Of a stretch of DNA of 64,000 bases, positions 1 through 64,000 are shown one piece after another; position 1 is the stretch's first letter; each line of letters opens with the position of its first letter. The stretch is from Macrostomum lignano (lineage: Eukaryota). Made by a program: the position numbers and the translations under genes. The stretch covers positions 62,001 through 126,000 of the forward strand of contig NIVC01000250.1 in NCBI GenBank assembly GCA_002269645.1. Direction: 5' to 3'. The notes beneath the pieces are model-generated. The model was not told where the DNA came from, searched no databases, and saw only the letters and a list, made by a program, of their open reading frames with translations.

Positions 1-405
<405 letters not shown>

Positions 406-468
406 ACCCCACACTGAGAATCGCCCCCAACCCCAAACTGAGAACCGCCACACTCAGAGGTCACAAAC

Positions 469-3345
469 CTGCTCAATCCGACCATTTGGGTGCCGAGACT
501 CAGTCAACGGCATTTCTTCATCCTCGCGAACTTCCTGTTGCTGAAGCTGAAGCTGCGGTTGCTGCTGCTGCTGCTGCTGTCGTTGCGTCAACATTGGTGG
601 AGGAGGAGGAGGCGGCGGCGGTGGCGGCTGAGGCGCCTGAGGCTGCTGTTGAGGCGGCGGTGATGGCGCCGTCGGTGGAAGCGCCTGAACTGGCGCTGGC
701 GCGGCCTTCAACGCCTTGAGCTGCAGGCGCTCCTTCTCCAGATTCTGCACCCGCTGACGCAGTTCGGCTTTCTCAGCCTCCAAGCTCTCGGCCCGATCTC
801 TCAGGCGAGCCAAATTGGCGGACCAGCGCGCCTCCTTCTGCGCGCATTCGTCTCGCAGTGCGGCCAACTCCTGGCGCAGGCGTTCGGACTCTTCGCGGCC
901 CTCGCGCCCGGCGCCAGCCTTCAAAGCTTTGGCGTAGTCGTCCAGCAGGCGGCGCTCTTTGCGCAGCTTGCGCTGTTCGGCCTCGCGCTCGCGCTGCGTC
1001 GCCTCGGCTGCGGACCGGCGCTCCTCATCCAGCTTGCGGCGCTCCGCCGCCAGGCCGGCCCGCTCCGACTCCAGCTCGCGTTTCAGCTTGGACAGCTGGG
1101 GGTTTATGGTCTGCGGGTTGGGGTTTATGGCTAGTGAATTGGGAAGTTTATGGTCTGCGGGTTGGGGTTTATGGCTAGTGAATTGGGAAGTTTATGGTCT
1201 GCGGGTTGGGGTTTATGGCTAGTGAATTTGGGGGTTTATGGTCTGCGGGTTGGGGTTTATGGCTAGTGAATTGGGAGTTTATGGTCTGCGGGTTGGGGTT
1301 TATGGCTAGTGAATTGGGGTTTATGGTCTGCGGGTTGGGTTTTATGGCTAGTGAATTGGGGGGTTTATGGTCTGCGGGTTGGGGTTTATGGCTAGTGAAT
1401 TGGGAGTTTATGGTCGGCGGGTTGGGGTTATGGCTAGTGAATTGGGGAGTTTATGGTCTGCGGGTTGGGGTTTATGGCTAGTGAATTGGAGTTCATGGTT
1501 AGTAAACTTGGGGTTTGTGGTTAGTAAATTGGGGGTTAGGGGGTTTATGATTAGTAAACTCATTCTAACCTGAAATCGTTCAATTTCGGCCTCCAGCTCG
1601 CGCAGTTTCTCTCGCAGCACCGAGGTGGCCACAATGCTGTCCTGAGCAGCCGCGGTTGCCTGTTTGGCAGTTTTTGCCTGAGGAAAAATCATCAGACTGG
1701 CCGCTTCGGCGGCTGCGGCAGCGGCGGCGGCACTGGCGGCTGTCACGGCGTTGGTGGATGACGCGGGCGGCACCGGCGGCTGCTGGAAGAGCTGGCCGCC
1801 TCCTGGCAATAGGGATTGGTGGCAGCGGTGGGATCAAAAGACTCACTGGGCTCAAGAGTGGGTCTGCTACAGCAGGAGAGCTGCGGGCACCCTAACGCAA
1901 CGCCTTCAGCGAAATCGTCCCGCCAATAGCGCTGAGACAATTCTGCCCATACACACGCTCTCACAGGGTGTACAGCTGCCCTGACATTCTAATCATCGGG
2001 CATGTGCACATGCGCGCGGAATCAAACCAGGGGTCGTGGCGCGAGTCAGACGCGCTTACTATTGTACCCCTGCTCACACCCTGCCCACCATGAGCTGAAC
2101 CCTGCTCACACCCTGCCCACCATGAGCTGAACCCTGCTCACACCCTGCCCACCATGAGCTGAACCCTGCTCACACCCTGCCCACCATGAGCTGAACCCTG
2201 TTCACACCCTGCCCACCATGAGCTGAACCCACCCTACCCACCATGAGCTGAACCCACCCTACCCACCATGAGCTGAACCCTACCCACCATGAGCTGAACC
2301 CTACCCACCATGAGCTGAACCCTACCCACCATGAGCTGAACCCTACCCACCATGAGCTGAACCCTACCCACCATGAGCTGAACCCTACCCACCATGAGCT
2401 GAACCCTACCCACCATGAGCTGAACCCTACCCACCATGAGCTGAACCCTACCCACCATGAGCTGAACCCTACCCACCATGAGCTGAACCCTACCCACCAT
2501 GAGCTGAACCCTACCCACCATGAGCTAAACCCTACCCACCATGAGCTGAACCCACCCTACCCACCATGAGCTGAACCCTACCCACCATGAGCTGAACCCT
2601 ACCCACCATGAGCTGAACCCTACCCACCATGAGCTAAACCCTACCCACCATGAGCTGAACCCACCCTACCCACCATGAGCTGAACCCTACCCATTATGAG
2701 CTGAACCCTACCCACCATGAGCTGAACCCTACCCACCATGAGCTGAACCCTACCCACCATGAGCTAAACCCTACCCACCATGAGCTCCGGAAGCCGCAGC
2801 GGGCGGATCCAGCAGGCTGCAGGTTGGCGTGGCCTCGCTATCAACCGTGGCCGAATTTGCCGCAGGCGGCAGACCAGCGCCGCCGCCCCATTCTTCGCTG
2901 TCGTGAAACTCATGACGCCGAGTGCCCAGCTGTTGTTGTTGCTGCTGCTGCATCAGCTGATGCTGAGCCGAGGCCCGACCGGAGTCGCTTTGCGAAGCAG
3001 CCGACGAGTTGTGGCCGCTGAATTCGCGCATGAAATCGGCCAGACGCTCTTCGTCATCATCGGACACGCTCGGAATGTCGTGTTCGTCCGTGCCAGGATA
3101 AATCAATTGCTGCTGCTGCTGCTGCTGAGCCCGGCGCTGCTCAGACTCTCTCAACCGATTAGTCACGTGACGCTTCACCGTGGCCTTGTCTAGCAATGCC
3201 AGAGCGGAGAACTGCGACACCACCGAGTTATCTGCCGCAGCTTCGAGTAGTTCAAATTCTTCCAGATCGTCGCGCGTGTCCGAGCAGGCCGTGGGCGCCC
3301 TGGCCGGCTCGCCGTCGTCGCGATCTTCAAAGCAAGGCGGCCTCT

Positions 3346-3379
<34 letters not shown>

Positions 3380-4144
3380 TCGGTTAATCAGTTGGGTAAG
3401 CATCAATTGCTGTTGCTGCTGGTGCTGGCCCTGGAAATTTGCCGCAGTCTGAGCTCGAATTGATGTTGCTCCGCCTGCGGCAGGTCTCACAGTTGTCGTT
3501 GCTGCCGAAACTTTTGGCGGAGTCTTCGATGCGCCAACTGGAGCCGTTGAAGAGGCCACTTGTTGAGCCTGTTTCTGCTTTGCCGGCGGCTTCTTTGGGT
3601 TTCTGGCTAGGCCGCCTTTGTTGAACCGGCTGATGCCCTCGCCACGGCGCAGGAACCGGAACTTCGGCTTGGCGCCGCCGCCGCCGCCTCCCGCTGGTTG
3701 CTTCTGGCGCTGCTGCTGACCGCCACCGCCGCCGCCGCCTCCAACTTTCCCGCGACTGTTCAGCGTCTCTTCAAGGAGGTCCTCGAATGGCCGATCCGGA
3801 CAGCCGGCCAGAGGAATTTCGTCGTTGCCAACGCCGCCGTTGTGGCTGCTGCGCAGGTCCGTAGCCGACGAGGCGCTGGTGCCGCCAGCCGGCTGCAACA
3901 GGTTCTCCTTGTCAGAGTCTCGGCGAGATCCTTCGTCGAATCCATCGTCAACAGGTTCGGAGCCTTCGGCCGCGGCAACCTCGTTAATAATGCTCTTGCC
4001 GCTGACATGGTTGTCGTTGGCGTCGTATTGATCGTCGAACAGGGCCTCGTCATCGTCAGGCAGGTAGTTCAACACGACGCCAGCTCGCTGCACCCAGGAA
4101 CGGCTGCTGGGAGCGAAGCAATTGCTCTCCTGACTGCGCAGCAT
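469..4144 (-). CDS. CENPJ: Centriole assembly protein Sas-4/CPAP (centromere protein J), partial; 3' exons lie beyond the left edge
   Basis: Exons 4144..2779, 1802..1570 and 1095..469 have GT/AG ends and phases 1,0,0 that join in frame. Motifs: PFEDLLEETL and KPKFRFLRRGEGISRF (PN2-3 tubulin-binding region), LEEFELLEAAAD, long coiled coil (LREKLRELEAEIERFQ, WSANLARLR), and start of the TCP10/G-box domain (HPNGRIEQ). Start codon uncertain: frame is open to 4240 and there is an acceptor-like AG at 4203-4202. Confidence 0.88.
1096..1555. repeat. Compound ~45-bp minisatellite (ggggtttatggtctgcgggtt / ggggtttatggctagtgaatt) filling CENPJ intron 2
   Basis: Direct tandem copies are visible. The array ends exactly at the minus-strand acceptor (cag at 1098-1096). 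Confidence 0.9.
2075..2785. repeat. 21-bp minisatellite (cccaccatgagctgaacccta) with longer ~26-bp variants at the left end, CENPJ intron 1
   Basis: About 30 tandem copies. The unit spans the exon/intron junction at 2779/2778. Confidence 0.95.
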
Positions 4145-4284
4145 AGGGCGAGTCGGAGGTTCAGCAATTTGAGCAAATAAGACACTCACTGGAGCACACG
4201 CCTGCGAATAACTATAAGTGAGCTCTGCAAATAGCAGCAATGCAACCGAAGCTCGCTTGCAGCTAGGGCGGGGCTCGGGGAGGG

Positions 4285-4870
4285 GATTAGCGTTGCTAAA
4301 AGGAGATGGGGAGGGATTAGCGTGGCTAAAAGGAGATGGGGAGGGATTAGCGTGGCTAAAAGGAGATGGGGAGGGATTAGCGTGGCTAAAAGGAGATGGG
4401 GAGGGATTAGCGTGGCTAAAAGGAGATGGGGAGGGATTAGCGTGGCTAAAAGGAGATGGGGAGGGATTAGCGTGGATAAAAGGGGGTGGGAAGGGATTAG
4501 CGTGGCTAAAAGGAGATGGGGAGGGATTAGCGTGGATAAAAGGGGGTGGGAAAGGATTAGCGTGGCTAAAAGGAGATGGGGAGGGATTAGCGTGGATAAA
4601 AGGGGGTGGGAAGGGATTAGCGTGGCTAAAAGGAGATGGGGAGGGATTAGCGTGGATAAAAGGGGGTGGGAAAGGATTAGCGTGGCTAAAAGGAGATGGG
4701 GAGGGATTAGCGTGGATAAAAGGGGGTGGGAAGGGATTAGCGTGGCTAAAAGGAGATGGGGAGGGATTAGCGTGGATAAAAGGGGGTGGGAAGGGATTAG
4801 CGTAGATAAAAGGGGGTGGGAAGGGATTAGCGTGGATAAAAGGGGGTGGGGAGGGATTAGCGTGGCTAAC
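4285..4870. repeat. 30-bp minisatellite (gagggattagcgtggctaaaaggagatggg and variant) between COX5B and CENPJ
   Basis: About 19-20 tandem copies, with two variants alternating in the right half. Confidence 0.95.
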
Positions 4871-4995
4871 CTATCGGGCTACGCTAACCTTTACTAAACG
4901 TATTCTACATATGCTAATACAAGTAGTAGTAAACTAAAAAAACAGATGCAAACACAACAAAGAGCGAATCAATATTAGCCATTGTTGAAGCAAAT

Positions 4996-5001
4996 TTTAT
5001 T
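4996..5001 (-). terminator. Candidate polyadenylation signal (AATAAA) of COX5B
   Basis: tttatt on the plus strand, ~270 nt downstream of the COX5B stop in AT-rich 3'UTR. Confidence 0.4.
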
Positions 5002-5268
5002 TGCTGTTTTATGACCGGTTAGAAACTGCTATATACCGACTCTATGAAGACTTAATTACCATTTACTAGTAACTTACAAATAATACATAAATATATAAAA
5101 TTTGCATAGAGTTTGCTTTTGTATTACTTAGTTAATATAATTATCATCCAAACTGAAGGTGACAAACAATAAACGATGCAGTCACGACACATCAGGCGGC
5201 AAGCTGGTCTGCCGATATGTATCGATAATACATATAACTACAAGAAAACATAAGTCTGACATAAGCTG

Positions 5269-6789
<1,521 letters not shown>

Positions 6790-8028
6790 TTAAATGTAGT
6801 CAACCACTGATTTATAGGCCATCTAGTTCCATCCACTCAGCTTAATTGTCAAGATCTCGGCACTTTTCTCAATCTTGATCTTGGTTTTGATATCTCAAAA
6901 AAGTCAAGATTTGTGACTATGTGACTATTGGTGACTACCATTTTATCATATTTATATTTGATATATTGCAATACATAAGTTACTAACAAGCTCAATATTA
7001 TACAATAATAGTTTTCTTTCTATTATCATCATTGTACACATTTAACAAATATTATTAGCACTGATAGATAGGATAGTGTAAATAGGCCTACTAGATTTTA
7101 ATTAGGCTTAATCTCAAATCTTGATAGAATCTCAATTATCTCAATAGCATAGATATTGAGTCTCAAAAATCTTGAAAATGTGATATTGTTTGATCCCTAA
7201 AAAAATATACAGATTATGAAATCATTTATCATTATAAAATAAATGATTGCATGTGATCTGAGACAGTAAAGATTACTATTTTATAATTTAGAATGTAAAA
7301 CATGTTTGTTACTCTTGCAATTTATATAGTTGTGTGGTGAACATTACATTTTAACATTGTTTTCTTTATTTTATAAGCCCAAACCAAAGTTGAAATTACT
7401 CACAAATGAAATTTTTGCTTTATGGCTTTTCAAAGCAAGTATATTTGTAATACAATTGTTGCATAAAGGTATTCTTAAGCAAAGTCTTTTACAAGTTTGG
7501 CTTAGGCTTATGAAATGAAAAGAAAGCAATATGAAAATACAATTTTAATTGCAGAACTATATAAACTACAATAGAGTAATATATGCATGCATGCCCAATT
7601 AAAAGAATAGTAATTTTCATTACCTTAGATCAAATGCAACCATTGATTTTGTGTTGAAAAAAATGTTTTTATCATTGCAGTATATTTTTATAGGATATTG
7701 GCCTCTTACAATCATTAGTTTCATGCCCTATTATACCATATTGGTCCTTGGCTAATGGCTGAGTATTTTAAAAAGCATCAATGACTTATAACCTTCAAGG
7801 CAGACTAAGAGAATATACATGATGGGTCCTCACTAGCTTTCCTATGCAGTGAATATACTTTGCCAATAAAGTGTAAATAGTAGAGCTATATCCTAATTCT
7901 ATTTTCTACTTTTAGCAAAGATAGCACAAGTCTATATCATTTTATTTTGGCCACTACTTATCAATTCTAACATTTTCAATAAAATATTCGTTATTAAAAT
8001 ATTGATCACCAAATTAATACTTTATCTA

Positions 8029-8197
8029 TGAGGGTGTCCCAAAAGTCAGTGCACTTTCTTCATTACAGCCTTTTCTGAGCAATCAGAAATATTTAGTTTT
8101 TAGCAGTTGAAAAGAGAATTATCTGCTCATTAAAATGACTTTCTATTTATTTCTATATCTGCTGGCATTTATGAGCACTTTTCTGCCCCACCCCCTG
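8029..8197. mobile_element. Degenerate Tc1/mariner-type MITE
   Basis: TA|tgagggtgtcccaaaagt ... gcacttttctgccccaccccctg|TA. Mariner-like imperfect TIRs flanked by TA dinucleotides. Confidence 0.45.
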
Positions 8198-8394
8198 TAC
8201 TACTTCTACAAATTGCCATAGACCAAGGCTTTGTACCTGATGCACGAAACAACAAAACATTCAACAAATTAACAAAACCTCTGCAATATAAAATCTGAGG
8301 AAAGGATAGTCAAAAGTTAATCATCAACATTGTCTTGAGGCTTCTCCACATATAGTCACCACAATGCACATTGTGTGTTGTAACCATTGCACGT

Positions 8395-8890
8395 TCCATG
8401 TTTTCTTATGGAAGGTTTTCCAATGCAAGTTTTTTCTGCTAGAGATTTTCATGGCAAGATTTTCTCATTGACATTTTGATTTCCCTATAGAAAAGTTTTC
8501 CAACAATAGTTTTCCCATTGGGATTTTCTTGTAGGTTTTTCCAAATTAAATTTCAAGTCAAATCTAGTCTATAGACAATGCTAGATTAGATTAGACTAGA
8601 CTAGACTATAGACTAGGCTAAACTAGACTAGACATAAACTAGACTAGATTAAAAACTAAACTAGATTAGACCTAGACTAGACTAGATTTCAAATCCAATT
8701 GAATTTGACTTAAAATTCTAACTGAAAAAACCTTGAAAATCTTTAGTGGGAAAAACCATTGCATGAAAACTTTATTTAAAAAATCTTGGTAGGAAAATCT
8801 CTGTGAGAAAGACTTGGCTAGAAAACTTTAAGTAAAAAAACATTGTAGGAAAACCTTGCTTAGGAAACCACATTATAAGAAAAGCTTATA
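8395..8890. repeat. Degenerate foldback structure: arms of gttttc/gaaaac sub-repeats around a (CTAGA)n core
   Basis: Left arm is rich in ttttc modules and right arm in gaaaa modules. Inner ends aagtcaaat (8555-8563) and atttgactt (8703-8711) are reverse complements. CTAGA microsatellite at ~8565-8690. Confidence 0.45.
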
Positions 8891-9426
8891 GAAGCAAACT
8901 TTCTTGTAGGATATTCTCATAGACCCACAAAAGCATATCTTAAAAATATACTAATAATGACTTGTCTCTAGGTATTTTATTGATTTCATATTAAACTATT
9001 TTTGATTTAATAAGAAGTCTAATAAGTTGCAATCTAATAATCTAATAGGCTATAATCAGGAAAGTAATATATCATATGCTAAAATATTAGATAATCTATA
9101 AATTGTCTATATATTGTTTGTATAAGATTAAAATATTTTGGTAATAAGACACTTTGGTGATAAACAAGTCATTTTGCTAATAAATTAAGACCTTTAGCTG
9201 CTGATAGTCATTTTAGTTTAGAAAGAAAATTATTTTAAATTAAAAAACTTGAAAGTTTCTAGTTTTTTAAGGTTTACTAAAATAATTCAGTAGCAATTAA
9301 TTTACTTTTGTTCATTTACTATAATGAAAAGTTCTAATCTATAGTAGGGCCTATAAATTTGTATGTTTTGTATAAGAATATAACCAATGAATATTTTTAT
9401 GCTTTTCTTAGTGTATATTGCATAAT

Positions 9427-10358
9427 TGTTACAGGCCTTTTAACTCCCTATGAGGATCCCACTAAATGCCACCAAAAGCTATCGTAGGGCTCCGTCTCTC
9501 TATACAATTTCAACCGCTGACACCAAAAGCTGTCCCAGGGCTCTTAATTATTCCTTTTGCTAGCCTTACTAGCTGCCACCAAGCTGTTGCAGGGGTTATT
9601 CCTTTTTGTTAATATTGCTGGTTATTACTTGACCTTTACTCGTAGTGCATGTACTTCTATTGGTAGCGTATGTACTTTTACTGGTAGCGTATGTACTTTT
9701 ATTGGTAGCGTATGTACTTTTATTGATAGCGTATGTACTTTTATTGGTAGCGTATGTACTTTTATTGGCCTGAGCGGTCTCCTGGCACTAATCCTCTAAC
9801 TCTATGTATCCCCCAATTCACTCCTCTAAGGAGGGTTTCTCTCAGTCCGGGCGTTGCCGGGATCAGAGGGTCACAGCGCACTTTGCTGGGTATTCTGCCC
9901 TGAGGCGGGTTTCGCAGACTCTAAGCCTGGATTTCTCTACCCTGTGGTAGGATTTCTGCCTCCTAAAGGCAGGTTACTAGACTCCTAAGTCTAGGATTTC
10001 TCGTTCTCTGAGAACGGACTGAACTCCCAATCTTGGGGCAACTCCTAAACTACTATCCACTACTTGAAATAAGTAACACGAGCAAATACGAGCTCAAGGC
10101 TGATAGAATTTCTTCTCAACTGAGAATTGCTTATTGTTCAACGAGGAACAGACAAGAGCAAGTTGGTTTGCTAGGCTCTCAAATGGCCTCTATTTATAGT
10201 ATAATTTTTCCTGTCATTTCAAACAAAAAGTAATATAAAGAATATAGAAAATATACAAAGTATACAAAATATTCGTGTAGTAAAACAGAATAATAGCTTT
10301 TTTGAATTTATACCTTTTCTAAGAAATGTAAACTACTAAAAGAAGAAGGCCTATTGCA
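9427..10358 (-). repeat. 3' LTR (932 bp)
   Basis: Matches 15605-16445 with ~8 substitutions by eye plus a 91-bp indel. Contains a 21-bp internal tandem (ttggtagcgtatgtactttta) and a minus-strand TATAAATAG box near 10198. Confidence 0.92.
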
Positions 10359-10359
10359 A

Positions 10360-10370
10360 CTGCCTTCCCT
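10360..10370 (-). other. Polypurine tract of the LTR element
   Basis: AGGGAAGGCAG immediately upstream of the 3' LTR on the minus strand. Confidence 0.6.
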
Positions 10371-10647
10371 ATAAGCATGTTTTTTGAATAAAAAAATACT
10401 TATTTACAATAAAATATTTTTTTGAGTGAGAAAAATGCTACAATTTTGATAAGTACATACCTGGTGACGACATATAAACATAAGGCAAACACAACAAGAC
10501 AGTATGAAGGTACAATTGAATATAAAATGACAGCTATAATCACACTTTTATACTGTAAAGCTTTTTCACATAGCAATAGTAGTATCAAGCACGCATATTA
10601 TTATGAAAAATAACACTAAATTGTTTGTAAAGACTTATCAGAAAAGT

Positions 10648-11375
10648 TTAGAACTCGCATGGCCTGGGCAGTTCGCGGAAAGCGGGCCAACCGAATTGGC
10701 TGAGAACCCAACGCAGCTCGATGTTGATCAGCTGCCGATGTACTTCTTGGTCGGTGCCGGCGAGCTGGCGTTGTAGCCTCTCGGCTACGTACTGCACCAC
10801 GGCTATGGCTTCGCCGTTGCGCACATGTCGTCTTAGAAGGCGCAAGAATGGCCATAACTGAGCTCGCTGCGGCAATGGCTGGTCGAGACGGACGTGTGCG
10901 ATGCGCAGCAAATACTGATGGAGGCCATGTCTTGCTCGCTCGATGGGCTCGCCACGGGTAGCCAGCAGGTGATGTACCACTTCGTTGTACCCTGGTCGTC
11001 CACCTGGCGGCGGCTGCTGCCTGGCCGGTCGTTCGCCTGGCGGCTGCTGCTGCCTGGCCGGTCGTTCGCCTGGCGGCTGCTGCTGCCTGGCCGGTCGCTG
11101 TCGCGGATCTCTCGGCGGCTCCGCTAGTTGAATGGCCCGTCGTTCGCCCTGAGCAGTGCCTCCGGCAGGCGCCACATAAACCTGGACCGGGGCGATGGCC
11201 TGTGCCTGAATGAGCGCGGCCCTTTTCTCAGGCACCTGATCGCCGTTTCGAAGTTGACGATTCGCGATTGGGGAGGCATCACGTCTCCTCTTACAACCTG
11301 GTGGATTTGGGCGCGTCGGCTGTCGTAATGGTGCCTCCTCAGTCGGCTGTTGCTGCTGTTGCTGCTGCTGCCGCT

Positions 11376-11423
<48 letters not shown>

Positions 11424-13037
11424 CCGCACGTCTCGATGTCAGCTGGGCTGCAAGAGACGGGGGCGCTAGATGCGCCCCAGCCTGCGAAGAAGGTTGATGG
11501 TGAGGCTCGCGTCAACCAGGAGTGCGTCTTGTTCGCCGGGGCGGGCCGCGAACCCTCGTGGGCAGTCGAAAAGAATGTGCTGCTCGGTGTCGCGAGCTCC
11601 GCAGTCCGGGCACACGTCGGAGTCGGACAGGCCGAGTCGGAGTCTAGTGGCGGCGGCAAGGTTGCTGCAGCCGGCGCGGAGCTGGTTGACCAGGACCTCA
11701 AATTTCCTCGGCAAGGTTGGGAGTCTTGGCCATGGCGCCTTACGGCCCCAAAGCTCGAGGTCTAGATCACGTCTTTCCCGGCAGAGGTAAGCGCTGGCTG
11801 CCATGATGGGGACACCATGGTCGCTCTGATCTGCGGTCGCCAGTCTTGCCGCCCTATCTGCGCGTTCGTTCATGGGATGCCGCAGTGAGCCGGTATCCAG
11901 GTGATGCGGATGGAGTGATCGCTACTCTGGTTCCAAATTTCGGAGACGATTCTGCTGTTGCTGCGCTGGCCCGCCATGATGTTGTAAATGGCCGCCTGGG
12001 AGTCAGTGAAGATGTCGATACATTGATGCTCTCTGGTATTCTGGATGGCAAGCAGTATGGCTTGAAGTTCCGCCTGGGTGCTGCTGCAGATGTTCCCTGC
12101 AGCGCTGGTGACGACCCGACCCCAGCATGGGGTGATGATCACCGCTGCGCTGGTGCCGTCCGATGTGCCGCCGGCGGCCGAGCCGTCAGTCCAAACGCTG
12201 ACCGGGTGGGAGCCGCGCTCCTCGAGGTACCTCAGTGCAGTATCGCTGCGGAGGCTCTGGGGCTGGCTGCGGCTGCACTGCGTAGCCAAACTGAGGTCGA
12301 AAGTGATCGCTTCGTGGGCCGTCCACGGCGGCTGGAGCTGCGGAGCGGGCTCCCTGGTGGGGCCGTTGAGCAGCCCCTGTCTGTCGAGCTCTTGGCTAAC
12401 GCGGCGCCAGCAACCACGGTGTTCTCGCTGGTAGTCGTGGAGGACGGTGACGATGTCCTTTGGGTCTCTCGGTGTTCTCTGGTGGCTCTCAAAGGCTCGA
12501 TTCTTCGAGGGGGGGGGGGCCTACGGCCGACCTGTGTGCTTTTTGTGTGCTTCTGTAATTTTTTGTGTGCTTCTTGGGGGCCTACGGCCGACCTTCAAGA
12601 GGTGCCCCTGTTCTTAACTAACGGACCGTACCACCACCGAGCTGCCGCTGCTGCTGCTGCTGCTGCTGCTGTCGCTGCTGCTGTTGTTGCTGCTGCTCAG
12701 CCGGTGGCTGGGGTTGCTCAGCCAGGGGCTGGGGTTGCTGCTCAGGCTGAGGCGCAGGGCCTGCAGGCTGACCGTTGATCTGTCCCTCTGGCTGATCCAG
12801 ATCGGCGGTGTCAATATATAATAGCTCTCTGATAAAACCGAAATCGTCCATAGCTAATCTAGTCTTAATTACGCTTGACGTGTCAAGGGCTGTGGTATAT
12901 GCTTCCTGAGGAGCCTCAGGGGTCTTGGTTTTGTATCCGAAAAACTGGACCGCATCTTTGTGCTCGCTCTCGGGGAGGGGTCTGAGCTTCACTTTTTGAC
13001 GCTTTGGTTCCGTGGGGAACTTCGATTCGACTTTCAT
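10648..13037 (-). CDS. Extra ORF (ORF3) of the LTR element, 371 aa when reconstructed, unknown family; interrupted by a nested LINE
   Basis: 13037..12641 plus 11366..10648 = 1116 nt in one frame after removing the insertion and one TSD copy. Q/P/R-rich middle and a predicted helical C-terminal ~110 aa. No signal peptide or transmembrane segment evident. Confidence 0.65.
11379..12640 (-). mobile_element. 5'-truncated RNase H-encoding LINE fragment (I/Ingi-like) nested in the LTR element
   Basis: RNase H motifs VWTDGS, SSTQAELQAI, IFTDSQ, WIPAHCGIP/NERAD (frameshift ~11870). C-terminal CPDCGARDTEQHILFDCP, (GA)n tail at 11379-11420, and 12-bp TSD gctgccgctgct (11367-11378 and 12641-12652). Confidence 0.88.
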
Positions 13038-13244
13038 ATGCCTATAACTCTCTTAATACAATAGATACAATGATGAGCAATATATCATTTTATAGATAAC
13101 TATTTACAGATTACTATGATGTTTTTGTATTTTTTGTAGCTTTTATAGTTTTTATTTTATTGAGCTTTTTGTAGAGTCTATTTACAAATGGAAACATTTT
13201 TACACTGATTCTAATGGGGTTTTGGTTCGCTGATTATGTCATCT

Positions 13245-13685
13245 TTACTTTCGATAGTGAGAATAGCGCCTCCGGGGAACAAAGCCTGTGGTGACTAAGC
13301 TCTCTCTCCGGGGTCTCAGATTATAGCGATGCCTTTGTTCGGCTCTTTCGTTCTCACTCCTATCTTGATTTGGTTCTGATGTGTCACCTATTTCGGCTGG
13401 CTCGGTTCTCTCACTGTCTAATGATTCATGCTCCAACTCTTCTTCATTCTGCTCAATTCCTTCCTCATTTAGCTCGTTCTGTTCGATTTCTCGTGCTCTC
13501 CATAGGATTCTCTCATCCTCTGAACTGTCGTCTAGTATTACTGGTTCTACAATGTTTTCTTTCTTTCCTAACTTCTGTTGTTGTTGCCTTCCCTTACTTT
13601 TTGGCTCTCTCTTTTTCTGTTGCTCTCGCTGCCTTCCCCTATTTGTAGGTTCCGTCTCTTTAGTTAGTGAATTAATGATTTTCAA
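13245..13685 (-). pseudogene. Remnant C-terminal tail of Gypsy pol/integrase
   Basis: Acidic low-complexity ORF ending in RYNLRPRR, a motif common at the end of Gypsy Pol. The upstream region (13700-14800) has stops in all frames checked. Confidence 0.45.
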
Positions 13686-14802
13686 TCCTCTACCTTCGGA
13701 AATTACACTGTTCTTAGGATCATGCTGAGATTGGCTGCCATTGGGCTACCTGGCTTTTTCCATAAGAACAGGGCACTCTTTCAGTAGTTCCATCTATTGT
13801 AATTCGTCTCCAATTTACAAGATCCTTGAGAGAGGTCTTTAAAATGGTTGAACCATGCCTTTCTAAGCGGGATCATGAAATTTTCCGTTCTCAATTTCTC
13901 AAATTAGTTGATTTTCATAAATTTCTTTTCTATTTTCGTTCTTCACAGACTATTGCATCCTTTTAGAAAGCTATGTATTTGTCTTATCTAAAGAGGGATA
14001 CTAAAAGATAGCTGATCAGAGTTTTTCTCACACAGTTTTCTCATATCTCACCGAGTTCTCAACTCTCGGCGGCTTCTTCAAATTCTCTTCTTCGAATTCT
14101 CTTCTACAAACTTTGTGCCTATCAGCGCTTTGAGGGTGCGGCTAGACTTTAAATCACTCAATGGTGAGAAGTACTTAACCTACCTCCGCTGCTAATGCAC
14201 TTACTTCAACTTCTCTCGTCTCAACTCTTCTCATATCCTTCTGTGTTACGTCTTGTCTTTTCTCAACTTCAAAATGCTCTTAACTGTTTTCTGATTTTCA
14301 AAAATTACATTATTCTTAATTATTTTTTTTCCACAGAGCCTTTCACTTAGTTTCTCGGAAGGACTTTTATCTAATGATGTTCTTATTCTGTTTCAGAGCA
14401 GCTTACGAGACAATATTAAACCTATTTTTGTAAATTTTCAATTGTTTTGTCAAAACGGCCCTTTTAAGGCTTCTGTAAGATATTTTATTAGAACGATTCT
14501 TCTAGGGTACTCACTTTAAGCAATTTGATGTGCTATTTACATAGTATAGTGCTAAATGGAACATTCTTATGCGTTAGCGACTTGCACAAGGTATTTTCGT
14601 TAAAACGGCCCTTCTAAGGGTTAATTTGCAAAACTGCCCCTTTTAAGGCTCCAATAAGCAATTGGGTGCATTTTATACGTCATATAGTGCTAATTCAAAC
14701 ATTTTTATTTTCTTTTTCGAAGCTTTTATAAATTTTTATATTGTTATGAATACTATGTACACTTTTCTGAGCTTAACTGCATTGTGCTTACAGACTCAAC
14801 TC

Positions 14803-15384
14803 TCATCCTTTCTCTTGAGCTCGCTGTCTGGCTTTTCTGAAGTCTATCCTACACTTGTGGCCTGCCTGTGGTCTTATTGAACCTGGCTGTCCACAGAAAA
14901 AGCAGTGGCCGGGCTTTGGTTCTGGTCGAACACCACTGAACCGGTGCCTACCCTGGAATCGCGGCTTCGGTGCCGGTTGCTGCTGCGGCTCTGACCTTTT
15001 CTCAATGCTGATCTCAGTGAATATGATTATTAGAGTGATTAAGCACTCCACTAACGCTTCCATCCCTCCTTTCTTGTCCTGTTGCTCTGTTTCGAACTGC
15101 TCAATGACCTGTCGCCTAATCTCCTGATACTGCTGATGATCTTTTCTATGGCTCATCCTTCGTTTCAGTCCTTCTGGGATATCCAGATTGGCAAAGAGGG
15201 CTTCCTTCCGCTTTTCTTCGTTAAGTCCTTGCATCCTGCATTGCTGCTCGAATGCATTGATCCACTGCCTGATATTTTTGTCAGGTGTGTACTTCTCAAC
15301 CTCTACTTGCTTCTCTGTTCCTAATCCTAGCTTCTTTGACAGCTCCTCAGCTAACCTAGCAATTGCATCGTTGGCATTAGCCAT
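14803..15384 (-). CDS. gag: Gag-like protein (193 aa) of the LTR element, truncated in the zinc knuckle
   Basis: First ORF after the PBS. Gag-like helical motif (IRQWINAFEQQCRMQGL..., YQEIRRQVIEQF). Incomplete CCHC knuckle CFFCGQPG lacks the His. Confidence 0.75.
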   Translation of the reverse strand: MANANDAIARLAEELSKKLGLGTEKQVEVEKYTPDKNIRQWINAFEQQCRMQGLNEEKRKEALFANLDIPEGLKRRMSHRKDHQQYQEIRRQVIEQFETEQQDKKGGMEALVECLITLIIIFTEISIEKRSEPQQQPAPKPRFQGRHRFSGVRPEPKPGHCFFCGQPGSIRPQAGHKCRIDFRKARQRAQEKG

Positions 15385-15424
15385 CTTTCTTCTTGATTTT
15401 GTCTAAGTTTCTAATTCTAAAATT

Positions 15425-15595
15425 CTGGCTGTTTCTCTAATCTAAATCGCACCGTTTCTCTGATCTAGATCGCACCGTTTCTCTGATCTAAATCGCGCCG
15501 TTTCTCTGATCTGATTCGTGCCATTTCTCTAATCTATTCGATTCTAGCCATTTCTCCGATCTAAATCGCGCCATTTCTCTGATCCTTTACGCTGC
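15425..15595. repeat. ~23-bp tandem repeats (aaatcgcaccgtttctctgatct) in the LTR element 5'UTR
   Basis: About 7 degenerate copies between PBS and gag. Confidence 0.75.
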
Positions 15596-15600
15596 CACCA
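15590..15600 (-). promoter_or_regulatory. Primer-binding site, complementary to the 3' end of tRNA-Leu
   Basis: TGGTGGCAGCG, 4 nt downstream of the 5' LTR. Complementary to the ...CGCUGCCACCA end of eukaryotic tRNA-Leu(AAG/UAG). Confidence 0.75.
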
Positions 15601-15604
15601 AAGT

Positions 15605-16445
15605 TGTTACAGGCCTTTTAACTCCCTATGAGGATCCCACTAAATGCCACCAAAAGCTGTCGTAGGGCTCTGTCTCTCTATACAATTTCAACCGCTGACA
15701 CCAAAAGCTGTCCCAGGGCTCTTAATTATTCCTTTTGCTAGCTTTATTAGCTGCCACCAAGCTGTTGCAGGGGTTATTCCTTTTTGTTAATATTGCTGGT
15801 TATTACTTGACCTTTACTCGTAGTGCATGTACTTCTATTGGTAGCGTATGTACTTTTACTGGTAGCATATGTACTTTTATTGGTAGCGTATGTACTTTTA
15901 TTGATAGCGTATGTACTTTTATTGGTAGCGTATGTACTTTTATTGGCCTGAGCGGTCTCCTGGCACTAATCCTCTAACTCTATGTATCCCCCAATTCACT
16001 CCTCTAAGGAGGGTTTCTCTCAGTCTGGGCGTTGCCGGGATCAGAGGGTCACAGCGCACTTTGCTGGGTATTCTGCCCTGAGGCGGGTTTCGCAGACTCT
16101 AAGCCTGGATTTCTCTACCCTGTGGTAGGATTTCTGCCTCCTAAAGGCGGGTTACTAGACTCCTAAGTCTAGGATTTCTCGTTCTCTGAGAACGGACTGA
16201 ACTCCCAATCTTGGGGCAACTCCTAAACTACTATCCACTACTTGAAATAAGTAACACGAGCAAATACGAGCTCAAGGCTGATAGAATTTCTTCTCAACTG
16301 AGAATTGCTTATTGTTCAATGAGGAACAGACAAGAGCAAGTTGGTTTGCTAGGCTCTCAAATGGCCTCTATTTATAGTATAATTTTTCCTGTCATTTCAA
16401 ACAAAAAGTAATATAAAAACTACTAAAAGAAGAAGGCCTATTGCA
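15605..16445 (-). repeat. 5' LTR (841 bp)
   Basis: Near-identical to 9427-10358 but lacks 91 bp near its U3 end. Confidence 0.92.
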
Positions 16446-18297
16446 TAATAAAGATATTCTAAATATGTATTGTCTAGACTGAATACTCTGTCTAAGCATA
16501 GGGCCTAAGATATATTCAAAACAATCTACACAAAAAGTTAGCAAAGTGTTAGTTTAATTTTTTTGTTTAATGATATTTTTGTTTTAAATAATAAAGAAAT
16601 AGTTTTTTTAAAAATACTTCATCCTTAGTTTCAATCAGTTTAAGAGACTTACTGAACCTCTAAATGGATTTTTTTCAAATTATGAAATATTAATATTAAC
16701 ACAATAACTAAGCCTAAACTGATCATTGATGCAAATGTTAAATTAGGCCTATAAAATGTCTATCATGTATCATTACATTATATTGAAATGATGGCACTCA
16801 TTGATAAAATGTAAATATTGGAAGTGTGTTGCCTAGTACTGTGTAAATAGTATTATGCCTAAATGATCACTACTAGTACTAGGCCTAGGCCTAACCAAAA
16901 ATTCCCATTTTTACAGTGTCATTTATTATAGAAGCAACTTGTCATAGTCATAGAAATGTCTATCACCAAAACAAATTGTCCTAAAAAAACCTGCACCATT
17001 TGTATGCTTGGCCTAAGCCAATAATATGTAAACAAAATTCAGAAATTCAAAATGCAAATTTGCAAGTTACATTATTAAAAAAACTGTGTTTTACAATAAA
17101 CTTGCCATTTGGTATAGTAAGTAGATAGGCCCCTAGCCCTATTAATTTATAACAAGCCTGGCTAGCCCAGCTTGGCCCTTATGTTCTTCTTGTATAAACC
17201 TGACTGACAGGCGTCAAAGAAAGAAACAACCTGCATGCTGCACCCTTTAGGCATAGCCTTCCTTGCCTTTTAGGCCTTTGCTTTTAGTTTTATGCCAATG
17301 CCATGGTCTAAAATACTATTAATACACTTTACCGTCCTTATTTTTAGCTGAAATGAAATACTCTAAAGAATAGCTAGATAAGGCGAATAAAAAAAATGGG
17401 GTCTTCAAATCTATTTAGTAGCACTTTACATATAGGCCTGCCTACCGGCTACCTATACTATAGCTATGAAATGCAATGCAGTCCGAAGTTTGTCAATTTG
17501 TGGCAAAATAGTTCGTGGAAACATATCTGTTAATTTTTTCAGCCATACTATGTTCGTACTTTTCAGCTAATTTACCATTTCGTTCATTTTAAAATAACCA
17601 GTGTCATAAACTACGCTTTAAATTTAAAAAAATTGTTTTACAGCTTAACTTGAATAGCTTATTTAAAATACAAATTTTACAAGAAAGTATTGCAAAATTA
17701 AGAATATAATTGTCATCATATTTCTAATTAGGAAGTAAAAAGCCGAATTTCACCTAACAGCGACACTAAGGTCAGCGCATTGTTATTGCGTCTCCATAAC
17801 TTTTATTTTTTCTAATTTTAGCAATAGACTTTACGCCAAAAATGGTGGGATAATGTTAACTGTCAAAATCCAGCTTTGTTCGAGTAAAATATCGAACGGT
17901 TTGTGACGAACCGTATTAGTTTGCCAAAAACTTCCCGAGTTTTTACAGCTATAGAAGTTAATTAAGTTTTTGTAGTTAAAAAAGAAAATTATTTAATCCA
18001 TCATAAATCTGTACCAATTTTTACTTTCGTTTTTTAATGTTACTATATTACTAAATGAATGTATTACAATTACATGACGATTTCAGACTGTCTCATTTAA
18101 AAGTATGGCACGGAAAATTGAATATTCTGGTAAGTTATTATGCCCAGAATTTCGAGTGATTAGTTAGCATGTAAATTTTCAAACAAAACAACTTTAGTTT
18201 AAACTATGTACGACCAGGGGACAACTAAAACATCCTTTAAAAAGTGTTTTAGTTGATATGTCCCTGTTATACGACTCAGCATATTGCTACTGAAAAA

Positions 18298-21200
18298 ATG
18301 CTTGTAAACTTCCTCGACTTTACAGCCCTACTATTCGCTGCCTGGTTTATCTCCTTCAGCATAGCAGTTCAACATGATTCAAGCGTTCAAAGAAGCTTCA
18401 TAATTGACTACGACAACAATACTTTTTTAAAGGATGGCCAACCATTCCAGTACATATCCGGCAGCATTCATTACTTCCGCCTGCTTCCTGACAGCTGGGA
18501 CGATCGGCTGGCCAAAATGCGAGCCGCCGGCCTGAACGCCGTGCAAATCTACGTGCCCTGGAATTTCCACATGCCCAGGCCGGGCCAGCACCGGTTCACC
18601 GGCTCGGCCGACCTCGACCTGTTCCTGGCGCTGGCGCAGAAGCACGACCTCTTGGCCATTGTGCGCGCCGGTCCGTACATCTGCGCCGAGTGGGACTTCG
18701 GCGGCCTGCCAGCCTGGCTGCTGCAGCGCAACGCCTCCATTGTGATGCGCAGCAGCGACCCGCAGTTCCTGGCCGCAGTCGACGAATGGATGGCCGTCCT
18801 GCTGCCCATCATCGCCAGGCGCCTGTACTCCAGCGGCGGCAATGTGATCATGGTGCAGCTTGAGAATGAGTACGGTAGCACTGGTCAGTGCGACCTGGCC
18901 TACATCCGGCATCTGTACCAGCTGGGCAGGCGTTACCTAGGCAACCAGACGGTGCTGTTTAGCACCGATAACACTTTAACGTGCGTCGCCAAGGAGAGAC
19001 AGTTCTATGCTACTATAGACTTTGGCGTTGACGGAAGTAAGTCATCCGTCTCTATATGTTTCTTCGAGTATCGTCCATAGTTAGTGTTTGAAACCCATTA
19101 GTCGATTTGATCTCGGAGACTTCTATAGACTTTCCACTTGGTAGAGTCGAGGTAAGGTACATCGTTTGATAAAAGCCAGGAGAACAAAAGCAAACACGAA
19201 CATTCGCATTTTTTAAATAATACCAAATTACAATTTTATTAATCTTCGCGTGACATGTTTCGCCGAACAATCGGCATCTTCAGGCAATATTATAGATGCA
19301 GAGAGATGGTAAATTTTTAAAGTCTAGTAAGCCAAAATGATGCAAGTTTTGGTAGCAGAGTTAGATAGCCCTAAATAAGAGGCAAAGCGCATGGGGTCAG
19401 AACACCCTTAGATGGACACTCGCCCCTCTACCACCAAGTTGGATGTTCATGGTGGGCTTTAGCTGTCTAATGTACAATGCCTCAAGAGTAGACAACAAGA
19501 GTAGACGATCGATCATTTTAAATTCCACTTGCAAATTCCACTTCCACTTCCCACTTGCAAACGAAACAAGTAAATATAAGTTATAACTGTATGCCTTCTG
19601 TCTTACATGCAGTTTATGAAAGCTAAAGCTAGTATAGACATGCTACCGGAGAACGGCAAGTAAACAAAATTACCTTTCTTGTTTGGATTGGCTAGACAAA
19701 GGTCCTGTCATTAGCTCATTAAGTGGAGCCCGAGTAACCTATGTACACTAATGATACGTCATTCTGCTCACAGTGACACCAGGAAGCTGGGTTTGGCAAA
19801 AAAGCGACGAAAGTTAGACTTTGGTTAGGGGAGAATAAGCAAGGGGATAATTGGGAATATTGTATCAACTTAAGCTCAGCTCATAAAGTGGAGTCCCTAA
19901 TTATCTCCTTGCTTGTTCTCACTTATCCGAAGTCTAACTTTTGTCGCTTTTTGCCAAACCCAGCTTCCCGGTGTCACTGTGAGCAGAATGACGTATCATT
20001 TGTGTACATAGGTTACTCGGGCTCCACTTTATGAGCTAATTGACAGGCCTTTTCTTAAATCTGTCTTTTTCGTTCACGGTTCATGTAAAAAGCGAATCCC
20101 TGATAAAATTGTTTAGTAAACGCAATTCTACTTTGCGCTTGACCATCTTGAAATTAAAGTAGACCATGGTTTTTTACTTAATGTAACTTCCCGCCATGAC
20201 TCCCGCAGCCCGCTCCTTGAAGGACACGTTCGCTCCGCTACGAGCTTTACAGCCCAAGGGCCCGTTGGTGAACTCTGAGTATTACGCTGGCTGGCTGGAC
20301 CACTGGTCCAGCCCGCACGTCCGAGTTGGCGCCCAACTGGTCGCAGACGGCCTCGCCCGGATGCTGGCCTACGGTGTCAACGTCAACATCTACATGTTCT
20401 TCGGGGCACGAATTTCGGCTACTGGAACGGCGCCAACTCGCCGCCATTTGAGCCGCAGCCAACTTCGTACGACTATGACGCGCCAATAGCTGAGAATGGC
20501 GACACTCGGTGGGTGTTAGAAATGTCTGGCTAAGTACAACTCTCCCGACTGTCGTCATTGTAAAATTTCGTTGTGACGCTTAGGACTCGCTTCGCTTAGT
20601 TATAAGCAGTCACTGCATGTGTAGTAGTCCGCTAGGACGCTATATTGTCACTCATTTAAACAGATTTTGACACGATATAACTATCCTGACCAAAACAAGA
20701 TGCACCAAAACTGGCAGAAATGCTCAAGAAAGCAGTTTAAACAGTTTAATCATGTTTTAAATCAGAAATAATTGCTTCTTTGGTACTAAAAACACCATCA
20801 GATATAAGGCGTAGATTGTTTCACCTATAATTATTTCTTTCTCGTTGCGTCGAACACTTGAATCTTCGGCCGCAAACATCAAATACTTCTTGTGAAAATG
20901 TAGAAAACAAACTCGATAGTTGTGCTTCGGGTCAGTTTTTTAATTCTCCATCTGGTTCCAGTTTCGTGGAATCGCAGCAATTCACTTGTTAATAAATTCA
21001 CCATTTTCCAGCATGTCTCCTGTATGTCTCCTGTATGTCTCCTGTATGTCTCCTGTATGTCTCCTTTATGTCTACTGTATGTCTCCTTTATGTCTCCTGT
21101 ATGTCTCCTTTATGTCTACTGTATGTCTCCTGTATGTCTCCTGTATGTCTCCTGTATGTCTCCTGTATGTCTCCTTTATGTCTACTGTATGTCTCCTTTA

Positions 21201-24200
21201 TGTCTCCTTTATGTCTCCTGTATGTCTCCTGTATGTCTCCTTTATGTCTACTGTATGTCTCCTGTATGTCTACTGTATGTCTCCTGTATGTCTCCTGTAT
21301 GTCTCCTGTATGTCTCCTGTATGTCTACTGTATGTCTCCTTTATGTCTACTGTATGTCTCCTTTATGTCTACTGTATGTCTCCTTTATGTCTCATGTATG
21401 TCTCCTGTATGTCTCCTGTATGTCTACTGTATGTCTCCTGTATGTCTCCTGTATGTCTACTGTATGTCTCCTTTATGTCTACTGTATGTCTCCTGTATGT
21501 CTACTGTATGTCTACTGTATGTCTACTGTATGTCTCCTGTATGTCTCCTGTATGTCTCCTGTATGTCTCCTGTATGTCTACTGTATGTCTCCTGTATGTC
21601 TCATGTATGTCTCCTGTATGTCTCCTGTATGTCTACTGTATGTCTCCTGTATGTCTCCTGTATGTCTACTGTATGTCTCCTTTATGTCTACTGTATGTCT
21701 CCTTTATGTCTACTGTATGTCTCCTTTATGTCTCCTGTATGTCTCCTTTATGTCTACTGTATGTCTCCTGTATGTCTCCTGTATGGCTCCTGTATGTCTC
21801 CTGTATGTCTCCTGTATGTCTCCTGCATGTCTCCTTTATGTCTACTGTATGTCTCCTGTATGTCTCCTTTATGTCTACTGTATGTCTCCTGTATGTCTAC
21901 TGTATGTCTACTGTATGTCTTCTGTATGTCTCCTGTATGTCTACTGTATGTCTCCTGTATGTCTCCTTTATGTCTACTGTATGTCTCCTGTATGTCTCCT
22001 GTATGTCTCCTGTATGTCTCCTGTATGTCTCCTGTATGTCTCCTTTATGTCTCCTGTATGTCTCCTGTATGTCTCCTGGATGTCTCCTGTATGTCTCCTG
22101 TATGTCTCCTTTATGTCTCATGTATGTCTCCTGTATGTCTCCTGTATGTCTCCTTTATGTCTACTGTATGTCTACTGTATGTCTCCTTTATGTCTACTGT
22201 ATGTCTCCTGTATGTCTACTGTATGTCTACTGTATGTCTCCTTTATGTCTACTGTATGTCTCCTGTATGTCTCCTGTATGTCTACTGTATGTCTCCTTTA
22301 TGTCTACTGTATGTCTCCTGTATGTCTACTGTATGTCTACTGTATGTCTCCTTTATGTCTACTGTATGTCTCCTGTATGTCTCCTGTATGGCTCCTGTAT
22401 GTCTCCTGTATGTCTCCTTTATGTCTACTGTATGTCTCCTGTATGTCTACTGTATGTCTACTGTATGTCTCCTGTATGTCTCCTGTATGTCTCCTGTATG
22501 TCTCCTGTATGTCTCCTTTATGTCTACTGTATATCTCCTGTATGTCTACTGTATGTCTACTGTATGTCTCCTGTATGTCTCCTGTATGTCTACTGTATGT
22601 CTCCTGTATGTCTCCTGTATGTCTACTGTATGTCTCCTGTATGTCTCCTGTATGTCTCCTGTATGTTTCCTGTATGTCTCCTGTATGTCTCCTGTATGTC
22701 TCCTGTATGTCTCCTGTATGTCTCCTTTATGTCTACTGTATGTCTCCTGTATGTCTCCTGTATGTCTACTGTATGTCTCCTGTATGTCTCCTTTGTGTCT
22801 CCTGTATGTCTCCTGTATGTCTCCTTTATGTCTACTGTATGTTTCCTGTATGTCTCCTGTATGTCTACTGTATTTCTCCTGTATGTCTACTGTATGTCTC
22901 CTTTATGTCTACTGTATGTCTCCTGTATGTCTACTGTATGTCTCCTGTATGTCTACTGTATGTCTACTGTATGTCTTCTGTATGTCTACTGTATGTCTCC
23001 TGTATGTCTACTGTATGTCTCCTTTATGTCTACTGTATGTCTCCTGTATGTCTACTGTATGTCTCCTTTATGTCTACTGTATGTCTCCTTTATGTCTCAT
23101 GTATGTCTCCTGTATGTCTCCTGTATGTCTCCTTTATGTCTCCCGTATGTCTCCTGTATGTCTCCTGTATGTCTCCTGTATGTCTCCTTTATGTCTACTG
23201 TATGTCTCCTGTATGTCTCCTGTATGTCTACTGTATGTCTCCTGTATGTCTCCTTTATGTCTCCTGTATGTCTCCTGTATGTCTACTGTATGTCTCCTGT
23301 ATGTCTCCTTTATGTCTACTGTATGTCTCCTTTAAATGGGCGATGGTTTTTTCCTGTGGGAAATTTTTTGTCGAACTTATCCCAGTTTTTCGTCAAGTTA
23401 CTTTTGTTTATTTAGGCTCGCATTCACAGCCCCCTGGCCTGATTGTAAAAAAACAAACCCATTTAATCGTGCGCAGGTACAAGTACCAGCTCATTCGCCA
23501 GGTGATAAAAGACGCAACGGGTCGTCAACCTTCGCCGGTACCACGAAATTCAAGCGCCTCATCTTTTGGCAGTGTTAAGCTTCAGCGCTCAGCCAGCTTG
23601 CTTGGAAATTTGGACTCGCTAATTGTAAATCGTTTGGACGGCAAACTTCCGGTTACCATGGAGTCATTGGGCCAATTTCAAGGCTTCGCTCTGTACGGAA
23701 CTCAAATTTCTGAGGATTTCAAAGCGGTCGCACCATCTCTGACTTCCTCGTATTCACTTCGAGTAGAAAAAGTTCGCGATTTCGTCTACGCATTCGCTTC
23801 AAGCAGTTCGAAACCGTCGCTTGGCCAGTTTCTCGGCTTCATCAGCTATGTAGAGTCGGCGGCGGTGCTGAATTTCACTGCCAGCGATTTGAGTAGCATC
23901 AGGAACATCTGGCTGCTTGTGGAGAACTGCGGTCACGTGAACTCGGGCCCGGATATCCAGGGCAATGTCAAGGTTAGTTGGTCAGAGAACGATACGGTTA
24001 CAAGAATTGCTAAAAAGGCATTTAAAAAAACTCTCTTGTGACTTTTTAACGACTCTTAACGCGTCTAATGCGTCACAAGCGCGTCACATTACGTTGTCGA
24101 ATCGTAAGAGTCATGAAAGAGTCGTCCAAGAATCGTGTTGCACTTATCTTTATGACTCTTCAAACACTTCCAACACAACTTAGTGGCACGCCTCAAATAT

Positions 24201-26825
24201 GACTCTACGGCCCCTGAGTCATAAAAGCATCGCGCCTGAGTCACTTACGTTTCCACAGAATCGCGTCAGAGCCGCACTAGACAATAAAACGCTTCAAAAA
24301 GACTCTTTGACCGCTTTTTAGCAACGTTTTAGTGACCAGGCGACTTGTACCGTGATATCTAGTCGTTTTAGAGTCACTTGTTTTCTATTTTACATGTACC
24401 TGAGTTACCCTGGGGGGCGACGCAAATGACTGTGACGCTTCTTGGCCTAGGTAGCATTTTCATCGGGTTGAGACGTTTCTATATAGATCTCTCTTTAAGT
24501 TTCTCCTAAAATATCTCTGTAAATGTTATTATCTTACTGTGTACGTTGTAGAAAGTCGGACAATAGGCTTCATTCTCACATTACAAAATTTGCTACTAGC
24601 AAAAACTTCTCGTACAACAGGGAATCATCGGCCAGGTGACTCTAAACGGTGCGCCTCTGAATGGCTGGCGCAGCTACTCGCTGGACTTTGACCGTCTGGC
24701 CGCTAAACTGCCTTATGCTAAGCGGTATTTTTTGATTGCTCTGCTTTGTTTGTTTTCAAATTAGTCTCTTAGAGGGTATTGCTTAGCCAAATTCTCAGAT
24801 TAAGCAGGTACTCTTTCATGCACTCGACTTGAGAAGCCACCCTTCGAAGTCCCCAGACTGAGCAGTCAGCCTCCCAGATTCTTAGGTGGAGCAGCCAACC
24901 TCCCAGATCCCCAGACTGAGCAGCCAACCTCCCAGTTCCCCGGATTGAGCAGCGGTCGACCCTCCCAGATCCCCAGATTGAGCAGCGACCCTCCCAGATC
25001 CCCAGATTGAGCAGCGACACTCCCAGATCCCCAGATTGAGCAGCGACCCTCCCAGATCCCCAGATTGAGCAGCGACCCTCCCAGATCCCCGGATTGAGCA
25101 GCGGTCGACCCTCCCAGATCCCCAGATTGAGCAGCGACCCTCCCAGATCCCCAGATTGAGCAGCGACCCTCCCAGATCCCCGGATTGAGCAGCGGTCGAC
25201 CCTCCCAGATCCCCAGATTGAGCAGCGACCCTCCCAGATCCCCAGATTGAGCAGCCAACCTCCCAGATCCCCAGATTGAGCAGCGACCCTCACAGATCCC
25301 CAGATTGAGCAGCGACCCTCCCAGATCCCCAGATTGAGCAGCCAACCTCCCAGATCCCCAGATTGAGCAGCGACCCTCACAGATCCCCAGATTGAGCAGC
25401 GACCCTCCCAGATCCCCAGATTGAGCAGCCAACCTCCCAGATCCCCAGATTGAGCAGCCAACCTCCCAGATCCCCAGATTGAGCAGCGACCCTCCCAGAT
25501 CCCCAGATTGAGCAGCAGTCGACCTTCCCAGATCCCCAGATTGAGCAGCCAACCTCCCAGATCCCCAGATTGAGCAGCCAACCTCCCAGATCCCCAGATT
25601 GAGCAGCAGTCGACCTTCCCAGATCCCCAGATTGAGCAGCAGTCGACCTTCCCAGATCCCCAGATTGAGCAGCCAACCTCCCAGATCCCCAGATTGAGCA
25701 GCCAACCTCCCAGATCCCCAGATTGAGCAGCGACCCTCCCAGATCCCCAGATTGAGCAGCGACCCTCCCAGATCCCCAGATTGAGCAGCCCACCTCTCTG
25801 ATCCCCAGATTGAGCAGCAGTCGACCCTCCCAGATCCCCAGATTGAGCAGCCAACCTCCCAGATCCCCAGATTGAGCAGCCAACCTCCCAGATCCCTAGA
25901 TTGAGCAGCCAACCTCCCAGATCCCCAGATTGAGCAGCGACCCTCCCAGATCCCCAGATTGAGCAGCCAACCTCCCAGATCCCCAGATTGAGCAGCCAAC
26001 CTCCCAGATCCCCAGATTGAGCAGCCAACCTCCCAGATCCCCAGATTGAGCAGCCAACCTCCCAGATCCCCAGATTGAGCAGCCAACCTCCCAGTTCCTA
26101 GATTGAGCAGCGACCCTCCCAGATCCCCAGATTGAGCAGCCAACCTTCCAGATCCCCAGATTGAGCAGCCAACCTCCCAGATCCCCAGATTGAGCAGCCA
26201 ACCTCCCAGATCCCCAGACTGAGCAGCCAACCTCCCAGATCCCCAGATTGAGCAGCCAACCTCCCAGATCCCCAGATTGAGCAGCATCCAACCTCCCAGA
26301 TCCCAAGATTGATCAGCGACCAATCTAAAGGATAAGTAACTGACCTTAAATATCTGAAAATGATGTCAATAAGGTTTTCAAAGATCCATAAAAACTCAAA
26401 ATTTTAGTCTGGCGGCATCAGAAGAACCTCAGGCAGCCCAGGCCAGCCTGTACATGGGCAGGCTTATCCTGGACAAGAACAACCTGACCGACACTTACGC
26501 CAACTTGTCCACATTTTGCAAAGGCCAGCTGTGGATCAACGGCTTCAACTTGGGTCGCTACTGGCCCTGCGCCGGCCCCCAGGTGACCTTGTACGTACCC
26601 GGAGCGGTGCTGAGAGAGGGCAGCAACTCCGTGGCAGTTCTCGAACTGCTCCAAGCGCCCTGCCTGAGTGACAGCTCGTGTAGGATTGACTTTCTACGCG
26701 AGCCAGACGTCGGGTTTAGACGTAAATCAGTTGCAGATTCGGCTATCAGTCTGAGATTCAGAGGAAAGTTTGCGGTGCCGTCCTCCGCAGATCAGCTGCC
26801 TTCAGTAGATGACGAGCGCATCTGA
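18298..26825 (+). CDS. GLB1: Lysosomal-type beta-galactosidase (GH35), ~685 aa; one apparent -1 frameshift
   Basis: Exons 18298..19036, 20209..20508, 23477..23972, 24621..24724 and 26408..26825 with compatible phases. Signal peptide; [32 protein letters not shown] (acid/base Glu), NSEYY (nucleophile Glu), YMFFG(G)[36 protein letters not shown]. One G is missing at 20403-20406. Confidence 0.93.
19700..20050. mobile_element. Long inverted repeat / MITE-like foldback in GLB1 intron 1
   Basis: Arms 19700-19856 and 19894-20050 are reverse complements at roughly 92% (about 13 differences by eye), with a 37-nt spacer. Confidence 0.85.
21012..23333. repeat. 11-bp satellite (tgtatgtctcc with tttatg/tctac variants), ~210 copies, GLB1 intron 2
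   Basis: Tandem array. It produces spurious 11-aa-periodic ORFs. Confidence 0.97.
24007..24324. mobile_element. Possible MITE with 11-bp TIR (ttgctaaaaag/ctttttagcaa), GLB1 intron 3
   Basis: Perfect 11-bp inverted termini and internal GACTC/GAGTC repeats. No TSD recognised. Confidence 0.35.
24850..26320. repeat. 26-bp minisatellite (ccagatccccagattgagcagccaacctc-like) with 30-bp variants, GLB1 intron 4
   Basis: About 55 tandem copies. Confidence 0.95.
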
Positions 26826-27063
26826 GGAAAATCATTAATAGTACATCTACTCTTTACGAGTACTAACGATTCATGCGTCTACGATGAAAGTACGTGTGCA
26901 GTTTTCTCATAAACACATTGTACTTTTAGCTGCAGTAAATCTATATACTTTGCCAATCAGCTTTTCAGTAGTGGCTAGCTAGTTGTTTTTATAAGATTTT
27001 AATTCCCATTTTTAATTGCTACATCTATTTGTTGAATATATATTTTTTAATTGAACATACATA

Positions 27064-27069
27064 AATAAA
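27064..27069 (+). terminator. Candidate polyadenylation signal of GLB1
   Basis: AATAAA ~240 nt after the stop codon, followed by T-rich sequence. Confidence 0.5.
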
Positions 27070-27944
27070 AGTTTAAATTTTTGTAAATTTGCTTCAGTTG
27101 TATTATATTTCATATTTTTTACTAGAAATGAAGATACAAACGACAGACAATATTTTGTCAGTAGTCACCTATTCATACATGTAGTACTGATGAGTAGTCT
27201 GTCAGTAAGAGTTAGCTTGCAGTTTAAAAGTTATAAAAAGTTATGATATTATTGTAATTTGTAGCCAAAGAGGCTAAAAAGTTGTTTGATGGGACTTTAA
27301 GAGCTGCCGAGTGACCTTTAATTGTAACAAATTTAATTTCTTTGGCTATAATAACTAGATTAATTCTTTAAAGATTATCGGTGGATAATCTCGGCTCACA
27401 TGTTTGCGTTTGAAAAATCAATCCAATCAAACAATAGAGATGATACTGTAAATAGATGCTCAGACTCGTCCAGACTTTCGTTTGAAGGGAGAAAATTAAA
27501 GGCAATTGGCCACGGAGACGATTTGGACATATAGCTATATACACGTGGACCAGCTAGAAGAACTGGCAACTTGAATCTGTGCGTGGGCGAGAGAGAGAGA
27601 GAGGGAGCGTCGAAGGCTCGACTTGTCATCATGAGGTGGGACCGGGAGTTGCTTGTGCGTGGCGTTATTCGATGAAGGCTTTGGCTGTCTATCGTATCTA
27701 TCTTGCCCATCATCACAAATGAGTGCCGCACTAATATACACATACTTCGTACATATCTAACCAACTGCTGCACTGCAGGCTTTACAAATGGGAATTTTTA
27801 CTAAGTCCAGATTGTTATCATGTCTCTGTGTGATGGTGCCATCATTTCGGCTTGGTCCGTAGTGTGCAACGGGAAAGCGCGATTGAAAGCGCTTGTGCTG
27901 TTACATAAATATTTACAGAATCTTTTACTTTACTTAGACACTGG

Positions 27945-29520
27945 GCCAGTGGAGGGGAGAGAGGGGGACGGAGAGAGGGGGAAAACGGAGAGGGGAGGGA
28001 AAAGAGAGAGAGGGGGAGAAGGGAGAGAGGGGGAGGGAGAGGAGAGAGGAGGAGGGAGAAGGGAGAGAGGAGGAGGGAGAAGGGAGAGAGGGGAGAGAGA
28101 AGGGAGAGAGGAGGAGGGAGAAGGGGAGAGAGGGGAGAGAGAAGGGAGAGGGGGAGAGAGAGGGGAGAGAGGGCGAGGGAGAAGGGAGAGAGGGGAGGGA
28201 GAAGGGAGAGAGGGCGAGGGGAAGGGAGAGAGGGGAGGGAGAAGGGAGAGAGGGGGAGAGAGAAGGGAGAGAGGGGAGGGAGAGGAGAGAGAGGGGGAGG
28301 AGAGGAGAGGAGAAGAGAGAGAGAGAGAGAGAGAGAGGAGGAGAGAGAGAGGAGAGAGGAGAGGAGAGAGAGGGAGAACGGAGAGGGGGATCAGGGAGAG
28401 AGGAGTGGTGTTGTAGGATTGAGGCTTATGAGGAGGCGAGAGAGGAGAGGGAAGAGAGCAGAGACAAGAGAAACTGCATGGACAGGAGAGGGAATAAAAG
28501 AGAACAACAACATAACACTATTGAATGTCACAAACTGCTGTCGATATAACCCAAACGCTAACCTGAAACACTTCAAGATTTCATGCTGCATTTATTAATT
28601 GCGCATAAAAAACTCCTTGACTGCTGAATTAAACACTGATTAGTAGTAACATCGGCACCTGCCTCGCTTAACATTTATAACACCTAAACTTCTCACAGGC
28701 TTCTCACAGATACCGGTAGCGTTATTTTCGTGGTTTGTTGGGTTCTGACGTTAAAAGAAATTTTCTCTTAAATTAGCTCTCATCTGCATGTGCGTGTCGA
28801 CTTGGTTCGTGACTTTTATTCTCAAATATCATAAGCCTCAATCCTACAACACCACTCCTCTATCCCTGATCCCCCTCTCCTTTCTCTCTCCCCCTCTCTC
28901 CCTTCTCCCTCCCCCTCTTTCCCTTCTCCCTCCCCCTCTCTCCCTTCCCCCTCGCCCTCTCTCCCTTCTCTCTCCCCCTCTCCCTTCTCTCTCCCCTCTC
29001 TCCCTTCTCCCTCCTCCTCTCTCCCTTCTCTCTCCCCTCTCTCCCTTCTCCCTCCCCCTCTCTCCTCTCCCTCCCCCTCTCTCCCTTCTCCCTCCCCCTC
29101 TCTCCCTTCTCCCTCCCCCTCTCTCCCTTCTCCCTCCCCCTCTCTCCCTTCTCCCTCCCCTCTCTCCCTTCTCCCTCCCCCTATCTCCCTTCTCTCTCAC
29201 CCTCTCTCCCTTCTCCCTCCCCCTCTCTCCCTTCTCCCACCCCTCTCTCCCTTCTCTCTCCCCCTCTCCCTTCTCTCTCCCCTCTCCCTTCTCTCTCCCT
29301 CTCTCCCTTCTCCCTCCTCCTCTCTCCCTTCTCTCTCCCCTCTCTCCCTTCTCTCTCCCCTCTCTCCCTTCTCTCTCCCCTCTCTCCCTTCTCCCCTCTC
29401 TCTCTCTTTTCCCTCCCCTCTCCGTTTTCCCCCTCTCTCCCTTCTCCCTCCCCCTCTCTCCCTTCTCCCTCCCCCTCTTTCCCTTCTCCCTCCCCCTCTC
29501 TCCCCTCTCCCTCTCCCCCT
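27945..29520. repeat. Inverted duplication of a purine-rich (GA) tract around a ~390-bp spacer
   Basis: The GA-rich arm at 27945-28431 ends in ggatcagggagagaggagtggtgttgtaggattgaggcttatga. Its reverse complement starts at ~28823 and is followed by a CT-rich arm to 29520. The diagnostic module gggggaaaacggagagggg occurs in both arms. Confidence 0.8.
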
Positions 29521-30019
29521 GATGCCCGTCTCCCATCTCACCCTCTCACGCTTGCAGTTGTTCTCCTGGCTTCAAAGAGGAATTCTAGCTATGCGAATCC
29601 TCGATTCCTTAAAATGCCTCTAAAATCGTGCTCAAATTTCATTTCCTATATATGGCTCTCATCTCTCATCTCTCATCTTGCTGGAGTCTTTTTGACGAGC
29701 TTTAATTCCTTTGAAATTAATCATTTGATGTTTTAAACATCACACTAGGCAAACAGGCTAGACTTGCTACTCAGGCTTTTGAGGGCCTCAAATACTCAAG
29801 TATTTCACCAAGCCATTATTGAGAGACAAACGACTGAAAAATTACAAATATCTTAGATTATATTATAGTACACAGAAATTCCTTGTATAAAAGAATTTCA
29901 TTTCCAATTATAGGCATGAACTTAAAATCCTCTTCTTTGCCATTCTTCGGGCAAATCATCCATTAATATTGTGTGTAACTATGTCTAACAGTGTTGAGAC
30001 TACGACAAATAAACTCATC

Positions 30020-31552
30020 CAACAGGTCTAGGTCCTTTATCCATTATGAGACCGTGTCTAACAGGTCTAGGTCCTTTATCCATTATGAGACCGTGTCTAA
30101 CAGGTCTAGGTCCTTTATCCATTATGAGACCGTGTCTAACAGGTCTAGGTCCTTTACCCATTATGAGACCGTGTCTAACAGGTCTAGGTCCTTTATCCAT
30201 TATGAGACCGTGTCTAACAGGTCTAGGTCCTTTATCCATTATGAGACCGTGTCTAACAGGTCTAGGTCCTTTACCCATTATGAGACCGTGTCTAACAGGT
30301 CTAGGTCCTTTATCCATTATGAGACCGTGTCTAACAGGTCTAGGTCCTTTACCCATTATGAGACCGTGTCTAACAGGTCTAGGTCCTTTATCCATTATGA
30401 GACCGTGTCTAACAGGTCTAGGTCCTTTATCCATTATGAGACCGTGTCTAACAGGTCTAGGTCCTTTATCCATTATGAGACCGTGTCTAACAGGTCTAGG
30501 TCCTTTATCCATTATGAGACCGTGTCTAACAGGTCTAGGTCCTTTATCCATTATGAGACCGTGTCTAACAGGTCTAGGTCCTTTATCCATTATGAGACCG
30601 TGTCTAACAGGTCTAGGTCCTTTATCCATTATGAGACCGTGTCTAACAGGTCTAGGTCCTTTATCCATTATGAGACCGTGTCTAACAGGTCTAGGGTCCT
30701 TTATCCATTATGAGACCGTGTCTAACAGGTCTAGGTCCTTTATCCATTATGAGACCGTGTCTAACAAGTCTAGGTCCTTTATCCATTATGAGACCGTGTC
30801 TAACAGGTCTAGGTCCTTTATCCATTATGAGACCGTGTCTAACAGGTCTAGGTCCTTTATCCATTATGAGACCGTGTCTAACAGGTCTAGGTCCTTTATC
30901 CATTATGAGACCGTGTCTAACAGGTCTAGGTCCTTTATCCATTATGAGACCGTGTCTAACAGGTCTAGGTCCTTTATCCATTATGAGACCGTGTCTAACA
31001 GGTCTAGGTCCTTTATCCATTATGAGACCGTGTCTAACAGGTCTAGGTCCTTTATCCATTATGAGACCGTGTCTAACAGGTCTAGGTCCTTTATCCATTA
31101 TGAGACCGTGTCTAACAGGTCTAGGTCCTTTATCCATTATGAGACCGTGTCTAACAGGTCTAGGTCCTTTATCCATTATGAGACCGTGTCTAACAGGTCT
31201 AGGTCCTTTATCCATTATGAGACCGTGTCTAACAGGTCTAGGTCCTTTATCCATTATGAGACCGTGTCTAACAGGTCTAGGTCCTTTACCCATTATGAGA
31301 CCGTGTCTAACAGGTCTAGGTCCTTTATCCATTATGAGACCGTGTCTAACAGGTCTAGGTCCTTTATCCATTATGAGACCGTGTCTAACAGGTCTAGGTC
31401 CTTTATCCATTATGAGACCGTGTCTAACAGGTCTAGGTCCTTTACCCATTATGAGACCGTGTCTAACAGGTCTAGGTCCTTTACCCATTATGAGACCGTG
31501 TCTAACAGGTCTAGGTCCTTTACCCATTATGAGACCGTGTCTAACAGGTCTA
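30020..31552. repeat. 39-bp minisatellite, ~39 copies
   Basis: Unit cgtgtctaacaggtctagg+tcctttatccattatgagac; nearly homogeneous. Confidence 0.97.
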
Positions 31553-32383
31553 GGGCCCTGACCATGGCGTGTCTAACAGGTCTAGGGCACTGACCATCCC
31601 GTGTCTAACAGGTCTAGGGCACTGACCATCCCGTGTCTAACAGGTCTAGGGCACTGACCATGGTGTGTCTAATAGGTCTAGGCCACTGACCATGGTGTGT
31701 CTAACAGGTCTAGGGCACTGACCATCCCGTGTCTAACAGGTCTAGGGCACTGACCATCCCGTGTCTAACAGGTCTAGGGCACTGACCACAGTGTGTCTAA
31801 CAGGTCTAGGGCACTGACCATCCCGTGTCTAACAGGTCTAGGGCACTGACCATCCCGTGTCTAACAGGTCTAGGGCCCTGACCATGGCGTGTCTAACAGG
31901 TCTAGGGCACTGACCATCCCGTGTCTAACAGGTCTAGGGCACTGAACATCCCGTGTCTAACAGGTCTAGGGCACTGACCATCCCGTGTCTAACAGGTCTA
32001 GGGCCCTGACCATCCCGTGTCTAACAGGTCTAGGGCCCTGACCATGGCGTGTCTAACAGGTCTAGGGCACTGACCATCCCGTGTCTAACAGGTCTAGGGC
32101 ACTGACCATCCCGTGTCTAACAGGTCTAGGGCACTGACCATCCCGTGTCTAACAGGTCTAGGGCACTGACCATCCCGTGTCTAACAGGTCTAGGGCACTG
32201 ACCATCTCGTGTCTAACAGGTCTAGGGCACTGACCATCCCGTGTCTAACAGGTCTAGGGCACTGACCATCCCGTGTCTAACAGGTCTAGGGCCCTGACCA
32301 TGGCGTGTCTAACAGGTCTAGGGCACTGACCATCTCGTGTCTAACAGGTCTAGGGCACTGACCATCCCGTGTCTAACAGGTCT
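31553..32383. repeat. 32-bp minisatellite, ~26 copies, sharing a 19-bp core with the adjacent 39-bp array
   Basis: Unit cgtgtctaacaggtctagg+gcactgaccatcc (variant gccctgaccatgg). Confidence 0.95.
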
Positions 32384-33349
32384 GACCAACTAGCAGGCCC
32401 AGTCCGCAATCAATCACCTGATTCAATAATTTCTAACACACACGGAACCGAATTTCATTGAACTCTAATATTCTCGATCAACCCTGAGCAGAGGCACTGC
32501 TCTGCCAAACAGAAAGATGGATAGACACTTGAAACTGAAATATCCTTTCTCCTTCTCTCCCTGGCTCCCTGCACAGGGGGCGGGGACAGAATCCATTACG
32601 GGCTTGGCGAAGAAGAAAGATGAATGAATGCTGGATGTTGGCGATTCTCGGTTGAAAGGGCGCGGCTGCCCACCTGCGGCCGAGCTAGCAGAAAAGGCAA
32701 AGAGAGACCATGCAGAAAAGCGATCAGTGGCTGCCGCCGCCTTCTTTTAGCCCCGAAGAGGCTAAGAACACGCGCAGAAGACGGAGCCTTGTCGCGGGAA
32801 CATCGCCTCTGCCGCTTCTGCCTCTGCTACGGCAAGGTGCTCAATGAATTATTTATGAAACAGTCGGCGTCTCCTACTAAGAACTAACACGCCTTGCAGC
32901 TCAAAAAAGGCAGAAAAGAAGGATCGAGAGAGAAGAAGAGAGGGAGAGGCCAGTGGAAGCGCAGGGTCGAAAGCAGTTTTCAGCTGCTGCTTGTGGGCTC
33001 AGCGTCTTGGTTGCTGAGGTGCATGCATCAAAGCCCGTCTCAGCTCTTTCTTCTCAGCTTCTCAGCTTTAGGGGATCTATTTTTAGTCTCCCTAAGAGTC
33101 TGAACTCAGAAACGCCCCATTTGAAAGGTCCATCACTCATCACAATGGCCTGCAGGTGATGCAGGTGAAAAAAGAAATTCTGGGACAATTGATCGAGGCA
33201 GCTCGAGAGCACTTCTTGGTAGATTGCCCATGCCGGCGCATTTGAATGCGGGAATTTCTAAAACCGCCTTCCTCTCCCTCTGTTGCTTCTATCAGACTTG
33301 TTGAATCGCTTTTCGTTTTTTCGTTTTTTCATTTTCTGGAGAGGGGCAT

Positions 33350-34495
33350 CCCCTGTCTCTTGGTGGTCGCCCCTGTCTTCTGGTGGTCGCCCCTGTCTCT
33401 TGGTGGTCGCCCCTGTCTTCTGGTGGTCGCCAGTGTCTCTTGGTGGTCGCCCCTGTCTTCTGGTGGTCGCCAGTGTCTCTTGGTGGTCGCCAGTGTCTTT
33501 TGGTGGCCGCCAGTGTCTCTTGGTGGTCGCCCCTGTCTTCTGGTGGTCGCCAGTGTCTCTTGGTGATCGCCAGTGTCTCTTGGTGGTCACAAGTGTCTCT
33601 TGGTGGTCGCCAGTGTCTCTTGGTGGTCACAAGTGTCTATTGATGTCGCCAGTGTCTCTTGGTGGTCACAAGTGTCTTCTGGTGGTCGCCAGTGTCTCTT
33701 GGTGGTCGCCAGTGTCTCTTGGTGGTCGCCAGTGTCTCTTGGTAGGCGCCCGTGTCTCTTGGTGGTCGCCAGTGTCTCTTGGTGGTCGCCAGTGTCTCTT
33801 GGTGGTCACAAGTGTCTTCTGGTGGTCACCAGTGTCTTTTGGTGGTCGCCAGTGTCTCTTGGTGATCGCCAGTGTCTTTTGGTGGTCCCCAGTATCTCTT
33901 GGTGGCCGCCAGTGTCTCTTGGTGGTCGCTAGTGTCTTTTGGTGGTCGCCATTGTCTCTTGGTGGTCGCCATTGTCTCTTGGTGGTCGCTACTGTCTCTT
34001 GGTGTTCACAAGTGTCTATTGATGTCGCCAGTGTCTCTTGGTGGTCACCAGTGTCTCTTGGTGGTCGCCAGTGTCTCTTGGTGGTCACAAGTGTCTTCTG
34101 GTGGTCGCCAGTGTCTCTTGGTGGTCACAAGTGTCTTCTGGTGGTCGCCAGTGTCTCTTAGTGGTCGCCAGTGTCTCTTGGTGGTCGCCAGTGTCTCTTG
34201 GTAGGCGCCCGTGTCTCTTGGTGGTCGCCAGTGTCTCTTGGTGGTCGCCAGTGTCTCTTGGTGGTCGCCAGTGTCTCTTGGTGGTCGACAGTGTCTCTTG
34301 GTGGTCGCCAGTGTCTCTTGGTGGTCGCCAGTGTCTTTTTGTGGTCGCCAGTGTCTCTTGGTGGTCGCCAGTGTCTCTTGGTGTCGCCAGTGTCTCTTGA
34401 TGTCGCCAGTGTCTCTTGATGGTCGCCCCTGTCTTTTGGTGGTCGCCAGTGTCTATTGATGTCACCAGTGTCTCTTAGTGGTCGCCCCTGTCTCA
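33350..34495. repeat. 20-bp minisatellite (ggtggtcgccagtgtctctt), degenerate
   Basis: Tandem copies; gives 20-aa-periodic spurious ORFs. Confidence 0.95.
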
Positions 34496-35189
34496 TAGGT
34501 CGGTAGATTGGATTCCACATACAACAGGTAAAAAATCTAGCTCATGTCATTCATCAAGCTTGATTATATCTTTAATTTAGTTTTTTGTGAGGAGCGATTG
34601 CAGGGGACCCCTGGCCCTCTCTCTCCTTGACACCAAAACAGCTTCGTAACCAGCAGTGGGTTCCGAGTTTAACCCTTAGTCAATTTTCCGAGGTTAATCT
34701 AACGTTTCGAGTTTTTATGACCATAAAATAGGCGCCCCAGAGATGCACGAACTGCACCGCTCTCTTCTCCCGATCTTACTCCTATTCCGCGGGGAATTTC
34801 CAATGAGGCGGACATGGATTTCTTCATATACGAGCTGTCTGGATTGGAAACCGCCTTGAACGAAGCCATTATTTCTACCAAATCTATCCCTGAGTTTCCG
34901 AATCCAGACTCTATTTAGTTGTCCTTGAAGCGCGCGGAAGAATTGGCCGAACGAACCATAAAACTCCGACTCGAATTTGATCGCCCATCCTCCATCTCAG
35001 GTTCGAGTTCAGCGGCCCTGGACTGCATCAAGTGGAGCTCTCTGTGGCTATGCGCCCCAGACGCCAGTGGGAATTATAAAAAATAAATTAATATACAAGA
35101 TACAAGCGCTGATGTATTGGGCATTAGGTACAGCTGGATTACCATTAATTAGATATTAGATACATTAGATTAGATTATATTAGATATTT

Positions 35190-37501
35190 TAGTTACAGCT
35201 GGATTTACCCCATTAGATACAGCTGGATTTACCATTAGAAACAGCTGGATTTATCATTAGATACAGCTGGATTTATCATTAGATACAGCTGGATTTACCA
35301 TTAGATACAGCTGGATTTACCATTAGATACAGCTTGATTTACCATTAGATGCAACTGGATTTACCATTAGATATAGCTTGATTTACCATTAGATACAGTT
35401 TGATTTACCATTAGATACAGCTTGATTTACCATTAGATACAGCTTGATTTACCATTAGATACAGCTTGATGTACCATTAGATACAGCTTGATTTACCATT
35501 AGATACAGCTGGCTTTACCATTAGATACAGCTGAATTTACCATTAAATACAGCCATGGATTTACCATTAGATACAGCTGGATTTACCATTAGAAACAGCT
35601 GGCTTTACCATTAGATACAGCTGGCTTTACCATTAGATACAGCTTGATTTACCATTAGATACAGCTTGATTTACCATTAGATACAGCTTGATTTACCATT
35701 AGATACAGCTGGATTCACCATTAGATACAGCTTGATTTACCATTAGATACAGCTTGATTTACCATTAGATACAGTTTGATTTACCATTAGATACAGTTTG
35801 ATTTACCATTAGATACAGCTGGATTTACCATTAGATACAGCTGGATTTACCATTAGATACAGCTTGATTTACCATTAGATACAGTTTGATTTACCATTAG
35901 ATACAGCTTGATTTACCATTAGATACAGTTTGATTTACCATTAGATACAGTTTGATTTACCATTAGATACAGCTGGATTCACCATTAGATACAGCTTGAT
36001 TTACCATTAGATACAGCTTGATTTACCATTAGATACAGTTTGATTTACCATTAGATACAGCTTGATTTACCATTAGATACAGCTTGATTTACCATTAGAT
36101 ACAGTTTGATTTACCATTAGATACAGTTTGATTCACCATTAGATACAGCTTGATTTATCATTAGATACAGTTTGATTCACCATTAGATACAGTTTGATTT
36201 ACCATTAGATACAGTTTGATTTACCATTAGATACAGTTTGATTTACCATTAGATACAGCTTGATGTACCATTAGATACAGCTTGATTTACCATTAGATAC
36301 AGCTGGCTTTACCATTAGATACAGCTTGATTTACCATTAGATACAGCTTGATTTACCATTAGATACAGCTTGATTAATCATTAGATACAGCTGAATTTAC
36401 CATTAGATACAGCTTGATTTACCATTAGATACAGCTGGATTTACCATTAGATACAGTTTGATTTACCATTAGATACAGTTTGATTTACCATTAGATAAAA
36501 CTGGATTTACCATTAGATACAGCTTGATTTACCATTAGATACAGCTTGATTTACCATTAGATACAGTTTGATTTACCATTAGATACAGCTTGATTTACCA
36601 TTAGATACAGTTTGATTTACCATTAGATACAGCTGGATTTACCATAAGATACAAATGGATTTACCATAAGATACAGCTGGATTTACAATTAGATACAGCT
36701 GGATTTACCATTAGATACAGCTGGATTTACCATTAGATACAGCTGGATTTACCATTAGATACAGCTTGATTAATCATTAGATACAGCTGAATTTACCATT
36801 AGATACAGCTTGATTTACAATTAGATACAGCTGGATTTACCATTAGATACAGTTGGATTTACCATTAGATACAGCTGGATTTACCATTAGATACAGCTGG
36901 ATTTAACATTAGATACAGCTGGATTTACCATTAGATACAGCTGAATTTACCATTAGATACAGCTTGATTTACAATTAGATACAGCTGGATTTACCATTAG
37001 ATACAGCTTGATTTACCATTAGATACAGCTGGATTTACCATTAGATACAGCTGGATTTACCATTAGATACAGCTGGATTTACCATTAGATACAGCTGGAT
37101 TTACCATTAGATACAGCTGGATTTACCATTAGATACAGCTGGATTTACCATTAGATACAGCTGGATTTACCATTAGATACAGCTGGATTTACCATTAGAT
37201 ACAGCTGGATTTACCATTAGATACAGTTTGATTTACCATTAGATACAGCTGGATTTACCATTAGATACAGCTTGATGTACCATTAGATACAGCTGGATTT
37301 ACCATTAGATACAGCTGAATTTACCATTAGATACAGCTTGATTTACCATAAGATACAGCTGGATTTACCATTAGATACAGCTGGATTTACCATTAGATAC
37401 AGCTGGATTTACCATTAGATACAGCTGGATTTACCATTAGATACAGCTGGATTTACCATTAGATACAGCTGGATTTAACATTAGATACAGCTGGATTTAC
37501 C
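35190..37501. repeat. 22-bp minisatellite (attagatacagct(t/g)gatttacc), ~105 copies
   Basis: Tandem array. Confidence 0.97.
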
Positions 37502-37837
37502 ATACCATAGGCAGACTGAAGGGGCCACTTAAAAATAGCTTTACTCGAACTTGCAGAGGAATTCGGTAGGGCGGATTGCATCTAGCTGTCTCCCCTGCTA
37601 GGCCTCGTGTGACAGACAGAAATTTTCCCCAATAACTTCAAGCCAAAATCCCATGGAGCTGACAAAACCAATTACGCAGATGGGCGGGCGCACCTGACCT
37701 TCAGTCCGCAGTCCACTACACTGCGGCTGCTATAGGTAATTGAGTGAAATAAGTGCCTGCTAGATGTGGCGGACTTCAAACACGGGTTCAGGACCAAATC
37801 AAGTCTTTTATGCTATGTAGTGAAACTTTTAGACAGT

Positions 37838-38360
<523 letters not shown>

Positions 38361-38848
38361 TGAGCTTATTATAGAAATCGCGGTAATTTAAAAAAAACGC
38401 CCACAATGCCAGTGTCGCGATGGCTTTCCAATCATGGCAGAGACACAAAATGACAAAAGGCTCCGTTGCAAGGTCGCTCAGTTGATAAAAATTCTCTTGG
38501 CAGGGCTGCAGTGGAGCAGGCAGTTGTTCCGACTGTTGGCCCGAGAGAACCATAAAAAGCGCCTGCGCAGTTCCTGTTTAATATTCACTGCACTGCAGTA
38601 TTCAGCCTGGCATTTGTACCTGTCACACTTGATTATCAGGTTCGTAGCTGAATGGAGAGATTTGACGCATTGCTGACAACACGTTTCAAACAGGTAAGAA
38701 TACACGCAGTTGAAGATTGAGAGCAGTGGTGAAAGCACTAAAGGGGTTTTTGTTTATTTTTTGGAGTGATGGGAAAGTTTCGGAGTGCTTAGAGAAACAC
38801 GAGGAAGTCACGATTGGAGTCACGTATGAACGGAGTAAAAAGGTACAA

Positions 38849-39110
38849 GGGGCGTCACCACCGGGGGGGGACAGGGGGGACATGTCCTTCCCCCAGTAAA
38901 AGTTGTGGGGGACATGCCAATGCTTTGTCCTCCACCCCACCCAACCTTATGGCCCGTTATGAAAATCAATAATTTTACTTCAGGGTGACAAAATATAGTG
39001 CCTGCGGCGCTAAAATGAGCGCTGACAACACCGATTCTGAAAATAATTTACAGTACATGCAGAATTCTTGGCTTTGTCCCCCCACCATAAAATCCATGAC
39101 GACGCTACTG
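38849..39110. mobile_element. hAT-like GC-rich MITE, degenerate
   Basis: Imperfect termini ggggcgtcacca / tgacgacgctactg, flanked by a direct ggtacaa repeat (38842-38848 and 39111-39117). G-run subterminal modules. Confidence 0.45.
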
Positions 39111-39682
39111 GGTACAAATATCATTGTTTACGGTTTGAGACGAAAGCAATATTGGTGTGATCAGTGAATCTTCAACTTAGCGGTTTCTTTACTTCTGGTG
39201 TTTACTAGAAACGTCATTGCTCTGTGTAGAGTAGCAGACCGTGTCAGACAGTGACAGGCAATCAGTTTCACAAGCGGCACGGTGCCTATTGGAAAACTGC
39301 AGGTTCATTAATACACCTGGACAAGCCAGTGCAATTTCATTACCAGATATGAACTGGCAAGGAGATCGATGAAACTCTCACGAATTCTATATCTAGGTAA
39401 ATATTGCCTTTGAAAGGAAATATGAAAAAAGAAAGTTGGCAATGTGAGGTAAAGACGATTTATTCAGCAAACGACCTTGAAAATCTCCAATTTCTTAGAA
39501 CAGAATAAAAATAGAACGCAGTTCACCCAGCCTGCAAAAAAGAATTGAAAGTATAGGGAAAATACAACACTTCCTCCATGTGTGTCGCTTGTTTCATTCT
39601 TTCTTTAGCTACCCTTCTATAGGCCAAGTTCAGCGCTCCAGTGCCATCGATCGGCTTGTCGGTCGATCTAGAGGGGCGGTGG

Positions 39683-39739
<57 letters not shown>

Positions 39740-41167
39740 TCTGTCTCTCACATCACTCTCACCCGCTCTTTTCTCTCTGTCGGCATAAGATGAGAGGGGG
39801 ACTCAGTTTTTATAGCTGCATTGAAAGGAATGCAGCTATAGCGCACAAGCTAGTGGTATATAGTGTGCTGACGGCTCTGGGTGGATCGGTCTGACTGCAA
39901 TAAAACTAATTATTAGATAGCTAAAGATAATTGCACCGTTAATCAGAGTGTTATGCGAGAGGCCGCGTTGGGATTCAACGTAAATACACGGCTGAATCAA
40001 GTCCATTGAATGTTTGAGGTGTGCAGAGGGGGCAGAGATATATAATTAGAGAATGATACATCATATAGCTAGCTAATTATTAAGCCGATGCAAGCCAACA
40101 GACGAGTAGCGGACACCGCATCAGAGAATGGGAGGATGGTAGATCTCTATAGTTCATTCTTTACTCTACTATTTTACGCTCCTAGTATATTAGACTAGCC
40201 AGTTGAACCCCCCCCCCCCGGAGCAACTCCCGCAGCAGAAGCCACTCGCTCCCCAGTGGCGCTGGGCCTTGGGGGCTCTGGGGGCTAAGCTTGTTAAATG
40301 GTTCGGAGGACAAGCCGACCCCAGTATACTGTAGCAGGGAGTAAAGGAGAAATTTTGGGCTTAGATGGGATAAATTTAGTCTGTCGTACAGAGTTCCAAA
40401 GGGAGAGGGCAGGCTGCTGCGGAGCACACACCAGCTCCGTCAATAAATTGACTAGGGGGATTTCACCCCAACCAATCCTTCCCCGTTTCCAAAACTCCCC
40501 ACCCAACGCCGCTCTCTTTCCCGTCCCACACAAACACACACACACTGCTTCTCGTCCCCTCCGTTTCTCCCCCATCCCCCCAGTGAGAGCCACGCCAAGC
40601 GCGCGCCCGAAATCCCAGAAATAAAAAGTTGAACCCAAAACTGTTTTCTGTCCACTGCTGCCGCTGCTGTCGCTGCTGAAGGGCGTCCGCTTACCTTGAC
40701 CAACCCCAGATCCCCCAGACCTCCCGGATCCCAAACCCCGCCTATTCTCAATTACCAGCTAAGCTGCAAATCCCCCAGTGCAACCAGAGAGGTAGTACAC
40801 TGGACGGCAGTGCTAACCGCCATAAGAGCTGGACCTTGTGGTACAACTGTGAAGAGGGAGGAAGGTAGAGAGAGAAAGAGACTGACCAAGCAGGCTTAAA
40901 ATACTCTCGGACAACTAAAAATACCCCGAGACCCGTGTCACTTCTGCGTCAATTATATCTTCACACACAGAGAGCCTGTCACTGAAAGACAGACAGAAGT
41001 AGAGAGAGGCCGGCAGACAAACGACAGATCCGGAAAAAATTAGGATCAGGTCGAGGCGAAAATGCCCAGAAAAATTGCATCTAAACTGGGACTGCAGGTA
41101 CTCGACTTGCTTCTTGGCTGAATCTGCCAGCACTTAGTTGGCCATTCGCACCTGACTAGAGTCCGAC

Positions 41168-51199
<10,032 letters not shown>

Positions 51200-51343
51200 A
51201 GTCACCTCTTTCACCAAACGCTCCGAACCCCACTTTGAAAACCATCTGAGCCAATCCTTAAGCACTTCTGTACATGCTCCGACCCCGGACCCTCGGTATT
51301 TCAGTCCCAAAGAATTAGAAGTACAAGGCCAATGAGCACAAGG

Positions 51344-51349
51344 AATAAA
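51344..51349 (+). terminator. Candidate polyadenylation signal of innexin 1
   Basis: AATAAA ~145 nt after the stop codon. Confidence 0.5.
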
Positions 51350-51409
51350 TTGTATCAGGAGCTCGATTCTATATGATTCAAGTACGCAGCAATCTCTATA
51401 CTTACTAAG

Positions 51410-51750
51410 AGACAGGACGTTCACCTAAAAGACAGTGATGCCTCTTACCTAAAAGACAGGGACGTTCACCTAAGAGACAGGGGCGCCAACCTAAGAGACA
51501 GGGGCGCCAACCTAAGAGACAGGGGCGCCAACCTAAGAGACAGGGGCGCCAACCTAAGAGACAGGGGCGCCAACCTAAGAGACAGGGGCGCCAACCCAAG
51601 AGACAGGGGCGCCAACCTAAGAGACAGGGGCGCCAACCCAAGAGACAGGGGCGCCAACCCAAGAGACAGGGGCGCCAACCCAAGAGACAGGGGCGCCAAC
51701 CCAAGAGACAGGGGCGCCAACCTAAGAGACAGGGGCGCCAACCTAAGAGA
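51410..51750. repeat. 21-bp minisatellite (aacctaagagacaggggcgcc)
   Basis: About 15 copies. Confidence 0.93.
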
Positions 51751-52919
51751 TCACCAAAAGACTACATAAGTGACGCAAGGCCGCACCCGCAGTTTGCCTG
51801 TCTCATTTTCCTTGAAAAGCAGCTCAAAGGTCCTGAGTTCGTGCCAACAGTGAAGATAGCTGTTCGAAACTTCATGCCCAACTATCAGGCTCCCGTTTCC
51901 TTTAATTATTACCTCTCATTTCTTGTTTCCTTCTGTCTGTCATAAAAGTCGTTACCTCTTCCCCTCAAAGATTCATAAAGAGAGGCATTTGAGAGATTTA
52001 CCTTTGGTCATAAACTTTGCTTGCTTTGTATATTCTTGAGTGAAATAGGAACTGCTATTTAACAAATATTCACCGATGTGCATGTGAGATAGTGTGCTTA
52101 TTCTGTGAAATTTATTTTTTTTCTGTTTATCTTCAAAGCGAACTGTATCATAACCAAGTATTCTCACGGCCCATGCAATCTGTTTATTTAGCAAATACTC
52201 TGCCACTTTGCTATCATAATTCATCGGCAGAAACAATATGTTAGCAGCCTGTTTTGTGCGTTCTTTGTTCTACTTAATACTCTATATATACTACTTATTT
52301 TATGCCAGTATTAGGGGCGGACTTGGGCAGTATGGGCAACTTCTATCTTGCTAACCAAAAGGCGCCACTTGTGCTAACCGCGTCATTTCGATAATTCATT
52401 TATTAAATATTAATTTTGTCTCTGCGTTCACACCTTGGCAATTATACTAACTTTTATTTCATAATCTCATGTTCCGTTCACAGCCATGTGCATTGGATGC
52501 TAACTGTGGAAAACTACTTTTGCACTATACTGTGGGTTATTTTTTATAGAAAATATTTAACTTCTCTTTTTTGCTCGTCCCTCACCAATATTTATTAATT
52601 ATTACTGACACCAGGCAATCTATTCATTAGTTTGTATTCGATTAATTCTACACGTATTTTTAGTGTTTATTTTTTGTTTTAAATTTGCGCCAGATTCTAA
52701 AATAAATAGTGACAATTTTAACCGATCTCGTAAAACTGTAAAAATCTGTTATCTGTTCACATTTGTTTGCTCTTTTGTTGGTTAAGAATTTAGACTATTT
52801 TTATTTTAAATAAATCATGTATTTGCATACTGTGACTTGCTTTTTTAGGCTTTGAATCTATTTTCTTTAATCCAGTTAACTGGGAACTTCCTGTGCCAAA
52901 TCTGACCTGTCACCCGCCA

Positions 52920-53374
52920 TCAGTCCCCCTCTCACTCCTCCCTACGAGTCACACCTTCTCCCCTCTCCCTCCTCTCTCCTTCCCTCTCCCTCTCCCTCCT
53001 CTCCCCCTCCCCTCCCCTCTCCCTTCTCTCTCCCTCCCCTCCTCTCTCCTTCCCTCTCCCTCTCCCTCCTCTCTCCTTCCCTCTCCCTCTCCCTCCTCTC
53101 TCCCTCCTCTCTCCCTCCCCTCCTCTCTCCCTCCTCTCTCCCTCCCTTCCTCTCTCCCTCCTCTCTCCTTCCCTCTCCCTCTCTCTCCTCTCTCCTTCCC
53201 TCTCCCTCTCCCTCCTCTCTCCCTCCCCTCCTCTCTCCCTCCTCTCTCTATTCTATCTCTCTCTCTTCCTCCTCTCCTCTCTCCCTCCTCTCTACCTCCT
53301 CTCTACCTCCCTCTTCCTCTCCTTTCCTCTCTTCCCCTCCTGTCCCCCCTCCTTTCCTCTCTCCCTCCCCTCTC
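52920..53374. repeat. CT-rich low-complexity tract (left part; target of the RTE insertion)
   Basis: Polypyrimidine modules that continue at 57184-57470 on the other side of the element. Confidence 0.85.
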
Positions 53375-56300
53375 TTGTCTTGTCTTGTATGGCCATTCGA
53401 CCTCCTAGGAGGCATGCCACTCATTGGATTTGAGTCGGTTCCGTCTTCTCGGTGCGTCGGTTGGTTCAGGCCTGTCCGTCGTGTCGGCGTCTTGGTCCTC
53501 TTCTTCTTGTTGGTATCCTGTTTGTAGGTCGTTGTACTGCGCACAGGTGCGTATGTGCCTCGCCATGTTGCTGGCGCTCCTGGGCTGGAGACAGTACGGG
53601 CATGTCCCTTTCGGGGCGCCTTTGCAGATCTTAAGGTGGTTCGTCTCGCTGGCTTTGTTGTTTAGGATGTCTCCGCATCTTGGGCACTTCTTCTCCTCTT
53701 CTCTTTGTTCTCGGTGCATCCTGGTGTTGTGTATCTTCATTCCCGTGTGAGTCTTGAACTCTCTGTTGCAGACGTCCTGTTTGGTCCCTTGGCATGACCG
53801 TGTTCTTGTTCATTGCTTTCACCTCTTCCCATTTTGTTATGTGCTCCAACCTTGCCTTGACTGCTGTTTTCCAAGATCCTCGGTCCCTTGCGATCTGCTC
53901 GATGTCGTCCGGTTCGTATCCAGCTTTTCTTATTACTTTTCGCCAGTAGTCGATGGTTGTTTGTTTGCGCTTTCTCGCTGTCGTCCTTGGTAGTTTTCTC
54001 TTTGGCCATCCTAGAGCTACCTGCTTCGTGATCCGGGAGTTCTCCATACGGAGTAGGTGTCCGATCCTTTCTAGCGTTCTCGTTTCTATTTTACTTTCGA
54101 TGCTCCTTACTTGTAGTTGTCTACGCACTTCGAATGTGTTCACTCCCCGTTCTTCCATCTCGCGTAGCGGTTGTTGCGTTTTGCTGCTCCAGATGTGTCG
54201 ATATATTTTGTCAATACTTGCTTGTAATGTTTTGATCTCTCTCTTGTGCCATGGGCGTATCGCTGAGTCGAAGAGGGCGGTAGATTCCACGCATGCTTCG
54301 ACGACCCTGGCCTGTATCTTCTTTGGGAGTCTGGAATGTTTTAGTCTCCGTTGGACCACAGCCGGCTTTTATCATTCGTTGGGTTCGTTGCTTCAGGTCA
54401 TAACTGCGGTCGATGTAGCTGCCTAACATTCTGATTTCGTTCGCCTCACTCCTTCCGAATTCCAGGTGTTCCTCTTTGTCTGGGTGGCATTTTTCCTCGA
54501 ATGTTGCCATGCATTGGACTGTCGTGTCCTTCGCCAATTGCATCGCTTCTCTCTGTCCGCACAGAGTGGTGTCGTCCGCGAAGAGTGATTCCGTAATGGT
54601 GAAGTCGGTCCTTGCTGCGCTGTCTTTTGCCCTTTCTACCTTCTGGGGTGGAAGTGAGCACCCTGGGATCCATTGCCATTTGATTCCCACGGGTTCCAGA
54701 TTTTGCAGTCTTGCCGCCGCAAGTCGTTTTTGGTGCGCCATTCTCATGGTGGTTGCGTGATATATGTTGAACAGCGTCGGAGATGTCGCGCACCCTTCTC
54801 TCAGTCCGCGTTCGGGTTGCCATGGGGTGCTGCATGACGTTTTCCCTCTTATTTTGTAGGAGGTGCCCTCGTGCAGTCCCTTCAGCGTGCGCAACATTTT
54901 CCCGTTTAGTCCGTACTTGGTTAGCATTGTCCACAGGAGTGGTTTATTCACTCTAGGGTAGGCTTTGGTGATGTCCAGGAGCGTGGCGACAGGGTCTTGG
55001 GGTGTCGGTGCTGGTTCGCCTGCTGCTAGGTAGGCATTCTGGACCTCTTCGTTGATCCGGATGAAGATTTGGGCGGCGTCTGCCGTCGATCGTCCGGTTC
55101 TAAAACCCTGTTGGTTTTCATCCAGGAGACCGGTTACTTCCGCCCATGTACGTAGTCGTGTCGCTAGGACGCGGGCGAGAATCCTCGATCCCATCGAAAG
55201 GAGGCAGATTCCTCTATAGTTATTCAGGTTGGTGCGGTTTCCTTTTTTGAATAGCGGAATCACCAGACCGCTTTTTAGACATTCTTCCCATTCGTCTGGC
55301 GGGGTGATAAACATTTTGTTGATCAGGTTAGCAACCTCTTGCTTTGTCTGTGGGTCAGCTTGTCTGATATAGCAGATTCTTATCCCATCTTCACCGGGTG
55401 CGCCGTCCTGGATCTTAGTCCATTCTCTGAAGACTTCGTCGTTGGTGATTTCTTTGTTCAGCGCTTCGGCTGCTGCCCGCATGTGTTCACATTCTCTTCG
55501 GTCTGGTATCTGGTCCATGGCTTCCTGGATCTCCTGTGTGTCGTTCTCATATCTCTCTTCAGATACTTTCATGAAGTGTTCTTTCACTTCCTCTGGGGTG
55601 TGCATCTCGCTCGGTGCCGCAGTTTTTGCGTCTCTCAGTCCCAGCTTCTTTAGTGTTTTATACATCATGCCCATGTCGTTTCGTTGTTGCGCTTCGTTCG
55701 CTTGGGTGATAATCTCTTCCCAGGATTCTCGTTCTCATTGTTTCTTCTTTTTCTTATATTTTTTCCTCACTTTCTTTAGCTCCTCTCTGGCCCGTTCGTA
55801 CGCTTCTCGGTTCGAGTCTTGGTTGTTCTCAGTTTGCCTCGCCTCTTGTACCCAGGATGATATCCGTTGAAGATATTGCGTCATCTCGTTTTCTCTGCCT
55901 ATCAGCCAGGAAGACTCCACTGGTTTTTCTTTGATGCCGCAGACTATTTCTGCTGATTTTCGCAGCATTTCGTTCATTTGTTCCCATGTCGTCTCTCTCC
56001 TTGCCGTTTTTCTGTTTCTTCTGCTGTTCTTGCTTCGTATTCTTTGGCGATCTCCGGGATCTTAAGCTTTTCGTAGCACACGTTGCGCGGGCGGTTGTTT
56101 CGCCACGCTGATTTTAGTGGTTTATTTCCTTTGATGTGTACGAGCTTCGGTCGATGGTCGGAGAAGCTATCCTGATCGATTGTTTCCATCGCTTGGATTA
56201 GTTTCATTCTTTGGGTTCGTCTGGTGATGAAGCCGTCTAGTTCGTGCCACTTCTTGTGTCCTCTATGGTACCATGTGCCTCTGCGAGGCATCATGTAGAA

Positions 56301-57183
56301 CGAGTTTGTCCAGGCTAGCCCGTGGTGTTGGCACCAAGCCAGGAAGTCGTTACCTGCTTCGTTGGTTTTGTTTAGGCCGAATCTGCCACAGGTTCCTGGT
56401 TCCCATTTTTCCTGTTCGTTCTTTTCAACTGACAAGTTGTGATCTCCACCGATTAGTAGCCATTCATTAGTTTTGCATTTCCTTATTGATTCTTCTAGTT
56501 CCTTTCTGTAGTCTTCCATCACTTCCGGTCCATATTCCCATAAGGGGGCATAACATGCTGTGAGATGTAAGTTGTTCACTTTGACCGTGACCGTTCTTTC
56601 GCCGAAAAATCGTTGATGTCCTTGATCCATCCATTGTTGTCTCCATTGGCGTCCTAGGAGTATTGCTGCTCTCTTCGAGTGGATTATAACCACGCCGTTT
56701 TTTCCTTCTCCCATCCATATCATTCCTGGTTGTTCCGCCGTTATTTCTGACATCAGACTATGTTTCCTTCGGTTGTTCTCTCTTAGGGACATCTTCTGTA
56801 GGTTCTAGGTCACTATTTGTACCTTCTCAGTCGGTTCTTTCCTTAGGTTTTCGGTTCTGATTTTCTTTCTTCGTGTTCTCTTCCTTTCGCGATCCTGTTT
56901 TCTCTTTTCTGGTGTCCATTCTTTCTTTCCTCGCCTGTATTTCTTTTTTGTTGTCGTCGTTGTCGTCTCCTCTTGGGCCAGGTCTTCGGGCCCCGGGTTC
57001 CGCTCCACGTCACCGCTCTTTGCTAATGAGTTTTTTATGTTAGAGTGCATCAGCCGCTCCAGATTTTTACATCTGTTTTGGCTTCCTTTGCATTTGCTGC
57101 TCCCTTTTTGTTTCCGCACAGCCGAGGCGTGCGGTCTACGCTCGCTACCGCTAGAAGGTAGGTGCAGCATGAGCAAGCATGTG
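53375..57183 (-). mobile_element. RTE-clade non-LTR retrotransposon, near full length, inactivated
   Basis: Single ancestral ORF: 2A-like peptide, APE endonuclease (IVT*NLQ, LLIGGDHN, ELDGFI, SDHRP), RT (QQGFRTGRS, DITKAYPRV, GLREGCATSP, LFADD), RTE-type C-terminus (IGHLLRM...ARDRGSW) and C2H2 fingers. In-frame stops at 56807-56805 and 55737-55735; frameshifts near 55995, 54358 and 53785. (ACAAG)n tail. Candidate 17-bp TSD tctctccctcccctctc (53358-53374 and 57184-57200). Confidence 0.9.
56988..57011 (-). other. 2A-like ribosomal skipping ('StopGo') motif DVERNPG|P
   Basis: Translation ...KNSLAKSGDVERNPGP matches D(V/I)ExNPGP, in frame with and upstream of the APE domain. Confidence 0.8.
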
Positions 57184-57470
57184 TCTCTCCCTCCCCTCTC
57201 CCTCATCTGTCTCCCTCCCTCTTCCTCCTCTCCTCTCTCCGCCTCCTCTCCTCTCTCCTTCCTCTCTTCTGTCTCCCTCTCTCCTCTCCTCTCTCCGCCT
57301 TCTCTCCTCTCTACCTCCTCTCTACCTCCCTCTTCCTCTCCTCCCTCTCTCTCTCCTCTCCCTCTTCCTCCTCTCTTCTCTTCCCCTCCTCTCCTCTCTC
57401 CCTCCTCTCTCTCTTCTGTCACCCTTCCTCTTCCTCCTCTCCTCTCATCCTCATCTCGTCTGTCTCTCTT
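57184..57470. repeat. CT-rich low-complexity tract (right part)
   Basis: Continuation of 52920-53374. Confidence 0.85.
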
Positions 57471-57779
57471 CAACCGTGAGCAGTGAGTGTAGGATAGGCA
57501 AACGACAGAAACAATTTGAAGAAATTCTCTTTTACGAGCAGAAATATGAGTCGGGAAATGCCTTGGTCGAGAGCCTGAGAAAGCTTACATATTGATCCAA
57601 TGTGCGCAGGGATTGATCCAGCTATACATGGATCATGGATCAATCCTGCTAGGCGAAATTCTGGCGCGAGCATGAAAACTAAATGAGCACTGCTTACTGA
57701 TGCACAGCACAGAAGAATGAGCACCCAGCTTAATAGGCCACGGTTGTCTTGCTTGTGCAGAAATTTATACCTTCACTCC

Positions 57780-58420
57780 ATGCACCCCTCACTCCCCGCT
57801 ATCTTCAAACCTCACTTTCCGATATCTGCACCCCTCACTCCCCGCTATCTGCACCCCTCACTCCCCGCTATCTGCACCCCTCACTCCCCGCTATCTGCAC
57901 CCCTCACTCTCCGCTATCTGCACCCCTCACTCCCCGCTATCTGCACCCCTCACTCCCCGCTATCTGCAAACCTCACTCCCCGCTATCTGCACCCCTCACT
58001 CCCCGCTAGCTGCACCCCTCACTCCCTGCTATCTGCACCCCTCAATCCTCGCTATCTGCACCCCTCACTCCCCGCTATCTGCACCCCTCAATCCTCGCTA
58101 TCTGCACCCCTCAATCCTCGCTATCTGCAAACCTCACTTTCCGCTATCTGCACCCCTCACTCCCCGCTATCTGCACCCCTCAATCCTCGCTATCTGCACC
58201 CCTCACTCCCCGCTATCTGCACCCCTCACTCCCCGCTATCTGCACCCCTCAATCCTCGCTATCTGCACCCCTCACTCCCCGCTATCTGCACCCCTCAATC
58301 CTCGCTATCTGCACCCTTCAATCCTCGCTATCTGCACCCCTCAATCCTCGCTATCTGCACCCTTCAATCCTCGCTATCTGCACCCCTCAATCCTCGCTAT
58401 CTGCACCCCTCACTCTCCGT
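57780..58420. repeat. 23-bp minisatellite (cccgctatctgcacccctcactc)
   Basis: About 28 copies. Confidence 0.93.
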
Positions 58421-59432
58421 TACCTGCGCTATTATATGAAAATATTCAGCTTGAATTGCACATTTTACGTACTACCCGCGCAAAGTTCTTTCTACATGTA
58501 AAAATGAAAGAATGCTTCTTTTTAAATGCTTAACAGCCGTCGCAGATTTTAATTTGCCGATGAAGGGCTCTCCCGCTACTCTGCATCCTCATCCGCTCTC
58601 GCTAAAGTACACGCGCGCGGACGTGACAGGCCAGGGCGAGCGCGAGGCGTTGTGTGCTAATGAACAGCCGGGCGGCAGATAAGCATGGAACTGGCTCAAC
58701 AATGCCCCCCTCCCCCTCCCCTGAGCCGGGTACTCAAAAAAGCCTATAGTTAATTCTATAGTCCTGGAAGAGAGAGGAGTTATCTCTCAGTGCCAGTGCC
58801 GGGCAGAGTTAGGGGAGATGAGGGAGGGAGAGTCAGACAGCAGACCTGAGCTCGCGCGCTGCACGGCAAGATTGATCCCATCACACACACGGAGCTCAGC
58901 TGGAATTAAGAAAAACATTTTTCCTACGCCGCCATGCATACGGGACGGTTGCTGGGCGTTGCCAAAATGGGGGACGAAATGCAGCTGGAGAGTGGAGAAC
59001 TGAGCAAAGAGACGATGAGGGAAGGGAAAACGGAGAAGGAAGAGGCGATGGAGAGAGAGAGAAGGGGACACACGGGGGATTCTGGGAGAGACACACGGGC
59101 GCATTTACAGGTCCCATTGGACGCCCTTCCCCAATGCCCTCCGAGGCCTATAGAGCCGATGGAGGGGCCCGACTTCTTGCAGGCTAAATATCCCAAACTA
59201 GGCAGGCCATGATACCGGGGCGTCTCAACAATAAAATTGGATCTCGAACTGACCCATAGCAACGGCAGATTCTCTTGAAAATTGACCAATAACCGGTAAT
59301 TAATCAAATTGCTTGGCTCCCCAATTCTAACTTGCTCGTCTGCTTCAAGTACTTTTCTTCGTTTTAATGCCAGTGCGGCCTTCTTGCTGTCTCGCCATCG
59401 TTTCAGAGAGGCTCGAATAAGCTGCGGCAGTC

Positions 59433-59589
59433 ATGGACGCCACGTTCATGTGGAAGCTGTCCAAGCTGGGCCGCATCGGCTCCAGCCGGCAGCGGGTCGA
59501 TGACGACTTTGCCGACCGGCTGAACTACCAGTTCTCCGGGGTGATCCTGTTCCTGTTCATCGGCCTGATCGGCATCCGGCAGTATGTTG
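59433..59589 (+). CDS. inx: Innexin paralogue 2, first coding exon only (remainder beyond window)
   Basis: MDATFMWKLSKLGRIGSSRQRVDDDFADRLNYQFSGVILFLFIGLIGIRQYV-G|gtgagt. Same phase-1 intron position as innexin 1. Confidence 0.88.
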
Positions 59590-59627
59590 GTGAGTCCTGA
59601 TAGCTGTCTGTGTATGTGTGTCTGTCC

Positions 59628-60190
<563 letters not shown>

Positions 60191-60824
60191 TTTATAATTT
60201 TTTTTTGTCCGAGTAGGAAGCAGGCCGTAAGCAGATAAATTACGGTACTTTTATGGCACGGTTGACTTTGCATCCACGCCAGGAGTCGGCGACAGACGCA
60301 CGCAGGAATATGCGCAGGGACTTAGTATAAGATTACAAATATTACTACACAAGTTCCTCGCCCGCCTCTGCTTGGCAACTCAGACAGGAAAAGATTTTCA
60401 GGCCCGATCGCAAATCCCGTCCCTCTTAAGCCGATGGCGCGGGCTGAGTCGAAGTGCGGAGCAGCCCCTCCCCCCGGCTCTGCGGGATAGACGAAAAGCT
60501 GTCACGCGATGAAGCGGGTCCCAGCATCCCATCCGATCGGACAGGCACGCCGGTGCGGCGACTCGCCTGCAGAACTTCCGGATTGTCGAAATTCGGCTTT
60601 TATCTCTGTTCTTCTGCTATAGAACAGAAATTACTTTTTTGAAGATTAATAGTTAATAATTTTAGTATATGGATGTACTCCTGGACACGTTATCAATACT
60701 ATAATTCTGGTTATGTACAGTAAAGGTTCACTAGCTGCTAGCTGAATTATCGTCCATCTGACTTAATTATTTCCCTTGTCACTTTATCCGACTCAATCCA
60801 CCTCGCTCTAATCTGCTGAGTCTA

Positions 60825-61580
60825 TAGATCTCTGATTCCTTATCAACTACATCTCTAGATCTCTGATTCCTTATCAACTACATCTCTAGATCTCTGATTC
60901 CTTATCAACTACATCTCTAGATCTCTGATTCCTTATCAACTACATCTCTAGATCTCTGATTCCTTATCAACTACATCTCTAGATCTCTGATTCCTTATCA
61001 ACTACATCTCTAGATCTCTGATTCCTTATCAACTACATCTCTAGATCTCTGATTCCTTATCAACTACATCTCTAGATCTCTGATTCCTTATCAACTACAT
61101 CTCTAGATCTCTGATTCCTTATCAACTACATCTCTAGATCTCTGATTCCTTATCAACTACATCTCTAGATCTCTGATTCCTTATCAACTACATCTCTAGA
61201 TCTCTGATTCCTTATCTACTGAATTTTAAGATCTCTGATCTACTAGATCTCTGGATTTTTGATCCCTTATCTGCTAGATCTCCAGATCGTCAGATTTCTG
61301 ATCTACTAAATCTCTGGATCTTTGATCCTACTAGAACTCCATATTTCTAGATCTCTAATCTACTAGATCTCTAGATCTGTGATCTCCTATCTGCTAGATC
61401 TCCAAATCTCTATATCACAAGTCTACTAGATCTCTAGATGTCTGATTGACTAGATCTCTGATCCACTAGATCCCTAGATCTCTAGATCTCTAATATACTA
61501 AATCTCTAGATCTCTAGATTTAAAATTTCTAGATCACAGATCTACTAGATCTCTAGATCTCTGATCCACTATATCCCTAG
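60825..61580. repeat. 31-bp minisatellite (tctagatctctgattccttatcaactacatc, ~12 copies to 61220) decaying into ctagatct-rich sequence
   Basis: Tandem copies followed by a degenerate region. Confidence 0.9.
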
Positions 61581-62169
61581 ATTTTTTCAAGCTAATAGAA
61601 TTTTGAGACATCTGATATACACGCAGCTTACCAGATATTGAAACCTGGATCCCCTACTCAGCGTGCCTCAGCGAGATCAATTCCCCTCTTCTCCAGTTGC
61701 AGATCCTGGACTTCCTCATCAGGCTAAGCAACCCTCCTCTCTCTCTGAGCTCCACTCTTTTTTTACTCAATTTTTCTCTCCTGAATTCCGCTATGCAGCT
61801 TTCAATTCAGCGAGCACTCTCAGCCCCGGTGAGTTGCTTCTAATTCTTAATTTTTTCCCAGCATACCCCGTAGCTTCCTTCTGCCGCACATGGGAGGAAT
61901 TGTGATGCTGCTGCAATGCTGTAATGCTGAAAAATTAATGGGGGCTGCACAGTGGGTGTTGCACGCCCCCTTCCAGTATGAACCTCCAAGCCCCAGCTCC
62001 GGAGAGCTAGTTTTTTATCTGGATATTTTTGTTAGTTAAAAAATTAACCAGAAATTTTGTAGAGTGCGGCAGTGCTGGAGGAAATGCTTTGAGACAATGG
62101 ACGCTTGACACTTGTAAATAAATATTAATAAATATGTAGCACCCCTCATGGCACTCCTGCCCCAGGTCA

Positions 62170-64000
62170 CTCTACCTTCATTTCACTCTCCCTTCATTTC
62201 ACTCTTACTTCATGTCACTCTCCTTTCTTGTCACTCTCCTTTCATGTCACTCTCCCTTCATGTCACTCTCCCTTCATGTCACTCTCCTTTCATGTCACTC
62301 TCCCTTCATGTCACTCTCCCTTCATGTCACTCGCCTTTCATTTCACTCTCCCTTCATGTCACTCTCCATTCATGTCACTCTTACTTCATGTCACTCTCCC
62401 TTCATGTCACTCTCCCTTCATGTCACTCTCCATTCATGTCACTCTACCTTCATGTCACTCTCCCTTCATGTCACTCTCCCTTCATGTCACTCTTACTTCA
62501 TGTCACTCTTACTTCATGTCACTCTCCTTTCATGTCACTCTCCATTCATGTCACTCTCCCTTCATGTAACTCTCCCTTCATGTCACTCTCCTTTCATGTC
62601 ACTCTCCCTTCATGTCACTCTCCCTTCATGTCACTCGCCTTTCATTTCACTCTCCCTTCATGTCACTCTCCCTTCATGTCACTCTCCTTTCATTTCACTC
62701 TCCCTTCATGTCACTCTCCATTCATGTCACTCTTACTTCATGTCACTCTCCGTTCATGTCACTCTCCCTTCATGTCACTCTCCCTTCATGTCACTCTCCG
62801 TTCATGTCACTCTTACTTCATGTCACTCTCCCTTCATGTCACTCTTACTTCATGTCACTCTTACTTCATGTCACTCTCCCTTCATGTCACTCTCCGTTCA
62901 TGTCACTCTCCCTTCATGTCACTCTCCCTTCATGTCACTCTCCCTTCATGTCACTCTCCTTTCATATCACTCTCCCTTCATGTCACTCTCCCTTCATGTC
63001 ACTCTCCACTCATGTCACTCTCCCTTCATGTCACTCTCCTTTCATTTCACTCTCCCTTCATGTCACTCTCCATTCATGTCACTCTTACTTCATGTCACTC
63101 TTACTTCATGTCACTCTCCCTTCATGTCACTCTCCATTCATGTCACTCTACCTTCATGTCACTCTCCCTTCATGTCACTCTTACTTCATGTCACTCTTAC
63201 TTCATGTCACTCTTACTTCATGTCACTCTTACTTCATGTCACTCTTACTTCATGTCACTCTCCGTTCATGTCACTCTCCCTTCATGTCACTCTCCCTTCA
63301 GGTCACTCTCCCTTCATGTCACTCTCCCTTCATGTCACTCTTACTTCATGTCACTCTTACTTCATGTCACTCTTACTTCATGTCACTCTCCCTTCATGTC
63401 ACTCTCCCTTTATGTCACTCTCCCTTCATGTCACTCTCCCTTCATGTCACTCTCCCTTCAGGTCACTCTCCCTTCATGTCACTCTCCCTTCAGGTCTCTC
63501 TCCCTTCATGCCACTCTCCCTTCATGTCACTCTCCTTTCATGTCACTCTCCCTTCATGTCACTCTCCCTTCATGTCACTCTCCTTTCATGTCACTCTCCC
63601 TTCATGTCACTCTCCCTTCATGTCACTCGCCTTTCATTTCACTCTCCCTTCATGTCACTCTCCATTCATGTCACTCTTACTTCATGTCACTCTTACTTCA
63701 TGTCACTCTCCCTTCATGTCACTCTCCATTCATGTCACTCTACCTTCATGTCACTCTCCCTTCATGTCACTCTCCCTTCATGTCACTCTTACTTCATGTC
63801 ACTCTTACTTCATGTCACTCTTACTTCATGTCACTCTCCCTTCATGTCACTCTCCGTTCATGTCACTCTCCCTTCATGTCACTCTCCCTTCATGTCACTC
63901 TCCTTTCATGTCACTCTCCCTTCATGTCACTCTCCCTTCATGTCACTCTCCACTCATGTCACTCTCCCTTCATGTCACTCTCCTTTCATTTCACTCTCCC
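62170..64000. repeat. 16-bp satellite (tcactctcccttcatg), runs off the window
   Basis: More than 110 tandem copies. Confidence 0.97.

Follow-up and report, generated by a model that had tools for sequence, protein, structure and literature searches.

Regulators encoded by the element itself characterize complex retroviruses; among the env-less LTR retrotransposons of animals, to our knowledge, hardly any are known, CERV being one case. Foamy-virus Tas has an acidic activation region and acts in a virus-specific manner. TR-GAG elements are pol-less elements with gag, and a 2010 study in soybean by Du and co-workers reportedly described LTR swapping of autonomous elements with non-autonomous partners. 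In the excerpts of the sources used here, Tas is expressed from an internal promoter (PMC12789967), and CERV is needed for the RNA output of the Cer1 element (PMC10309623). Extra ORFs at the env position, internal ORF3 promoters and LTR swapping are all already known separately.

The gene described here, ORF3, is the third ORF in the elements of a Ty3/gypsy clade that lacks env, found in the flatworm Macrostomum lignano. One copy lies in the window, by which we mean the whole stretch of 64,000 nucleotides that was analyzed (contig NIVC01000250.1, positions 62,001 to 126,000). In its layout the clade is like Oikopleura Tor3b/4b, which are gypsy-like with a third ORF after pol and an internal promoter (putative in the flatworm); unlike the Tor ORF3, a membrane glycoprotein (Env), the flatworm ORF3 has no transmembrane stretch (comparison with excerpts of PMC4402516). 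The non-env ORF3s of bdelloid LTR retrotransposons are likewise cargo at the env position with modular exchange, but those in the excerpts of PMC5408684 are a DEDDy exonuclease and a GDSL esterase, whereas the flatworm ORF3 matches no known family. ORF3 is almost certainly a real, selected accessory gene, and we put the probability that it acts in the nucleus to regulate how much RNA its own element produces at roughly three in four.

The window element and the architecture of ORF3

The window element is an LTR retrotransposon on the minus strand. Its LTR pair (16445-15605 and 10358-9427) is 99.0% alike over 813 nt, and a 4-bp target duplication flanks it. The hallmarks of Ty3/gypsy are present (TG...CA LTRs, target duplication, primer-binding site (PBS) and polypurine tract (PPT)). 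Complete relatives carry gag followed by pol in the order PR-RT-RH-IN; the window copy has a short gag and a pol tail only. Its features, in the direction of transcription, are as follows.

15605-16445, minus strand: 5' LTR, TG...CA, with about 90 nt of the U3 of the 3' LTR missing; TATA box at 16368-16377
15590-15600, minus strand: PBS, common to the clade
14803-15384, minus strand: short Gag, 193 aa, with a C-x2-C...H-x-C knuckle; pol-less lineage, purifying selection
13248-13661, minus strand: pol remnant, the integrase C-terminal tail (pol residues ~1380-1508 of relative L038)
12890-12960, minus strand: conserved non-coding block (12941-12956), then a TATA-like word; putative internal promoter of ORF3
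12852-13037, minus strand: 62 extra codons of the ORF as drawn in the earlier note, outside the conserved protein
12653-12851, minus strand: N-terminal part of ORF3, with the conserved ATG, an acidic amphipathic helix and a Q/P linker
11379-12640, minus strand: nested LINE fragment inside ORF3, with RNase H, a C-terminal zinc finger and an (AG)n tail
11002-11378, minus strand: middle of ORF3, with EAPLRxPTRP, basic KR clusters, the KRAALL helix, two short hydrophobic motifs and disordered linkers
10648-11001, minus strand: C-terminal five-helix domain of ORF3 (C-domain), about 115 aa
10370-10647, minus strand: T-rich 3' untranslated stretch, cassette-specific
10359-10369, minus strand: PPT
9427-10358, minus strand: 3' LTR, with a U3 of about 190 nt, a TATA box at 10190-10199 and 21-nt repeats with AATAAA at about 9632-9768

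The PBS is presumably of the tRNA-Leu type, and the U5 of each LTR holds three PBS-like words (15645-15765 and 9467-9590). The integrase tail ends in a YNLRPR word (13270-13300, minus strand), kept at the pol end in several relatives, which we take to resemble the chromatin-binding motif of foamy-virus Gag. Host exons flank the element: 454-4870 (minus strand) encodes a coiled-coil, low-complexity protein, presumably a SAS-4/CENPJ-like centriole protein, and the product of further exons at 18253-20489 (plus strand) is, we assume, glycoside-hydrolase, beta-galactosidase-like. Neither the PBS nor the promoter block occurs in the text of the six-family supplement of PMC12801592.

As the earlier note, made from the letters of the window, had proposed, two ORFs are split here by a nested LINE with a 12-bp target-site duplication. 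The LINE contains an RNase H (Pfam, E 8e-13) and is bracketed by the duplication at 11367-11378 and 12641-12652, and the halves of ORF3, aligned separately, are colinear with one unbroken 317-aa gene of the relative L031 (46/66 and 177/234 identical). The nested LINE is an internally deleted copy; its 5' end (12507-12640) holds a 65-nt piece from further inside its own ORF, with a short duplication. Because the LINE breaks ORF3, the whole protein cannot be made from the window copy.

The ORF had been read as 371 aa long with a start at 13037. The start common to relatives is the ATG at 12851, and the stretch upstream of it, which had been taken for a charged N-terminal region of about 80 aa, is open for at least 45 codons in only 4 of 14 copies. 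The Q/P linkers, the three RPARQQ repeats and the helical C-terminal domain were described correctly and are all seen in the window ORF3, the Q/P repeats being different in every subfamily and not conserved. Across 19 aligned rows the order is an acidic amphipathic helix, a variable linker, EAPLRxPTRP, a basic cluster, the KRAALL helix, two short hydrophobic motifs, a second variable linker and the C-domain; start, motifs and end are conserved across 20-78% identity. The first 22 residues have a net charge of -3 to -8 in 18 of 18 full-length rows, and the N-terminal helix carries a D/E-F/I-L-x-x-L-L pattern. Structure prediction for a full-length natural relative gave an N-terminal half that is disordered save for the acidic helix and the KRAALL helix. 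The C-domain was predicted as five helices (pLDDT 92.9, pTM 0.86), and K+R outnumber D+E in 22 of 23 rows; prediction of a C-domain dimer scored an uninformative 0.01.

No transmembrane stretch or signal peptide was found in the 19 rows, where the highest 19-residue hydropathy is 0.28-1.21 and the N terminus is acidic. Env-type features are not conserved either: furin-like words occur in 3 of the 19 rows and N-glycosylation words in 6, and there are 2-4 Cys. The statement that ORF3 is not env-like can be kept. Its hydropathy is nowhere high enough for a membrane span.

Loss of pol is older than the window copy. ORF3 had been thought to have stayed open while pol decayed, but only pol residues ~1380-1508 are present in the window and in 8 of 8 other pol-less copies tested, and this shared remnant indicates that pol was lost in the ancestor of the lineage. 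In the Gag tree, 15 RT-bearing and 13 RT-less copies are separated (100/100, one change). The short Gag is about 35% alike to complete Gag and has at least 37 near full-length matches; six unsaturated pairs, with dN/dS 0.09-0.37, show purifying selection on it. These comparisons point to an old lineage that lacks pol and has a short Gag of its own, which might help packaging or hold copy number down.

Occurrence, selection and searches for a family

The genome was searched with the C-terminal 117 residues, and 150 of 258 candidates were scored. Genome-wide, at least 150 sequences match the C-domain; leaving the window copy aside, their identity is 28-78%. Of the 150 that were scored, 107 are free of stops and 43 contain them. 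ORF3 lies just before the 3' LTR, after complete gag-pol or short gag, in most of 40 10-kb loci, a set that includes a few fragments. An independent set consisted of 14 RT matches (79-93% identity) absent from the first C-domain list. ORF3 was found after pol in 13 of these (E 3e-16 or better), three of them broken, and the remaining element holds another insertion. This fixed place agrees with the env position assigned previously.

Eleven disjoint within-cassette pairs gave 28 synonymous versus 12 non-synonymous differences (dN/dS 0.15, p 4e-9). Between the C-domains of the window and L031, dS is 2.0 and dN 0.13. Among 666 C-domain pairs, 324 are saturated at synonymous sites and 323 have dS of 1.0-2.5 with a median ratio of 0.32; no pair class showed dN/dS above 1 beyond noise. 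Selection on a function for the element had been suggested earlier, and the purifying selection found here sustains that suggestion; the argument then given for it, that the frame had stayed open next to a decayed pol, does not hold for the window copy, which is itself interrupted and comes from the pol-less lineage. The dN/dS near 1 envisaged for other copies did not appear, the ratio in the within-cassette pairs being 0.15.

A sister lineage with RT about 60% identical (L092, L097-L101, L105, L111-L117) has an ORF3 of 240-290 aa, whose C-terminal part aligned weakly with the C-domain (hhalign E 0.0017, 94 columns, probability 16%; five controls gave E 0.11 or worse over 15 columns or fewer). 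This sister clade probably has a selected accessory protein too. Two further ORF3 types lie after pol in the 60%-RT tier (L093-L096, L103, L106-L110); neither matched the C-domain (E 0.054 over 13 columns; E 0.43), and the four scanned had no Pfam match.

No family had been recognized in the window ORF, and none emerged from Pfam, PDB sequence, Foldseek or profile searches. Pfam gave no credible family for the window ORFs, 23 C-domains and 10 further ORF3s, and no DnaJ domain was matched in either window half, the 23 C-domains or the 10 further ORF3s. PDB sequences searched with two profiles gave best E values of 0.32 and 1.2. With the C-domain, Foldseek against PDB and viral structures returned nothing at E 0.001, and VIA-align against 48,161 chains reached a best Z of 6.9, with none at 8; its top chains (KaiA C-domain, B12 cap, globin-like) were set aside as generic helical bundles. 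The C-domain resembled no known DNA-binding fold in these structure searches, and no chromatin-reader or enzyme fold was among its matches. An Atlas search gave nothing above its thresholds, and word-indexed protein searches found no match beyond the query's own cluster.

Scanning 1.84 billion proteins with a profile yielded nine matches, namely five M. lignano records, one further cluster and three bacterial or fungal repeat proteins (E 3e-10 to 5e-4, 26-59 positions) that were rejected as helical-repeat noise. P0002 and P0010 are a full-architecture homologue from other assemblies, at most 44% identical to anything in this genome assembly, and by their sequences the ORF3 family exists outside this assembly. 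The scan found no non-element homologue of ORF3 except a derived LTR-free copy, so the suggestion of a captured host domain, at least by recent capture, is not supported. No description of this protein family was found in the literature that was searched. The word "ORF" is absent from the main text of PMC12801592, on LTR elements of M. lignano, as far as the excerpts of it extend. Five family gene ids are absent from the supplementary files of PMC5816591 (1), PMC5730564 (3) and PMC12801592 (5), a set that possibly leaves out large expression tables.

The ORF3 cassette, its putative promoter block and an LTR-free gene

Elements with the same backbone carry very different ORF3s. The RT cores of L033, L038, L044 and L046 are identical (dS 0.02-0.07), but their C-domains are 45-75% alike and nearly saturated at synonymous sites, and L036, L048 and L063 combine identical RT with C-domains 48-64% alike. 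DNA similarity between such elements extends from R across pol, breaks shortly ahead of the ORF3 ATG, and resumes inside R. Three sets of complete and pol-less elements have identical C-domains. On the C-domain tree the RT label, whose RT-less class includes fragments and one LTR-free gene, changes 12 times against a shuffled mean of 12.4, and at least nine changes are forced by strong branches. Pairs that are closest in the C-domain are also closest in U3 (Spearman 0.37, from 171 pairs that are not independent).

The mismatch between RT and C-domain, the similarity breakpoints and the tracking of U3 together define one moving unit, made up of ORF3, the T-rich 3' stretch (139-506 nt), the PPT, U3 and the start of R. 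Judged from these alignments, the cassette has been swapped between complete gag-pol backbones and the pol-less lineage. We infer that template switching in reverse transcription, as treated in excerpts of PMC6894440, explains the exchange. Diverged cassettes cannot recombine internally, so linkage alone could give the co-inheritance of ORF3 and U3.

A conserved block lies 90-125 nt upstream of the ORF3 ATG in 13 of 16 copies. In 6 of the 13 the next word is TATAAA or TATATA, and in the other 7, the window among these, it is degenerate; the TATA-like pattern was fitted after the alignment had been viewed. Relative to the ATG the block occurs in all three frames (5, 5 and 4 of 14 copies), which indicates that it is conserved as DNA and not as protein. 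Block and TATA-like word are probably an internal promoter of ORF3. In P0001, the database model of a relative, the start is placed upstream of the block. Contigs from two presumed-RNA runs cover parts of the element and showed no leader-ORF3 joint among the 15 of 19 joints listed, a count that is uninformative. An internal promoter is a likelier source of the ORF3 message than splicing from the 5' LTR.

The promoter reading is supported by an LTR-free gene that lacks the N-terminal half of ORF3 and retains the block and a TATA box. This gene has 118 codons and encodes the C-domain alone, without its tail. Its loci are as follows.

L066:7807-8166
L071:4042-4398
L072:4021-4377
L073:1213-1569 (these loci in the assembly: C846, C2203, C3012)

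The frame is open in 3 of 3 copies with common flanks, two of which are named database proteins, and no pol or LTR likeness was found within 6.5-10 kb around the gene. It sits on a long branch in the C-domain tree, and its variable codons (four synonymous, two non-synonymous) are too few for a selection test. The gene may be a domesticated or dominant-negative copy and is a candidate host restriction gene.

Words shared between U3s were examined in 19 elements (window U3, 10200-10358), L042, whose U3 start is wrong in this set, being left out of the shared-word comparison. Words that we take to be STAT-like occur in 11 of 19 U3s (0.1 in shuffles) and words that we take to be forkhead-like in 17 of 19 (4.3 in shuffles); their presence across U3s means that host factors may be enough. 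No heat-shock element was found in the 19 U3s, and no tandem target arrays were seen. Cassette-specific U3 repeats were also absent, the only repeats within U3 being a motif common to the clade. In 16 elements, the words common to U3 and the cognate internal-promoter region did not exceed in length those of unrelated pairs (9.9 against 9.5 ± 1.35), a comparison of exact words that misses degenerate sites.

Readings of ORF3 function and comparison with known systems

The internal promoter, the acidic helix, the basic clusters, the basic-leaning folded domain and the co-travel with U3 are best fitted by a Tas-like transcriptional activator, to which, on these sequence features, we would give somewhat less than an even chance. 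ORF3 would be made first, from its own internal promoter, and the protein would enter the nucleus by way of its basic clusters. Co-activators would be recruited by the acidic amphipathic helix, and the helical C-domain would find the target, either DNA or a host factor that sits on U3. ORF3 would then activate the LTR with which it travels and so yield more genomic RNA, as foamy-virus Tas does, and pol-less elements would keep ORF3 because it works best on their own U3. Against the activator reading stand the missing cognate word and cassette-specific repeat in the U3 comparisons, the STAT-like and forkhead-like words that the U3s have in common, and the lack of a DNA-binding fold among the structures resembling the C-domain.

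ORF3 could instead be a post-transcriptional regulator of the CERV or Rev kind, which would bind unspliced element RNA and promote its export or stability, perhaps with the T-rich 3' stretch or R as the RNA target and the acidic leucine helix as the export signal. The cassette does include the T-rich stretch (139-506 nt) and part of R, the basic clusters and leucine-rich helix fit shuttling, a pol-less element also needs RNA export, and CERV is a precedent in a Ty3/gypsy element (excerpts of PMC10309623). We nevertheless regard it as a minority candidate: an internal promoter removes the splice that would create an export problem, the first 80 nt of R hold no conserved hairpin (mean z -0.32, 18 elements), and neither Pfam nor the 1.84-billion-protein scan showed sequence likeness to CERV. 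We think it unlikely that ORF3 is an anti-silencing protein that, like VANC, counters chromatin or piRNA silencing, its ancient alleles reflecting an arms race of host and element. The many deeply diverged alleles, with saturated synonymous sites, on RT-identical backbones speak for this, as do the truncated copy, possibly kept by the host, and the precedent of VANC as sequence-specific anti-silencing proteins (excerpts of PMC10398659); yet no class of pairs has dN/dS above 1 beyond noise, U3 has no tandem target arrays and the C-domain no chromatin-reader or enzyme fold, and the reading overlaps in part with that of an activator.

That ORF3 works on the particle or elsewhere beyond the nucleus (in assembly, trafficking or env-free cell-to-cell passage), or on an unrelated host pathway, is improbable. 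ORF3 does occupy the env position, and the N-terminal helix also resembles, as we presume, LD-type docking motifs. The roles of non-env ORF3s in rotifer elements vary (excerpts of PMC5408684). Against it stand the lack of a transmembrane stretch and the conserved basic clusters, and Gag is nearly invariant where ORF3s are 45-68% alike, which argues against a particle protein, since that should track Gag. That the frame is merely open, GC-rich, low-complexity sequence without function can be practically dismissed: the linkers are of low complexity, the window copy is interrupted and 43 of 150 scored matches have stops, but dN/dS is 0.15 (p 4e-9), start, motifs and end are conserved across 20-78% identity, and the fold is predicted with confidence.

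The activator reading can be extended to a joint one, in which a new-fold activator made from an internal promoter and matched to its U3 exists as ancient, swapped alleles, and the host keeps a truncated copy, reduced to the C-domain and driven by the promoter of the element, as a dominant-negative brake. This whole combination is doubtful; if true, an env-less clade of animal retrotransposons would have evolved a circuit in the style of complex retroviruses. Dozens of ancient ORF3 alleles on almost identical gag-pol, linked to U3 and common to a pol-less lineage, are an unusual form of evolution. Transgenesis and LTR reporters exist for M. lignano (excerpts of PMC12801592). Together with the natural panel of matched and mismatched protein-promoter pairs, they make ORF3 function directly testable.

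As in soybean LTR swapping and the TR-GAG elements, LTR ends are exchanged between complete elements and an old pol-less lineage that has a gag of its own; unlike there, the exchanged unit holds a protein gene under selection, and the elements live in an animal. With VANC of VANDAL transposons ORF3 shares the character of a family-specific accessory protein that diversifies with the non-coding sequence of its element, although VANDALs are plant DNA transposons with tandem target arrays, and neither arrays nor homology were seen here (excerpts of PMC10398659). CERV of C. elegans Cer1 is, like ORF3, a novel nuclear (for ORF3, predicted) accessory protein of a Ty3/gypsy element; CERV is made from spliced RNA, no homology between the two was detected, and cassette exchange is not among the CERV features described in the excerpts of PMC10309623. 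From foamy-virus Tas (Bel1), ORF3 differs in belonging to an env-less retrotransposon, in having no sequence or fold match in Pfam, PDB and viral searches, and in that exact-word comparison found no response element common to U3 and the internal promoter. Like Tas in the excerpts of PMC12789967, it is an accessory gene that comes after pol/env and ahead of the 3' LTR, and it has an internal promoter, putative in the flatworm.
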